This document shows positions 1 through 64,000 of a stretch of DNA of 64,000 bases, piece by piece. Below the pieces are notes generated by a model. The model was not told the DNA's origin. It worked only from the letters and a program-made list of their open reading frames with translations, and did not search any database. Numbering within the stretch: position 1 is the stretch's first letter; each line of letters opens with the position of its first letter. The DNA is from an uncultured beta proteobacterium (GTDB taxonomy: Bacteria; Pseudomonadota; Gammaproteobacteria; Burkholderiales; Burkholderiaceae_C). The DNA lies in assembly GCA_963750785.1 (NCBI GenBank), contig CAVVSC010000010.1:67767-131766 (forward strand), in the 5' to 3' direction. The position numbers were made by a program, and so were the translations under genes.

Positions 1-451
1 CGGGCACACCGCCGGCCACATCGCGTATGCGCAGCTGGACGAGCCCACCGCTCCTTTGCTTTTCTGCGGCGATACGTTGTTCTCCGGTGGTTGCGGCCGC
101 CTGTTTGAAGGCACGCCGGCGCAGATGCACCAGTCGCTGTCCAAGTTCGCCGCGCTGCCCGGCGACACGCGTGTGTGCTGCACCCATGAATACACGCTGT
201 CCAACCTGCGCTTTGCCGCCGCGGTGGAACCAGCCAACGAAGCCCTCCTGGCCTACACCGAACGCTGCCAGGCCACCCGTGCGGCTGGGCAGCCGACACT
301 GCCCTCCAACATGGCCTTGGAACTGCAGGTCAACCCCTTTCTGCGCTGCAGCCAGCCTGCGGTGGTGAACATGGCGCTGGGCAAGGGCGCCAGTGACAGC
401 GGTGCCGTGGCCGTGCTGGCCGCCCTGCGCGAGTGGAAGAACACGTTCTGA
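1..451 (+). CDS. gloB: Hydroxyacylglutathione hydrolase (glyoxalase II), 5'-truncated by the window edge
   Basis: Frame from nt 2 reads GHTAGHIAY...LFCGDTLFSGGCGRLFEG...CCTHEYT, the typical GloB motifs; lies upstream of mltD. Confidence 0.93.
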   Translation, partial: GHTAGHIAYAQLDEPTAPLLFCGDTLFSGGCGRLFEGTPAQMHQSLSKFAALPGDTRVCCTHEYTLSNLRFAAAVEPANEALLAYTERCQATRAAGQPTLPSNMALELQVNPFLRCSQPAVVNMALGKGASDSGAVAVLAALREWKNTF

Positions 452-2049
452 TGGCGCGGCACGGCGCCTGCGTACTGACCTGGTGGGTCCTGGCGCTGTC
501 GGCGCTGGTCGCTGGTTGTGCCACGGTAGATCCGACGTCCGCACCAACGGCAGCAGCAACGGCAGCACCACCGCCTGTGCTTGCCACGCTCGTTGCCCTG
601 CCCGCTTTGCCGCCCGTGGTGGCGCCGACGCCGCCGGCCGTAGCGCCCGCGGAGCCGGCCTACCTGCCCCCTGGGCCAGCGCGCCCGCGCGGCCGCCTGG
701 ACCCGGGCCAGGACGCCGAGCGGTCCAGCCTGTGGGACCGCATCCGGGGCGGCTACGCCATGCCCGACCTTGAAGGCGACCGGGTGCAGAAGTGGGAACA
801 GTTCTACGCGCGCCAACCCGACTACGTTCAGCGCATGGTCACGCGGGGCGGACGCTACCTGTTCCACATCGTCGAAGAAATTGAGAAGCGCCAGATGCCG
901 GCGGAGCTGGCCCTGTTGCCCTTCATCGAAAGCGCCTTCAACCCGCAGGCCATGTCCCGCACGCGCGCGTCCGGCATGTGGCAGTTCATGCCCGCCACCG
1001 GCAAAGATTTCGAGCTGCGCCAGAACGTCTTTCTCGACGACCGCCGCGATGTGCTGGCCTCCACGCGCGCCGCCCTGGACTATCTTCAGCGCCTGCACGT
1101 CATGTTCAACGACTGGCACCTGGCGCTGGCCGCCTACAACTGGGGCCAAGGCAATGTGCAGCGTGCCCTGGATCGCAACCGCCGTGCCGGCCTGCCGCTG
1201 GACTACCTGAGCCTGCGCATGCCCGAAGAGACGCGCGACTACGTGCCCAAGCTGCAAGCGATGAAGAACATCGTGGGCACGCCGGAGCGGCTGGGACTGA
1301 CGCTGCCCGAACTTGAAAACCACCCCTACTTCCTGGGCGTGACCATCGACCGCGACATCGACGTGGCACTGGCCGCGCGCCTGGCGCACCTGCCGCTGGA
1401 AGACTTCCAAGCGCTCAACCCGCAACTGGACAAGCCGGTGATCCTTGCCGCAGGCACACCGCAGGTGCTGCTGCCCTACGACAACGCCAACCAATTCATC
1501 CGCGAACTGCCCTTGGTGCGTGGGCCGTTGGCCAGCTGGACGGCCTGGGTCGCGCCCAAGAACCTGAAACCTGCTGAAGCCGCCAAGCTGGTGGGCATGA
1601 GCGAGTCGGACTTGCGAGCAGTCAACCGCATCCCGCCGCGCATGGTGGTGAAGGCGGGGTCCACGCTGCTGGTGCCGCGCGCTGCCCACGCGACCGAAGA
1701 CGTCAACGAACATCTGGCCGACCACGCCAACCTGTCACTCACCCCAGAAGGCCGGCCACCGCGCAAACTCAGCTTCAAGGCTGGCAAGCACGGTGACAGC
1801 GTGGCAGCAGTGGCCAAGCGCTACCGGGTCAGCGTGGAACAGGTGGCGCAGTGGAACAACACCACTGCTGGCGCCCGCTTCAAGGCAGGCCAGACTGTCA
1901 GCGTGATGACCACTGCTCCGGCGCCGTCGCCTGCACGCAAGCAGTCCAAGGCAGCTCAGCGCACCGCCAGCAAGGGCGGCGCAGTCAGCAAATCCAGCAA
2001 AGTCATTGCCAAGCCGGTCAGCCGCGTGCGTCTCGCCCAGGTGCGCTGA
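451..2049 (+). CDS. mltD: Membrane-bound lytic murein transglycosylase D (SLT + LysM), lipoprotein
   Basis: Lipobox LVAGC; SLT motifs IESAFNP, ASGMWQFMP, AAYNWG; two LysM-like repeats; TGATG overlap with the gloB stop. Confidence 0.88.
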   Translation: MARHGACVLTWWVLALSALVAGCATVDPTSAPTAAATAAPPPVLATLVALPALPPVVAPTPPAVAPAEPAYLPPGPARPRGRLDPGQDAERSSLWDRIRGGYAMPDLEGDRVQKWEQFYARQPDYVQRMVTRGGRYLFHIVEEIEKRQMPAELALLPFIESAFNPQAMSRTRASGMWQFMPATGKDFELRQNVFLDDRRDVLASTRAALDYLQRLHVMFNDWHLALAAYNWGQGNVQRALDRNRRAGLPLDYLSLRMPEETRDYVPKLQAMKNIVGTPERLGLTLPELENHPYFLGVTIDRDIDVALAARLAHLPLEDFQALNPQLDKPVILAAGTPQVLLPYDNANQFIRELPLVRGPLASWTAWVAPKNLKPAEAAKLVGMSESDLRAVNRIPPRMVVKAGSTLLVPRAAHATEDVNEHLADHANLSLTPEGRPPRKLSFKAGKHGDSVAAVAKRYRVSVEQVAQWNNTTAGARFKAGQTVSVMTTAPAPSPARKQSKAAQRTASKGGAVSKSSKVIAKPVSRVRLAQVR

Positions 2050-2064
2050 GCCTCCGAAGGGCTG

Positions 2065-2574
2065 TCAGGCCGCGCCCAGGAAGTCCTTCTTGCCAATTTC
2101 AACCCCGGCGTGGCGCAGCAGCGCGTACGTGGTGGTGGCATGGAAGTACATGTTGGGCAGGACAAAGTGCTTCAGGTAGTTCTCGCCCGTGAACTTCATC
2201 GGGTCGCCCGAACGCGTGGGCAGCAGGATCTCCTTGCCTTCGGTGCCATTGATCTGCTCCGGCTGGAAGGACTCCACAAAGGCGATGGTCTTGCGGATGC
2301 GCGCGCGCAAGTCGTCCATCGTCGCTTCAGTGTCTTCCCACTTGGGGATGTCCTGGCCGGACAGACGGGCCATGCAGCCCTTGATGCCGTCGGTGGCAAT
2401 CTGGATCTGCCGCGTGAAGGGCAGCATGTCCGGCGCCAGCCGCATGCCCAGGTAGTTGTTGGCGTCGAATTTGCGGACTTCGGCGTAGGCCTGAGCCTTG
2501 TCCAGCCAGGCCAGCATGTTGTTCAGGACGCGCAGAAAGGCGGGGGCGCTGGACGCGTGCATCGTGAGGCTCAT
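2065..2574 (-). CDS. DUF1993 family (DinB-like fold) protein
   Basis: RLAPDMLPF...QIQIA...LPNMYFHATTTYALLRHAGVEIGKKDFLG is typical of DUF1993. Confidence 0.85.
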   Translation of the reverse strand: MSLTMHASSAPAFLRVLNNMLAWLDKAQAYAEVRKFDANNYLGMRLAPDMLPFTRQIQIATDGIKGCMARLSGQDIPKWEDTEATMDDLRARIRKTIAFVESFQPEQINGTEGKEILLPTRSGDPMKFTGENYLKHFVLPNMYFHATTTYALLRHAGVEIGKKDFLGAA

Positions 2575-2678
2575 GATGTCTCCGGTGTTGGTTTGAACGG
2601 GCGTGTTCGGGGGCCGGATGCTAAGCCCGGACGCGACACCTTGCTGGACAGGGCAGAATGCCGCCGCACAGCCTGCCC

Positions 2679-3686
2679 ATGAACATCATCATCCTCGACG
2701 ACTACCAGGACGCGGTGCGCAAGCTCAAGAGCGCGCAGTTGCTGGAGCCCTACAACGCCAAGGTCTTTACCAACACCGTCAAGGGCATCGGGCAGCTGTC
2801 CGTGCGGCTGCGTGATGCAGACGTGCTGGTGCTGATCCGCGAACGCACGCAGTTCCCGCGTGCCTTGCTGGAGAAGCTGCCGAAGCTCAAGCTCATCTCG
2901 CAGACCGGCCGCGTCGGTGCACACGTGGACGTGGAAGCGGCCACGCGACTGGGCATCGCGGTCGCCGAGGGTGTGGGCTCACCGGTGGCACCGGCCGAAC
3001 TGACCTGGGCCCTGATCATGGCCAGCATGCGTCGGCTGCCGCAGTACATCGGCAACCTCAAGCACGGCGCATGGCAGCAGAGCGGCCTGAAGGCAGCCAG
3101 CATGCCGGCCAACTTCGGCGTCGGCATGCTGCTGAAGGGCAAGACCTTGGGCATCTGGGGCTACGGCAAGATCGGTCGCCTGGTGGCCGGCTATGGCCGC
3201 GCCTTCGGCATGGACGTGCTGGTGTGGGGCAGCGAACTGTCCCGGGAGCGGGCGCGTGCCGATGGCTGCCAATCCGCCGACAGCTGCGAAGCCTTCTTCG
3301 AGAGCGCGGACGTGCTCACCCTGCACCTGCGCCTGAACGAGGTGACACGGGGCATCGTGCGACTGGACGCACTGTCCCGCATGAAGCCGACTTCACTGCT
3401 GGTCAACACATCTCGCGCCGAGCTGATCGAGGACAACGCCCTGGTGGCCGCACTGAACCGCGGCCGGCCCGGCATGGCGGCGGTGGACGTGTTCGAAAGC
3501 GAACCCATTCTGCAAGGCCACCCGCTGTTGCGGTTGGAAAACGCGGTCTGCACGCCGCACATCGGCTATGTGGAACAGGACAGCTACGAGCTGTACTTCG
3601 GCGCGGCGTTTGAGAACGTCGTCAACTTCATCCACAACACGCCCACCAACCTGGTGAACCCCGAAGCACTGAAGGTGCTTCGTTGA
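2679..3686 (+). CDS. D-2-hydroxyacid dehydrogenase (SerA-like)
   Basis: GIWGYGKIG Rossmann motif, LVNTSRA, DVFESEP, TPHIGY. Confidence 0.9.
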   Translation: MNIIILDDYQDAVRKLKSAQLLEPYNAKVFTNTVKGIGQLSVRLRDADVLVLIRERTQFPRALLEKLPKLKLISQTGRVGAHVDVEAATRLGIAVAEGVGSPVAPAELTWALIMASMRRLPQYIGNLKHGAWQQSGLKAASMPANFGVGMLLKGKTLGIWGYGKIGRLVAGYGRAFGMDVLVWGSELSRERARADGCQSADSCEAFFESADVLTLHLRLNEVTRGIVRLDALSRMKPTSLLVNTSRAELIEDNALVAALNRGRPGMAAVDVFESEPILQGHPLLRLENAVCTPHIGYVEQDSYELYFGAAFENVVNFIHNTPTNLVNPEALKVLR

Positions 3687-3690
3687 CGGC

Positions 3691-4854
3691 GTGAGCCTGC
3701 GCGCGGCCAGCCGCGCCCTGCTGGCCGGCAATTTCGCCATCGGTTGCGGGGTGATGGTCACCGCCGGGTCACTGAACGACCTGGTGGCTTCGCTGCAGGT
3801 GTCGGTGGCCGCGGGCGGCCAGTTGATCAGTGTGGCGGCGGTGGCCATGGCCGTGGGCGCTCCGCTGATGGCCGCGCTGTTTGCGGGCGTGGACCGCAGG
3901 CGGCTGCTGACCTGGGCCCTGCTCTGGTATGCCGCGGGGCACGTGCTGTGCGCGCTGATGCCCAGCTACGCGACGCTGATGCCGGTGCGCGCCCTGGCCG
4001 TGCTGGCCGCCGCCGTCTTCACGCCGCAGGCCGCGGCCGCCGTCAACGTGATGGCACCGCCCGAACACCGTGGGCGGGTGATGACCTTCATCTTCCTGGG
4101 CTGGTCCATCAGCTCGGTGCTCGGCATGCCGCTGCACGCCTATATTGGGGAGACCTTTGGCTGGCGCTGGGCGTTTGCGCTGGTGTCTGTATTGAGCCTG
4201 GCCGCCGCGCTGGCGGTGTGGCGCACCCTGCCCGACGGCGTGCGGCCGCCGCCGCTGTCCTTGCGCAGTTGGGGGCGCGTGTTCAGCAGTCCGCTGCTGA
4301 TGGGCCTGGTGATGATCACGGTCATCAGCGGCGCCGGGCAGTTCACCCTGTTCACCTACTTGGCGCCCTACTTCCGCCGCGTGCTGGGTGCCGGCCCGGA
4401 AGCCGTGAGCTTCCTGTTCATGTGGTACGGCGCCTTCGGTCTCATCGGCAACCTGCTGCTGACGCGTTGGATCGACCGCCTGGGCGCCGCCACCTGCGTC
4501 AGCATCGGGCTGTCTTGCATGGCCGTGTCGCTGCTGGCCTGGCCACTGGGCACCGGCGTGCTCAGCATGGCGCTTGTGTCCCTGCCCTGGGCGCTGGGCG
4601 TGTTCTCGTCCAATTCCGCCCAGCAGGCGCGACTGTCCGGGTCGGCTCCGGCCTTTGCGCCCGCGCTGCTGGCGCTGAACACATCGGCCATCTATGCCGG
4701 CCAGGCCATCGGTGCGGCCACGGGCGGCGCCATCCTCAGCACCACGGGCTATGGCGCGCTCAATCAAACGGCCTTCGCCTACTTGCTGCTGGCGGTCGGG
4801 CTGAGCCTGTTCCTGGCCTGGCGCATGAAGGTGCCGGCAGCGTCCCATGTCTGA
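3691..4854 (+). CDS. MFS transporter (DHA1/PbuE-like)
   Basis: About 12 hydrophobic segments; motif-A-like DRRRLL and DRLGAA. Confidence 0.85.
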   Translation: MSLRAASRALLAGNFAIGCGVMVTAGSLNDLVASLQVSVAAGGQLISVAAVAMAVGAPLMAALFAGVDRRRLLTWALLWYAAGHVLCALMPSYATLMPVRALAVLAAAVFTPQAAAAVNVMAPPEHRGRVMTFIFLGWSISSVLGMPLHAYIGETFGWRWAFALVSVLSLAAALAVWRTLPDGVRPPPLSLRSWGRVFSSPLLMGLVMITVISGAGQFTLFTYLAPYFRRVLGAGPEAVSFLFMWYGAFGLIGNLLLTRWIDRLGAATCVSIGLSCMAVSLLAWPLGTGVLSMALVSLPWALGVFSSNSAQQARLSGSAPAFAPALLALNTSAIYAGQAIGAATGGAILSTTGYGALNQTAFAYLLLAVGLSLFLAWRMKVPAASHV

Positions 4855-5428
4855 ACCCACCACCACCAATGAAGCGCGCCCGGCGCCGCGTTCGCCGGCC
4901 GACCTGTTCTGGGCCTTCAACCGACTGGCGCTGCAGGGCTTTGGCGGCGTGCTGCCGGTGGCGCAGCGTGAGCTGGTGGAGCGGCTCGGCTGGCTGAAGC
5001 GCGCGGAGTTCCTGGAACTGCTGTCGCTGTCCCAGGTGCTGCCCGGGCCCAATGTCGTGAACCTGGGCCTGATCATGGGCGACCGGGCCTTCGGTCTGCG
5101 TGGCGCGCTGGCCGCGGTGGCCGGCATGTTGCTGGGGCCGATGATCCTGGTGCTGGTGCTGGCCGCCGCTGCGGCGCAGTGGCGCAACCTGCCCGCTGTC
5201 AGCGGTGCCTTGCGCGGCATGGGCATCGTCGCCGGCGCGCTGGTGCTGTCAACGGCCATCAAGTTGTCGCAGGGCTTGAAAGACAGCGCAATGGGCTTGC
5301 CGTTGGCGGCGCTGTTCGTGGTGTTGACCGCGATGGCCATCGGTTGGTTGCGCTGGCCCCTGGTCTACGTGGTGCTCGGCCTGGGACTGCTGGGCATGGC
5401 GCTGGCCTGGTGGAGGATTCGCCGATGA
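4847..5428 (+). CDS. Short-chain chromate transporter (CHR family), subunit 1
   Basis: LQGFGG and SQVLPGPN CHR motifs; paired with the next gene. Confidence 0.85.
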   Translation: MSEPTTTNEARPAPRSPADLFWAFNRLALQGFGGVLPVAQRELVERLGWLKRAEFLELLSLSQVLPGPNVVNLGLIMGDRAFGLRGALAAVAGMLLGPMILVLVLAAAAAQWRNLPAVSGALRGMGIVAGALVLSTAIKLSQGLKDSAMGLPLAALFVVLTAMAIGWLRWPLVYVVLGLGLLGMALAWWRIRR

Positions 5429-5979
5429 CCTGGCTGGTGGGCCCGCTGGGCTTGGGCCTGGCGGACTGGCTGCAGCTGCTGCTGCACTTTGCCTTGCTGT
5501 CCTTGCTGGCTGTGGGCGGCGCCATCACCACGGTGCCGGACATGCAGCGCTTTGTGGTGGGCCAGCAGGGCTGGCTGACGGACGCCCAGTTCGCCGGCTG
5601 CATCGCATTGGCCCAGGCCGCGCCGGGTCCCAACATGCTGTTTGTGGCGGTGATTGGCTACAACGTGGCGGGCATGGTCGGCGTGCTGGCCACCATGGTG
5701 GGCACCCTGCTGCCGTCCAGCCTGCTGGCGATTGCCGCTTCGCGCTTCGGTGACAAGCGACGGGACAGCCCACACGTGCGCGCCTTCACTGCGGGCCTGG
5801 CGCCGCTGACCGTGGGCCTGATGCTGGCCACGGGTTCGGTGCTGATTCGCCCTTCGGGCCTCAGCTGGGCGGTGGCCGCCCTGGTGGCGGTCACGCTGTG
5901 GGTGATGCTGCGCACGAAGCGCAGCCCCTTGTGGCCCATCGCCGCTGGTGCCGTGGCCGGTGCCCTCGGCTGGGTCTAG
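5425..5979 (+). CDS. Short-chain chromate transporter (CHR family), subunit 2
   Basis: SLLAVGG and AQAAPGPN motifs; ATGA overlap with the previous stop. Confidence 0.85.
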   Translation: MTWLVGPLGLGLADWLQLLLHFALLSLLAVGGAITTVPDMQRFVVGQQGWLTDAQFAGCIALAQAAPGPNMLFVAVIGYNVAGMVGVLATMVGTLLPSSLLAIAASRFGDKRRDSPHVRAFTAGLAPLTVGLMLATGSVLIRPSGLSWAVAALVAVTLWVMLRTKRSPLWPIAAGAVAGALGWV

Positions 5980-6001
5980 CTGCGCGTCGACGGGCTTCGG
6001 A

Positions 6002-6736
6002 CTAGCGGCTGCGCTGACGCAGGGCCTCGAACAGGCACACACCTGCGGCCACGCTCACGTTCAGGCTCTCCACGGCGCCCGCCATGGGGATGCGCACCAG
6101 TTCGTCGCAGGTCTTGCGCGTCAGCTGGCGCATGCCCGTGCCCTCCGCACCCAGCACCAGCGCCACCGGTCCGGTGAGGTCCAGGTCGTACAAGGTCTGC
6201 TCGGCGTCCTCGCTGGTGCCGATGACGCGGATGTCGCGCTCCTTCAATTCGCCCAGGGTGCGCGCCAGGTTGGTCACCATCAGGTAGGGCACTGTCTCTG
6301 CCGCACCGCTGGCCACCTTGGCCACGGTCGCATTCAAGCCCACGGCGTGGTCCTTGGGCGCCACCACGGCGTGGGCACCGGCGCCATCGGCCACACGCAG
6401 GCAGGCGCCCAGGTTGTGCGGGTCGGTGACGCCGTCCAGCACCAGCACCAAGGGTGGGCCTGTGACGTCGTCCAGCACGTCATCCAGTGAATGCCGCAGG
6501 GCCAAGGCCGTGACGCGGGCCACGACGCCCTGGTGGCGTGACGTGCCGGCCATGGCGTCCAGCCGGGCGCCGTCGCTGTCGACCAGCTTGGCGCCGGCAG
6601 CCTGCGCGCGCTCCACGAACTGGCGCATGCGCGCGTCTCGACGGGTGCTGTCGACGTGCAATTCCTGGATGCTTTCGGGTGCGGTCTTCAGCCGCACGGT
6701 GACGGCGTGGAAGCCGAAGAGGACTTTGCTGCTCAT
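6002..6736 (-). CDS. rlmB: 23S rRNA (G2251-2'-O)-methyltransferase
   Basis: [26 protein letters not shown] and [13 protein letters not shown] motifs; true start at [12 protein letters not shown]. Confidence 0.93.
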
Positions 6737-6838
6737 GGGGTGATCGTAGCGGCCCGGTAACAGTCCCCCATCGGGTTGATGCCCGGTACCTGTCAGAACG
6801 GGAGCATGCAGGGCTCGAAAACGACCGGATGTGCCGCC

Positions 6839-7873
6839 ATGGGCTTTTCCTGCAATCGGTACCTCACCCGGGCTTGCCTGAGCTTGCTGTCCGCCACGCT
6901 GGTGCTGCCGGCGTGGTCCGAGCCAGTGGAGCCGTCGCCCGCCACGGAAACCCTGTCTGGCATTGCGCCGGGTGCGCCTGAGCGCTTTGGCCGCTACGAA
7001 GACAGCTTCATGGTCTGGAACCGGATGCAGAACAACGCCTGGGCGGGCAAGGATGAGAGAGCCTTGCGCGCGCGCTACTCGTTCAAGTACACCTTTTGCG
7101 GGCCCCAGGTGGGCCGCGAAGGCACCCACGTGAAGACTCGGCGCACCAAGGACCCCAGCACCTGGAGCATCTGCCCCGAGGGCGACTTGTTGGGCAAGCT
7201 CGAATTCTTTGCCGCCTACACCGGTGAGTTCGACTTCTACCTGGGCACCCGGGACTCCGGACCGGTGATCAACCGGCTCAGCATGCCGGGCTTCTACCTG
7301 CGTGCGCCCTTGAAGCTGATCAATCGGAACTGGTCTCGAGACATCGACAGCATCGAGTTCGGCTGGCAGCACCGCTCCAACGGCCAGGTGGCCGATGCGG
7401 TCACGGGCCGCGGGCCTGAAGTTGCACAGGCCCAATACCTTGCCGGTCAGCGGGCGTACTTCGACACCGTCAGCCGCGGCGCCAACTTCTTCAGCGTGGC
7501 GCTGGATCGCGCGGCGCTGCTGGGTCTTGAGTCGCTGAGCGCGCGCGCCAAGCTGCGTCTTTACCACGACCGCAAACGCGACGAGGACCAGGTCACCTGG
7601 GGTCCACTCGCCGGTACGGGCCGGCGCTTTGCCGACTACGACCTGCTGGACCTGAGGCTCACCTACCAAGCCGCCTCTGCACTGCGCTTCGACGTGGAGT
7701 GGAAGCTCGGCTTCAAAGGCCTGGCCACGGATTCATGGACCGTGGGGGTGCAGTACGCCCTTGGCGAGATTCCGCTGTACCTGCGATACCACCGCGGCCC
7801 GATGAACACGCTGTCGAACTACACCCAGCGTCAGGACTCCTTGGGGCTGGGCCTGCTGCTGGCGCGCTTCTGA
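6839..7873 (+). CDS. Divergent outer-membrane phospholipase A (OMPLA/PldA-like beta-barrel); start may instead be 6776 or 6806
   Basis: Signal peptide; GWQHRSNG matches the OMPLA HxSNG motif; later SRGAN; C-terminal strand ending in Phe. Confidence 0.7.
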
Positions 7874-7877
7874 TCAC

Positions 7878-8606
7878 TCATTGCTGCAGCGTCCGCCAGG
7901 CCAGGAGGGTGCCGATCAGCACCGGCTGGTGCAGCATGTAAAAGCTGAGCGACCAGCGTCCCAACAGCGCCAGCGGCTGTGCGCCCCGCGGCAGCGCACC
8001 ACGCAACAGTCCCGGGCGCGCACGCGTCAGATACTGCCCGGCGGCCAAGCCCCACAGCATCACGCCCAGCCAGGGCAGCACGGGCACATAGTCTTCGGTG
8101 ATGGGCTTGAACGCCACCAGCCCGGTCCAGTCCAGGCCCGGCCTGTTGAAAAAGCGGCTGTGCACCAGCTGCGGCATCAGCAGGGCCACGCCGCCCAAAG
8201 GCCAGAGCCACGCCTTCAAGGGCGCGGCCAGGCGGCACAGGATCAGCATCACGGCAATGCCGTGCAGCACGCCAAAGTAGATCCAGCTGCGCGGGAACAT
8301 GAACGCTGAACCCACGCTGACCAGCAGCGCACAGGCCGCCACCTGTGCCCAACGACGCCAGAAACGTGTCCAGCTCTGCCCTGCATGCAGGGCAATGGCT
8401 TGCCCCAGTCCCGCACAAAAGAGGAACAGACTGACGATGCAAGCACGCTGGCTCGTCCACACCAGGTCGCGGTAGAAGTCCTGCGGCGGCTGCAGCAGGC
8501 GGAAGTGGTTCAGGTCAAAGCCGAAGTGGAACAGCGCCATCCACACGATGGCGACGCCACGCAGGGCATCCAGTCGGTCGAAGCGCTGCGTGACGCCGAT
8601 GTTCAC
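7878..8606 (-). CDS. DUF1624 / HGSNAT-like membrane acyltransferase
   Basis: RFDRLDALRGVAIVWM...H, YFGVLHGIA, DYVPVLPWLG, LGRWSLSFYMLHQP. Confidence 0.82.
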   Translation of the reverse strand: MNIGVTQRFDRLDALRGVAIVWMALFHFGFDLNHFRLLQPPQDFYRDLVWTSQRACIVSLFLFCAGLGQAIALHAGQSWTRFWRRWAQVAACALLVSVGSAFMFPRSWIYFGVLHGIAVMLILCRLAAPLKAWLWPLGGVALLMPQLVHSRFFNRPGLDWTGLVAFKPITEDYVPVLPWLGVMLWGLAAGQYLTRARPGLLRGALPRGAQPLALLGRWSLSFYMLHQPVLIGTLLAWRTLQQ

Positions 8607-9283
8607 TCGGTCTTCTCGTAGATGTCGGTGAAGCGCTGACCGTCCCATGCGTAGAGCAGGTAAGCGGCATGCAGGCAGCGACTGGCGCCGCGCGGGCTGA
8701 AGAGCCCCACGCAATGGCCTCCTTCGCGGCGCACGCTGCGGTAAACCACGCCAGCGGCAGCTGCCGCCTTCAGGCGCTGACCGAGTGTCTGGGCTGCGCT
8801 GTAGTCCGCGGGGTCGTAGATGGCGTCGGGCACGGCACCCACTGGACGCAGGTCGTGAAGGCGTGCGTCCACGGCCACGTGGTAGAGCCTCATGGGCAGG
8901 TGCATCGCGGCTTGCGCGGTGTCGGCCAGAAAGCGGGCATGGTGGTGGCGGGTCTCGGCCACCGCCGTGGCCCTTTCACGCGCGGCGTAGAAGACGCCGA
9001 ATTGGCCGGCCGAGAAGCGGCTGCCCAGCACGTTGACGTGGGTGAATGCCGCCATGATGGGCCCGCTGCCCGGGCAGTAGAGGCGTTCGTTGCGCGGCAC
9101 GCGCTCAATCTGGCCCAACTCGTCGCGCAGACGTTCGTTGGTCAGCGCTTCCAGGGCATAGAGGGCCTCGAAGTCGGCCTCGTCTGCCACGCGATCGAAC
9201 AGGTTGATGGCGGGATAGCGGGTGGGCACGATGCGGCAGGCCTGCGGCCAGCGCACACGGCGCAACACCAGGGCGTCGGCCAC
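8603..9283 (-). CDS. RES-domain toxin (NAD+ phosphorylase family)
   Basis: Conserved R (CRIVP), E (TAVAET) and S (YRSVR) pattern; FGVFYAA; directly follows an Xre/MbcA antitoxin. Confidence 0.85.
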   Translation of the reverse strand: MADALVLRRVRWPQACRIVPTRYPAINLFDRVADEADFEALYALEALTNERLRDELGQIERVPRNERLYCPGSGPIMAAFTHVNVLGSRFSAGQFGVFYAARERATAVAETRHHHARFLADTAQAAMHLPMRLYHVAVDARLHDLRPVGAVPDAIYDPADYSAAQTLGQRLKAAAAAGVVYRSVRREGGHCVGLFSPRGASRCLHAAYLLYAWDGQRFTDIYEKTE

Positions 9284-9309
9284 CGTGGCCGCGGCGGCTG
9301 CGGCTTCGG

Positions 9310-9738
9310 TCAGGACCAGCCTCCGCCGCGAACGCCGTCCAGGTAGCGGCGCACCAGATGCAGGTCACTCACATTGCCGGCCAGCATGCGGGCCAGCGCC
9401 GTGCCACCACCAAAGGGCGCGGCGCGGTTGGGCTGGCGCACCCAGGCGTCGGCCGCCGCCGGTTCGGGCAGCAGGATCTCCAGGCTCTTGTAGATGCCCA
9501 GGATGTTGGACAGCCGCTCCAGCGTGTCGCGCGGCAACGCCGCCTTCTCCGGGTGGCGGCGCCAGGTAAAGTAGGTGGAACGGGGCGGCTGGCCGAGCAA
9601 GGCCAGCTGCTCGTCCACGCTCAGGTCCCAGGCCAGGGCGATGCGTGCAAATGCCCGCAAACCGGCGGCAGACATGCGTTGGGCCGAGACGCCTGACGCG
9701 CCTTCGAGCAAGCCTTCAGGGGCCAGGACAGCACTCAT
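9310..9738 (-). CDS. Xre/MbcA/ParS-like antitoxin (DUF2384); alternative start 9747
   Basis: HTH-like N-terminus; ERLSNILGIYKSL and AWVRQPNRAAPFGG; upstream of the RES gene. Confidence 0.85.
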   Translation of the reverse strand: MSAVLAPEGLLEGASGVSAQRMSAAGLRAFARIALAWDLSVDEQLALLGQPPRSTYFTWRRHPEKAALPRDTLERLSNILGIYKSLEILLPEPAAADAWVRQPNRAAPFGGGTALARMLAGNVSDLHLVRRYLDGVRGGGWS

Positions 9739-9746
9739 GGGCTCCA

Positions 9747-9758
9747 TCCAGTTCTGGA
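9747..9758. promoter_or_regulatory. Palindrome TCCAG-TT-CTGGA, candidate TA autoregulation operator
   Basis: Perfect 5-bp inverted repeat about 10 nt upstream of the ATG at 9738. Confidence 0.3.
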
Positions 9759-9818
9759 CATGAGCCGAAGTTTAGTCTGGTTATGCACTTCTGGCCAGTG
9801 GCACCGGCCAGCACAGAC

Positions 9819-11249
9819 TCAACGCCTCGGGCCGGACGAACCGCCGCGCGCAGGGCCGCCAGTGCCCGATGGCCGGCCGCCGCTGGGGCGGCCACCGCCG
9901 CCGCCACCGCTACCACCACCACCGGCACGGCGCGGTTCGCCTTGGCGTGCACCGCCGCCCCCGCCCGGGCGTCCACCCGGCCGACCGCCGCCGGGGCGGC
10001 CACCGCCACCGCCGCCACCGCCGCCACCACCGCGCCCGTTGCGCTGCGTGCCACCGACACCGATGGTCATGCGGCCCAGCACGATGGGCTCGGCCTTCTC
10101 GCTGGACGGCGGCTCGAAGCCGGGCACGGCTTCGCGCGGGATGCTGCGCTTGATGAGCCTTTCGATGTCCTTGAGGAAGATCTCCTCGTCCAGGCAGACC
10201 AGGCTGATGGCCTCGCCCTGCGCGCCGGCGCGGCCAGTACGGCCGATGCGGTGCACATAGTCTTCCGGCACATTGGGAAGCTCGAAGTTCACCACGTGCG
10301 GCAGCATGTCGATGTCGATGCCACGGGCCGCGATGTCGGTGGCCACCAGCACAGGCAGGTCACCGGTCTTGAACTCGGCCAACGCCTTGGTGCGCGCACC
10401 CTGGCTCTTGTTGCCGTGGATGGCCATGGCGCCGATGCCATGGTCGTTCAGGTATTCCGCCAGGCGGTTGGCGCCGTGCTTCATGCGCGTGAAGACCAGC
10501 ACCTGGTGCCAGTCGCCCGTCTTGATCAGGTGCGCCAGCAGTTCCTTCTTCTTCTCGCGGCCCACCGGGTGCATCTTCTGCGCAATGGTCTCGGCCGTCT
10601 GGTTGCGGCGCGCGACTTCAATGAGCGCGGGCTGGTTCAGCAGCTTGTCGGCCAGGGTCTTGATGTCGTCGCTGAATGTGGCGCTGAACAGCAGGCTCTG
10701 CTTCTTGGCCGGCAGCACGGCCAGGACCTTCTTGATGTCGTGGATGAAGCCCATGTCCAGCATGCGGTCGGCTTCGTCCAGCACGAAGATCTCCACGTGG
10801 CTCAGGTCCAGGGTGCGCTGCTGGTGGTGGTCCAGCAGGCGGCCCGGGGTGGCCACCAGGATGTCGACGCCCTTGCGCAGGCGGTCGATCTGCGGGCCCA
10901 TGCCCACGCCACCGAACATGACCATGCTGGTCAGCGGCAGGTACTTGCCGTAGGTGCGAACGCTTTCTTCCACCTGGGCGGCGAGCTCGCGTGTGGGTGT
11001 GAGGATCAGCGCCCGGATGGCGGTGCGGCCGCGGGCGTCCTTCTTGGTGGGCTGCGCCGCCAGGCGGTGCAGCATGGGCAGGGTGAAGCCAGCCGTCTTG
11101 CCGGTGCCGGTCTGGGCGCCTGCCAGGAGGTCGCCGCCCGCAAGGACGGCGGGAATGGCTTGCGCCTGGATGGGCGTGGGGGTGTCGTATCCCTGGTCGC
11201 GCACGGCGCGCAGGAGCGGCTCGGCCAAGCCGAGGTCAGTAAAAAGCAT
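9819..11249 (-). CDS. rhlE: DEAD-box RNA helicase RhlE with Gly/Arg-rich C-terminal tail
   Basis: Q motif, [21 protein letters not shown] and HRIGRTGR. Confidence 0.88.
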
Positions 11250-11471
11250 GGGATGGGGCCCGCATGGGGCCTTGGTCGCAGCCTGCTGTCACCCGTTGCG
11301 GGTGCACCAGTCGGGTAGGCGCGGGGTAAGGATCGTCGGAATCGACAGCGCCGCGATGACTGGATGCCACAGCGCTGGGACGGATTCTAGGTGAATACAC
11401 GGACACGTGCCGACGAACAGCTCCAGTCCGGCCCGATAATCCTTGGTTTTGCCTCGGAACCTGCACCTGCC

Positions 11472-13136
11472 ATGGCCCAGTACGTCTTTACCATGAACCG
11501 CGTCGGCAAGATCGTGCCGCCGAAGCGTCAGATCCTGAAGGGCGTCAGCCTGTCCTTCTTCCCGGGCGCCAAGATCGGGGTGCTGGGCATCAACGGCAGC
11601 GGCAAGAGCACCCTGCTGAAGATCATGGCCGGCATCGACAAGGAATACGAAGGCGAAGCCGTGCCCATGCCGGGCCTGAAGATCGGATACCTGCCGCAGG
11701 AACCACAGCTCGACCCCGAGCAGACCGTGCGCGAAGCCGTGGAGCAAGGCATTGGCGGCGTGCTGGCCGCCAAGAAGCGCCTGGACGAGGTCTACGCGGA
11801 ATACGCCGAAGAGAACGCCGACTTCGACAAGCTGGCGGCTGAGCAGGCCGAGCTGGAAGCCATCATCGCCGCCGCCGGCAGCGAGAACACCGACTTGCAG
11901 CTGGAACTGGCCGCCGACGCGCTGCGCCTGTCGCCCTGGGACGCCAAGATCGGCAACCTGTCTGGCGGTGAGAAGCGCCGTGTCGCCCTGTGCCGCCTGC
12001 TGCTGAGCAAGCCGGACATGCTGCTGCTGGACGAACCCACCAACCACTTGGACGCTGAAAGCGTGGAGTGGCTCGAACACTTCCTGCAGCGTTTCCCGGG
12101 CACCGTGGTGGCCATCACCCACGACCGCTACTTCCTGGACAACGCGGCCGAATGGATCCTGGAACTGGACCGCGGCCAGGGCATCCCCTGGAAGGGCAAC
12201 TACTCCGACTGGCTGGAACAGAAGGAAAAACGCCTGGAAGTGGAGCAGAAGAAGGAAGACGCCCACACCAAGGCGATGAAGGAAGAACTCAAGTGGGTTC
12301 GCTCCAACGCCAAGGCGCGCCAGACCAAGAGCAAAGCGCGACTGGCCCGCTTCGAGGAACTCAGCGACGTGGAGTACCAGCGTCGCAACGAAACAAACGA
12401 GATCTTCATTCCCGTGGCCGAACGCCTGGGCAACGAGGTCATCGAGTTCAAGGGCGTCAGCAAGAGCTTTGGCGACCGGCTGCTCATCGACAACCTCAGC
12501 TTCAAGGTCCCGGCCGGTGCCATCGTTGGCATCATCGGCCCCAACGGCGCGGGCAAGTCGACGCTGTTCCGCATGCTGCAGGGCGTTGAAAAGCCGGACG
12601 GCGGCGAAGTCCTCATCGGCAAGACCGCCAGGCCTACGTTCGTGGACCAGAGCCGTGCCAGCCTGGCCGGTGACAAGACCGTATGGGAAGACGTGTCCGG
12701 CGGCCTGGACAACATCGTCGTCGGCCAGTTCGTGATGCCCAGCCGTGCGTACCTGGGCCGTTTCAACTTCAAGGGCAACGACCAGCAGAAGCTGGTGGGC
12801 AACTTGTCCGGCGGTGAACGCGGCCGCCTGCACCTGGCCAAGACCTTGGCCCTGGGCGGCAACGTGCTGATGCTGGACGAACCGTCCAACGACCTGGACG
12901 TGGAAACCCTGCGCGCGCTGGAAGAAGCGCTTCTGGAATTTGCCGGCAGTGCCATGGTCATCAGCCACGACCGCTGGTTCCTGGACCGCATCTGCACCCA
13001 CATCCTGGCGGCCGAAGGCGACAGCCAGTGGGTCTTCTTCCCCGGCAACTACCAGGAATACGAAGCCGACAAGGTCAGACGCCTGGGCGAGGAAGGCGCG
13101 CGCCCCAAGCGCATGCGCTTCAAACCCATCCGCTGA
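11472..13136 (+). CDS. ettA: Energy-dependent translational throttle A (ABC-F)
   Basis: Start MAQYVFTMNRVGKIVPPKRQIL; two ABC domains with LSGGE; GNYSDWLEQK linker. Confidence 0.95.
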   Translation: MAQYVFTMNRVGKIVPPKRQILKGVSLSFFPGAKIGVLGINGSGKSTLLKIMAGIDKEYEGEAVPMPGLKIGYLPQEPQLDPEQTVREAVEQGIGGVLAAKKRLDEVYAEYAEENADFDKLAAEQAELEAIIAAAGSENTDLQLELAADALRLSPWDAKIGNLSGGEKRRVALCRLLLSKPDMLLLDEPTNHLDAESVEWLEHFLQRFPGTVVAITHDRYFLDNAAEWILELDRGQGIPWKGNYSDWLEQKEKRLEVEQKKEDAHTKAMKEELKWVRSNAKARQTKSKARLARFEELSDVEYQRRNETNEIFIPVAERLGNEVIEFKGVSKSFGDRLLIDNLSFKVPAGAIVGIIGPNGAGKSTLFRMLQGVEKPDGGEVLIGKTARPTFVDQSRASLAGDKTVWEDVSGGLDNIVVGQFVMPSRAYLGRFNFKGNDQQKLVGNLSGGERGRLHLAKTLALGGNVLMLDEPSNDLDVETLRALEEALLEFAGSAMVISHDRWFLDRICTHILAAEGDSQWVFFPGNYQEYEADKVRRLGEEGARPKRMRFKPIR

Positions 13137-13190
13137 ACCTCGGCGCCTTCAAAGGGCGCAGCTTGAACCGGTCCAAGGTTCGCGACCCAT

Positions 13191-13214
13191 GGCGGCTTCG
13201 GCCGCCTCTTTCTT
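13191..13214 (+). terminator. Rho-independent terminator after ettA
   Basis: GGCGGC-TTCG-GCCGCC followed by TCTTTCTT. Confidence 0.75.
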
Positions 13215-13428
13215 GGCAATTCCGGCGGCGCAAGCGGCTGATGAGCTCCCCTTCGACCCGAGTCCGACCTGGAGGACCGGCTTGCGTCCGCAGCACATGG
13301 CCCCGCATTGAAGCCGCCCATTGAAGCCCTGAGGGCGAGCAGGACGGCACCAATTGGTCCAAGCAGGCTCCGCTGCCTTGGCGCAGAATGGTTCGGCATT
13401 TCCCTGCCGCTTCCTGCAACTGACCGCC

Positions 13429-16335
13429 ATGCCCCAGACCCTTGCCTTGCGCACCTTGACGTCCCTGGCGTCCCTCCTGGCCGGCACGGGACTGCTGGCG
13501 GCTTGCAGCCAGTTGCCCCAATCCGATCAGAAGGCCAACAAAGCGCCAGAGAGCCCGCTCAAGGTGGTCTCCGCCGCGCCGCCGGCTACGCCCAGTGCCC
13601 AACCGCGTCCGCCGACACCATCACCCATGCCGGGCATTGCTCCCACGCCAACGCCTGGCGCCAGCGGCTTGTTCCCTGGACTGCCCAGCACTGCAACATC
13701 TGCCGCCAAACCACCCGGCCCGCCGCCATTTGCCACGGTGATCCGCGAGGCACGCCGCATCGAAGGTCCGCTCACGCTTTGGCAGAAGGACGACAAGGTC
13801 TGGCTGGAGATCATGCCCTCGCAGTTCGGCAAGCCTTTCCTGCTGTCGCCGAAAATCAAGAACGGCATCGGCGAAGCCTTCATCCTCGGCGGCCTGATGG
13901 CCTACCCGGTGAATGGAGCGGGTGGCCAGCAGGTGGTGGAGTTCGTGCGCGTGCACAACCAGGTGCGTCTGCAGGCGCGCAACACCGACATCACCGTCAA
14001 GGCTGGCACGCCCGAAGCCCGGGCCGTTGAAGCGTCCTACAGCAACAGCCTGCTGGCCTCCACGCCCGTGGTCAGCCTGCCTCACCCGGACCGCAAGAGC
14101 GTGCTGGTGGAAGCCAACAGCATCTTCTTCAACGACATCGTGGGCATCGGCATGATGCTGCAGCGGGGCTTGCGCCAGGGCTATGGCCTGGACCGCGGCA
14201 ACACCGTGTTCACGGACATCCGCGGCACTGATGTGTCGACGGAAATCGTGGTCCAGCAGCACTTCTTCACTCCCGGCATTGCCGTGCCGGGATTTGTGTG
14301 GCCGGGCATGCCCACGCCGGGGCAGCCCCGCTACCTGCCCGACAGCCGCAGCATGCTCATCAGCGTGCACTACTCGCTGGCCCCGCTGCCCGACACACCC
14401 ATGCCCACACGGGTGGCCGATCCGCGCGTCGGTCTGTTCACGACCACGGTTCTGGACTTCAGCAACGACCTGCCGGCCACGCCGCGCACGCGCTTCGTCA
14501 ACCGCTGGCGACTGGAGAAGAAGGACCCGGCGGCACCCTTGTCCGACCCGGTCAAACCGATCACTTTCTGGATCGACCGCAACGTCCCCACGACCTACCG
14601 TGAGGCGGTTCGGGGCGGCATCCTGGAGTGGAATCACGCCTTCGAGAAGATCGGCATCAGCAATGCCATCAAGGTGGAACAGCAAGCCGACAACGCCAAG
14701 TTCGACACCCTGGACTTCGGCACCGCCAGCGTGCGCTGGATGATGAATGCCGAGCCCAGCTTTGGCGCCATCGGCCCGAGCCATGTGGATCCGCGCACCG
14801 GAGAGATCCTGGACGCCGACATCGCCTTCGAAGGCATGTCTGCACGCAGCATCCGGTCGCTGCGCGCTCAGGTGCTGCGGCCGCAGGCCAGCGTGTCCTT
14901 GGGCGCGGAAAGCGGCGCGGTGCCGCTGAGTTTTGCCCAGCCGCTGCAGTTGCCGCAGACCGGTGAGATGCCGCCCGAGTGGGCACGCTGCATGCACGGC
15001 ACGCTGGCCGCAGAACAACTGGGCTACGCGCTGGACGTGCTGGAAGCCCAGGGCGAAATGGAACCAGACGGCCCCGTGGCGCGGCAATTCGTCCAGGACT
15101 ACGTCAAGGAAGCCATCATGCACGAGGTGGGGCACGCCCTGGGCCTGCGCCACAACTTCCGCGCGTCGCGCGCCTACACCGAAGCGCAACTGGCGGACAC
15201 CGAATTCACACGTGCCAATGGCGTCGCCGGCTCGATCATGGAATACAGCCCGGTGAACTTGCCGCGGCCGGGCCAGCCTGGGGGCGTGCCCTTCCAGACT
15301 GCGCTGGGACCCTACGACTACTGGGCCGTGGAGTACGCCTACCGACCCATGGCGCCCGGCACCAAGCCCGACGCCGAGCGGGCAGAACTGCAGAAGATCG
15401 CCGCGCGCAGCAACGAACCGCAACTGGCCTTTGGCACCGACGAGGACATCTTCGCCGGCGTGGACCCGGAGACCATCCAGATGGACCTGGGCTCCGACCC
15501 GCTGGCCTTTGCCAGCAAGCGTCTGGACATCGCCCGCGACCTGTTCCGCCGCCAGGAAACACGTGAACTGCCGCCCGACCGCGACTACGCCGTGCTGCGC
15601 CGGTCCATAGCCTACGCGATTAACGACACCACGCGCGCCATTGGCGTTTTGGCGCGGCAGATCGGTGGCACGCGCACGCTGCGTGACTATCCGGGCAGTG
15701 GCCGCGACCCCATGGCGCCGGTGCCCGCGGGCATCCAGCGCCAGGCCCTGGACCTGATGTCCAGGAGCGTGCTGTCACCTGAAGGCCTGACCCTGTCGCC
15801 GGCCCTGCAGCGCCGCCTGGCGCCGGACTTCCTGGACCGTGCCGAAGGCGCGGCAGCCACCGAATTCAATGTGCAGCAGCGCCTGCTGGACCTGCAGCGT
15901 GCGGTGCTGGCCTACCTGATGAGCGACGTCATCGCCTCGCGCGTGCTGGACAGCGCAGCCAGGGTGGACAAGGGTGGTGACAGCTTCCAGTTGAGCGAGA
16001 TGCTGCAGCGCTTGACCAAGGACCTGTGGGGCGAGTTGGATGCCAAGCCGGCCCATACCGCGGGCTCCGGCAACAGCATACCCAGCGCACGCCGTGACCT
16101 GCAGCGGGACCACGTCAACCGCCTGTCGATCGCCGTGGTCCGGCCCACCTACACCGGACGCGCCGATGTGCGAGGCAGCATGCGGGAACAGGCCCGCGCC
16201 CTGCTGGTCAAGCTGGACGCACAAGCCAAGGCCAAGCGCAACAACTGGGACCGCGAGACCCAGGCCCACCTGGCCGATTGCGCCGACACCTTGCGCCAGT
16301 CGCTGTCGGCGACCATCCAGCGCCAGGCGCTGTAG
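13429..16335 (+). CDS. Zinc-dependent metalloprotease lipoprotein (EcxA-like metzincin with DUF5117/DUF5118-type N-terminal domains)
   Basis: Lipobox LLAAC; Pro-rich linker; HEVGHALGLRHNF zinc motif; SIMEY Met-turn. Confidence 0.85.
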   Translation: MPQTLALRTLTSLASLLAGTGLLAACSQLPQSDQKANKAPESPLKVVSAAPPATPSAQPRPPTPSPMPGIAPTPTPGASGLFPGLPSTATSAAKPPGPPPFATVIREARRIEGPLTLWQKDDKVWLEIMPSQFGKPFLLSPKIKNGIGEAFILGGLMAYPVNGAGGQQVVEFVRVHNQVRLQARNTDITVKAGTPEARAVEASYSNSLLASTPVVSLPHPDRKSVLVEANSIFFNDIVGIGMMLQRGLRQGYGLDRGNTVFTDIRGTDVSTEIVVQQHFFTPGIAVPGFVWPGMPTPGQPRYLPDSRSMLISVHYSLAPLPDTPMPTRVADPRVGLFTTTVLDFSNDLPATPRTRFVNRWRLEKKDPAAPLSDPVKPITFWIDRNVPTTYREAVRGGILEWNHAFEKIGISNAIKVEQQADNAKFDTLDFGTASVRWMMNAEPSFGAIGPSHVDPRTGEILDADIAFEGMSARSIRSLRAQVLRPQASVSLGAESGAVPLSFAQPLQLPQTGEMPPEWARCMHGTLAAEQLGYALDVLEAQGEMEPDGPVARQFVQDYVKEAIMHEVGHALGLRHNFRASRAYTEAQLADTEFTRANGVAGSIMEYSPVNLPRPGQPGGVPFQTALGPYDYWAVEYAYRPMAPGTKPDAERAELQKIAARSNEPQLAFGTDEDIFAGVDPETIQMDLGSDPLAFASKRLDIARDLFRRQETRELPPDRDYAVLRRSIAYAINDTTRAIGVLARQIGGTRTLRDYPGSGRDPMAPVPAGIQRQALDLMSRSVLSPEGLTLSPALQRRLAPDFLDRAEGAAATEFNVQQRLLDLQRAVLAYLMSDVIASRVLDSAARVDKGGDSFQLSEMLQRLTKDLWGELDAKPAHTAGSGNSIPSARRDLQRDHVNRLSIAVVRPTYTGRADVRGSMREQARALLVKLDAQAKAKRNNWDRETQAHLADCADTLRQSLSATIQRQAL

Positions 16336-16441
16336 ACCGCCAGGGCGGCGAGCACCGCAGAGCCGTCGCCCGGCCCCCGCATTCCGTCATTCGTCCTCCC
16401 GGCCCTTGGGTGGTGAGCCGGTGCGGACTATCGTGCAGGGC

Positions 16442-17518
16442 ATGGAATCTCCGGAACCCGGCCTCACGCCACTCAAGCGCCTGCTGCGATCGCTGAACAC
16501 AGGCAGCCTGGGGGTCACGATCGGGTTCGCCTTCACGGCCGCACTGATGCTGAGCCCCATCTTCGAGGTCTCGTTCGGCGTGCTGCTTGGCCGCACGCTG
16601 TTCGTGGCGCTGCTGCTGCTGCTGGTCTTCACGGTGTCACAACGCTGGCCGGCTGGCCCGTTGCCTGTCTGGCTGCCACGTTGGCTCTTCAGCTTGATCG
16701 CGGTGTCCCTGGCGGCACCGCTGGGCACCTTCCTGGTGTACCTGGTCGCAGTGGGCGGCCGGCCGCAGGCCTTCTTCAGCAGCGGACCGCGCCTGACCGG
16801 CTTTTTCGTCATCACCATCACAGCGCTGCTGCTCGGCCTGCTGATCGCGTTGACGGCGCAGCTGCGTGAACGCGAGGCGCGCTCGCGCGCGCTGGAGTTG
16901 CAGGTGCAGTTGCAGCAAAGCCGGCTGGAAAAGCAATCCGTGGATGCGCAGCTGAGCCTGCTTCAGGCGCAGATCGAGCCGCATTTCCTGTTCAACACAC
17001 TGGCCAATGTGCAGGCGCTGGTGGAGACGAACTCGCCCCGAGCCGCACCCGTGCTGCGCAGCCTGCAGGCCTACCTGCGTGCGGCCATGCCCAGGCTGCA
17101 CCGAGGCCGGTCCACCCTGGGCGACGAATTGGGCCTGGTGCGCGCCTACCTGGAACTGATGCAGATGCGCATGCCGGACCGGCTGCAGTTCAGCCTGAAC
17201 ATGGACCCAGCGCTCCTGGGCGCTGACTTCCCCGCGATGGCCATGCTGACGCTGGTGGAAAACGCCGTTCGCCATGGCATCGACCCCAGCGAAAGCGGCG
17301 GCCAGATCAGCGTGGGCGGCAGCGTGGAAGGGCCCGGTGCGCTTCTGTGGGTCCAGGACAGCGGGGTGGGTCTGTCGGACACGACCGAGCCTGGTACGGG
17401 CCTGCGCAACCTGCGTACGCGCCTGGAGGCCTTCTTCGGCGCGGATGCGCGCCTGGACCTGCTGGAGACCCAGCCGCACGGCCTGCGTGCGGAGATCCGG
17501 CTGCCCAGCCTGAAGTGA
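16442..17518 (+). CDS. LytS/YehU-type sensor histidine kinase
   Basis: 4 TM segments; LQAQIEPHFLFNTL; TLVENAVRHG; GTGLRNL. Confidence 0.9.
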   Translation: MESPEPGLTPLKRLLRSLNTGSLGVTIGFAFTAALMLSPIFEVSFGVLLGRTLFVALLLLLVFTVSQRWPAGPLPVWLPRWLFSLIAVSLAAPLGTFLVYLVAVGGRPQAFFSSGPRLTGFFVITITALLLGLLIALTAQLREREARSRALELQVQLQQSRLEKQSVDAQLSLLQAQIEPHFLFNTLANVQALVETNSPRAAPVLRSLQAYLRAAMPRLHRGRSTLGDELGLVRAYLELMQMRMPDRLQFSLNMDPALLGADFPAMAMLTLVENAVRHGIDPSESGGQISVGGSVEGPGALLWVQDSGVGLSDTTEPGTGLRNLRTRLEAFFGADARLDLLETQPHGLRAEIRLPSLK

Positions 17519-17522
17519 CACC

Positions 17523-18278
17523 ATGCCCTCAACTGCCTTGATCGCCGACGACGAACCCCTGCTGCGCGAGCATCTGCAGCGCCACCTGGCGCTGCTCTGG
17601 CCCGAATTGCAAGTGGTGGCCCTGGCACGCAACGGCCGCGAAGCCATCGAGCTCTTCGACGAACACGCGCCCGCCATCGCCTTCCTGGACGTGCACATGC
17701 CCGGCCTCAACGGCGTGGAGGTGGCGCGCGCCATTGCTGGCCGGGCCCGCTTGGTCTTCGTCACTGCCTACGACCAGTACGCCGTGCAGGCCTTTGAAGC
17801 AGGCGCGGTGGACTATCTGGTCAAGCCTTTGGACGCCGATCGCCTGGCACTCACGGTGCAGCGACTGCGTCAACCCGCCTCGGCCGAGGCGGGCATGGGA
17901 CCGTTGCTGGATGCCCTCTCGCAGCACCTGCGACAGCAGGCGCCGGCGCGACAGCACCTGCAGTGGATCCGCGCATCAGTCGGGCAGAGCGTGCGGCTGA
18001 TCCCGGTGGAGGAAATCGTCTACCTGCGCAGCGACGAGAAGTACACGCTGGTGGCATGGCCCGGTGGCGAAGCGCTCATTCGCAAGACCATCCGGGAACT
18101 GGCCGATGAGCTGGACCCGGACCGCTTTGTCCAGATCCACCGCTCCGTGATCGTGGCCCTGCCCCACATTTCTCACGTGACGCGCGGCGCCAACGAAACG
18201 GCCGACGTGCATCTGCGGGGACGCAAGGAAGTGCTGCCCGTGAGCCGCAGCTTCGCCCACCTGTTCCGGCAGATGTGA
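17523..18278 (+). CDS. LytTR-family response regulator
   Basis: REC domain (ADDE, FLDVHMPG, FVTAYD, YLVKP) plus LytTR domain (FVQIHRS, LPVSRS). Confidence 0.92.
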   Translation: MPSTALIADDEPLLREHLQRHLALLWPELQVVALARNGREAIELFDEHAPAIAFLDVHMPGLNGVEVARAIAGRARLVFVTAYDQYAVQAFEAGAVDYLVKPLDADRLALTVQRLRQPASAEAGMGPLLDALSQHLRQQAPARQHLQWIRASVGQSVRLIPVEEIVYLRSDEKYTLVAWPGGEALIRKTIRELADELDPDRFVQIHRSVIVALPHISHVTRGANETADVHLRGRKEVLPVSRSFAHLFRQM

Positions 18279-18384
18279 AGCCAGGCCGCGGCCTGCGCCG
18301 ACCCGACGTCGCCAAGGCGACACGGCCCGTGCCTCTGGCGCGCTGCTTATGATCCGCGCCGACTCAACCCCACAGGAAACGACC

Positions 18385-19362
18385 ATGCACGCCTGGCTCT
18401 GCGAAACCCTGGACGGCGTCAATGCACTGCAATGGCGCGAATTGCCGACGCCCGAGCCCAAGCCGGGCGAGGTGCGCATCGCCGTCAAGGCTGCCAGCCT
18501 GAACTTTCCCGATCTGCTGATCGTGGAAGGCAAGTACCAGTTCAAGCCGCCGCTGCCTTTCGTGCCTGGCGCCGAATTCGCCGGCACCATCGACGCGGTG
18601 GGTGAAGGCGTCAAGGGCCTGAAGGTCGGCATGCCGGTGGCCGCCATTGCGGGCACTGGTGGCTTTGGTACCCACGCCTGTGTGGACGCCACGCGCGTCA
18701 TCCCGCTGCCCCCGGGCTTCGCGGTGGAAGACGGCGCCGCGTTTGCCTTCACCTATGGCACCAGCCACCATGCCCTGATGGACCGCGCGCAGCTGAAGGC
18801 TGGCGAAACCGTGCTGGTGCTGGGCGCCGCGGGCGGCGTCGGCTCGGCAGCACTGCAGATCGCCAAGGCCGCAGGCGCACGGGTGATCGCAGCGGCATCC
18901 ACCGACGAGAAATGCGCGCTGTGCAAGCAGTTGGGGGCGGACGAAACGCTCAACTACGGCACCCAGGATGTGCGCGAGACGCTCAAGTCGCTGACGGGCG
19001 GCAAGGGCCCGGATGTGGTGTACGACCCCGTGGGGGGAGCGCTCGCGGAACCCGTGTTCCGCTCCATCGCCTGGCGCGGCCGCTACCTGGTCATCGGCTT
19101 TGCCGGCGGCGGCATCCCGGCCCTGCCCTGGAACCTGGCATTGCTCAAGGGCGCATCCGTTGTGGGCGTGTTCTGGGGCGACTTCGTCAAACGCGAGCCC
19201 CAAGCCAGTGCTGCCGCCATGGGGCAGCTGGCGCAGTGGTACGCGCAAGGGAAGATCAAGCCCGTACTGGACCGTCCACTGCCCATGAGCGAGATCCGCC
19301 AGGCCTACCAGCGCATGTCGTCCCGCCAGGTGCTGGGCAAGCTGCTGCTCCTCAACCCGTAA
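18385..19362 (+). CDS. NADPH:quinone oxidoreductase (zeta-crystallin/MDR family)
   Basis: SLNFPDLL, PGAEFAG, LVLGAAGGVG and GKLLL. Confidence 0.9.
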   Translation: MHAWLCETLDGVNALQWRELPTPEPKPGEVRIAVKAASLNFPDLLIVEGKYQFKPPLPFVPGAEFAGTIDAVGEGVKGLKVGMPVAAIAGTGGFGTHACVDATRVIPLPPGFAVEDGAAFAFTYGTSHHALMDRAQLKAGETVLVLGAAGGVGSAALQIAKAAGARVIAAASTDEKCALCKQLGADETLNYGTQDVRETLKSLTGGKGPDVVYDPVGGALAEPVFRSIAWRGRYLVIGFAGGGIPALPWNLALLKGASVVGVFWGDFVKREPQASAAAMGQLAQWYAQGKIKPVLDRPLPMSEIRQAYQRMSSRQVLGKLLLLNP

Positions 19363-19452
19363 CGGGCTGCAGCAATCGCCTTCGGCATTTCCGGGCGTAC
19401 CCACCCGGATACGCGCTAGCATCCCGCTCTCTCGTTGAAGGAGAGCCCGCCC

Positions 19453-20187
19453 GTGGCCGTCAAGGTACTGATCCTCGAAGACAACCCGGTTGCACGCAGC
19501 TTTCTCTGCCGCGTGGTGCGCGAGAGCTTCAGCGATGCCATCACCATCACCGAAGCCGGCGACCTGGAATCGGCGCGCAAGCAGATCTCGCTGACCGGCG
19601 GCTCCCAGGGCCTCCATGGCACAGACCCCTTCAAGCTGATCCTGGTTGACCTGGAACTGCCCGACGGCAATGGCATGGAACTGCTGGCCGAACTGGGACA
19701 GTACCCGGCCACCAAGATCGTCACGACACTCTATTCCGACGACGACCACCTCTTCCCGGCGCTGCAATGTGGCGCCGACGGCTACCTGCTGAAGGAAGAC
19801 CGCTTTGAGGTGCTGGTGGAAGAGTTGCAGAAGATCGTTCGCGGCCAGCCGCCCTTGTCACCGGCCATCGCACGACGCCTGCTCACGCATTTCCGCCTGG
19901 GCGGAAGCCCTGACCTGCACCCGGCCGATTCCGGTTTCACGCCACCGGCCTTCAGCACGAGCAAGCCGGTGCCGATTGAAAAACAGCCCGACCATGAACG
20001 GCTGACCCCGCGCGAGACCGAAGTGCTCACCTACCTGAGCAAGGGCTTCACGATCAAGGAAATCGCCAGCCTGATGGGCATCAAGTGGTTCACGGTCAAC
20101 GACCACATCAAGTCCATCTACAAGAAGCTGAATGTCTCCAGCCGCGCGGAAGCGGCCGTGCTGGCCAGCAAACAAGGCCTGGTCTGA
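19453..20187 (+). CDS. NarL/LuxR-family response regulator
   Basis: REC domain (LEDN, VDLELPDG, GYLLKE) plus LTPRETEVL...TVNDHIKSIYKKL HTH. Confidence 0.92.
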   Translation: MAVKVLILEDNPVARSFLCRVVRESFSDAITITEAGDLESARKQISLTGGSQGLHGTDPFKLILVDLELPDGNGMELLAELGQYPATKIVTTLYSDDDHLFPALQCGADGYLLKEDRFEVLVEELQKIVRGQPPLSPAIARRLLTHFRLGGSPDLHPADSGFTPPAFSTSKPVPIEKQPDHERLTPRETEVLTYLSKGFTIKEIASLMGIKWFTVNDHIKSIYKKLNVSSRAEAAVLASKQGLV

Positions 20188-20228
20188 GACCGCCGGGGTG
20201 CCCGCCCGGCTGAGCCCCTGAAATCCTG

Positions 20229-22493
20229 ATGAGCGAACGGTTGCCAAGCCTGGGCGACGCGTCGTCCTTCGAAACCAGTTCACTGGATCTGGCGTCAGGC
20301 GCGCTGGAGCGCGGCACCTGGCTTGGCTGGCGCCGCCGCGTGCTGGCCGCGGTGGCCTTGTTGGCCTGCCTGCTGCTTTTCGGTTTCACACGCTGGCTGG
20401 GCGCCACGCCCTTCATCGACTCGCAATGGAGCGCCAGGGCAGACGGTGCCGTGCTGCTGCAGGCCAGCCCGCTGCCGGCCCTGCAAGGCCTGCAGGGCCA
20501 GCGGCTGGTGGCCCTGGGAGACGGACAAAGCGTGGCACGCCCGGTCGATGGATTGCTGCTGCATCGGTCGCCGCGCTGGCAGGTCGACGACCAAGCCCGT
20601 ACGCGCCAGGTGGCGCAGCAGGAGTGGCTCTCGCACTGCTTGGCCGGTGGCAAGGTCGAATTGGTCTTCGAAAGCGGCCAACACGTCTGGGTGGATGCCC
20701 AGGCTCGCGGGTTCGGCGGACTCGGTTTGATGATCTGGCCCCTGGTGGGCTTGGTGCTGCTCCTGTTGCTCTTTGCCGCCGTGGTGGTGCTGGCCAGGCC
20801 GCAGTTGCGAAGTGCCATCTTTGCGCTGATGGCACTGTGCCAGGCTGGCAATCTGGCATTCATTGCGCTGGACACCATGCGCGGCCTGGGCTTGCCCCAG
20901 GGCGCTGCCGCAGCCGACCTGCCTTGGCGACTGACGCTGGACCTGCTGACCGGGGCCGCCATCGTTCAGGCCTTCTGGCGCCTGTCCAGCCGGGTTTCGC
21001 ACGCACCTGCTGCGGCGGCATCCACCTGGGTCCTTGTTGGCTGCGTGCTCTTCTGGGCGCACCTGGGCCCCGCGACCCTGCCTTGGGTCCTGGCCCAGGG
21101 CTTGTGTCTGGCGCTGGGTGTGCAGGCCATCGTGGCGGTGCAGCAAGCCCACCGCGCCGAGCCCAATCCCTATGCCATCGTCATGCGGCGCTTCGCCATG
21201 GTCGGCTTGTTCACGCTGGTCATGGCCACTGCAGCCGTTGCCGTGTCGTCCCGCCGACCCGAAGTGGCCTATGGCGTGGCGGTGGGTGCATCGGTGGCCT
21301 GGTATCTGTTCCTGGCCTCTCTGCTGCTGCTGACACCCTTCCTGTCGCGCAGCCGCCAGGTGCTGCGCGAATTTGCGCTGCTGGCCGGCATCAGCACCGT
21401 GGCTGCATCGGTCGACCTGCTGTTCGCAGCGGTGTTTTCCGCCAGCGCTTTCACCTCACTGGCCCTGGCCGTCTTCATCGCCCTGGCCATCTATGCCGGG
21501 GCACGGCAGTACCTGCTGCAGCGGCTGCTGGGACGCAGCATGCTCACGACGGAGCGCACCTTTGAACTGCTGTACCGCGCCGCGCGCGATGTGCAGGACC
21601 GGCCGAAGCGCTACCCGCAGCGGCAGGCACAACTGCTGCGTGAGTTGTTCGAGCCGCTGGAGCTGACCCGCGCCGAAGCCGGCGCCGCACGCCCTCGCGT
21701 CACCGGCGGAGGGGCCTCGCTGCTGGTGCCCTTGGGCCACGCTGGCGCAGACGGTTTGCAGGCGGTTCAGCTTCGTTTTGCGCAGCGCGGACAGCGCCTC
21801 TTCACCCAGGAAGACGCCCGCCTGGCCCAGCGGGTGCTGGAACAGTTGCGCCGGGCCGTGGCCCATGACGAGGCGGTGGAGCGTGGACGCCGCGAGGAAC
21901 GCCTGCGCATCGCGCAGGACCTGCATGACGACATCGGGGCGCGCCTGCTGACCCTGATGTACCAGGCTCCGAGCAAGGAGATGGAGAACTACATCCGCCA
22001 TACCTTGCAGGACCTGAAAACCCTGACCCGCGGTCTGGCCGCCACCGAGCATCAGCTGTCGCACGCTGCCGCCGAATGGAAGGCCGACTTGAGCCAACGC
22101 CTGCAGGCGGCTGAAGCGCAACTCGGCTGGTCGGTTCAGTTCGACAAGGACCTTCGCTTATCCGTCGTGCAGTGGTCGGCCCTGACACGTGTGCTGCGCG
22201 AACTGGTGACCAATGCGCTCTACCACGGCAACGCAGGTCGCATTGACGTGACCATGGTGCTGCAGAGTGGGCTGCTGGGCTTGACGGTCACCGACGATGG
22301 ACAAGGGCGTGCGCCCGAGGCGTGGGCCCATGGGCTGGGCCTGGGCGGCGTGCGCAAGCGGGTCAAATTGCTGGGCGGCCGGGTGCAATGGACCGAGCGA
22401 GACCCCATTGGCATTCGCTGCGAAGTCCAGATCCCGAGCTTTACAGAGTCCGGAAAACAGGCGACGTCAACCAGCGGCGAAGCGCCACGTTGA
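20229..22493 (+). CDS. Multi-TM sensor histidine kinase (HisKA_3 type)
   Basis: Many TM segments; ERLRIAQDLHDDIG H-box; ELVTNA; DDGQG; GLGLGG. Confidence 0.88.
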   Translation: MSERLPSLGDASSFETSSLDLASGALERGTWLGWRRRVLAAVALLACLLLFGFTRWLGATPFIDSQWSARADGAVLLQASPLPALQGLQGQRLVALGDGQSVARPVDGLLLHRSPRWQVDDQARTRQVAQQEWLSHCLAGGKVELVFESGQHVWVDAQARGFGGLGLMIWPLVGLVLLLLLFAAVVVLARPQLRSAIFALMALCQAGNLAFIALDTMRGLGLPQGAAAADLPWRLTLDLLTGAAIVQAFWRLSSRVSHAPAAAASTWVLVGCVLFWAHLGPATLPWVLAQGLCLALGVQAIVAVQQAHRAEPNPYAIVMRRFAMVGLFTLVMATAAVAVSSRRPEVAYGVAVGASVAWYLFLASLLLLTPFLSRSRQVLREFALLAGISTVAASVDLLFAAVFSASAFTSLALAVFIALAIYAGARQYLLQRLLGRSMLTTERTFELLYRAARDVQDRPKRYPQRQAQLLRELFEPLELTRAEAGAARPRVTGGGASLLVPLGHAGADGLQAVQLRFAQRGQRLFTQEDARLAQRVLEQLRRAVAHDEAVERGRREERLRIAQDLHDDIGARLLTLMYQAPSKEMENYIRHTLQDLKTLTRGLAATEHQLSHAAAEWKADLSQRLQAAEAQLGWSVQFDKDLRLSVVQWSALTRVLRELVTNALYHGNAGRIDVTMVLQSGLLGLTVTDDGQGRAPEAWAHGLGLGGVRKRVKLLGGRVQWTERDPIGIRCEVQIPSFTESGKQATSTSGEAPR

Positions 22494-22632
22494 ACAGCCA
22501 TCGCGAGGCCAATCCGGCCGGCGCAACACCAGGTGGCGGCATCCATGACACCCCCGAGTGCGAGCAGTGTGATTTCCGAGGACAATAGCGGCTTCGCGTC
22601 GACCGGGGCGCCCTTCCCGGCTTCCTCCTGCC

Positions 22633-22887
22633 ATGACCACTCGCCGCACCCCACCCACACCCGATACCACCAACGGCCCGAAGCTGCGCCAGACGCAAGC
22701 CGAGTACACGGCCGCCCGCCCGCACGCCGAACCCGGCGTGAAGCCCATGATGTCCAGCTCGAAGATGTACGTGTGCATCAAGTGCCACGCCAACTTCAAG
22801 ACGGGCGACGGCAAGCCCGACCCGCGTCTGCGCGGCTTGGGCCGGTGCAACAACTGTCTGGGCGTCACCGTCTCGGCGGCGACCTGA
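22633..22887 (+). CDS. Small Cys4 protein (CxxC-x23-CxxC, zinc-ribbon-like), function unknown
   Basis: 84 aa with strongly host-like codon use; CIKC...CNNC; ends 42 nt before the HiPIP start. Confidence 0.65.
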   Translation: MTTRRTPPTPDTTNGPKLRQTQAEYTAARPHAEPGVKPMMSSSKMYVCIKCHANFKTGDGKPDPRLRGLGRCNNCLGVTVSAAT

Positions 22888-22929
22888 TTTCCTGATTTTC
22901 CGCAACCCTGTTCTGGAGCAAGACTTCCC

Positions 22930-23244
22930 ATGTCTCAAAGCAACCGCCGTGTCTTCCTGATGCAAGTGGCCGCCTGCGGCTCTGTTCTGGCCGCCGTGGG
23001 CACCGCACAGGCCCAGGCTGTCAAGGTCGATGAAAAGGATCCCCAGGCCGTCGCGCTGGGCTACGTGTCCGACACCGCCAAGGCTGACTCGAAGAAGTTC
23101 CCCAAGCACGCCAAGGACCAGAAGTGCAGCGGCTGCGCCCTGTTCCAGGGCAAGGCGGGTGACGCAGCCGGCGGTTGCCCGCTGTTTGGCACCAAGCAGG
23201 TCGCTGCTGGCGGCTGGTGCAGCGCGTACGCCAAGAAGGGCTGA
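22930..23244 (+). CDS. hip: High-potential iron-sulfur protein (HiPIP), Tat-exported
   Basis: Tat signal SNRRVFL; ALGYVSD; four Cys ligands in CSGC...GCPLF...GWCSAY. Confidence 0.93.
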   Translation: MSQSNRRVFLMQVAACGSVLAAVGTAQAQAVKVDEKDPQAVALGYVSDTAKADSKKFPKHAKDQKCSGCALFQGKAGDAAGGCPLFGTKQVAAGGWCSAYAKKG

Positions 23245-23266
23245 ACGTCTTTCCGGCTCAGACCAA

Positions 23267-23287
23267 GCGGCCCTTCGGGGCCGTTTT
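23267..23287 (+). terminator. Rho-independent terminator after hip
   Basis: CGGCCC-TTCG-GGGCCG-TTTT. Confidence 0.75.
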
Positions 23288-23304
23288 GCATGCTGGAGCC
23301 TTGT

Positions 23305-24423
23305 TCAGCGTGACAGCAGGGCCACCACCTCTTCGCCAATCGCCATCGACGAGGTCAGCCCCGGCGATTCAATCCCGAACAGGTTCACCAGCCCGGCCAC
23401 GCCGTGCTGTGCCGGCCCGTCGATCCGGAAGTCAGGCGCGGCTTGGCCTGGGCCGTGGATCTTCGGCCGCACGCCGCTGTAGCCGGGGTGCAGCGCGTGG
23501 TCAGGCAAGGCGGGCCAATACCGGCGAATCGCCTCTTCAAAACCCTCGGCACGTGCCGGGTTCACCGTGTAGTCGATCGCCTCCGGGCCGGCTATGTCCA
23601 ACCACTCCAGGTCGGGCCCGAAGCGCGCCTGCCCCGCCAAGTCGAGCGTCAGGTGCACCCCCAGCCAGGCGTCCACTGGCGCCGGATAGACGAGGCACCG
23701 GAAAGGCGAGCGCCCGGCCAATGTGAAGTAGCTGCCCTTGGCAAAGCCAGCGGTCGGCAGTGCCGGCGTCGGTAGGCCTTGCATCTGCCGGGCCAGCGCA
23801 ACAGCATGCAAGCCAGCCGCATTGACGACCTGGCCCGCCAGCAAGGTGCTGGCAACGCCATCGGCATCCACGTCCACCACGGCACCTTCGCGGGTGAATC
23901 GCAGCCCCACCACGCGCGACAGGAGAGCCACCATGCCGCCGGCCCGTTCGAGGTCTCCCTGCAGGGCCAACATGAACGCGTGGCTGTCCACGATGCCCGT
24001 CGTGGGCGACCACAGCGCTGCCGTGCAATGCAATGCGGGCTCGCGCTGCTGCGCCTGGGCAGCGGACAGCCAGTCCACCGGCACGCCATTGTGGGCGGCC
24101 TTGTCCTGCAGGACGCGAAGCGCGGCGTGTTGTGCGTCGTCTGTGGCCACCACGAGCTTGCCGCAGACCTGGTGTGGCACGCCCTGTCGCGCGCACAGGG
24201 CGTACATCAACTCCTTGCCTTGCACGCACAGCCGGGCCTTCGCCGAACCTGGCGGGTAGTAAAGGCCAGCGTGGATGACCTCGCTGTTGCGCGAACTGAC
24301 GCCTTGCCCGATGCCCTCAGAAGCCTCGGCAACCACCACCTCGTGGCCTGCCTGCGCCAGCGCCCGGCCCACCGCCAGACCCACGGCTCCTGCGCCAATC
24401 ACCAGCGTGTCAATGCGGTCCAT
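23305..24423 (-). CDS. FAD-dependent oxidoreductase, LhgO/L-2-hydroxyglutarate dehydrogenase-like
   Basis: VIGAGAVG, SSRNSEVIHAGLYY, KGSYF, LGVHLT, GIESPGLTSS. Confidence 0.87.
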   Translation of the reverse strand: MDRIDTLVIGAGAVGLAVGRALAQAGHEVVVAEASEGIGQGVSSRNSEVIHAGLYYPPGSAKARLCVQGKELMYALCARQGVPHQVCGKLVVATDDAQHAALRVLQDKAAHNGVPVDWLSAAQAQQREPALHCTAALWSPTTGIVDSHAFMLALQGDLERAGGMVALLSRVVGLRFTREGAVVDVDADGVASTLLAGQVVNAAGLHAVALARQMQGLPTPALPTAGFAKGSYFTLAGRSPFRCLVYPAPVDAWLGVHLTLDLAGQARFGPDLEWLDIAGPEAIDYTVNPARAEGFEEAIRRYWPALPDHALHPGYSGVRPKIHGPGQAAPDFRIDGPAQHGVAGLVNLFGIESPGLTSSMAIGEEVVALLSR

Positions 24424-25451
24424 CAGTCTTCGTCTCCGATGGGCAGTTCTCGTTGACCCTGCGCGCCGTACTCGCCGGGAGGTACGCCCGTCCACTTCTT
24501 GAAGGCGCGGTGAAAGGCGCTGGGTTCGCGAAAGCCCAGCAGGAATCCCACCTCGGAAACGCTGTGTCCACCCTGGGACAGGTGGATGATCGCTGCGTCT
24601 CGTCGCAGATGGTCCTTGATGGCGCGGTAGCTGCTGCCCTCACGCTCCAGGTGGCGCCGCAGTGTGGACGGCGTGATCTGGAGCTCACGCGCCAAGTCCG
24701 CCATCGTCGGCCACTCGTCGCCGACCCGTACGGCACGCATCCGGCGGCGGATACGCGCGGCCCAGCCCTGCGTGTTGCGGTATTTCAGGAACACCGACTG
24801 GGGCGCCGTGCGCAGGAAGTCGGTCAGTGACTTGCCGTCCTGCACCACTGGCGCGGACAGCCAGCGCGCGTCAAAGCTGGCCACCGTGGCCGGCGCCTCG
24901 AATCGCAACTCAGGCGTGAACATCACGGTGTATTCCTGCGCATGTGCAGGCCGCTGCTGCGAAAAAGCCACCATCCGCAGCGGTATGCGCCGACCCACCA
25001 GCCAGCACATCAGGCCATGCACCATGACCAGGAATGTCTCGTCGGCAAAGCGTCGCGCGCGCGGTTCGCGGATGCTGTTGCGCAGCGTGATGCGGGCTTC
25101 ATCGCCATCCAATTGCAGAACTGCGCCCACTTCGTCCAGGAAGGCTTCGAAGCCGCCGAGCATCTGGCGCACGGCGCGGTCCAGCGTGCCCGCATGCAAC
25201 ACCGCACGGCACAGCAGGGCGAAGCTGCCGACCTTCATGCGGCGCCTGTCCAGGCCGAAGAACTCGTCGTCCAATTCGTGGGCGACCGCCATCCAGAGCG
25301 CTGCAAAAGCCTCGGATGTGACGCGCGCTCCCGCCGAACGCAAGAGTTGCGGCGAGATGCCCGCCTGAGCCAACACCCGCGCACAGGCGGCGGGCTCAAG
25401 ACGCGCCACGGCGGCTTCAACGAAATGGATGGCGACCGTGTCCTTGTCCAT
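24423..25451 (-). CDS. AraC-family regulator (OruR/Arabinose_bd_2 type), divergent from icmF
   Basis: C-terminal double [21 protein letters not shown]. Confidence 0.9.
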
Positions 25452-25573
25452 GGGCGCTGAAGTCTAGGTCGGCGAGTGCCCAAATCGCGCAGCTCGGGCG
25501 GCGTTTTGGAGCATCGCCACCTGGGACGCCGGCCGCTAAAGTCGACTTTGAGACAAGCTACCAGAAGAGCGCC

Positions 25574-28500
25574 ATGACCGACCTGTCCGCCGAATTCAAG
25601 GCCCTTGCCGAGTACCGCCCCACGCACAAGGTCCGCTTTGTGACCGCGGCCAGTCTGTTTGACGGGCACGACGCAGCCATCAACATCATGCGGCGCATCT
25701 TGCAGGGCATGGGCGCCGAGGTCATCCATCTGGGCCACAACCGCAGCGTGGAAGAGGTGGTGACGGCGGCTTTGCAGGAGGACGTGCAAGGCATCGCCAT
25801 CAGCAGCTACCAGGGCGGCCACGTCGAATACTTCAAGTACATGGTGGACCTGCTGAAGACTCGCGGCGGCGCGCACGTGCAGGTCTTCGGCGGCGGCGGC
25901 GGCGTCATCGTGCCGGCGGAAATCCGCGAACTGCAGGGCTACGGCGTCAGCCGCATCTACAGCCCCGAAGACGGCCAGCGCATGGGCCTGCAGGGCATGA
26001 TCGGCGAGATGGTCATGCGTGCTGACCACGACCTGTGCGTGCACGCGCCCACGGACGTGGCGGCACTTCAAGGCCACAGCGACGCGGCTTGGCGCGTACT
26101 GGCCCAGGCCATCACCGCTTTGGAAAACGGCAAGGCCGACCCCACCTTCAAGGCTGCACTGGCCCAGGCCGCCGCGGGCCGCCGCATCCCCGTGCTGGGC
26201 ATCACCGGCACCGGCGGCGCCGGCAAGAGCAGCCTTACCGACGAGCTGATCCGCCGCTTGCGACTGGACCAGAACGACGCGTTGCGCGTGGCAGTGATCA
26301 GCATCGACCCCAGCCGGCGCAAAAGCGGGGGCGCCTTGCTCGGCGACCGCATCCGCATGAATGCCATCAGCCCATGGAGCGCGGGACCTCGCGTCTTCAT
26401 GCGCAGCCTGGCCACGCGGGACTTCGGCAGCGAAATCAGCCAGGCCCTGCCCGACGTGGTGACCGCCTGCAAGGCCGCGGGCTTTGACCTGGTGGTGGTG
26501 GAGACCTCGGGCATCGGCCAGGGCGACGCCGCCATCGTGCCGCTGGTGGACGTGCCGCTGTACGTGATGACCCCGGAGTTCGGCGCGGCCAGCCAGTTGG
26601 AGAAGATCGACATGCTCGACTTCGCCGACTTCGTGGCCATCAACAAGTTTGACCGCAAGGGCAGCCAGGACGCCCTGCGCGACGTGGCCAAGCAGGTGCA
26701 ACGCAACAAGGAAGCCTGGAAGACGCCGGCCGAGCAAATGCCGGTTTTCGGCACCATGGCCAGCCGCTTCAATGACGACGGGGTCACAGCGCTGTACCAG
26801 GCCTTGCTGCCACGCTTGTCGGGCCTGGGTCTTTCGGTGACGGAAGGCCGCCTGCCCCGCGTGGACACGCGCCACAGCACGCACCAGGTGCCCATCGTGC
26901 CAGGGGGACGGGTGCGCTACCTGGCGGACATTGCCGACACCGTGCGCGGCTACAAGGCCCGGTCGCGCGCGCAAGCGCGGCTCGCGCGCGAAGTTCAACA
27001 GCTGCGCGAAAGCGCACGCATGCTCTTCGAAGCCATTCCCAGCAAACACCGCGCGCGGGATGCGCTGGACGAACAGGCGATGTTGCGAGAAGCAAAGCTG
27101 GACGCCAATTCCAGGCAACTGCTGGCGCAATGGCCGGCCATGCAGCAGGCCTACGCAGGTGACGAGTACGTGGTGAAGATCCGCGACAAGGAAATCCGCA
27201 CGGGCCTCATCCACACCACCTTGAGCGGCAACAAGATCCGCAAGGTGGCGCTGCCGACCTATGAAGACCACGGCGAAATCCTGAAGTGGCTGCTGCTGGA
27301 CAACGTGCCTGGCAGCTTCCCCTACACCGCCGGTGTCTTCGCCTTCAAGCGCGAAGGCGAAGACCCCACCCGCATGTTCGCGGGAGAAGGGGACGCCTTC
27401 CGCACCAACCGCCGCTTCAAGATGGTCAGTGAAGGCCTGCCCGCCAAGCGCCTGTCCACCGCCTTCGACAGCGTCACGCTCTACGGCAACGACCCCGACC
27501 TGCGGCCGGACATCTACGGCAAAGTCGGCAATTCGGGCGTCAGCATCGCCACGCTGGACGACCTGAAGGTCTTGTATTCGGGCTTCGACCTGACCAACCC
27601 CAGCACCAGCGTGAGCATGACGATCAACGGACCTGCGCCTTCGATCCTGGCCATGTTCATGAACACGGCCATCGACCAGAACCTGGACAAGTTCAAGGCC
27701 GACAACGGGCGCGAACCCACGGCCGACGAAGCGCAGAAAATCCGAGCCTGGACGCTGGCCAATGTGCGCGGCACCGTGCAGGCCGACATCCTGAAGGAAG
27801 ACCAGGGCCAGAACACCTGCATCTTCAGCACCGAGTTTTCATTGAAGGTGATGGGCGACATCGCCGAGTACTTCGTGCACCATGACGTGCGCAACTTCTA
27901 CTCGGTCAGCATCAGCGGGTACCACATTGCCGAAGCCGGCGCCAACCCGATCAGCCAGCTGGCCTTCACGCTGAGCAACGGCTTTACCTTCGTGGAGGCG
28001 TACCTGGCCCGCGGCATGCACATCGACGACTTCGCGCCGAACCTGAGCTTCTTCTTCAGCAACGGCATGGACCCGGAATACACGGTGATGGGCCGAGTCG
28101 CGCGCCGCATCTGGGCCGTGGCCCTGCGGGACCGCTACGGCGCGAATGAGCGCAGCCAGAAACTGAAATACCACATCCAGACCAGCGGTCGCAGTCTGCA
28201 CGCGCAGGAAATTGCCTTCAACGACATCCGCACCACGCTGCAGGCGCTGATTGCCATCTACGACAACTGCAACAGCCTGCACACCAATGCCTACGACGAG
28301 GCCATCACCACGCCTACCGAGGAAAGTGTGCGGCGGGCGATGGCCATCCAGTTGATCATCAACCGCGAATGGGGCCTGGCGAAGAACGAGAACCCCAACC
28401 AGGGCGCCTTCATCATCGACGAGTTGACTGAACTGGTTGAAGAAGCTGTGCTGGCGGAGTTCGAGAAGATCGCCGAACGCGGCGGCGTGCTGGGCGCCAT

Positions 28501-28867
28501 GGAGACCGGCTACCAGCGCAGCAAGATCCAGGAAGAGTCCATGCACTACGAGATGCAGAAGCACACCGGCGAGTACCCCATCATCGGCGTCAACACCTTC
28601 CGCAACCCGCATGGCGACCCGGTGTCCGAGCACATAGAACTGGCACGCAGCACGGACGAAGAAAAGCAGAGCCAGTTGAGGCGCCTGAACGACTTCCACG
28701 GCCGGCACGCGGCCGAGGCGCCCGCTCAATTGCAGCGACTGCAGCAAGCGGTCATCGACAACGGCAATGTTTTCGCCGTGCTGATGGATGCGGTGCGCGT
28801 GTGCAGCCTGGGGCAGATCACGCACGCGCTGTTCGAGGTGGGCGGCCAGTACCGCCGCAGCATGTAG
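25574..28867 (+). CDS. icmF: Fused isobutyryl-CoA mutase / MeaB-like GTPase (B12-dependent)
   Basis: B12-binding [10 protein letters not shown]; GTPase [12 protein letters not shown] and NKFD; mutase domain [19 protein letters not shown] and HTNAYDE; 1097 aa. Confidence 0.95.
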
Positions 28868-28911
28868 GACGGAGAGCCGCGCCGAAGCGCGCGCCGGGCA
28901 GAATCCGGGCG

Positions 28912-30342
28912 ATGAACATCATCATCATCGGCGCAGGCCGGGTTGGCGAAAGTGTCGCCGAGAGCCTGGCGTCGGAGCAGAACGACATCACGGTGGTGGA
29001 CGTCGACTCCCTCCGCCTGGCTGCGTTGCAGGATCGCCTTGAGGTGCGGGGTGTCGTCGGAAACGGCATTGAGCCTTCGGTGCTCAAGAACGCCGGCGCC
29101 GAAGACGCCGACATGCTGATTGCCTGCGCACCGCTGGACGAGACCAATCTGGTGGCGTGCAAGATCGCGCACGACATGTTCCACATCCAGACACGCATCG
29201 CACGCGTGCGCAGCACGGAACTGGCCGGCGGCAGCCCGCTCATGGGCACCCAGGGCTTCGCGGTGGACGAGGTGATCTGCCCCGAGGAAAGCCTGACCAC
29301 CTACATCCGCAAGCTCATCGAATTTCCTGAAGCCTTGCAGGTGCTGGAGTTTTCGCAGCAGCGCGTCAGCCTGATCGCCGTCAGGGCCATCGAAGGCGGC
29401 GCGCTGGTTCACCACACCATCTCTGAATTGCCTCAGCTTGCATCGGACTTGCCGATGCGCATCGTGGCCATCTACAGAACCGACACGCTCGGCGCGGAGC
29501 AGCAGGTGCTGTGTGAAGGGGACGCCCGGATCGAAGTCGGTGACGAGGTCTTCGTGGTGGCCGCGAACGAACACATCCGACCGGTGCTGGATGCCCTGCG
29601 TCGCCGCGACGAACCGGTGCGGCGCGTGATGATTGCGGGCGGCGGCCGCGTCGGGCTTCGCTTGGCACGCCGGATCGCACGCGAGTGCGAGGTGAAGATC
29701 ATCGAGTCCAGCACGGCGCGCTGCGAATACCTGTCGACGCAACTGCCCAGCAGCACCTTGATCCTGCGGGGCGACACCACCGATGAAGACTTGCTCGAAA
29801 GCGAAAGCGTCCGCGACACGGACCTCTTCCTTGCACTGACCAGCGAGGACGAGGACAACATCATGGCCTGCCTGCTGGCCAAGCGCATGGGTGCACGCCG
29901 GGTACTTGCACTGATCAACCGACGGGCATATGCGGACCTCGTGCAGGGGCAAGGGACCCAGATTGACATCGCCATCTCGCCGTCGCAAGCGGTCATCGGC
30001 GAGCTCCTTGCGCATGTCCGCCGCGGTGACGTGGCCGCCGTCCACAGCCTCAGGCGGGGTGCAGCCGAAGTGCTGGAGACGGTGGTGCGCGGCGATCGCA
30101 AGAGTTCACGGGTGGTGGGTCGTCGCATCGACCAGCTCGCGCTGCCCGCCGGCACGCAGATTGGCGCGATCGTCCGCGACATCCCGGCAGAAGAAGGCAA
30201 GCCGGCCAGCAAGCAGGTCATCATCCCGCACCACGACACCGTGATCCAGAGCGACGACCATGTCGTCGTGTTTGTTCCGCGCAAGCGCATGGTGCGCCAG
30301 GTCGAGAAACTCTTCCAGGTTGGCGTGAGCTTCTTCGGATGA
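28912..30342 (+). CDS. trkA: Trk K+ uptake system, NAD-binding subunit
   Basis: Two RCK_N domains (IIIGAGRVG, MIAGGGRVG) plus RCK_C domains. Confidence 0.92.
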   Translation: MNIIIIGAGRVGESVAESLASEQNDITVVDVDSLRLAALQDRLEVRGVVGNGIEPSVLKNAGAEDADMLIACAPLDETNLVACKIAHDMFHIQTRIARVRSTELAGGSPLMGTQGFAVDEVICPEESLTTYIRKLIEFPEALQVLEFSQQRVSLIAVRAIEGGALVHHTISELPQLASDLPMRIVAIYRTDTLGAEQQVLCEGDARIEVGDEVFVVAANEHIRPVLDALRRRDEPVRRVMIAGGGRVGLRLARRIARECEVKIIESSTARCEYLSTQLPSSTLILRGDTTDEDLLESESVRDTDLFLALTSEDEDNIMACLLAKRMGARRVLALINRRAYADLVQGQGTQIDIAISPSQAVIGELLAHVRRGDVAAVHSLRRGAAEVLETVVRGDRKSSRVVGRRIDQLALPAGTQIGAIVRDIPAEEGKPASKQVIIPHHDTVIQSDDHVVVFVPRKRMVRQVEKLFQVGVSFFG

Positions 30343-31796
30343 AGGACCGGTTCGCCGTTGTCACGCTTGTCGGCCGCGTGGTGGTCTTGTTTTCGCTGCT
30401 GATGTGCGTTCCCTTGGGCTTTGCCTTCTGGCGCCAGGATGCGGCACAGACTGCGTTCATCCAGTCCATAGTCTTCAGCCTGGTTCTCGGTCTGGCCACC
30501 GGCTTCACGACGCGCCGCCCCAAGCGCGAATTGCAGTTGCAGGACGGCTTCATCCTGGTGGTGCTGACCTGGGTTGCCTTGCCGGGCATTGGCTCGCTGC
30601 CCCTGTGGCTGGCGATTCCGGGCCTGTCGTTCACCGACGCCTACTTCGAGGCGATGTCGGGCTTCACCACCACCGGCGCCACGGTGCTGGCTCATCTGGA
30701 CACGCTGCCCGTCTCGATCAACGTGTGGCGCTGCTTCATGTCCTTCATCGGAGGCTTGGGCATCATCGTGCTGGCCGTGGCCATCCTGCCGCTCTTGGGT
30801 GTCGGCGGCACGCAGATGTTCAAGGCAGAGTCCGCAGGCCCGATGAAAGACACCAAGCTGACGCCGCGGATCTCAGAAACGGCGCGCGGCCTGTGGGGCG
30901 TCTACTTCGGTGCCGCGCTGCTGTGTTTCATCGCTTTTCGCGCAGCGGGCATGAGCTGGGACGATGCCTTCATGCACATGTGCACGACCCTGAGCGCAGG
31001 AGGCTTCTCTCCCTATGACGCCAGTTTTGCCCACTGGAATTCACCCTTGATCGAGGCCGTGGCCACGTTCTTCATGCTGGCCGCAGGCGCGAGTTGGGCG
31101 CTGTACTTTGTCGCCTTGCGCCAGGGCTCGCTGCGGGTGCTTTGGAAGAACGTGGAATTGCGCGCCTATCTGGGCACCGTCGCGGCGACGGTCCTGGTGG
31201 TGGCGGTGTATCTGCACGTCAAGGACGTGTATCCAGACTTCCTCACTGCGCTGCGGCACGCTTCGTTCCACGTGGTTTCGATTGCGACGACCACCGGCTT
31301 TGCCAGCACCGACTACGCCCAATGGCCTGCGTTTGCGCCCTGGCTGATGCTGCTGGTCGGTTGTTTCGCAACCTGCGCCGGGTCCACTGGTGGCGGTGTC
31401 AAGATGGTCCGAATGCTCTTGCTGCTCAAGCAGTCCAAGCGCGAACTGGTCCGGATCGTGCACCCGAATGTCGTCAACCCGGTGGTGCTGGCAGGGGAAC
31501 TGGTGCCGCCGCGTGTCATGCAAAGCGTCATCGCCTTCATGATGATGTACGGCGCCACCTTGGTGGGCCTGACGATGCTGCTGCTGTTCAGCGGCCTGGA
31601 CGTGGAAACCGCCTTCACGGCGATCCTGGCCTGCCTCAACAACATCGGACCTGGGCTTGGCCGCGTGGGCCCTGCCGCAAACTTCGGCGGCCTGAGTGAT
31701 TTCCAGACCTGGACCTGCTCAGCGGCGATGCTGCTGGGCCGGCTCGAACTGCTGTCCGTGCTGGTCCTGTTCACGCCCCAGTTCTGGCGCCGTTGA
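30339..31796 (+). CDS. trkH: Trk K+ uptake membrane subunit
   Basis: FEAMSGFTTTG, TTTGFAS, GSTGGGVK, NNIGPGLG and LGRLE pore motifs. Confidence 0.93.
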   Translation: MKDRFAVVTLVGRVVVLFSLLMCVPLGFAFWRQDAAQTAFIQSIVFSLVLGLATGFTTRRPKRELQLQDGFILVVLTWVALPGIGSLPLWLAIPGLSFTDAYFEAMSGFTTTGATVLAHLDTLPVSINVWRCFMSFIGGLGIIVLAVAILPLLGVGGTQMFKAESAGPMKDTKLTPRISETARGLWGVYFGAALLCFIAFRAAGMSWDDAFMHMCTTLSAGGFSPYDASFAHWNSPLIEAVATFFMLAAGASWALYFVALRQGSLRVLWKNVELRAYLGTVAATVLVVAVYLHVKDVYPDFLTALRHASFHVVSIATTTGFASTDYAQWPAFAPWLMLLVGCFATCAGSTGGGVKMVRMLLLLKQSKRELVRIVHPNVVNPVVLAGELVPPRVMQSVIAFMMMYGATLVGLTMLLLFSGLDVETAFTAILACLNNIGPGLGRVGPAANFGGLSDFQTWTCSAAMLLGRLELLSVLVLFTPQFWRR

Positions 31797-31816
31797 ATGT
31801 CCAGGTTCTGCTGCGC

Positions 31817-32473
31817 TCACTCGTCAAAGTCGTTCAGGATGTCGTCGAGTTCCAACGAGGCTGGCTTGATGTACCTGGCCAGTGCGTCGCCCAGGCGGGC
31901 TTGCATGGCGGCGAACTTCTGCGGGTCCCTGCGTCTCAGGCCATTGACGTCCTTGTAGACCAGATCGTGTTCGATCTCGGCCCAGGCGTGGCGCAGCACC
32001 GTCGTCACCTGGATCTCGCCTTTCAACCCAGCGAAGCGCTTGTACTCGCTGAGTTGAAGACGCCTGGGGCCAAACGAGATCACGATGTGCATCGCGTCGT
32101 AGCCCCCGAGGGTCTTGCGCTCTTCGAAGTGCATCTCACCGCTGATCTCGCTGGCTATGGCATCCAGGAAGCGCCGCTTGCTTCGCTCTGAATAGAAGAT
32201 GACGCGCAGGCCGACGAGATCCTCGACCTCGTCGAGCACCGAATAGCAGACGCCGCTTGCTGCCTTGCGCGCCAGCTTCTCGCGCAGGCCATCCAATGAC
32301 TTGGTTCTGCAGGCGATCTGGTACCGAACCCCGGACTGCTGAAGAAGCAGGTCCACCAGCTTGTAGACCGCAGCCGCAAAGTCTTCATAGAGGTGACGTT
32401 TGCTGCCATAGGCCGCAACCAGGCGGTCGTTGTCGGCCGTGTCACCAGGCAGTTGTCCGGAGTCGAAAGACAT
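31817..32473 (-). CDS. Stand-alone RelA/SpoT nucleotidyltransferase-domain protein (small alarmone synthetase-like)
   Basis: RTKS, EDLVGLRVI, GYDAMH and EIQVTTVLRHAWAEIEHDLVYK; 218 aa with no hydrolase, TGS or ACT domain. Confidence 0.85.
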   Translation of the reverse strand: MSFDSGQLPGDTADNDRLVAAYGSKRHLYEDFAAAVYKLVDLLLQQSGVRYQIACRTKSLDGLREKLARKAASGVCYSVLDEVEDLVGLRVIFYSERSKRRFLDAIASEISGEMHFEERKTLGGYDAMHIVISFGPRRLQLSEYKRFAGLKGEIQVTTVLRHAWAEIEHDLVYKDVNGLRRRDPQKFAAMQARLGDALARYIKPASLELDDILNDFDE

Positions 32474-32744
32474 CGAGCAATCTCCTCAGCAGGTGTAGGC
32501 CCCGCGTCGGCCGCGTCACTGCACGGCGCGTTCGCCAATCGATCAGCCAAGCGACGAATCAGAGCAATGCGAATGACCTGGGGAAGCCCCGTGCATCATC
32601 CGCTGGCTTGGCTGGTACCTCTGGACCTTTGATAGGTCCAAGACGACTGGCCCGCGTGCCTGGAGTGTGCTCAGTGGCGACCAGGTGCCAAGGGACGATG
32701 CTCACCTCGGCGGTACGCGCCGCTTGTCGTGGCGGCGCGTGTCT

Positions 32745-32821
32745 TGGGGTGGCTGATGGGACTCGAACCCACGACGACCAGAATCACAATCTGGGACTCT
32801 ACCAACTGAGCTACAGCCACC
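32745..32821 (-). tRNA. tRNA-His (GTG), includes G-1 and encoded CCA
   Basis: Reverse complement GGTGGCTGTAGCTCAGTTGGTAGAG...ATTGTGATT...GGTTCGAGTCCCATCAGCCACCCCA. Confidence 0.97.
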
Positions 32822-32850
32822 GCAGAGCCGGAAATTATAGCTGTTTTGTA

Positions 32851-34764
32851 TCAGCGGGCCGGTGCAGAGGCCGCGTCGGGCAGCGTGGCCACGTCGGCCT
32901 TCACTTCCGCTTTGAAGCGCTTCTTCAATGCGGCCAGGTAGGCGTCGCCTTCCGCACGGGCCCAGGCCTGGCCGAACTGCGAACGCAATGCGTCGTCGCC
33001 ACCCGGTACGTCTTCGCGCGGCAGCACTTGCGACACGCGCAGCACCACGTAGCCCTGGTCCTTCAGGTCCACACCCACCACCACCGGCAACTTGCTCGCG
33101 TCAGCGCGCAGCGCGGCTTCCAGCACCTGGCGGGGCAGGCCTTCAGGCTTCACGCGTGAAACCACCTTGGTTTCAGGCAAGGATTCAGTGGGCGACGCCT
33201 TCACGGCGGCCAGGCGGGCTTCACCGTCCTTGTGGGCATGCTCGGCCGCCCGGCGGGCGATCAGGCCATTGCGCACCTGCTCCTTCACATCGGCCAGGGG
33301 CAGCACACGGGCTGGCAGGTGCTTCACCACACGGGCGGAGATGAGCTGATTGGGCGCAACCTCGATCGCGTCGGTGTTGCGCTTGTTGGCCACAGCTTCG
33401 GTGCCGAAGACCGCGTCCAGGAACTTGGTCGACCCCAGCGGGCCCGTCGCGCCCGGCGCCGGGTTGCGCAAGACCGTGGCAGTCTTCTTGTCGAGCTTCA
33501 GCTTGTCAATGACAGGCTGAAGGCTGTCGGACTGCTCATAGACGGTGTTGGTGAAGGTCTCGGCCACCTTCGCCCATTCGGTCTTGGCGCGCGCCTTGCG
33601 CACTTCGGCTTCCAGTTCAGCACGCACGTCTTCAAAGGGCTTCTTCTGCCCGCCCTTCACGCCGGTCACCATCAGGAAGTGGAAGCCGAAGTCGGTTTCG
33701 AAGACGTCGCTGATCTCGCCTTGCTTGAGCGTGAACGCAGCAGTTTCGAAGGGCTTGACCATGGAGCCGCGGCCAAAGAAGTCCAGGTCGCCGCCCTGCG
33801 CAGCCGAGCCCGGGTCTTGCGAATTCTTGCGCGCCACATCGGCAAACGTGGCAGGCGCCTTGCGCACTTGCGCCAGGAGTTCCTCGGCGCGCGCCTTGGC
33901 CTTGGCCTTGTCGGCAGCGGGTGCGTCCTTTTCAAGCTTGATCAGCACGTGGCTGGCGCGGCGCTCCTCGGGCGTGGTGTAACGCGCGGCGTTGTCGGCG
34001 TAGCTTTTGCGCAGTTCGTCTTCGGTGACGGTGATGCCTTTGCCGATGGTGTCGAAGTCCAGCATCACGTATTCAATGTCTGCCTGCTCGGGCGCCTTGA
34101 AGGACGCTTGTTCCGACTTGTAGAACGCCTCCAGGTCCGCATCCGTGACCTGGACTGCCGCACGGTAGGAGGCGGGGTCGAAGCGCTGGAACTGCAGTTC
34201 ACGGCGCTGCAGCAGCGGGTCCAGTGTGGCGGCCGCGATGGCCCTGGGCGTGACCGAGGTGGTGACGATGCCACCCATCACCTGCTGCACCGCGTACTGC
34301 TGGCGCAGCTGTTGCGCGAACTGATCGGCACTCAAGCCCTGCATGGCGAGCAATTCGCGGTTGACGCTGCCATCCGGATTGCGCAATGTCTGGAACTGCG
34401 GGTCGGTTGCAAACAGCCGGCGCAGGCGGTCGTCACTGGGTGCCAGGTGCATCTTGGTGGCCGCAGCAATCATCACGCGCTCACGCATCAGGCCTTCCAA
34501 CGTTTCGTGCCGGGCTTCGGGCGAATCCAGGCTCTTGTTGTCCAGTTCCGGGTTCTGGCGCCGCGCACGGTCCATGGCACGCTGGTGCACGTTTTCCCAT
34601 TCGGCGCGGGTGATGGACACACCGTCGACCTTGGCCACCGTCGTGTTGCCGCCGCCCGTGAAGCGTGCGTAGCCGTCGATCCCGAAGAAGATGAAGGACG
34701 GGATGATCAGCAGCAGCATGAAGCCCAGCGCCAGCCGGGTGTGGTTGCGCACGAAATCGAACAT
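32851..34764 (-). CDS. ppiD: PpiD periplasmic chaperone / parvulin PPIase (SurA N-domain)
   Basis: N-terminal TM anchor MFDFVRNH...FIFFG; rotamase domain ASHVLI...[16 protein letters not shown]...TDFGFH. Confidence 0.88.
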
Positions 34765-34882
34765 GGGAAATGGACCTCAGGGATCTCTGGAAGGGGCAAC
34801 GCAGCGCAAGGGCGCGCACGCGCCCGCGCAAGGCAGCCCGCGATTCTAAGCGGTGAGGCCGCCAGGCTTGACTGGGCCGGGG

Positions 34883-34958
34883 TGGTGGGTGCTGACGGGC
34901 TCGAACCGCCGACCTACGCCTTGTAAGGGCGCCGCTCTACCAACTGAGCTAAGCACCC
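34883..34958 (-). tRNA. tRNA-Val (TAC)
   Basis: Reverse complement GGGTGCTTAGCTCAGTTGGTAGAGCG...CTTACAA...GGTTCGAGCCCGTCAGCACCCACCA; 76 nt. Confidence 0.97.
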
Positions 34959-34980
34959 GGCCTTGAAGCAGCAAGCGGAC

Positions 34981-35005
34981 GTCGGCGCGCTTGCCGCGCG
35001 CCGAC
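34981..35005. other. 10-bp GC hairpin between hupB and tRNA-Val
   Basis: GTCGGCGCGC-TTGCC-GCGCGCCGAC; no U-tract, so possibly a processing or stabilising stem. Confidence 0.45.
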
Positions 35006-35014
35006 CGGGCAAGA

Positions 35015-35284
35015 CTACAGCGCGTCGCGCAAGCCCTTGCCGGGGCGGAACTTGGGCACCTTGGCGGCCTTGATCTTGATGGCGTCGCCGGTGCGGGGGT
35101 TGCGGCCTGTGCGGGCTGCGCGCTTGGTCACCGTGAAGGTGCCGAAACCGGGGATGGTGACCGAGCCGCCCTTCTTCAAGGTGGTCCTGACCGCACCAAT
35201 CACGGCCTCGAGTGAACGACCGGCGGCCGCCTTGGAAATGTCGGCCTGTTTGGCGATGTGTTCGATCAGTTCACTCTTGTTCAC
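35015..35284 (-). CDS. hupB: DNA-binding protein HU
   Basis: GTG start; NKSELI...GFGTF...[12 protein letters not shown]...VPKFRPGK. Confidence 0.92.
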
Positions 35285-35498
35285 GTCGCGGTTCCCTCTC
35301 AAGATGTTTCGAATTCGTATCCGGCTCAAAGCCCTGTTCTTGTTGGGCTACCGGGCCATCGGATCATTACATCGCCGGGCCTGAATCAGTGTCAAGCGGA
35401 GGCGGGATTCTAGGCGTATCCGTCCCTCGCTCGAGGGATGCCTGCGCCTCCTCGTCATCGTGATTCCACGCTTGACAAGGCCCTTGTCCAGGCCTAGT

Positions 35499-36617
35499 TC
35501 AGGCACCCGAGGACAGGGGTGCACGCGCCACCGCTTCCGCCAATGCGCGGCCCAGATCGGCCGTGCCGGCCGTGCCGCCCAGGTCCCGCGTTCTGGGCGC
35601 GTGAGGGTCGGCCAGCAGGCTCTCGATGCTGGCCATCACCAGGTCGTGCGCCGCGCGGTGGCCCAGGAAGTCCAGCATCATCGCGGCCGACCAGGCTTGG
35701 CCGATCGGATTGGCGATGCCTTGACCTGCAATGTCGGGCGCCGAGCCATGCACGGGCTCGAACAGGCTCGGCCATTGCCGGGTTGGGTTGAGGTTGGCCG
35801 AGGGCGCAATGCCAATGGTGCCGGTGCATGCCGGCCCCAGGTCGGACAGGATGTCGCCGAACAGGTTGCTGGCCACTACCACGTCGAAGTGCTGCGGTCG
35901 CTGCACGAAGTGCGCGGTCAGGATGTCGATGTGGAATTGGTCCACGCTGACCTGCGGGTAGGCAGCGGACATCGCTTTCACGCGCTCGTCCCAATACGGC
36001 ATGGTGATGCTGATGCCATTGCTCTTGGTGGCCGATGTGAGCTTGCGGCGCGGGCGCTGGGCGGCCAGTTCGAACGCGAACTTCAGCACCCGGTCCACGC
36101 CGTGGCGTGAGAAGGTGCTCTGCTGCGTCACGACTTCCCGGTCCGTGCCTTCGAACATGCGGCCGCCGATGCTGGAGTACTCGCCTTCGGTGTTTTCGCG
36201 CACGATCCACATGTCGATCTCGCCCGGCTTCAAGGCCTGACCCTGGCGGTTGACCAGCGGGGAATGGATGCCGGGCATCAGCCGGGCCGGTCGCAGATTG
36301 ATGTACTGGTCAAAGTCGCGACGGAACTTGATCAGGCTGCCCCACAGCGACACGTGGTCCGGCACGGTCGCCGGCCAGCCGACAGCGCCAAAGAAGATGG
36401 CTTCGTGCCCGCCAATCCGGTCCTTCCAGTCGGCCGGCATCATCTCGCCGTGTTGGGCGTAGTAGTCGCAACTGGCGAAGTCAAAGTGGTCCAGTTGCAG
36501 GTTGATGCCGTAGCGACTCGCGGCGGCTTCCAGCACGCGCAGGCCTTCGGGCATGGTCTCCTTGCCGATGCCATCGCCAGGAATGACCGCAATGCGGTGT
36601 GTGTGAACGGGGCTCAT
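35499..36617 (-). CDS. Tartrate dehydrogenase / D-malate dehydrogenase (decarboxylating), IDH/IPMDH family
   Basis: IPGDGIGKE, FGAVGWP, VRENTEGEYS, TSATKSNGI, NLFGDILSDL and FEPVHGSAPDIAG. Confidence 0.88.
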   Translation of the reverse strand: MSPVHTHRIAVIPGDGIGKETMPEGLRVLEAAASRYGINLQLDHFDFASCDYYAQHGEMMPADWKDRIGGHEAIFFGAVGWPATVPDHVSLWGSLIKFRRDFDQYINLRPARLMPGIHSPLVNRQGQALKPGEIDMWIVRENTEGEYSSIGGRMFEGTDREVVTQQSTFSRHGVDRVLKFAFELAAQRPRRKLTSATKSNGISITMPYWDERVKAMSAAYPQVSVDQFHIDILTAHFVQRPQHFDVVVASNLFGDILSDLGPACTGTIGIAPSANLNPTRQWPSLFEPVHGSAPDIAGQGIANPIGQAWSAAMMLDFLGHRAAHDLVMASIESLLADPHAPRTRDLGGTAGTADLGRALAEAVARAPLSSGA

Positions 36618-37510
36618 GAAATCTCCTTGGTAGGTGCAGGCGCACGCACGACGAGTGCCACACCCACGGCGGTGAGTGCAATGCCGGCCAGCACGCCCGG
36701 CCCGAGTGCCTCGCGGAACAGGACCCAGGCCATCAGGGCCGTGGTGGGCGGCACCAGGTACATCAGGCTGGTGACGGACGTGGCCGCGCCCCGCTGAATC
36801 AGGATGTACAGCAAAGAGCTGCCGCCCAGCGTCAAGCCCAGCACCGACCAGATCATCGCGCCGACGAGTTGCGGGTGCATCACGATGGGCTCTGCTTCGA
36901 AGAGCGCCAGTGGCGCCGTCACCAGCAAGGCGGCGAGCAACTGCACGGTGTTGGCGGTGCGCACGTCGCAAGGCAGCACCCAGCGCTTCTGGTACAGCGT
37001 GCCGGCGGTGATGCTCAAGAGCGCCGCCACGCCGGCCGCCACGCTGATGCCATTGGCCTCGCCCACACCCAGCTTGTGCCAGACGACCAGCATCAGGCCC
37101 GCCAGGCCCAGAAGCAGGCCCAGCCACTGGCGTGGCGCCACGCGGTGTTGCGCGCCCTGCGCGCTCATCCAGATGGCGGTGAGGATCGGCTGCAGGCCCA
37201 CGATCAGGGCTGCCAGTCCGGCGCCGAGCCCCAGCTTCACGGCCACCCAGACACCTCCCAGGTAGCCGGCGTGCATGAAGATGCCCGTGACGCCCAGGTG
37301 CAGCCACTGCGAACGGTCGCGTGGCCAAGGCACGCGCGCCCAGGCGATCCACGCGCCAAAGCACACGGCTGACAGCGCATAGCGGATGCTCAGGAAACTG
37401 AGTGGCGGCGCATGCGGCATGCCGTAGCGCGCGACGATGAACCCCGTGCTCCAGATCAGCACAAACACGCCCGGCATGGCCCGTAGCAGGGCCGCTCGTT
37501 GTTCGTTCAA
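36614..37510 (-). CDS. DMT/EamA transporter
   Basis: 10 TM in two EamA repeats; FVLIWSTGFI; YLVPP. Confidence 0.88.
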   Translation of the reverse strand: MNEQRAALLRAMPGVFVLIWSTGFIVARYGMPHAPPLSFLSIRYALSAVCFGAWIAWARVPWPRDRSQWLHLGVTGIFMHAGYLGGVWVAVKLGLGAGLAALIVGLQPILTAIWMSAQGAQHRVAPRQWLGLLLGLAGLMLVVWHKLGVGEANGISVAAGVAALLSITAGTLYQKRWVLPCDVRTANTVQLLAALLVTAPLALFEAEPIVMHPQLVGAMIWSVLGLTLGGSSLLYILIQRGAATSVTSLMYLVPPTTALMAWVLFREALGPGVLAGIALTAVGVALVVRAPAPTKEIS

Positions 37511-37532
37511 CAGGAAGTTCCCAGCTGCACCT

Positions 37533-38099
37533 TCAACGGGTCTTGGCGCGGATTTCGGGGATCGCCTTGCGCAGGTAGTACGCCATGGACCACACCGTGA
37601 GCACGGCAGCCACCCAGATCAGGACCGTGCCCCACAGGCGTGTGTCGATGCGGCCAAAGAGGGCGCCGTCATACAGGAGGAAGGGGATGGCGATCATCTG
37701 CGAAGCCGTTTTCAGCTTGCCCAGCATGTGCACAGCCACGCTGCGGCTGGCGCCGATGGTGGCCATCCACTCCCGCAACGCGGAAATGGCGATTTCCCGG
37801 CCGATGATGATCAGGGCCACCAGCGGGTCGACGCGGCCATGGCCCAGCAACACCAGCAACGCTGCGCAGATCAGGAACTTGTCGGCGACCGGGTCCAGGA
37901 AGGCGCCGAAGGCCGAAGTCTGGTTCAGTCTGCGCGCCAGGTAACCATCCAACCAGTCGGTCAGCGCGAACAACACGAACATGGCCGTGGCGACCAGGTT
38001 CTTGGTGGGCAGCGGCCAGCTCAGGTAGTACACGCCGATGATCAGCGGGATCGCGGCGATGCGGGCCCAGGTCAGCAGCGTGGGGATGGTCAGGAACAT
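37533..38099 (-). CDS. pgsA: CDP-diacylglycerol--glycerol-3-phosphate 3-phosphatidyltransferase
   Basis: TDWLDGYLARR...GAFLDPVADK; IIGREIAISALREW. Confidence 0.95.
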   Translation of the reverse strand: MFLTIPTLLTWARIAAIPLIIGVYYLSWPLPTKNLVATAMFVLFALTDWLDGYLARRLNQTSAFGAFLDPVADKFLICAALLVLLGHGRVDPLVALIIIGREIAISALREWMATIGASRSVAVHMLGKLKTASQMIAIPFLLYDGALFGRIDTRLWGTVLIWVAAVLTVWSMAYYLRKAIPEIRAKTR

Positions 38100-38143
38100 G
38101 CCGTGAGTTTCGCTGGTTCTGGCCGCGCGCGACGGCATCGACG

Positions 38144-38281
38144 CGTGAAATCGCGTTCGGGCCCTCGTGCAGCACTCGGGTCCTTCCGGACCCTCGGTCC
38201 GCACTCAGCCCGCACACGTGAAATCGCGTTCGGGCCTTCGTGCAGCACTCGGGTCCTTCCGGACCCTCGGTCCGCACTCAG
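38144..38281. repeat. Tandem direct repeat, 2 x 65 bp (73-bp period, 1 mismatch), hairpin-forming
   Basis: 38144-38208 and 38217-38281 are identical except CCCTCG/CCTTCG; 8-bp spacer; each copy has GGGTCC-N4-GGACCC. Confidence 0.95.
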
Positions 38282-38898
38282 TCAAGCGACCGCGGCTTGA
38301 ATTGGTTCTTTTCGTTGAACAGGAAGACCTCCGTCCACTTCACGGGCTTGGGCAGCTTGGACAGGTCGCCGTAGGGGGCGCCGCGGCGGATGGCTTCCAT
38401 GGCAATGTCGGTTGTGCCCGCGGCCAGCGCATTGGCTGGCGGCCGCACGACACTGATGTTGCGCACCGTGCCGTCGTTGTTGAGTTCGACTTCCAGGATG
38501 GGAATACCGAACAGCATCTGTGGCGGCTTGCCCATGTAGCTGTGGCGTGGGCTGCCAGTGACCATGCGGCGTGCAGCGATCTTCTTGAACTCGTCCAGGT
38601 TGCGAGCGGCCGGTGCGGGAGCTTGCGCCACGGCCGGGCCCAGGTCCAGCTTCGAAGCTGCCATGGCAGTGGCCGGCGCCGGTGCGGGGGCCATGGGCGC
38701 GGCAGCGGGCGCAGTCGCCGCCGCGACAGGCCGCGGTGCCTGTGCTGCCGGGGCCGGTGCTGGCCGGGCCGCTGGTGCGGGCGCAGCTGCGGGAGCTGGC
38801 GCCGGCGGATTGCCCGCACAGGCGGCCAGCAAGGCCACGGCCGCACTCAAGACGCCAAGGGTTTGGCGGCGTGACGAATTCCTCTCAATGCAACGCAC
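38278..38898 (-). CDS. Pro/Ala-rich lipoprotein with TonB C-terminal-like domain
   Basis: SRRQTL...LLAAC signal; (PA)n linker; [19 protein letters not shown]...[11 protein letters not shown] resembles TonB_C/TolA-C. Confidence 0.65.
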
Positions 38899-40855
38899 GG
38901 TAGATTTCCTCTGCTAGTTCTCGACTGATGCCTTCCACGCTGGCCAGGTCGTCCACACCCGCACTGGCCACCCCCCTCAGCCCGCCAAATCGCTGCAGCA
39001 GTCGCGCACGCTTGCGTGGCCCGACCCCGGCAATGTCTTCCAGCTTGCTGCCGCCGGTGCGCACACTGGCACGGCGGGCACGCATGCCGGTGATCGCGAA
39101 CCGGTGCGCCTCGTCCCGGATCTGCGCCACCAGCATCAGCGCGGCTGAATCATGCCCCAGATAGACCTTGTCCCTGCCGTCGGCAAACACCAGTTCCTCG
39201 AGACCAACTTTGCGTCCTTCGCCTTTTTCCACGCCGACGATCAGCGCCAGGTCCAGGCCCAACTCGGCAAACACTTCGCGCGCCATGCTGACCTGGCCAC
39301 GGCCACCGTCCACCAGCACCAGGTCGGGCAGGCGCGCCAGTTTGGAGTCGCTTTCCGTCTTGCCTTCCGTCTTCCCCAAGGCCAGCGCTTCGGCGATGCG
39401 CGAATAGCGGCGCATCAGGACCTGGCGCATGGCGGCGTAGTCGTCGCCGCCGGTCACGCCTTCGATGTTGAAGCGGCGGTACTGGCCGCTTTGCATGCCG
39501 TGGTTCTCGTACACCACGCAGGAAGCCTGAGTCGCCTCACCTGCGGTGTGGCTGATGTCGAAACACTCGATGCGCAAGCTGGCCGGGTCGGCCACGTCCA
39601 GTTCCAAAGCGTCCATCAGCGCGCGTGTGCGCTGCTGCTGCGATCCTTCTTCGGCCAGCAGGCGGGCCAGCGACAGTTCGGCGCCCTTGGCTGCCATTTC
39701 CAGCCAGATGCGCCGCTGCTCGCGCGGCTGGTGCGTGCCCCTCACCTTGACACCGGAAGTCTCGGACAGGGCTTCCAGCAAGTTCGCGTCCACGGCATGG
39801 CTCAGCACCAGCTGCGGCGGCAGCGGCTGGCCAACATAGTGCTGCGCGATGAAGGCTTCGAGGACGGCTTGTTCCGGGCTGACAGTGGCGGCCTCCGCAG
39901 CGTCGGCCTCTTCGGCGCTCAGCGCCGCGCCTTCGTCCACGTGGGTGGGGAAGTAGGCGCGGTCACCCAGGTGCCGGCTGCCGCGCACCATGGCCAGGTT
40001 CACGCAGGCGCGGCCGCCAGCCACCTTGACGGCCAGGATGTCCACGTCCTTGTCGCTGGCGTTCAAGCTGCTGACTTCCACGCTCTGCTGCTGCAGCACG
40101 CGCGACAGCGAGCCGATGCGGTCACGCAGCGCGGCCGCCTTCTCGAATTCCAGGCTCTCGGCGAAGCTCATCATCTTCGCCTGCAGGTCGTTGATCACCT
40201 CTTCGGTGTCGCCCAGCAGGAAGCGTTCCGAATCGTGCACGTCGCGACGGTAGTCTTCAGCGCTGATCAGGCCCACGCAGGGACCGCTGCAACGCTGGAT
40301 CTGGTACAGCAGGCAGGGTCGGCTGCGGTTGTTGAAGACCGTGTCCTCGCAGGTGCGCAGGCGGAAGACCTTCTGCATCAGCTGGATGGTCTGCTTCACG
40401 GCCCAGGCATTGGGATAGGGGCCGAAGTAGCGGTGCTTCTTGTCCACCGCGCCGCGGAAATAGGCCATGCGCGGGAAGCCGTGGCTGACGATCTTCAGGT
40501 ACGGGTAGCTCTTGTCGTCGCGGAACAGGATGTTGAAGCGCGGCGACAGGGTCTTGATGAGGTTGTTTTCCAGCAGCAGCGCTTCAGCTTCCGTGCGAAC
40601 CACGGTGGTTTCCAGCCGCGCGATGCGCGAGACCATGGACCCGATGCGGGTGCCGTCGCCATCCTTGCGCAGGTAACTGCTGACCCGCTGCTTCAGGTGC
40701 CGCGCCTTGCCCACGTAGAGCAGGTTGTCCTGCGCGTCGAACCAACGGTAGACACCCGGCAAGCCGGGCAAGGCCGCCACTTCAGCCAGCAAGGCCGCCA
40801 GCAGCTTGTCTCGCGCGCTGTCGGTCGGTGTGGGCAGGTCGGGCTGATCGCTCAT
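38885..40855 (-). CDS. uvrC: Excinuclease ABC subunit C
   Basis: GIY-YIG (PGVY...LYVGKA), [33 protein letters not shown] and HhH. Confidence 0.96.
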
Positions 40856-40890
40856 CGCAGGTGATTTTCCACGGCTTCGATAATCCCCCG

Positions 40891-41916
40891 GTGCCGACAC
40901 CAAGCCCGACCTGGGACCTCTTCTGCCGCGTCATCGACAACTACGGCGACGCAGGCGTGTGCTGGCGGCTGGCGAGTGGGCTGGTTTCAGCTGGGCAGCG
41001 GGTTCGCCTGGTTATCGACGACCCCGCACCGCTGGCCTTCATGGCGCCCGAGGGCGCAGCCAGTGTGGAGGTGCTGCCCTGGCCTGGCCCGGCAGCGCCA
41101 GGCGACATGGTGGTGGAAGCCTTCGGCTGCGACCCTCCAGAAGCCTATGTGGCCCAGATGGCGGCCCGTGATCGACCTCCTGCCTGGATCAACCTGGAAT
41201 ACCTGAGTGCCGAGCCCTATGTGGAACGCTCGCACGGCCTGCCTTCGCCCCAGCGCAACGGACTCACCAAACACTTCTTCTACCCCGGCTTCACGGCACG
41301 CACAGGTGGCCTGCTGCGGGAGACAAGGCTGCAAGTGGCGCGGGAAGACTTCGATCGCCAGAGCTGGCTCGCGGGCCAAGGCCTGACCGTGCAGCCGGGC
41401 GAGCGCATCGTCACCCTCTTCTGCTACGACAACGCCGCCCTGCCTTCGCTGCTGGCCGACCTGGGCCGCCAAGCCACGCTGCTGCTGCTGACGCCGGGCC
41501 CCGCGCAGCGCCAGGTCACGCACGCCCTGGGGCGGTTGCGGCTGGCCCGTCTGCCCTACTTGAGCCAAGCCGATTTCGACCACCTGCTGTGGTCCGCCGA
41601 TCTCAACTTCGTGCGCGGCGAAGACTCCCTGGTACGCGCCCTGTGGGCGGGGGCGCCTTTCGTCTGGCAGGCCTACCCTCAGAACGACGGCGCACACGGA
41701 CCCAAGGTCGACAGCCTGCTGGGCCAATGGCACCCCAGCGCCGAAGTGTCCGCCTGCTGGCGCGCCTGGAATGGCCTGCCCGGCGCCGCGTGGCCCGGCT
41801 TGCCGCCCTTGTCTGCCTGGCAGCCGGGCCTGACAGCCTGGCGCCAACGACTCCTGGCCCAGGACGACCTGGTGACCCAGCTCCTGCACTTTGTGGCCCG
41901 CGAGACCCAGCTCTGA
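40891..41916 (+). CDS. earP: EF-P arginine rhamnosyltransferase
   Basis: [37 protein letters not shown] and NFVRGEDS; upstream of efp. Confidence 0.95.
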
Positions 41917-42074
41917 CCCTGCTGCGCTGCTAGAATCATGGGCTTTTCGCCCAGCGCGCCTTGCGAACGCCTGCATTGACGTCAGCAGGAACGCAGCCTT
42001 CGACGCCAGTTCGGCTGAGGCCCCGCGCGGGACGGACCTGACACCCCTGAGACACCACTTCTGAGACGACAGCC

Positions 42075-42629
42075 ATGAAACTCGCACAGGAAATCCGCGC
42101 CGGCAACGTGATCATGCAGGGCAAGGACCCGATGGTCGTGCTCAAGACCGAATACAGCCGCGGCGGCCGTGGCGCCGCCACGGTGCGCATGAAGATGAAG
42201 AGCCTGCTCAGCGGCTTCGGCGCTGAAACCGTCTTCAAGGCCGACGACAAGATGGACCAGGTCATCCTGGACAAGAAGGAGTGCACCTACTCCTACTTCG
42301 CCGACCCCATGTACGCCTTCATGGACGCCGAATACAACCAGTTCGAGGTCGAAGCTGAGAACATGGGCGACGCCATCAGCTACCTGGAAGACGGCATGGC
42401 CGTTGAAGTGGTGTTCTATGACGGCAAGGCCATCAGCGTGGAACTGCCCACCACCGTGGTCCGTGAAATCACCACCGACCCCGCCGTCAAGGGCGACACC
42501 TCCGGCAAGGTGCTCAAGCCCGCCAAGCTGGTCGGCACGGGCTTCGAGATCAGCGTGCCCATCTTCGTGGAAAACGGCGACAAGGTCGAAATCGACACCC
42601 GCACGCACGAATACCGCAAGCGCGTCTGA
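42075..42629 (+). CDS. efp: Elongation factor P, Arg32 type
   Basis: SRGGR32GAA loop; PAVKGDTS; DKVEIDTRT. Confidence 0.97.
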
Positions 42630-42652
42630 GATCCGCTCAGCGCCACCCGCAC

Positions 42653-42675
42653 AGGGCACCTCCGGGTGCCCTTTT
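42653..42675 (+). terminator. Rho-independent terminator after efp
   Basis: AGGGCACC-TCCG-GGTGCCCT-TTT. Confidence 0.75.
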
Positions 42676-42735
42676 GCTTGGGGCTGCAATCGCGGTCGGC
42701 TCAGGGGTGAAGCCGCTTTTGGGCATGATCGCGTC

Positions 42736-43692
42736 ATGGCCGTGAACCGCTTCGACTTCGACACCGCTGTCAGCTCGCCTTTCCGCATGCAGCCGGGCCT
42801 GCGACGGCTGCCGGAAGACGCGCCGCAACTCACGCCGCTGGCGGCAGGCTCGCGCCACCAGCGCGAGAAGCTGGCCGTGCTGTCGGCCTACTGGGCGCAG
42901 GCGCTGCAGCACCAGCCAGGCTTTGACGCCCAGCCCGCGCTGGACGCGCTGTGCCGGCACGCGGCGCTTGAACATCCCAAGGCATGGGCCTGGGACGGCG
43001 ACCGGGCCCATGGGCTGCACCTGGGCGCAGCCGTCACGCGGCGTGGGGACGTGGAACAGCTGCGGGCAGGCGTCTTCGGACTGGGTGACGAGGTGGCGCG
43101 CTGCCTCCTGGGCCTTCCCGCAGCCTGGCGCCTGGCCGGCCTGCTGGGCCTGGCCTTTGCCGAGGACTTTGCCGTGGTCAAGGGCGATGACGGCACGATC
43201 CCGTGGATCGCCGTGGCCTTGCCCAGCCACTGGGCGCCTGAAGACAAGATCGGCCGCCACTTTGCCCAGGTGCATGCACCTGTGGCAGACAACGCCTTGC
43301 TGGTAAAAGCCTCTGAATGGCTGACGCGCCTGGTTTGCGGTCCGGAACGTTGGGAGCGTTTTGTCTGGAACGTCACCGACCAGCCGCGCCTGCACGCCCA
43401 CCCTGCGCACGTAGCCCCGGATCGTTGGCTGCAGACACGCGTCGACCAGGCCTGGTTCCGCAGCGAAAGGCAGACCTTCATCCCCGTGCCCGGGCGGGCC
43501 GAGGCCGTGTTCACCATCCTCGTGCAGGTCGAACCGTTGGCCGATGTGCTGGACTCAGCTGAACGGGCTCAAGCGCTGCACGACGCGATCGCCAGCATGA
43601 GCCCGGCCGTGCTGGGCTACCGCGGCCTGCAGCGGGTGCGCGAACCGCTGCTGCAATGGCTGGCCGTTCGGGCGCAGGCGGCCTCCGCTTGA
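42736..43692 (+). CDS. DUF3445 / heme-dependent oxidative N-demethylase alpha-like protein
   Basis: LAFAEDFAV...AVALPSHWAPEDKIG...VHAPV...WERFVW...FRSERQT...VFTI. Confidence 0.8.
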   Translation: MAVNRFDFDTAVSSPFRMQPGLRRLPEDAPQLTPLAAGSRHQREKLAVLSAYWAQALQHQPGFDAQPALDALCRHAALEHPKAWAWDGDRAHGLHLGAAVTRRGDVEQLRAGVFGLGDEVARCLLGLPAAWRLAGLLGLAFAEDFAVVKGDDGTIPWIAVALPSHWAPEDKIGRHFAQVHAPVADNALLVKASEWLTRLVCGPERWERFVWNVTDQPRLHAHPAHVAPDRWLQTRVDQAWFRSERQTFIPVPGRAEAVFTILVQVEPLADVLDSAERAQALHDAIASMSPAVLGYRGLQRVREPLLQWLAVRAQAASA

Positions 43693-45602
43693 AGACCCGG
43701 CCCATACAGCCCGCGCGCATCGATTTCGGCACCGCACCGGGTGACCCGCCGCGCGCACCGGACTTTGACGACATCTACCACCCGCGTGCCGGCGCCCAGC
43801 TGCAGGCACGGCACGTGTTCCTGCACGGCAATGGCCTGCCGGGGCGCTGGGCCGGGCGCGCGGACTTCACCGTGCTGGAAACCGGCTTCGGCCTGGGCCA
43901 CAACTTCCTGGCGCTGTGGGACGCCTGGCGGCAGGACCCCCAGCGCTGCGACCGGCTCCATGTGGTGGCCGTGGACCTGCACCCACCCGGCGCGGCCGAC
44001 CTGGCCTGTGCGCATGCGGGCTCCCCGCTGCCGGACCTGGCCGCTGAGTTGCTCGCGCAATGGCCACCGCTGACACCCAACCTGCACCAGCTCCACTTCA
44101 GTGGCGGCCGCGTGCGCCTGACCCTGGCCCTGGGCGATGTGGTGCAGCTGCTGCCAGCCTTGCGACTCCAGGCCGACGCCATCTTCCTGGACGGCTTTGC
44201 GCCGGTGCGCAACCCCGCCATGTGGAGCCAATCGCTGCTCAAGACCGTGGGCCGGCTCAGCGCACCCGATGCCACGGCCGCCAGCTGGAGCGTGGACCAC
44301 GAGCTGCAACGGCACCTGGTCACGGCCGGCTTCGAACCCAGCATGGCGCCGGGCACGGGCGGCAAGAGCGATTTCACCTGTGCGCGCTTCGTGCCCCGCA
44401 CCAACGTGCGCGGCCTGCCCGCCACTGCAGTCCACAGCGCCGACGCAGTGGTGGTGGGCGCAGGGCTGGCTGGTGCGGCTGTGGCGCGTGCGCTGGCCGA
44501 ACGCGGGCTGCGCGTGACCGTGCTGGAACAGGCCGGCGCAGCCGCCACGGCCGCGTCGGGCAACCCTGCCGGTCTCTTTCACGGCACGCTGGGCGCCGAC
44601 GACGGTCCCTACGCGCGCCTGTACCGCACGGCGGCTCTGCTGGCCACACGCTGCTACCGTGAGGCAGTGGCCGCTGGTGTGCCTGGCCAGGTCGCCGGTC
44701 TGCTGCGCCTGGCGACGCCACAGGCCGGCGATCGCGACACGAAAGACGTGATGCGCGAAACGGGCCTGACGCCAGACTATGTGCAGTGGCTGGAGTCTTC
44801 AGCCGCATCAGACCGCGCGGGCCTGGCGCTGCAAGAACCTTGCTGGTTCTACCCCGGCGGCGGCTGGGTCTCGCCACCGGCCTGGGTGCAGCATGCGCTG
44901 GCACACCCCGCCATCTCGCTGCGGACTGGCATCGCTGCTTCGGTACTTCGGCGCCAAGGCGACACCTGGTATTGCCTGGACGCCCAAGGCGCCCTGCTGG
45001 CGCAGTCCCGTCTGCTGGTGCTGGCCAATGCCAGTGGCGCTGCACCCCTGCTGCGTCCACTGGGCCACCCTGGCTGGCCCTTGCAACGCAGCCGGGGGCA
45101 GATCACTCACTGGCGCACAGACGGCCCCACCGGTCTGCAGTTGCCACTGGTGGGCGACGGCTACGCCATCGCGATGCCCGGGACCCTGCTGTGCGGCGCG
45201 ACGCGCCAGGAAGATGACGAAGAGCCCCGGTTGCGCGAGCAAGATCACCAGCAAAACATCGACCGCTTCCGGCGACTGACGGGCCTACCCGGACCTGCCG
45301 CTGGAATTGCGTGCGAAGGCCGGGTGGGCTGGCGGCTGGCGGCTGATGACCGCTTGCCCATTGCGGGCGCGGTGCCCCTTCTGGGTCAGCCGGTCACCAC
45401 CACGCAAACCCGGCTGTTGTCGCGCGAAGTCGGGCTCTTCGTGCTGAGTGCGCTGGGCGCGCGCGGCCTGACACTGGCGCCGCTGATGGGCGACTTGGTG
45501 GCCTCACAGGCCACAGGCACGCCGTGGCCTGTCGAACAGGACCTGGCAGACGCCGTGGACCCGGGCCGCTGGCTGGTGCGTCAGGCGCGTCTGGCGACCT
45601 GA
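43689..45602 (+). CDS. mnmC: Bifunctional tRNA mnm5s2U34 methyltransferase/oxidoreductase
   Basis: FDDIYH, LETGFGLGHNFL and FLDGFAP methyltransferase motifs; VVGAGLAG and ASGN FAD domain; TTG start overlapping the upstream stop. Confidence 0.93.
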   Translation: MKTRPIQPARIDFGTAPGDPPRAPDFDDIYHPRAGAQLQARHVFLHGNGLPGRWAGRADFTVLETGFGLGHNFLALWDAWRQDPQRCDRLHVVAVDLHPPGAADLACAHAGSPLPDLAAELLAQWPPLTPNLHQLHFSGGRVRLTLALGDVVQLLPALRLQADAIFLDGFAPVRNPAMWSQSLLKTVGRLSAPDATAASWSVDHELQRHLVTAGFEPSMAPGTGGKSDFTCARFVPRTNVRGLPATAVHSADAVVVGAGLAGAAVARALAERGLRVTVLEQAGAAATAASGNPAGLFHGTLGADDGPYARLYRTAALLATRCYREAVAAGVPGQVAGLLRLATPQAGDRDTKDVMRETGLTPDYVQWLESSAASDRAGLALQEPCWFYPGGGWVSPPAWVQHALAHPAISLRTGIAASVLRRQGDTWYCLDAQGALLAQSRLLVLANASGAAPLLRPLGHPGWPLQRSRGQITHWRTDGPTGLQLPLVGDGYAIAMPGTLLCGATRQEDDEEPRLREQDHQQNIDRFRRLTGLPGPAAGIACEGRVGWRLAADDRLPIAGAVPLLGQPVTTTQTRLLSREVGLFVLSALGARGLTLAPLMGDLVASQATGTPWPVEQDLADAVDPGRWLVRQARLAT

Positions 45603-45608
45603 GTCTGC

Positions 45609-45785
45609 TCAGCCCGGCTGGGCCGGTGCAGCACCTTCGCTGTCGTCGCTGTCTTCCGGCTGGTCTTCAAGCGGCGGCAGTCCTGCTGCCTTGCGCGCGG
45701 CCTTTTCCTTGTCCTTCTCTTCCTTCTTCTTCTTTTTCGCCAACTCGCGTTGGCGCTTCTCGAACGAGTAATTGGGCTTGGCCAA
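45609..45785 (-). CDS. Small 58-aa charged protein (absent from the ORF track)
   Basis: TTG start with AAGGA RBS; [58 protein letters not shown]. Confidence 0.75.
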
Positions 45786-45858
45786 GGCGTTTCCTTTGGG
45801 TGGCAGAGAGCAGACTGGGGCCCTGGAAGGCCCGGCAGACGCGATTAGAACACCAGCC

Positions 45859-46518
45859 TCAGAAGCTCAAGGTCTTCACGCCTTCGGCCGTGCCCAGCAG
45901 GCAGATGCTGGCACGGTGGCGCGCAAAGATGCCCACGGTCACCACGCCGGGCCACTGGTTGATTTCGGTCTCCATGGCCAGCGGCTCGGAGATGGACAGA
46001 CCGCGCACGTCCAGAATGGGGTTGCCGTTGTCGGTGACCACGCCCGGGCGAAGCGTGGCCTTGCCGCCCAGTTGCGCAAAACGGCGGGTCACCTGGGCCG
46101 CGGCCATGGCAATCACTTCCACTGGCAAAGGGAAAGCGCCCAGCACCGCCACGCGCTTGCTCTCGTCGGCAATGCAGACAAAGCGTTGAGCCAGGTCGGC
46201 GACGATCTTTTCGCGCGTCAGCGCCGCACCACCACCCTTGATCATGCAACCACGCGGGTCGATCTCGTCCGCGCCGTCCACATAGACCGACAGACTGCGC
46301 ACGTCGGAGGCCTCAAAGACCCGTATGCCGTGCGCCAGCAGCCGCTCCGAGCTCTTGCTGGAACTGCTGACGGCGCCGCGGACCTCGTCCTTGATCGTCG
46401 CCAGCGCGTCGATGAAGTGGTTCACGGTGCTGCCCGTCCCCACGCCCACCAGTTCACCGCGCACCACATGGGCCAGTGCGGCCCGGCCCACAAGGGCTTT
46501 CAATTCGTCTTGGCTCAT
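45859..46518 (-). CDS. rpiA: Ribose-5-phosphate isomerase A
   Basis: [27 protein letters not shown] and FPLPVEV. Confidence 0.96.
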
Positions 46519-46557
46519 GCGGCGATTATCCAAGGCCCGTCGCAGACAATCGCCCGC

Positions 46558-47598
46558 ATGTCTCTCGTTCCCTACGCGCTGACGCGCCTCTTTCTTTTCG
46601 GCCTGGACCCCGAGGCTGCCCATGACCTGACGATGGGCAGCATCGCCCGGCTGCAGAACACCCCCGCGCAGTGCCTGTGGGCGCAGCCGCGTGTGAACGA
46701 CCCGGTCACTTTGGCGGGCCTGAAGTTCCCCAACCGCCTGGGGCTTGCCGCAGGCCTGGACAAGAACGGCCGCTGCATCGACGGCCTGGGCGCCATGGGC
46801 TTCGGCTTCATTGAAGTCGGCACCGTCACACCCAAGGGCCAGCCGGGCAACGACAAGCCGCGCATGTTTCGCCTGCCCGCCAAGAACGCACTCATCAACC
46901 GGCTGGGCTTCAACAACGAAGGCCTGGAAGCCTTCCTGGCCAACGTGCAACGTGCGCGCAGTTTCCGCGCGTCCGGTGGCATCGTGGGCCTGAATATCGG
47001 CAAGAACGCCGTCACGCCGATCCAGTTTGCGGTGGACGACTACCTGATTGGCCTGGACGGCGTGTACCCGCATGCCGACTACGTCACCGTCAACATCAGC
47101 AGCCCCAACACCCAGAACTTGCGCGCCCTGCAGAGCGACGCCGCATTGGACGCCTTGCTGTCAACGCTGCAGGCAAAGCGCCAGGCACTCGCCCGCGAGC
47201 ACGGGCGGCTGGTGCCCATGTTCGTGAAGATCGCGCCTGACCTGGAAACGGACCAGGTGCGCGTGATTGCCGCGACCTTGAAGAAGAACGGCATCGACGG
47301 CGTCATCGCCACGAACACCACCGTGTCACGCGACGCCGTGCGCGGGCAGCCCCACGCCAACGAGACCGGCGGCCTCAGCGGCACCCCGGTGCTGGAGCCC
47401 AGCAACCGCGTCATCCGCCTGCTGCGCGCCGAGTTGGGCGTGGGCTACCCCATCATTGGCGTGGGCGGGGTGATCGATGCGGCCAGCGCGCGCAGCAAGC
47501 TGGAGGCGGGTGCGGACCTGGTCCAGATCTACACCGGCCTGATCTACCGCGGACCGGCACTGGTTGGCGAAGCAGCAGCCGCCCTGGCTGCCCGCTAG
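46558..47598 (+). CDS. pyrD: Quinone-dependent dihydroorotate dehydrogenase (class 2)
   Basis: [37 protein letters not shown] and GGLSG. Confidence 0.96.
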
Positions 47599-47601
47599 GT
47601 C

Positions 47602-48825
47602 CTAGAACCGGTCCAGCGTCGGGAATCCCGGCTGGCCGGTGGTGCAGTCCCATAGCACGCAGGCCATGCCCAGGTCACCCGACCACAAGGTGTGCCGGCC
47701 CTGGCCGTGCACCGCACGCTCGCGTTCCACCTGCACGATGCCGTGCATGGCGAAAGCGCGTGCGCGCTCCAGCCAACGTTCGTCACCGGTGCGCCTGAAA
47801 AGCTGCAGGAAGGCGTGTGCGGTGCCAGCGGTGCCGTGGCAGAACGCCACGCCCTTGTTGAGCGGGCCGGCATGCCAGCTGAGCTCGCCCGCCTGCACCA
47901 GCAAGGTGTCCCAGGCGTCCGCGTCAGGCACGGTATGTGGCAAAGAGGCCAGGCGACAGATGAGACCGGGCGCGCCGTGGCAGTCCTGCAAGAGGGGTGG
48001 CTTGTTGTTGGTGGTGTGGCGCGGCGCGGCAGGCCACCAGTTCACGAAGTCGCCGTCACGCAGGGCCGTGGCTTGCAGGAAGCTCAGTGCCCGCCGTGAA
48101 TAACTGTACAGTTGCGCTGACGAAATGAACGCGGCTCCACGCACGGCCGGGTAGACGTTGCCGACAAAGCCGTGGCCCGCGCCGATCAGCGTCTCGACGC
48201 GGCCGTACATGTTCTGCACCCAGCCGAAGGTGCCTCCTGCTGCTTCAATGGGTTCCATCTCGTCCCAGATGATCTGCACCGCGTGCTGCACCAGCGCCGC
48301 CCAGTGCGGTGCGCCCGTGTGTTCGGCCATGGCGATGGCGGCCAGCACGCTGCCAGGCGAACCCCACAGCTGTTCCCGCACCGGGTTGTGCAGGTTGCCG
48401 TGCACCACGTCGTACAGGCGCTGAGCCGCGGCCTCGTCGCGCGTGAGCTTCCACTGCAGCAGGCGCAAGCCCGACTCACCGATGAGGAAAGACGCCGTGC
48501 CGTGCTGGTAGTCGCCCAGTGCAGCCACCTGCTTGTCGGCCAGGCCCTGCACAAAATCCGTGAAGTCCCAGCGCCTTTCAACGGCACCCGCTTCCGCCAG
48601 GTGTTCCAGCGCCCAGATGGCGCCACCGGCTCCGCCGTAGACCTCGTGCAGCGGCTCGCCCGGTGCGCCGCCGTCCTCGCGTGGGTGGGGATGCCAGCCG
48701 CGCGCAGGGTCGAAGTCCTGCAGCGCCAACGCCGCCCAGCGTTCGATAGCCGCGCGTGCGGCGGCCTCGCTCCACACGTCACCCGCCAGCGCTTCGTGGC
48801 GTTCGGTCCCGAACAACACCGTCAT
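47602..48825 (-). CDS. Orphan LanC-like (lanthionine synthetase C-like, LanCL) protein
   Basis: GAGHGFVG (catalytic His), DCHGAPG and FCHGTAG (Zn ligands), LWSGDLG; alpha/alpha-toroid-type repeats. Confidence 0.85.
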   Translation of the reverse strand: MTVLFGTERHEALAGDVWSEAAARAAIERWAALALQDFDPARGWHPHPREDGGAPGEPLHEVYGGAGGAIWALEHLAEAGAVERRWDFTDFVQGLADKQVAALGDYQHGTASFLIGESGLRLLQWKLTRDEAAAQRLYDVVHGNLHNPVREQLWGSPGSVLAAIAMAEHTGAPHWAALVQHAVQIIWDEMEPIEAAGGTFGWVQNMYGRVETLIGAGHGFVGNVYPAVRGAAFISSAQLYSYSRRALSFLQATALRDGDFVNWWPAAPRHTTNNKPPLLQDCHGAPGLICRLASLPHTVPDADAWDTLLVQAGELSWHAGPLNKGVAFCHGTAGTAHAFLQLFRRTGDERWLERARAFAMHGIVQVERERAVHGQGRHTLWSGDLGMACVLWDCTTGQPGFPTLDRF

Positions 48826-48826
48826 C

Positions 48827-50656
48827 TCAGTCTCCCTTCACCACGCCTTCACGGCGCGGGTCTGCGCCGCCAAACCAGCCCGTGGGTGTGCGCTGGATCG
48901 CCTGCAGGCCGCTGGTCAGTTCGATCTCCGTCACGACGTGGCCTCGGGCTTTCAGTGCGTCCACCGTCGTCGACGGAAACATTCCCTTCTCCAGCACTGT
49001 GGGCCCGTTGAGCGACCCGAAATTGGGCAGGTCGATGGCACGCTGCGCGTCCAGACCCCACTGCAAGCTGCCCAGCAGCGTCTTGGCCACGAAATGGATG
49101 ATGACCGGCCCACCGGGTGAGCCCAGTGACATCACCAGTCGACCGTCAGCCTTGTCGAAGACCAGGGTCGGGCTCATGCTGGAACGCGGCCGTTTGCCTG
49201 GCTCGATACGGTTGGCCACGGGCTTGCCCTGGGCATCGGTGGGCTGCAACGCGAAATCCGTCATCTGGTTGTTGAGCAGGAAGCCACCCGGCAAGCCGGT
49301 GCCGCCGTCGCTCATCACGCGCGCGCCAAAGAAGGCCTCGATGGTGGTGGTCATGGCGACGGCACGGCCTTCGCCGTCGACCACGCTGATGTGGCTGGTG
49401 CCGTGTTCCGGCTGGTCGGCCATGGGCGCGTAGCCGGTGCGCACAGGGTCGGGCACGCCCGGCGTCGCCACGCTCATGGTCTGCGTGCCGATCAATGCCG
49501 CGCGCTGGCGCAGGTATCGGTCGGCCAGCAGGCTTTGCCAGTCGCCACCCGGCGCGGCCACGAAGGCGGGGTCGGCCACATACAGCGCTCGGTCGGCATA
49601 GGCCAGCCGCGAAGCTTCGGTGTAGGTGTGCAACCAGTCGGGGCCGGGAATGCCAGCCACCAGGGCCGGACCCGCCACGGGCGCGCGTTCTAGGATGCCC
49701 AGGATCTGCATCACCGCCAGGTGGCCTGACGAAGGTGGCGGAAAGCCGCAGACGCGCCAGCGCTGCTGCCAGTCGGTGCAGATGGGCTCGCGTTGGCGCG
49801 GCGTGTAGCCAGCCAGGTCGGCGGCGGTCATGCGCCCGGGCACGCTGTGGCCGCGCACGCGCCGCACGATATCCTCGGCCACCGGTCCCGCCGTGAACGC
49901 GGCACTGCCCTGCTGCGCAATGGCACGAAGGACGGCACCCAGTGCTGGATTGCGCAGACGGTGTCCCACGGTCAGGGCCTTGCCTTCGGCGTCGAAGAAG
50001 TGGGGGCGCGCCTGTGGATCCTTGGACAGGTGCGGGTTGCCAGCGATCTGGATCTGCAGCCGCGGGCTGACCAGAAAACCGGCCTCGGCCAGTTCGATGG
50101 CCGGCGCAAACAGTTGCGCCCAGGGCAGCTTGCCGTGGGCGCGGTGGGCCTGTTCCAGCATGACCAGGGCGCCCGGCGTGGCCACGGCGCGGCCGCCGAA
50201 AACGGCGACCCCAAACGGCACGGGCTTGCCGTCAGCGCCCAGGAACATGCGCTCGTCGGCCGCCGCGGGCGCAGTCTCGCGGCCGTCCCAGGCCTTCACG
50301 GCGTGGCCGTCCCAGTGCATCAGGAAAGCGCCGCCGCCGATGCCGCTGCTTTGCGGTTCCACCAGGGTCAGCACCATCTGCACGGCAATGGCGGCGTCCA
50401 TTGCATTGCCACCAGCGCGCAGGATACGGTATCCCGCATCGGTGGCCTGCGGGTTGGCCGCGGCCACCATGAAGCGCTGCGCAGACCAGCCCGGCTTGGG
50501 CGTCCAGCCCGAAGCCAGTTCCGGCATGGCCGGGATGCTGGTACCCACAGACGGGGCCGGCGGGGTCGGTGGGGCCGAAGGGGCCACACTTGCCGGTGGC
50601 GTGGCGCAGGCGCCCAGCCACAAGGCAAGCACAGGCAGGTAGGGCCGGAAATGCAT
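48827..50656 (-). CDS. ggt: Gamma-glutamyltransferase, lipoprotein
   Basis: Lipobox LGAC; EPQSSGIGGG, DGRETAP, GTSHISVVD (Thr nucleophile), RPRSSMSPT and GSPGG. Confidence 0.92.
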   Translation of the reverse strand: MHFRPYLPVLALWLGACATPPASVAPSAPPTPPAPSVGTSIPAMPELASGWTPKPGWSAQRFMVAAANPQATDAGYRILRAGGNAMDAAIAVQMVLTLVEPQSSGIGGGAFLMHWDGHAVKAWDGRETAPAAADERMFLGADGKPVPFGVAVFGGRAVATPGALVMLEQAHRAHGKLPWAQLFAPAIELAEAGFLVSPRLQIQIAGNPHLSKDPQARPHFFDAEGKALTVGHRLRNPALGAVLRAIAQQGSAAFTAGPVAEDIVRRVRGHSVPGRMTAADLAGYTPRQREPICTDWQQRWRVCGFPPPSSGHLAVMQILGILERAPVAGPALVAGIPGPDWLHTYTEASRLAYADRALYVADPAFVAAPGGDWQSLLADRYLRQRAALIGTQTMSVATPGVPDPVRTGYAPMADQPEHGTSHISVVDGEGRAVAMTTTIEAFFGARVMSDGGTGLPGGFLLNNQMTDFALQPTDAQGKPVANRIEPGKRPRSSMSPTLVFDKADGRLVMSLGSPGGPVIIHFVAKTLLGSLQWGLDAQRAIDLPNFGSLNGPTVLEKGMFPSTTVDALKARGHVVTEIELTSGLQAIQRTPTGWFGGADPRREGVVKGD

Positions 50657-50684
50657 GAGGGCTTCCTCCAGGGAAGCCCTCATG
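50654..50684 (-). promoter_or_regulatory. Perfect 13-bp hairpin covering the ggt SD sequence and start codon
   Basis: mRNA reads CAUGAGGGCUUCC-CUGGA-GGAAGCCCUCAUG; GGAGG lies 8 nt before the AUG at 50656. Confidence 0.6.
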
Positions 50685-50715
50685 TTAGGCGAGCCCCTGG
50701 TGCTCGCTCAGCCGC

Positions 50716-51354
50716 TCACAGCAGCGGCACGCCCGTCTTGGATTGCAGGTCTTCGCGGGTCACGCCCGGCGCCATTTCCACCAGCTTCAGGCCTTGAGGT
50801 GTCACGTCCATGACCGCCAAGTCGGTGATGATGCGGTTGACCACGCCCAGGCCCGTCAGCGGCAGCGTGCAGGTGGGCAGGATCTTGAGGTCGATGCTGC
50901 CGTCCTTTTTCTTGGCCACGTGCTCCATCAGCACCACCACCTGCCTGACACCCGCCACCAGGTCCATGGCACCACCCATGCCCTTGACCATCTTGCCGGG
51001 GATCATCCAGTTGGCCAGGTCGCCCTTTTCGCTGACCTGCATGGCACCCAGGATGGACAGGTCGATCTTGCCGCCGCGGATCATCGCAAAGCTGTCGTGG
51101 CTGCCGAAGATGCTGCTGCCGGCGATGGTGGTCACCGTCTGCTTGCCGGCGTTGATGAGGTCAGCATCGACCTTGTCGTCGGTCGGGAAAGGGCCGATGC
51201 CCATCATGCCGTTTTCGCTTTGCAGCCAGACCTCGATGTCGGGGCTCACGAAATTGGCCACCAAGGTGGGCAGGCCGATGCCCAGGTTGACGTAGTAACC
51301 GTCGCGCAATTCCTGGCCGGCGCGGGCCGCCATTTGGTCGTGTGTCCAGGCCAT
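50716..51354 (-). CDS. scoB: 3-oxoacid CoA-transferase subunit B
   Basis: [15 protein letters not shown] (catalytic Glu) and GMGGAMDLV. Confidence 0.9.
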
Positions 51355-51356
51355 GT

Positions 51357-52064
51357 TCAGGCTCCCACTTTCTCAGTGATCGTGCGCTTCTCGATGCGCT
51401 TCTCGGGCGTCGCGTTGACCACGATGCGGTCCACGTAGATACCCGGCAGGTGGATGGCGTCCGGCTCCAGCGCGCCCAAAGGCACGACCTCTTCCACTTC
51501 GACGATGGTGACCTTGCCGGCCATCGCCACGGCGGGGTTGAAGTTACGGGCCGTCAGGCGGAACACCAGATTACCCGAGGTGTCGGCCTTCCAGGCCTTG
51601 ACCAGGGACACGTCGGGCACGAGCGAACGTTCCATCACATAGGTGTGGCCGTCGAATTCACGCAATTCCTTACCTTCGGCCACGATGGTGCCGACGCCGG
51701 TGCGCGTGAAGAAGGCCGGGATGCCTGCACCGCCGGCGCGCAGTTTCTCGGCCAGCGTGCCCTGGGGCGTGAATTCCAGTTCCAGTTCGCCCGCCAGATA
51801 CTGGCGTTCGAATTCCTTGTTCTCGCCGACGTAGCTGCTGATCATTCGCTTGATCTGCCGCGTCTCCAGCAGCTTGCCCAGGCCAAAGCCGTCCACGCCT
51901 GCGTTGTTGGAGATGGCGGTGATGTTCTTGACACCGCTGTCGCGCAATGCATCGATCAGGGCTTCCGGAATGCCGCAAAGGCCAAAGCCACCGACGGCCA
52001 TCAACTGGTCGTCCTGGACCAGGCCGGCCAGTGCTGCCGCCGCGCTGGGATAGATCTTGTTCAT
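51357..52064 (-). CDS. scoA: 3-oxoacid CoA-transferase subunit A
   Basis: [28 protein letters not shown] and ARNFNP. Confidence 0.9.
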
Positions 52065-52079
52065 GCCTTGAAGTCTCCT

Positions 52080-52131
52080 GACGTGAGGCCGGCAGGGTAC
52101 TACGTAAGCCATTAGGTAGACAGTACGTAAG
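52080..52131. promoter_or_regulatory. Repeated TACGTAAG boxes in the divergent scoA / paaI-like promoter
   Basis: Exact copies at 52101-52108 and 52124-52131; degenerate copy GACGTGAG at 52080-52087. Confidence 0.5.
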
Positions 52132-52151
52132 ATCGCCTAAAGCCACTCCCC

Positions 52152-52601
52152 ATGTCCAGCATGAGCGCCATCGAAAAAACCTCGGAACCCATCGCCAACC
52201 TGGCCCTGTTGGAACATGCGCTGAAGACCGTGTTCGCACCCTGGGTGGCCGAACTGGATCTGCGCATCACCGCGGCCACGCCCGGCCAGGTGACGCTGGT
52301 CCTGCCGGTGACGCCGTTGCACGTGCACGGCGGCGGCGTGCTCTGTGGCCAGACCATGATGGCGGCGTGTGACACCGCCATGGTGCTGGCCGTGATGAGC
52401 CAGCTGGGCGAATTCAAGCCCATGACCACCGTGCAGCTGCAGACCAGCTTCCTGCGCCCCGTGCCGGGAGACGCCGGCCAGGCCACGGTCGTGGCACGTG
52501 TGCTGCGCTTGGGCCGAAGGCTGGTCTTTGGCGAGATCGAAGTGCTGGGCCCGAAAGGCGAGCTGGCCGCCCACGCCACCACCAGCTACGCCCTGTTGTG
52601 A
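52152..52601 (+). CDS. PaaI-family hotdog thioesterase
   Basis: HGGGVLCGQTMMAACDTAM; TTVQLQTSFLRP. Confidence 0.87.
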   Translation: MSSMSAIEKTSEPIANLALLEHALKTVFAPWVAELDLRITAATPGQVTLVLPVTPLHVHGGGVLCGQTMMAACDTAMVLAVMSQLGEFKPMTTVQLQTSFLRPVPGDAGQATVVARVLRLGRRLVFGEIEVLGPKGELAAHATTSYALL

Positions 52602-52608
52602 ACGGCGC

Positions 52609-53199
52609 ATGAAAGCCGCCCTCGACTACCGCAGCGCCTTTGAACTGGCGCCGGTGGGTCTGGTGATGTCCCGCGACCGCCAGATGGTGGACTGCAACCA
52701 GGAATTGCTGTCCATGTTCGGCGCCGAACGCCACCAGGTCATCGGCCAGTCCTTCGAGATCCTCTACCCCACGGCGGACGAGTTCCTGCGCACGGGCGCG
52801 CGCATCGCAGCGCAACTGGACGCCGCCGGCCGCTATGCCGATGAGCGCGTGATGAAGCGCCTGGCCGCGACGCCTCCGGGCAGCCCGGCGGGCGAACTGT
52901 TCTGGTGCCACGTCAGCGGCCGTGCCCTGGATCCGACCAACCCCCACGCCGCGGGCATCTGGGCATTTGAGGATCTGTCCTCCAGGCGCGTGCTGTCCGT
53001 GGAACTCACCCCGCGCGAACGCGAAGTGGCCGCTCTGCTGATCCAGGGCCTGACCAGCAAGTTGGTCGGTCGGCGCCTGGACATCAGCCCGCGCACGGTG
53101 GATGTCTACCGTGCCCGCCTGATGCGCAAGGCCGGAGCGGCCACCACGACGGAACTCGTGCACAAGCTGTTGCACGGTCAGTTTCAATCTCACCCCTAG
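52609..53199 (+). CDS. PAS + LuxR-type HTH transcriptional regulator
   Basis: PAS region (CNQELLSMFG...FWCHVSG) plus LTPREREV...ISPRTVDVYRARLMRK. Confidence 0.9.
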   Translation: MKAALDYRSAFELAPVGLVMSRDRQMVDCNQELLSMFGAERHQVIGQSFEILYPTADEFLRTGARIAAQLDAAGRYADERVMKRLAATPPGSPAGELFWCHVSGRALDPTNPHAAGIWAFEDLSSRRVLSVELTPREREVAALLIQGLTSKLVGRRLDISPRTVDVYRARLMRKAGAATTTELVHKLLHGQFQSHP

Positions 53200-53203
53200 A
53201 ACA

Positions 53204-53229
53204 TGGCCATGAATTAGCAACACTTGCTA
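53204..53229 (+). promoter_or_regulatory. Sigma54-like -24/-12 element overlapped by palindrome TAGCAA-N3-TTGCTA
   Basis: TGGCCATGAATTAGCA has the GG/GC spacing of TGGCAC-N5-TTGCW; palindrome at 53215-53229. Confidence 0.4.
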
Positions 53230-53284
53230 TACAAGGGTATGGCTTTGGCCAGGGGAGCCCCCCCTACCATCCCCTGCAGAAGTC

Positions 53285-54571
53285 ATGGAGTCCCAAAACT
53301 GCACGCGCATTGCCGCAGCCACCACCTTTGTTCCCTGCGTCAGCCAGGAACCGAGCGCGGCAGTCTTTGAAGATGCGCAGGCATATGCTGCACAGCTGCG
53401 AGCCTGCCAAGACGCGCTGGAGACGCTCCAGGACCTGTCCTCCAACCTGCATTCGCAAACCGAGATGGGCGCCTTGGTTGATGGCACCTTGGGGTCGCTG
53501 CTGCAGACCACCGGCTGCGTCAGCGCCAGCCTCTGGGCCCGCAGGGATCTGGATGCCTGCCAGCCCGTGGTCTTGATGGGCTGCCGCGTCCAGGACGGCG
53601 GGACGGACCGTGCCGACCTGGAAAGCCTCGCGGGCCTGCGCCTGGCAGGCGACCCACTGCCGTGCTACGAGCAGATAGAAGTCCAAGGCCAGGCCGTCGT
53701 CGACAGTTACCCGGACCGGCAAGCGCAGATCGGGCGGTGGTTCACGGTGTCCGACCTGGCGCGCGCGTCGGCCCTGTACCGCGACTCACACGCCTGGATG
53801 GCTGTTCCGTTGAGGATGCAGAACAGGGTCCTCGGCGTGCTGCGCTTGGACCATGCAAGGCCGGATTTTTTCGACGAGTCTCGCAAACGATTGCTCAATG
53901 CCGCCGGCGGCCAGATTGGGCTGGCCATGCACAACCTTCACCTGCAGGAACTTCAGCGCAAGCTGGACCTCGCACCTGGGCGCAACCGCGCCACGCACGA
54001 CCTGCACGACGCAGTGAGCCAGACGCTGTTCGCCGCCAACCTGGTGGCCAGCACGGTGTCGCGCGACGAACGCCTGAGCGACGCCGCCCGCCGCGAACTC
54101 GATGCCTTGCAACGCATGAGCTGCAGCGCGCTGGCCGAGATGCGCATGCTGCTGTTTGAACTGCGCCCCCACGCGCTGGAAAGTGCGCGCCTGCCAGACC
54201 TGCTGCGGCACGCCGTGCAATCGCTGCAAGGCCGCGGCGACGTCGACGTGGTAGCGGACATCGCAGCCGAACCCGCACCACCGCCCAAGTTGCGCGTCGA
54301 GATCTACCGCATTGCGCAGGAGGCGCTGGCCAACATCGGCCGCCACAGCGGCGCGCGTCACGTGCATGTGGGCTGGACGATCCTGAACGGCAGCCGCGGC
54401 CGTTTGCACATCCTGGACGACGGCTGTGGCTTTGACACGGCCGCAGGAACGGCTGGCCACCTTGGCCTGGACAAGATGCAGGAACGCGCTCGATCCCTGG
54501 ACGCCCACCTGACGATCAAGAGCGCCCCTGGCGAGGGCACCGAACTGTTGCTGGAAACGAACTGGAGCTGA
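53285..54571 (+). CDS. Cytoplasmic GAF + HisKA_3 sensor histidine kinase
   Basis: GAF (AVPLRMQNRVLGVL); DLHDAVSQTLF H-box; IAQEALAN; DDGCGF; HLGLDKMQERA; no TM segment. Confidence 0.87.
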   Translation: MESQNCTRIAAATTFVPCVSQEPSAAVFEDAQAYAAQLRACQDALETLQDLSSNLHSQTEMGALVDGTLGSLLQTTGCVSASLWARRDLDACQPVVLMGCRVQDGGTDRADLESLAGLRLAGDPLPCYEQIEVQGQAVVDSYPDRQAQIGRWFTVSDLARASALYRDSHAWMAVPLRMQNRVLGVLRLDHARPDFFDESRKRLLNAAGGQIGLAMHNLHLQELQRKLDLAPGRNRATHDLHDAVSQTLFAANLVASTVSRDERLSDAARRELDALQRMSCSALAEMRMLLFELRPHALESARLPDLLRHAVQSLQGRGDVDVVADIAAEPAPPPKLRVEIYRIAQEALANIGRHSGARHVHVGWTILNGSRGRLHILDDGCGFDTAAGTAGHLGLDKMQERARSLDAHLTIKSAPGEGTELLLETNWS

Positions 54572-54579
54572 GAAGAAAA

Positions 54580-55215
54580 ATGGAACCGATCCGAGTCTTC
54601 GTGGTGGACGATCACCCCATGATCCGCCACGGCCTGGCCGCGATGCTGAAGGCCGAACCTGGCATGCGATGGGTCGGTGACGCACCCGACGGCACCGACG
54701 CTGTGCGCGCCGTGCCTGCGCTGGAGCCGGACGTGGTTCTGATGGACCTGGTGATGCCGCGGATGGACGGGGTCGCCGCCATCTCCGCGCTCAAGGCGCA
54801 ATCGCCCAAGACCAAGTTCGTCATCCTCACCAGCTTGCTCGAGCCGACCGAGGTGCGCCGTGCCATGGACGCCGGCGCCTGCGGCTACCTGCTGAAGAAC
54901 GCCTCGTCGCAGGAACTGGTCACCGTCATCCAGATGGCCCACAAGGGCCACCGCGTGCTGGCACCCGAGGTCACCGACGCCCTGGTGGCCAACCAGAAGG
55001 AACCGCCCCCAGGTGGGGACCTGACCCAGCGTGAACGTGAACTGCTGGCGCTGATGGCGCGCGGATTTTCCAACCAGGAGATCAGCACCCAACTGAGCAT
55101 CGCCATGCCCACGGTGAAATTCCACGTCACCAATGTCCTGGCCAAGCTGCATGCCGACAACCGGACCGAGGCCGTGCTGATTGCGCTGAAGCACAAGCTG
55201 GTGGCGCTGGAGTGA
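54580..55215 (+). CDS. NarL-family response regulator
   Basis: VVDDHP, LMDLVMP, GYLLKN and LTQRERE...TVKFHV. Confidence 0.92.
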   Translation: MEPIRVFVVDDHPMIRHGLAAMLKAEPGMRWVGDAPDGTDAVRAVPALEPDVVLMDLVMPRMDGVAAISALKAQSPKTKFVILTSLLEPTEVRRAMDAGACGYLLKNASSQELVTVIQMAHKGHRVLAPEVTDALVANQKEPPPGGDLTQRERELLALMARGFSNQEISTQLSIAMPTVKFHVTNVLAKLHADNRTEAVLIALKHKLVALE

Positions 55216-55258
55216 CCCTTCGCGGCGGGATCGCGTCCGGTCGCCTGACAATGGCCGG

Positions 55259-55951
55259 ATGATCACCGTTCACCACCTGGAAAATTCGCGCTCACAGCGC
55301 GTGCTGTGGCTGTTGGAAGAGCTGGGCCTGCCGTATGAGGTGAAGCGCTATGCGCGCGACCCCAAGACCCTGCTGGCGCCGCCCGAACTGCAGCAGGTGC
55401 ACCCGCTGGGCAAGTCGCCCGTCATCACGGACCAATCCGCGAACGGCCAACTCACCGTGGCCGAGTCCGGTGCCATCGTCGAATACCTGGTGGACGTGCA
55501 CGGTGCCGGCCGCCTGCGGCCCGCGCAAGGCACGCCCGAGCAGCGCCGCTACAGCTACTGGCTGCACTTCGCCGAAGGCAGCCTGATGCCGCCGCTGCTG
55601 ATGAAGCTGGTCTTCGACAAGATCCGCTCGGCCAAGGTGCCCTTCTTCGTGAAGCCCGTGGTCAAGGGCATTGCGGACCAGGTCAGCAAGGGCTTCATCA
55701 CGCCCAACCTGACGCGTCTGATGGCTTTCATGGAAGCTGAACTGGCCAACAAGGCGCAGGGCCTGTGGTTTGCCGGCGCAGACTTCACGGCCGCCGATGT
55801 CCAGATGAGCTACCCGGTGGAAGCCGCCGCAGCGCGCGGCGGCTTGGGCGATTCGCACCCGCACCTGCAAGACTGGCTGACGCGCATCCATGCCCGCCCG
55901 GCCTACCAGCGCGCGCTGAAGGTCGGCGGCCCCTACAGCGTCATTCCCTGA
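55259..55951 (+). CDS. Glutathione S-transferase
   Basis: HHLENSRSQR, HPLGKSP, ESGAIVEYL and FTAADVQM. Confidence 0.92.
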   Translation: MITVHHLENSRSQRVLWLLEELGLPYEVKRYARDPKTLLAPPELQQVHPLGKSPVITDQSANGQLTVAESGAIVEYLVDVHGAGRLRPAQGTPEQRRYSYWLHFAEGSLMPPLLMKLVFDKIRSAKVPFFVKPVVKGIADQVSKGFITPNLTRLMAFMEAELANKAQGLWFAGADFTAADVQMSYPVEAAAARGGLGDSHPHLQDWLTRIHARPAYQRALKVGGPYSVIP

Positions 55952-55966
55952 TCGCTGACGGGTGGT

Positions 55967-56389
55967 TCACACGCCGATCTTCTGGCGGAACCAATCGGGC
56001 ATGGGCGCGGACTTCTTGGCCCGGTAGTCCGTCCACACCATGCGCGCACCACCTTCGGCCCAGACCTGGCCGGGCTGGTCGGTGCGTTCGATGGTGTGGT
56101 AGGTCATCAGGCTGCTACGTCCTGGGTCGGCCACGAACAGGTTCACGCGGATGTCGCCGGGAAATGCCAGCTGGCCGAGGAAATTGCAGAAGGCATTGAT
56201 GATGACCGGGCCCTCGCCGTCCGGGCCGGTGCTGACGCCCAGCTTGAAGATCCAGTCCAGCCGGCAGACTTCCATGTAGCGGAAGTAGAGCGTGTTGTTG
56301 ATGTGGCCCATGGCGTCCATGTCGCCCCAGCGCAAGGGCAGGGTCAGCTCATGAACCAACTGCTTCTCGGCCGGCAGCTCAAAACGCAT
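55967..56389 (-). CDS. Acyl-CoA thioesterase (4HBT/YbgC-like)
   Basis: RWGDMDAMGHINNTLYFRYME. Confidence 0.9.
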   Translation of the reverse strand: MRFELPAEKQLVHELTLPLRWGDMDAMGHINNTLYFRYMEVCRLDWIFKLGVSTGPDGEGPVIINAFCNFLGQLAFPGDIRVNLFVADPGRSSLMTYHTIERTDQPGQVWAEGGARMVWTDYRAKKSAPMPDWFRQKIGV

Positions 56390-57048
56390 CAGCCCGCCTC
56401 CAGGCCCAATTCACGAGCCATCTTTTCAACCAGGGCGCGCAGTGCCGTCACCTCGGCCGCCAGGCGTGTCTGCTCGGCCTTCAGCGCCGCCAGTTCACCG
56501 GCACTGATGCTGTCGTCGGCCGCACCCTCGGCGCGGGTCGCGCGCACGGTCGGGGCCGCCACTTCGCCGCACAGCAGGTGCGCCCAGCGTGCTTCCCGTT
56601 CGCCCGCTGCACGCGGCAGCTTGACGACCATGGGCGTGGGTTTGTCGGCCAGTTCGTCCAGGAAGCCTTCCACCGACGAGATGTCCGAGAATTTGTGCAG
56701 GCGCTCGCAATTCAGTCGCAGTTCCGCCGCCGTCTGCGGGCCGCGCAACATCAGCACCGCCATCAGCGCGACAGACTGCGAAGGCACCAGCAGCACCCGC
56801 GCAGTGTTGTGTTCGAACTTGACGACGCGGCTGCTGCTGCCTTCAAAGACCAGGCTCATGCCTTTGAGGCCATCCACCGCTGTCAGCACGTCGGCATCGG
56901 TCGCTTCGATGACCGGACTGCGCGCGGTCTTCTGGTTGCAGCCCGCCACCAGCGCGTTCAGGCTCAGCGGGTACGTGTCCGGCACCGTCGCCTGCTTCTC
57001 GATCAGCACGCCCAGCACGCGTGCTTCAAGCGGACTCAGCAGTCGCAT
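56389..57048 (-). CDS. yceH: YceH/DUF480 family protein
   Basis: EARVLGVLIEK...TVPDTYPLSLNAL...CNQKTAR; LRGPQTAAELR; RWAHLLCG. Confidence 0.88.
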   Translation of the reverse strand: MRLLSPLEARVLGVLIEKQATVPDTYPLSLNALVAGCNQKTARSPVIEATDADVLTAVDGLKGMSLVFEGSSSRVVKFEHNTARVLLVPSQSVALMAVLMLRGPQTAAELRLNCERLHKFSDISSVEGFLDELADKPTPMVVKLPRAAGEREARWAHLLCGEVAAPTVRATRAEGAADDSISAGELAALKAEQTRLAAEVTALRALVEKMARELGLEAG

Positions 57049-57061
57049 GGGCCGCGCGAGA

Positions 57062-57844
57062 TCAAATGGCCTGGCCGTCGTCGGCCTGGATCACGGCACC
57101 GTTGACGAAGTGGCTCTCGTTGGCACACAGCATCATCAGCACGGCGTCCAGGTCGGCCGGCTTGCCCACACGCTGGCGCGGCATGGACTGCACCATCTTC
57201 TTGCCGGCGTCGGTGGCCCAGACGTGGTGGTTGATCTCGGTGTCGATGTAGCCCGGGCACAGCGCGTTGACATTGATGCCGTAGCGGCCCCATTCCAGCG
57301 CCATGGCGCGCGTCATGTGCACCACCGCAGCTTTGCTCATGCAGTACACGCCAATGCCGGCAAACACACGCAGCCCGGCCATGCTGGCCACGTTGACGAT
57401 GCGCCCGCCGGTGAAGGTGCCGGGCGCTTCGCCCTTGCTGCGCGCGATCATGCGCTTGGCCACTTCCTGCGCCATGAAGAAGGCGCCGCGCGTATTGACG
57501 TCGAAGATGTGGTCAAACTCGTTGGGCCGCACGTCGGTCAGCTTCTGCGTGCCACCGACACCTGAGTTGTTGACCAGGATGTCGATGGCGCCCATTTCCG
57601 TCTCGGCATGCGCCACGGCGGCCTTGATGCTGTCGTGGTCGGTCACGTCCAGTTCCACCACGTGCGCGTCGCCGCCTTCGGCCTCGATTTCTGCGCGCAG
57701 CGCCTTCAGCCTTTCCGTGCGGCGCGCCGCCAGCACCACGCCCGCGCCAGAGGCCGCCAGGGTCTTGGCGAACTGCGCGCCCAGGCCGCTGGAAGCGCCA
57801 GTGACAAAGGCCACGCGGCCAGAAAGATCAATGCGATAGGCCAT
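57062..57844 (-). CDS. Short-chain dehydrogenase/reductase (FabG-like)
   Basis: TGASSGLG, NNSG, YCMSK (YxxxK) and PGYIDT. Confidence 0.92.
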   Translation of the reverse strand: MAYRIDLSGRVAFVTGASSGLGAQFAKTLAASGAGVVLAARRTERLKALRAEIEAEGGDAHVVELDVTDHDSIKAAVAHAETEMGAIDILVNNSGVGGTQKLTDVRPNEFDHIFDVNTRGAFFMAQEVAKRMIARSKGEAPGTFTGGRIVNVASMAGLRVFAGIGVYCMSKAAVVHMTRAMALEWGRYGINVNALCPGYIDTEINHHVWATDAGKKMVQSMPRQRVGKPADLDAVLMMLCANESHFVNGAVIQADDGQAI

Positions 57845-57866
57845 GGATTCCACCTCGGAGAAACAT

Positions 57867-57900
57867 TGCAACGGACGCTGCAATGGACACTGCAAAGGAC
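57867..57900. repeat. Three tandem copies of TGCAA-N-GGAC with 12-bp period
   Basis: Copies at 57867-76, 57879-88 and 57891-900, in the SDR/ABC divergent intergenic region. Confidence 0.9.
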
Positions 57901-57935
57901 GATAGCACGCAGCATGCGGCATCATCAGTGCACCC

Positions 57936-58601
57936 ATGCTGGAACTCCTGACGCTGCGCAAAGGCTTTGCGAACACGCCCGTTTTTGACGGGATTTCTCT
58001 CTCACTGAAGGCTGGCGAATTCGTCGCCTTGCTGGGCGAATCGGGCGTAGGCAAAAGCACGCTGCTCAATTGCATTGCGGGCCTGGATGAGCCGGACGGT
58101 GGCGAGGTGCGCGTCCAGGGGACTGCCTTGCACGCCTTGTCCGAAGCGGCACGCGCGCGGATGCGGCGTGAAAGCCTGGGTTTCGTCTTCCAGGCCTTCC
58201 ATGTGCTGCCGCACCTGACCGTGGCCGAGAACGTCGGCCTGCCCCTGCGCCTGCTGGGTCGCCTGGACGAAGCCCGTGTCACCGCAGTGCTGGTGGCTGT
58301 CGGTCTGGAAGGTCTGGGTGCCCGGTTGCCGGCGCAGTTGTCCGGCGGACAGTTGCAACGGGTGGCCATTGCGCGCGCGGTGGTGCATTCACCGCGGCTG
58401 ATCCTGGCGGATGAACCCACCGGCAACCTGGACCCCGGCACCGCGCAGAAGGTGCTGGCCGTGCTGCGCCAGCAGGTTCGCGACACTGGCGCGGCTTGCC
58501 TGTTGGTCACGCACTCGGCCGCCGCGGCGGCGGCAGCCGACCGCGTGCTGACACTCACCACGCACGGTGTGCACGAAGGTGCCGTGGGCACGGTGGCGTG
58601 A
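57936..58601 (+). CDS. ABC ATPase (LolD/MacB/YbbA-like)
   Basis: GESGVGKST, LSGGQLQR and ADEPTGNLD. Confidence 0.92.
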   Translation: MLELLTLRKGFANTPVFDGISLSLKAGEFVALLGESGVGKSTLLNCIAGLDEPDGGEVRVQGTALHALSEAARARMRRESLGFVFQAFHVLPHLTVAENVGLPLRLLGRLDEARVTAVLVAVGLEGLGARLPAQLSGGQLQRVAIARAVVHSPRLILADEPTGNLDPGTAQKVLAVLRQQVRDTGAACLLVTHSAAAAAAADRVLTLTTHGVHEGAVGTVA

Positions 58602-61120
58602 ACCTGCCGCCGTTCTGGTCGCTGTTGTCGCTGCTGGTCCGCCGCGAATGGCGCCACCACCCCTGGCGGCATGCCGCCGCGCTGATGGCCGTGGCGCTGG
58701 GCGTGGCGCTGGCGTATTCGGTGCACCTCATCAACAGCTCCGCGCTGGCGGAGTTCTCGTCGGCCGTGCGGGCCGCCAATGGCGACGCCGACCTGTCGCT
58801 GCGTGGCCGTGGCTTTGACGACGCGCTATTCGACCGCGTCGCCGCCGATCCCGCCGTGCAAGGGGCGAGCCCGCTGCTGGAAGTCGACACCTACGGCCGC
58901 GCAGCGGACGGCAAGCGCGTGCCCCTGCGCGTGCTGGGCCTGGACGTGCTGCGCGCCGCGCGCCTGGCACCCACGCTGGTGCCGCAGGCCGCCGCGGGCG
59001 AAGACAGGCTGGTGTTCCTGGACCCGGACGTGGGCTTCCCCAATTCAGCCGCACGAGACGCGCTCAAGGTCGAGGCGGGCCAGACCGTGTCCCTGCAGGC
59101 TGGCCCGGCGTACACGGCCGTGCGTGTGGCCGGCTGGGTGGCCGGGGGTGGCACGCCCCTGGTGGTGATGGACCTGGCCGGCGCCCAGCAGCGCTTTGAT
59201 GCCATCGGCCGCCTCACCCGCATCGACCTGCGTCTGGCGCCGGGCACTGACGTGGCCGCACTCCTGGCGCGTTGGGCGCTGCCGGCGGGCGTGGCGGCCG
59301 CTGCGCCGGGTGAATCGGAACAGCGTGTGTCCAACCTGTCGCGCGCCTACCGCGTGAACCTCACCGTGCTGGCCTTGGTGGCCCTGTTCGTGGGCGCCTT
59401 CCTGGTGTTCAGCGTGGTGTCATTGTCCGTGGCGCAACGCACGCCGGCCTTCGCGCTGCTGGGCGTGCTGGGGTTGAGCGCGGTGGAGCGCCGACGTTGG
59501 GTGCTGGCGGAATGCACCTTGCTGGGCGCGGCCGGCAGTGCCTTGGGCTTGCTGATGGGCGCCGGCATGGCCGCCGCCGCCCTGCGTTTGCTGGCTGGCG
59601 ACCTGGGTGGCGGCTACTTCCCGGGCATCGTCCCGCCGCTGCAGGTGGGGGTGCTGGACACGCTGGTGTTCGCGCTGCTGGGCGTGGCTTCTGCGGTGGC
59701 GGGCGGCTGGTGGCCGGCACGGCAGGCCGAGGCGCTGTCGCCCGCGCAGGCGCTCAAGGGCCTGGGCGAAGTGCTGGGTGCTGCGCCGCCAGCCTGGCCC
59801 GGCTGCTTGCTCCTGGCGCTGGGCGCCGCGGCCGCCTTTGCGCCACCCATTGCCGGGCTGCCGCTGGCGGCCTACGCAGCGGTGGCGGCCCTGCTCTTTG
59901 GTGGCGTGGCGCTGATCCCGGCCCTGGTCCACCTGCTGCTGTCTGCCGTGCCGGCGCCGCAAGCTGCGCTGCCGCTGCTGGCGCTGCGCCGCGCGCGGTT
60001 TCAGCGGCGAACCGCCACGGCGGCGGTCGCCGGCGTGGTGTCCAGCCTGGCTTTGTCGGTGGCCTTGACCGTGATGGTGGCCAGCTTCCGCGACGGTGTC
60101 AGCCGATGGCTGGACTCGGTGTTGCCCGCCGACCTGTACGCACGCAGCGCCGGCAGCAGCGGCGCGGCTGACAACGCCTGGCTGCCGCCGGACTTTGCCG
60201 GCCGCGCGGCCGCCGTGCCCGGCGTGGCACGGGTCGAAGCGGCCCGGCAGCAGGCCCTGCCCTGGGCGCCAGGCCGGCCCAGCGTGGGGCTGATCGCCCG
60301 GCCCATGGCGGACCCGGCCGCAGCCCTGCCGCTGCTGGAAGCGCCCTTGCCCACCAGCCGCCTGCAAGAAGGGGAAGTGGCCGTCTACGTCAGCGAAGCC
60401 ATGGTGGCGCTGTATGGCAGTACGGCGGGCAGCGCCGTCACCCTGCCCCTGGCGCAAGGACCGGTGCGCGCGCGGGTCCTGGGCGTGTGGCGCGACTATG
60501 TGCGCCAATTTGGCGCGGTGGCCATGGCGGCCAGCGACTACCAGCGCCTGACCGGCGACACCCGCATCAACGACCTGGCCTTGTGGTTGCAACCCGGTGC
60601 CGACTTCGCACAGGTGCAGCAAGGACTGCGGGCTCTGCTGACCGACCCCGGCCTGCTGGAGTTTTCAGCCAGCCGGGACCTGCGGCAGCTGTCGCTGCGC
60701 ATCTTCGACCGCAGCTTTGCCGTCACCTACTACCTGCAGGCGGTGGCCATCGCCATCGGGCTGGTGGGCATCGCGGCCAGCTTGTCTGCCCAGGTGCTGG
60801 CGCGGCGCAAGGAATTCGGGCTGCTGGCGCACCTGGGCCTGACCCGGGCGCAGGTGGTGGTCATCGTGGCCGGCGAAGCGGCCGCCTGGCTGGCTGCCGG
60901 CGTGCTGGCCGGCCTGCTGCTGGGCCTGGCCATCAGCATGGTGCTGGTCTTCGTGGTCAACCCGCAGAGCTTCCACTGGACGATGGAACTGGTGCTGCCG
61001 CTGGGCCGCCTGGCCCTGTTGGCCGCGGCCGTGATGGCAGCGGGCGTGGCCACCGCGGCGGTCTGCGCGCGGCAGGCGGCGTCGCGCCAGGCCGTGCTGT
61101 CGGTGAAGGAAGACTGGTGA
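58598..61120 (+). CDS. FtsX/MacB-like double ABC permease (YbbP/AttFG-like)
   Basis: Two MacB_PCD + FtsX modules; SVAQRTPAFALL and ARRKEFGLLAHLG; GTGA overlap with the ATPase stop. Confidence 0.87.
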   Translation: MNLPPFWSLLSLLVRREWRHHPWRHAAALMAVALGVALAYSVHLINSSALAEFSSAVRAANGDADLSLRGRGFDDALFDRVAADPAVQGASPLLEVDTYGRAADGKRVPLRVLGLDVLRAARLAPTLVPQAAAGEDRLVFLDPDVGFPNSAARDALKVEAGQTVSLQAGPAYTAVRVAGWVAGGGTPLVVMDLAGAQQRFDAIGRLTRIDLRLAPGTDVAALLARWALPAGVAAAAPGESEQRVSNLSRAYRVNLTVLALVALFVGAFLVFSVVSLSVAQRTPAFALLGVLGLSAVERRRWVLAECTLLGAAGSALGLLMGAGMAAAALRLLAGDLGGGYFPGIVPPLQVGVLDTLVFALLGVASAVAGGWWPARQAEALSPAQALKGLGEVLGAAPPAWPGCLLLALGAAAAFAPPIAGLPLAAYAAVAALLFGGVALIPALVHLLLSAVPAPQAALPLLALRRARFQRRTATAAVAGVVSSLALSVALTVMVASFRDGVSRWLDSVLPADLYARSAGSSGAADNAWLPPDFAGRAAAVPGVARVEAARQQALPWAPGRPSVGLIARPMADPAAALPLLEAPLPTSRLQEGEVAVYVSEAMVALYGSTAGSAVTLPLAQGPVRARVLGVWRDYVRQFGAVAMAASDYQRLTGDTRINDLALWLQPGADFAQVQQGLRALLTDPGLLEFSASRDLRQLSLRIFDRSFAVTYYLQAVAIAIGLVGIAASLSAQVLARRKEFGLLAHLGLTRAQVVVIVAGEAAAWLAAGVLAGLLLGLAISMVLVFVVNPQSFHWTMELVLPLGRLALLAAAVMAAGVATAAVCARQAASRQAVLSVKEDW

Positions 61121-62169
61121 ACCCGCAGCGCCGCGCCTGGCTGATAGGTCTGGCAGGCCTGACCGCGGCCGGGGCTGGCCGCGCGCAACGCGGCCCAGCG
61201 CTGAACTTCCCACTTGACCACGGCGCGCACCCGGCCACCCGCACCGAGTGGTGGTACGCCACGGGCTGGCTGGGTACCGAACAAGCGCCCAGCCAGGGTT
61301 TCCAGGTGACCTTCTTCCGCAGCCGCACAGGCCTGGCAGAAGGCAATCCCAGCCGCTTTGCCGCTCGCCAGCTGCTGTTTGCGCATGCGGCCCTGAGCCG
61401 GTTGGGCACGACACCCACCCATGAACATGACCAGTGCATCACCCGTTGGAACGGCGACCCGGCGGCAGGCTTGGCGCGCAGCGCGGACGACCACGGCGAC
61501 GTGCGCATCGGTGCCTGGCGCTTGCTAGACGCAGGCACGCACTGGCAAGCCACCGTGCCGGCACGCAGCTTTGCGCTGGACCTGCGCCTGACCCGCACCC
61601 AGCCTTTGCTGCTGCAGGGCGCAGCGGGTGTGTCACGCAAGGGGCCGGACGAGCGCCAGGTCAGCCGCTACTACAGCGAAGTGCAACTGGCTGCACAAGG
61701 CGGCAAGCAGACCGGCCGCGCCTGGCTGGATCACGAGTGGAGTGACGAGATCCTGCACCCCGATGCGGTGGGCTGGGACTGGATGGGCATGAACCTGTTC
61801 GACGGCAGCGCGCTGACCGCTTTCGTGCTGCGCCGCAAGGACGGCACGGCGCTGTGGGCCGGCGGCAGCTTCAGGCCGGCCGGCGCTGCGGTCCGTGCGT
61901 TTGCACCGGCGGAGGTTCGCATGACGCCGGGTCGGCGCTGGTCCAGCCCGGCGACGGCGTCGGCCTACCCGGTGGAGTGGACCGTGGACACGCCAGCCGG
62001 CCGCCACACCGTGCGCGCCCTGGCCGACGCGCAGGAACTGGACAGCCGCGGCAGTACCGGTTCGGTCTATTGGGAAGGACTGAGCGAACTGCTCGACACG
62101 CAGGGCCGCCGCGTGGGGCTGGGCTACCTCGAGATGACGGGCTACGCGGCGCCGCTGCGCTTGCGCTGA
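61117..62169 (+). CDS. CrtC/AttH-like lipocalin-domain periplasmic protein, Tat-like signal
   Basis: PQRRAWL; DHGAHP...EWWYATG; GFQVTFFR; WLDHEWS; GWDWMG; YWEG; GYLEMTGY. Confidence 0.85.
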   Translation: MNPQRRAWLIGLAGLTAAGAGRAQRGPALNFPLDHGAHPATRTEWWYATGWLGTEQAPSQGFQVTFFRSRTGLAEGNPSRFAARQLLFAHAALSRLGTTPTHEHDQCITRWNGDPAAGLARSADDHGDVRIGAWRLLDAGTHWQATVPARSFALDLRLTRTQPLLLQGAAGVSRKGPDERQVSRYYSEVQLAAQGGKQTGRAWLDHEWSDEILHPDAVGWDWMGMNLFDGSALTAFVLRRKDGTALWAGGSFRPAGAAVRAFAPAEVRMTPGRRWSSPATASAYPVEWTVDTPAGRHTVRALADAQELDSRGSTGSVYWEGLSELLDTQGRRVGLGYLEMTGYAAPLRLR

Positions 62170-62176
62170 ACCGGCC

Positions 62177-63025
62177 TCAGTGAGGCCTTGCGCGGTGGTC
62201 GTCGCGCCAGGACCCGCTGCGCAGCCGGCTCAGGTCCACCGGCGCGGCACGCACGCAGTTGCCACCGGCCTGGCGCGCGGCCAGCACGGCGTCCTGCGCA
62301 TCGTCGATCAAGGCCTGCAGGTTCAGGTGCGCCGGGCGCAGTTGCGCCACGCCGACGCTGACGGTCACACGCAGCCGGCGGGCTGCCGTTTCCTCGTGGA
62401 AGGGCACTTCCATCTGCTCGGTGCGTTCTCGGATGCGCTCGGCCACGTCCAGGGCCCCGGTGGGGTCGGCATGGGCCAGAAAGACGGCCATCTGCGAATC
62501 GGAAAAGCGGGTCAGCAGGTCGGCCCCGCGCAGTGTGGGCAAGGTCTGGCGCAGCATCTCGGCCAGCACGGCGTCGGTGGCGGCTCCGCCGCGGGATTCC
62601 GCCAGGCGGGCAAAGCGGTCCACGTCCACCAGCAAGAGCGCAGCGCCACTGCCATAGCGGCGCGAACGCGACCATTCGCGGCCGGACAGTTCCATGAAGA
62701 GTTCGCGTGTCGTGCCGGCCGGGCTGTGCAGTGCACCGGCCGAAGCCGCGCCGCCGCGGGTCACGCGCTGCAGCAGCAAGGCGGCGGGCAGCGCCGCGGC
62801 CGCCACGCCGAGCGCTGCCGCCAGGGGAGCGATCCAGACGGCTGCACCCAACCAGAACGCCAGGCCCCAGGACACCAGGCCCGCCAGCAAGGCGGCCGCC
62901 AGGATCAGGCCGGCAGCCAGCGCGGGCAAAGGCAGGCGCAGCACAGCCAAACCCTTGCGGGTGCGCTGCGCGGCGTCGGGCGGTGCCAAGTTGGGCACTG
63001 GCGGGGGCGTTTTGGGAAGGCTCAT
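62177..63025 (-). CDS. Membrane-anchored degenerate GGDEF-domain protein
   Basis: 2 TM plus GGDEF fold (LLLVDVDRF...VTVSVGVA...GGNCV); the GGDEF position reads SDSQM; RGAD I-site present. Confidence 0.8.
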   Translation of the reverse strand: MSLPKTPPPVPNLAPPDAAQRTRKGLAVLRLPLPALAAGLILAAALLAGLVSWGLAFWLGAAVWIAPLAAALGVAAAALPAALLLQRVTRGGAASAGALHSPAGTTRELFMELSGREWSRSRRYGSGAALLLVDVDRFARLAESRGGAATDAVLAEMLRQTLPTLRGADLLTRFSDSQMAVFLAHADPTGALDVAERIRERTEQMEVPFHEETAARRLRVTVSVGVAQLRPAHLNLQALIDDAQDAVLAARQAGGNCVRAAPVDLSRLRSGSWRDDHRARPH

Positions 63026-63162
63026 CGTCGCGGGATCAGTCCCCGTATTCGACCACATCCGGCTGGAACTGAAGGGCCATCTGCTCACGGGGGGTGATGC
63101 CGACCCAGACGCAAGCCGTGACACAAGTGGTGGCGCAAGCCGGCCGCATAGACTCGTGCCCC

Positions 63163-64000
63163 ATGGCTGATGACAAACAACGCCCGGCTGCGGCCACGCC
63201 GCGATCGCTGTCCGGGCTGCTCCCTTTCATACGGCCCTACCGGGGCCGTGTGGCACTGGCAGGGCTGTTTCTGGTGCTGGCTGCGGCCAGCACCTTGGCT
63301 TTCCCGGTGGCACTGAAAGTGCTCATCGACCAGGGCCTGGTCGCCACCGACCCCGGTGAACGCGTGATGGCGCTGCGCGGCCACTTCCTGGCCCTGTTTG
63401 GCGTCGCCGCGGCCCTGGGTGGCTTTTCCGCTGCTCGCTTCTACATGGTCAGCTGGCTGGGCGAACGCATCACCGCCGACCTGCGCAATGCCGTGTATGC
63501 CCACGTGTTGAGGCAAAGCCCAGAATTCTTCGAAACCACCAAGACCGGCGAGGTGCTGTCGCGTCTGACCACGGACACGACCCTGGTGCAGACAGTCGTC
63601 GGCAGCAGCCTCAGCATGGGCTTGCGCAATGTCGTCATGGGCATTGGCGCCATGGTGATGCTGGTGGTGACCAACCCTCTGGTGATGACCCAGGTGCTGG
63701 GCATCCTGGTGCTGGTGGTGTTGCCGGGCGTGTACTTCGGCCGCCGCGTGCGCAAGCTCAGCCGTGCCAGCCAGGACCGCGTGGCCGACTCCAGCGCCAT
63801 CGCAGCCGAGGTGCTGGGCGAGATCCCCGTGGTGCAAAGCTACGTGCAGGAAAGCCGCGAAGCGACGCGGTTCGCCAACAGCACCGAAGAAGCTTTCGCC
63901 ACGGCCCGCAAGCGCACGCGCGTACGGGCGCTGCTGGTGGCGTTCATGATCACCGCCACCTTCGGCGCGCTGCTGTGGGGCCTGTACCAGGGCACGCAGG
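63163..64000 (+). CDS. ABC exporter, MsbA-like fused permease/ATPase, 3'-truncated by the window edge
   Basis: LLPFIRPYR...WLGERITADLRNAVYAHVL...FFETTKTGEVLSRLTTDT; open to the window end. Confidence 0.9.
   Translation, partial: MADDKQRPAAATPRSLSGLLPFIRPYRGRVALAGLFLVLAAASTLAFPVALKVLIDQGLVATDPGERVMALRGHFLALFGVAAALGGFSAARFYMVSWLGERITADLRNAVYAHVLRQSPEFFETTKTGEVLSRLTTDTTLVQTVVGSSLSMGLRNVVMGIGAMVMLVVTNPLVMTQVLGILVLVVLPGVYFGRRVRKLSRASQDRVADSSAIAAEVLGEIPVVQSYVQESREATRFANSTEEAFATARKRTRVRALLVAFMITATFGALLWGLYQGTQ

Follow-up and report, generated by a model that had tools for sequence, protein, structure and literature searches.

The gene lanCL, at the end of a four-gene cluster in the 64,000-nt stretch of DNA analysed here (the window), encodes a LanC-like protein that is nearer to the eukaryotic enzymes LanCL1 and LanCL2 than to NisC-type lanthipeptide cyclases by sequence, by a signature histidine and by fold. 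The protein is probably a real thiol-addition enzyme unconnected with ribosomal peptide (RiPP) production, and the reading that we favor, to which we give a probability of roughly 0.55, is that of a LanCL-type thia-Michael (thiol-ene) transferase, cytoplasmic and dependent on zinc, that would act alone, outside lanthipeptide synthesis. Its close junction with the upstream gamma-glutamyltransferase gene, ggt, is a lineage-specific and dispensable arrangement, and where lanCL stands mainly reflects inherited synteny at the scoAB...pyrD site in a single clade of Burkholderiales. The features concerned are as follows.

46558..47598, (+): pyrD, dihydroorotate dehydrogenase (PF01180, 3e-72, and translation)
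47602..48825, (-): lanCL, 407-aa stand-alone LanC-like protein, LanCL type, cytoplasmic
48823..48829, (-): junction of ggt stop and lanCL start, read from the sequence
48827..50656, (-): ggt, gamma-glutamyltransferase family lipoprotein (PF01019)
50654..50684, (-): perfect 13-bp hairpin in the scoB-ggt spacer, read from the sequence
50716..51354, (-): scoB-like CoA-transferase subunit B (PF01144, 5.4e-44)
51357..52112, (-): scoA-like CoA-transferase subunit A (PF01144, 7.8e-78), first gene of the co-directional cluster
55259-55951, (+): GST, 6.4 kb off on the opposite strand, past a two-component system
about 56-451: gloB, 3' end only within the window, 47 kb away

As the last gene of the co-directional scoA-scoB-ggt-lanCL cluster, lanCL converges on pyrD, with 3 nt between the two stop codons. 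At its other end the plus strand reads CAT-C-TCA (48823-48829), which on the coding strand is TGA-G-ATG, the 1-nt spacer between ggt and lanCL that had been described previously, and a Shine-Dalgarno sequence, GGGAG, lies inside the 3' end of ggt. lanCL is probably co-translated with ggt and may be co-transcribed with it; a promoter and terminator scan of 47300-52700 detected none and is uninformative because the genome has 67% GC. The open reading frame around ggt spans 48827-50683 (-), with the start taken at the ATG at 50656, and the 13-bp hairpin covers two in-frame ATGs and the Shine-Dalgarno sequence of ggt. A 4HBT thioesterase gene is divergent from scoAB, and the host is a freshwater-type betaproteobacterium. 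The preliminary description had also listed gloB and a GST; both are present in the window, gloB by its 3' end, and both were dropped as parts of any system because of their distance.

The lanCL product matches LANC_like (PF05147) over residues 64-398 at 6.4e-20 (71.5 bits, cut-off 23.2), and its motifs GAGH218G, DC282H283G and FC329H330G provide, by motif, a Cys/Cys/His zinc site (C282, C329, H330) and a catalytic acid histidine (H218), so that the GxxHG histidine and both CHG zinc-ligand motifs are kept, as had been claimed. In an alignment of 25 family members H218, C282-H283, K324 and C329-H330 are invariant, and so are ~55 further positions in sequences down to 38% identity. LanCL1 and LanCL2 are glutathione C-transferases that act on dehydroalanine (Dha) and dehydrobutyrine (Dhb) in proteins, and like them and Arabidopsis GCR2 the lanCL product is a stand-alone protein of ~400 aa with an alpha/alpha toroid; like LanCL1/2 it has no dehydratase or precursor partner. 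With LanCL1 it shares the Cys/Cys/His zinc site, and H218, H283 and K324 correspond to H219, H277 and K317. It differs from LanCL1/2 and GCR2 in being bacterial and only 20-25% identical. A profile of the family matches LanCL1, LanCL2 and GCR2 at 1e-28 to 8e-32 (LanCL1/2 at 1e-29 to 8e-32), LicM2 only at 2.5e-6, and does not reach NisC. The AF2 model (pLDDT 88.9, pTM 0.91) consists of all-helical repeats, and its top Foldseek matches are LanCL2/LanCL1 (E 1e-12, TM 0.70), with a probability of 1.00 to LanCL1/2, MadC (5e-9) and NisC (1.4e-6); by model and search together, the double alpha-helical toroid is present. A histidine after the first zinc cysteine is a signature of eukaryotic LanCLs (LanCL1 His277), with tyrosine at this place in bacterial stand-alone LanCs (PMC9934072), and H283 is the LanCL-type histidine, invariant across the family alignment. 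The solo bacterial LanCL-type family comprises 621 clusters (50% identity, E<=1e-30), with roughly 7,000 homologues. Full-text literature searches brought up neither a paper on stand-alone LanCL-type proteins from bacteria nor one on a ggt-lanC pairing. The family is large, solo, bacterial and without described function in the literature searched.

What would such an enzyme do? We infer the catalysis, the thiol and the electrophile from the conserved residues. The zinc site of Cys282, Cys329 and His330 would activate a low-molecular-weight thiol, most likely glutathione, His283 would stabilize the enolate and His218 would protonate it, so that the thiol would end up in thioether linkage to a residue of dehydroalanine or dehydrobutyrine, or to a similar enone, in a role that may be damage control or detoxification. 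Glutathione would be the likeliest thiol because the cell makes it, gshB having been found in the host genome. The residues themselves were compared with the GSH-binding set of LanCL1 (Arg4, His274, Lys317, His323, Arg364, Asp367 and Glu374), and the LanCL1 sequence used in the hhalign comparison agrees with PDB alignments and with the numbering in PMC9934072. K324 corresponds to LanCL1 K317, a GSH contact (PMC9934072), and H330 to H323, and both are invariant in the family. The position of LanCL1 His274 is Gln in most family members and His in some. LanCL1 R364, D367 and E374, which contact GSH at its gamma-glutamyl end, fall opposite V372, Q375 and S382 in the HMMER and hhalign alignments, and the matching positions are variable or different in the family. 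The N-terminal 60 residues are not alignable to LanCL1, leaving Arg4 unmatched, and the family has its own invariant R9-H10 motif there. Because the gamma-Glu-binding residues are, by alignment, not conserved, the thiol may not be GSH.

The ggt product, for its part, matches G_glu_transpept (PF01019) at 1.6e-142 over profile positions 2-512 of 512, scores 354.5 bits against TIGR00066, just under the cut-off, and reaches 277 bits against the 990-bit cut-off of the E. coli-type equivalog model. It resembles the periplasmic GGTs of E. coli and other proteobacteria, which serve glutathione salvage, in its full domain, its export signal and its catalytic Thr420, part of a GT420SH motif that lines up with TTH in the paralogues. 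It differs from E. coli GGT in that score, in being a lipoprotein with a Pro/Ala-rich linker and in being one of 4-5 GGT paralogues in the genome. From the ATG at 50656 the N-terminus reads MHFRPYLPVLALWLGAC, followed by a Pro/Ala/Ser linker, and contains by inspection the lipobox LGAC. The lanCL product begins straight at the conserved N-terminal motif of its family, without a signal peptide, in keeping with the earlier caveat that the two steps would take place in different compartments.

Among relatives, the adjacency extends beyond this genome: a tight ggt-lanCL join is found in 8 distinct loci, the window and 7 others (L007, L017, L023, L038, L061, L062 and L082), spanning 47-100% LanCL identity, and in L007, L017, L062, L082, L038 and L061 the junction is as tight as in the window, with a 1-nt spacer or an overlap. 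These pairs are confined to clade A and to one chromosomal site, scoAB...pyrD. pyrD, which lies downstream of lanCL in L023, L038, L061, L073, L078, L082-L089 and L114, anchors the synteny here, and wherever a ggt-lanCL locus extends far enough, scoAB is upstream. Each gene also does without the other. In L047 and in L049, which comes from the window's own genus, the ggt orthologue and pyrD converge directly, with no lanCL in between, and the only other genome of that genus that was sampled yielded no lanCL. Conversely, lanCL stands intact beside ggt 3' stubs of 85-130 nt throughout a whole subclade (L008, L019, L012, L013 and L021), and in 9 related loci from basal clade A lineages lanCL follows scoB directly, ggt being absent, in L024 with a TGATG overlap. 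The lanCL enzyme is thus independent of the adjacent ggt.

Wider sampling gives a similar picture. None of the 62 clade B homologues has ggt or scoB beside it, and GGT is absent from the 25 most frequent families among 131 neighboring ORFs in other contexts. At order level a profile search returned only 4 homologues, all from one other taxonomic family and without ggt or scoAB in their vicinity, and at class level 400 genomes searched with a single-protein query (E<=1e-20) gave no further homologues. Within the taxonomic family a ggt orthologue occurs in 75 of 150 genera and lanCL in 11 of 150; ggt is present in 8/11 of the lanCL genera versus 67/139 of the others, which is not significant (Fisher p=0.21). 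The ggt-lanCL association does not extend across the LanCL family, and these data do not indicate that selection keeps it. Additionally, what occupies the place of ggt varies. In L073 a signal-peptide-bearing phytochelatin-synthase-like gene (PF05023, 1e-66) lies upstream of lanCL in ggt's place; in L084 a GGT paralogue, 34% identical to the window ggt, is followed by an MFS transporter, found between the two genes in this locus only, and then by lanCL; and in L086 the same GGT paralogue is upstream of lanCL and is itself truncated. Replacement of ggt in situ by a GGT paralogue or a phytochelatin-synthase-like gene argues that the glutathione-catabolic neighborhood is not purely accidental, and a looser link of lanCL to glutathione turnover is possible. 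A phytochelatin-synthase remnant was also observed in L084, a hint of shared ancestry.

Another way to read the gene is as one for a lanthipeptide cyclase of class I or class V, with dehydratase and precursor genes located elsewhere. NisC, SpaC, MadC and the class V stand-alone LanCs do share with it the Pfam family, the zinc site, the acid histidine and, presumably, thia-Michael chemistry, and weak NCBIfam matches point to LanL and LanM cyclase domains. Unlike the class I and V cyclases, lanCL comes without LanB, LanK/LanY or a precursor peptide: it is the single PF05147 match in a 99.5%-complete genome in which LanB, LanM, Lant_dehydr_C and HopA1-like lyase were searched for and none was found (PF04738, PF13575, PF14028 and PF17914, the first three searched without a positive control), which agrees with the orphan status previously assigned to it. 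ggt and the convergent pyrD flank lanCL at 1-3 nt and therefore leave no room beside it for a precursor peptide, and ~110 related loci contain no RiPP genes. The first zinc cysteine is followed by His, not Tyr, and characterized cyclases score far below LanCL1/2. With no dehydratase match, His283 in place and only weak cyclase similarity, we rejected a RiPP-cyclase identity, which is very improbable; the earlier view of the product as a LanC-like, non-RiPP enzyme whose active site is intact is upheld. It is also improbable that the LanC-like product lacks catalysis and serves to bind a ligand or to regulate, a role formerly suggested for LanCL2 and GCR2, or that it is a relic carried along at an operon's end. 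The lack of a conserved partner among the 131 neighboring ORFs and the patchy distribution, down to its apparent absence from the sampled congener, are what such a protein might show, but the invariance of the catalytic and zinc residues and of the ~55 further positions tells against this, as does the survival of intact lanCL in many lineages while the adjacent ggt decays.

The gene neighbors suggest two further readings. One pairs the enzyme with ScoAB, so that a thiol would be added to, or removed from, an enoyl or 3-oxoacyl intermediate of a scoAB/4HBT thioesterase pathway, with ggt as an interloper. In the basal clade A loci scoB directly precedes lanCL and is translationally coupled to it, and scoAB is kept upstream of the ggt-lanCL pairs; yet the conserved scoAB (82-95% identity) holds the site also in genomes without lanCL, two subclades have lanCL away from this site, no clade B lanCL lies near scoAB, and we know of no LanC-family chemistry on CoA esters, which makes this quite improbable. 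The other reading is a dedicated two-step glutathione-thioether route, in which cytoplasmic LanCL would make or reverse glutathione thioethers on dehydro-residues or enones, conjugates that are exported and trimmed by periplasmic GGT; elsewhere the second GGT paralogue or the phytochelatin-synthase-like hydrolase would be the trimmer, in a bacterial analogue of mercapturate formation. The animal mercapturate pathway consists of cytosolic conjugation, export, ecto-GGT, a dipeptidase and N-acetylation, and its division between cytosol and exterior has its match here in a putative cytoplasmic thiol-conjugating enzyme encoded beside an extracytoplasmic GGT or, in relatives, beside a phytochelatin-synthase-like GSH hydrolase or a GGT paralogue with an MFS transporter. 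The breadth of LanCL identity over which the 8 tight loci persist and the conserved LanCL-type active site, including K324, speak for such a route as well. On the other side, all the loci belong to one clade and one site, so that only a small number of events is involved, whose independence is not clear, and the remnant in L084 points to a possible common origin; ggt sits at the site without lanCL, lanCL outlives the decay of ggt, the paralogue of L086 is truncated and genome-wide co-occurrence is not significant. The cluster in the window lacks an exporter and a dipeptidase, and neither of these nor an acetyltransferase is regularly found with lanCL; unlike the mercapturate pathway, the adjacency is lineage-restricted and repeatedly lost. 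In the alignments, moreover, LanCL1's gamma-Glu-binding residues have no conserved counterparts. Pathway coupling of GGT and LanCL is therefore possible but doubtful. The glutathione theme of the preliminary description retains the 8 tight loci, gshB and the two replacement lineages, whereas the dedicated LanCL-GGT system that it proposed is unsupported. Broader still is the idea that LanCL in this clade would glutathionylate dehydroamino acids or enones, in damaged proteins or in environmental Dha-containing peptides, ahead of export and trimming by GGT or the phytochelatin-synthase-like enzyme, and that the family would be the bacterial counterpart, and possibly the evolutionary source, of eukaryotic LanCL; we consider this rather unlikely.

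For annotation, the lesson is that a neat ggt-lanCL junction alone is weak evidence, because the comparative context shows it to be largely inherited synteny. For the chemistry, the solo enzyme that we favor would be of wider interest. To our knowledge, bacterial LanC-type enzymes are known almost only as lanthipeptide cyclases, and the glutathione-adding "repair" role is known to us for eukaryotic LanCLs only. If the lanCL product does add thiols to dehydro-residues or enones, then LanCL damage-control chemistry would exist in bacteria, the bacterial LanCL family would be a tractable model for that chemistry, and the finding would bear on the origin of the eukaryotic LanCLs.

The gene for the LanC-like protein, lanCL, lies directly downstream of the gamma-glutamyltransferase gene ggt, and since scoA and scoB precede ggt in the same orientation, the cluster reads scoA-scoB-ggt-lanCL.

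46558-47598, pyrD, convergent with lanCL, the stop codons separated by 3 nt
47602-48825, minus strand, lanCL, 407 aa (Pfam LANC_like, 6.4e-20)
48827-50683, minus strand, ggt open reading frame, ATG at 50656 (Pfam G_glu_transpept, 1.6e-142, full length)
50716-51354, minus strand, scoB-like CoA-transferase subunit
51357-52112, minus strand, scoA-like CoA-transferase subunit
55259-55951, strand opposite to the lanCL cluster, GST

The TGA-G-ATG junction of ggt stop and lanCL start reported in the preliminary description can be read directly (plus strand 48823-48829, CAT-C-TCA), and the lanCL Shine-Dalgarno sequence, GGGAG, is located within the ggt 3' end. A scan for promoter-like or terminator-like sites within the cluster, which is weak evidence, found none. 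Divergent from scoA are a 4HBT thioesterase and a PAS-LuxR regulator. The GST and gloB are also present, the latter as its 3' end only, but neither can be counted as linked, because the GST is 6.4 kb off on the other strand and the gloB end 47 kb off. The scoB-ggt spacer carries a perfect 13-bp hairpin (CATGAGGGCTTCC...GGAAGCCCTCATG, window 50654-50684, minus strand) with an in-frame ATG in each arm and a GGAGG Shine-Dalgarno sequence in the loop and 3' arm; of the two start codons, the downstream one (50656) yields the better lipoprotein signal. Translated from this ATG, GGT opens with MHFRPYLPVLALWLGAC and continues into a Pro/Ala/Ser linker, which by inspection reads as a lipoprotein signal, and the catalytic Thr is present. 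LanCL starts with its family's conserved motif from the first residues and has no signal peptide. Outside the window, contig C4 of the same genome (10893-12501) holds a GGT paralogue whose profile match is split between two frames (positions 2-410 and 408-512) within a long open frame of 1181 aa, the result of a frameshift or else of an unusual fusion.

Is LanCL part of a lanthipeptide system? This reading is rejected: in the 6.1-Mb, 99.5%-complete genome, lanCL is the single LANC_like locus, there is no match genome-wide to Lant_dehydr_N, DUF4135 (LanM) or Lant_dehydr_C (searches run without a positive control) or to the HopA1-type lyase of class V systems, and no RiPP genes occur in the ~110 related loci. 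In these searches, the lack of a LanB or LanM partner noted for the window extends to the whole genome.

The protein lies nearer to eukaryotic LanC-like proteins than to NisC-type cyclases. Against the PDB, the single sequence finds LanCL2 and LanCL1 at ~1e-17, and a 25-member family profile finds LanCL2, LanCL1 and GCR2 at 8e-32 to 1e-27, LicM2 only at 2.5e-6, and no NisC-type cyclase at 0.01 or better. The AlphaFold model (pLDDT 88.9, pTM 0.91) is likewise nearest to LanCL2/LanCL1 (E 1e-12, TM 0.70), followed by MadC (5e-9), CuvL, ThurKC and NisC (1.4e-6). The catalytic His and zinc-ligand motifs are kept, as had been stated (GAGH218G, DC282H283G, FC329H330G); H218, equivalent to the LanCL1 acid H219, and the ligands C282, C329 and H330 are invariant in the family alignment, as is K324 (LanCL1 K317, a glutathione contact). 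[quoted passage not shown] In contrast, the LanCL1 contacts for the gamma-glutamyl end of glutathione, R364, D367 and E374, fall opposite V372, Q375 and S382 in both alignments (HMMER and hhalign). The family N-terminus, with invariant R9-H10, is not alignable to LanCL1, and gshB is present in the host genome. With active site and fold akin to the LanCLs and gamma-glutamyl contacts not matched, homology gives good support for a predicted zinc-activated thiol addition to a Michael acceptor, and not for the identity of the thiol.

We built a tree from 108 LanCL proteins, which fall into two major clades, A (46 rows) and B (62 rows). Clade A contains all loci at the chromosomal site between scoAB and pyrD, where the gene immediately upstream of lanCL varies: it is scoB in nine loci, mostly from lineages near the base of the clade (in L024 its stop codon shares a TGATG with the lanCL start), and a ggt orthologue in eight distinct loci (the window, L007, L017, L023, L038, L061, L062 and L082), with 1-nt spacers or overlaps. 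The adjacency is therefore not unique to this genome, recurring in seven loci besides the window. Other upstream genes are as follows.

L084:1-1290, second GGT paralogue with a TTH catalytic motif and 34% identity to the window ggt, upstream of lanCL
L084:1309-1584, minus strand, phytochelatin-synthase-like remnant, between the GGT paralogue and the MFS gene
L084:1502-2701, MFS transporter, between the GGT paralogue and lanCL
L086:488-1375, second GGT paralogue without roughly the first 230 profile positions, probably a truncated relic
L073:429-1226, minus strand, phytochelatin-synthase-like gene with Sec signal peptide (PF05023, 1e-66), between scoB and lanCL in opposite orientation

In the neighbourhood analysis proposed in the preliminary description, adjacency to ggt is confined to part of clade A; ggt, scoAB and pyrD are nearby in none of the 62 clade B rows. 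The 131 immediate lanCL neighbours from the remaining contexts are not dominated by any family (DUF6665 seven times, in one subclade; methyltransferases four; GST two), and the 25 commonest families do not include GGT. In a long-branch subclade, a 120-143-aa DUF6665 gene always lies 3' of lanCL, 46-130 nt downstream on the same strand (L115, L125, L128, L134, L137, L139, L145), a lineage-specific two-gene unit. At L062:2879-4523 and L063:1671-2486, two tandem class-I SAM methyltransferases are convergent with lanCL, with matches to UbiE-type models and to PCMT, which repairs isoaspartate in proteins.

Each gene also occurs without the other. A well-supported 15-row subclade of Rubrivivax, Ideonella and Aquabacterium MAGs (75-79% identity to the window LanCL) is off the scoAB-pyrD site, and in five of its loci (four of them tree rows; the partial copy L019 was left out) intact lanCL directly follows a ggt 3'-end stub of 85-130 nt (GGT residues about 576-618).

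L008:5002-5130, residues 576-618, E 1e-12
L019:7855-7983, residues 576-618, E 1e-12
L012 and L013:7868-7983, frameshifted
L021:about 7880-7954

We read these stubs as the footprint of a former ggt-lanCL junction, and their similar breakpoints point to a single loss of ggt that spared lanCL. In the L024 genome, with scoB-lanCL, a ggt orthologue lies 600 kb away (L043). Conversely, of 150 genera in the host's family, 75 have a ggt orthologue (52-67% identity) and 11 have lanCL, and co-occurrence is not significant (8/11 versus 67/139, p=0.21). Among 20 sampled ggt loci, scoAB lies within 7 kb in seven, and ggt is directly convergent on pyrD without lanCL in two, including L049 from the sole other same-genus genome sampled, in which lanCL was not found. 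L049 reads scoA-scoB-SDR-ggt, convergent with pyrD; as it has no lanCL and the window no SDR gene between scoB and ggt, the locus has been rearranged on either side of ggt.

What, then, does the junction mean? The adjacency is real, tightly coupled and old (retained over LanCL identities of 100% to 47%), and it is a feature of one chromosomal neighbourhood in which ggt is a common resident and lanCL patchy. Together with the persistence of lanCL after ggt loss, this favours inherited synteny rather than an obligate pathway, and the link of lanCL to GGT is no more than suggestive. The dedicated route proposed earlier, in which LanCL conjugates glutathione to electrophiles and GGT trims the conjugate, keeps its non-RiPP LanCL-type enzyme and its tight junction, but loses ground to the survival of lanCL without ggt and the co-occurrence figures; we consider it rather unlikely. 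The split between GGT outside and LanCL in the cytoplasm is no refutation, because the eukaryotic mercapturate route is likewise divided between compartments, but an exporter would be needed, and a candidate (the MFS transporter) is encoded only in L084. Both in-situ replacements of ggt are extracytoplasmic glutathione-degrading enzymes, which is hard to put down to chance, though the events are possibly related by descent; for this reason we retain the conjugate route as a live rival to inherited synteny.

The family itself is large. Against 1.84 billion representatives, its profile has 7,144 matches at E<=0.001, of which 621 reach E<=1e-30, and more than 150 clusters of ~400-aa proteins score below 1e-81. 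Public records name its members no more precisely than "LanC-like protein", "lantibiotic modifying enzyme" or "hypothetical". Homologues occur in four of 400 order-level genomes and, at 1e-20, in none of 400 class-level genomes, a patchy distribution in the genomes sampled. A full-text literature search found no paper on bacterial stand-alone LanCL-type proteins or a ggt-lanC pairing. Judged by its sequence and predicted fold, LanCL is a genuine LanCL-type enzyme, probably active and non-RiPP, of an uncharacterised bacterial family.
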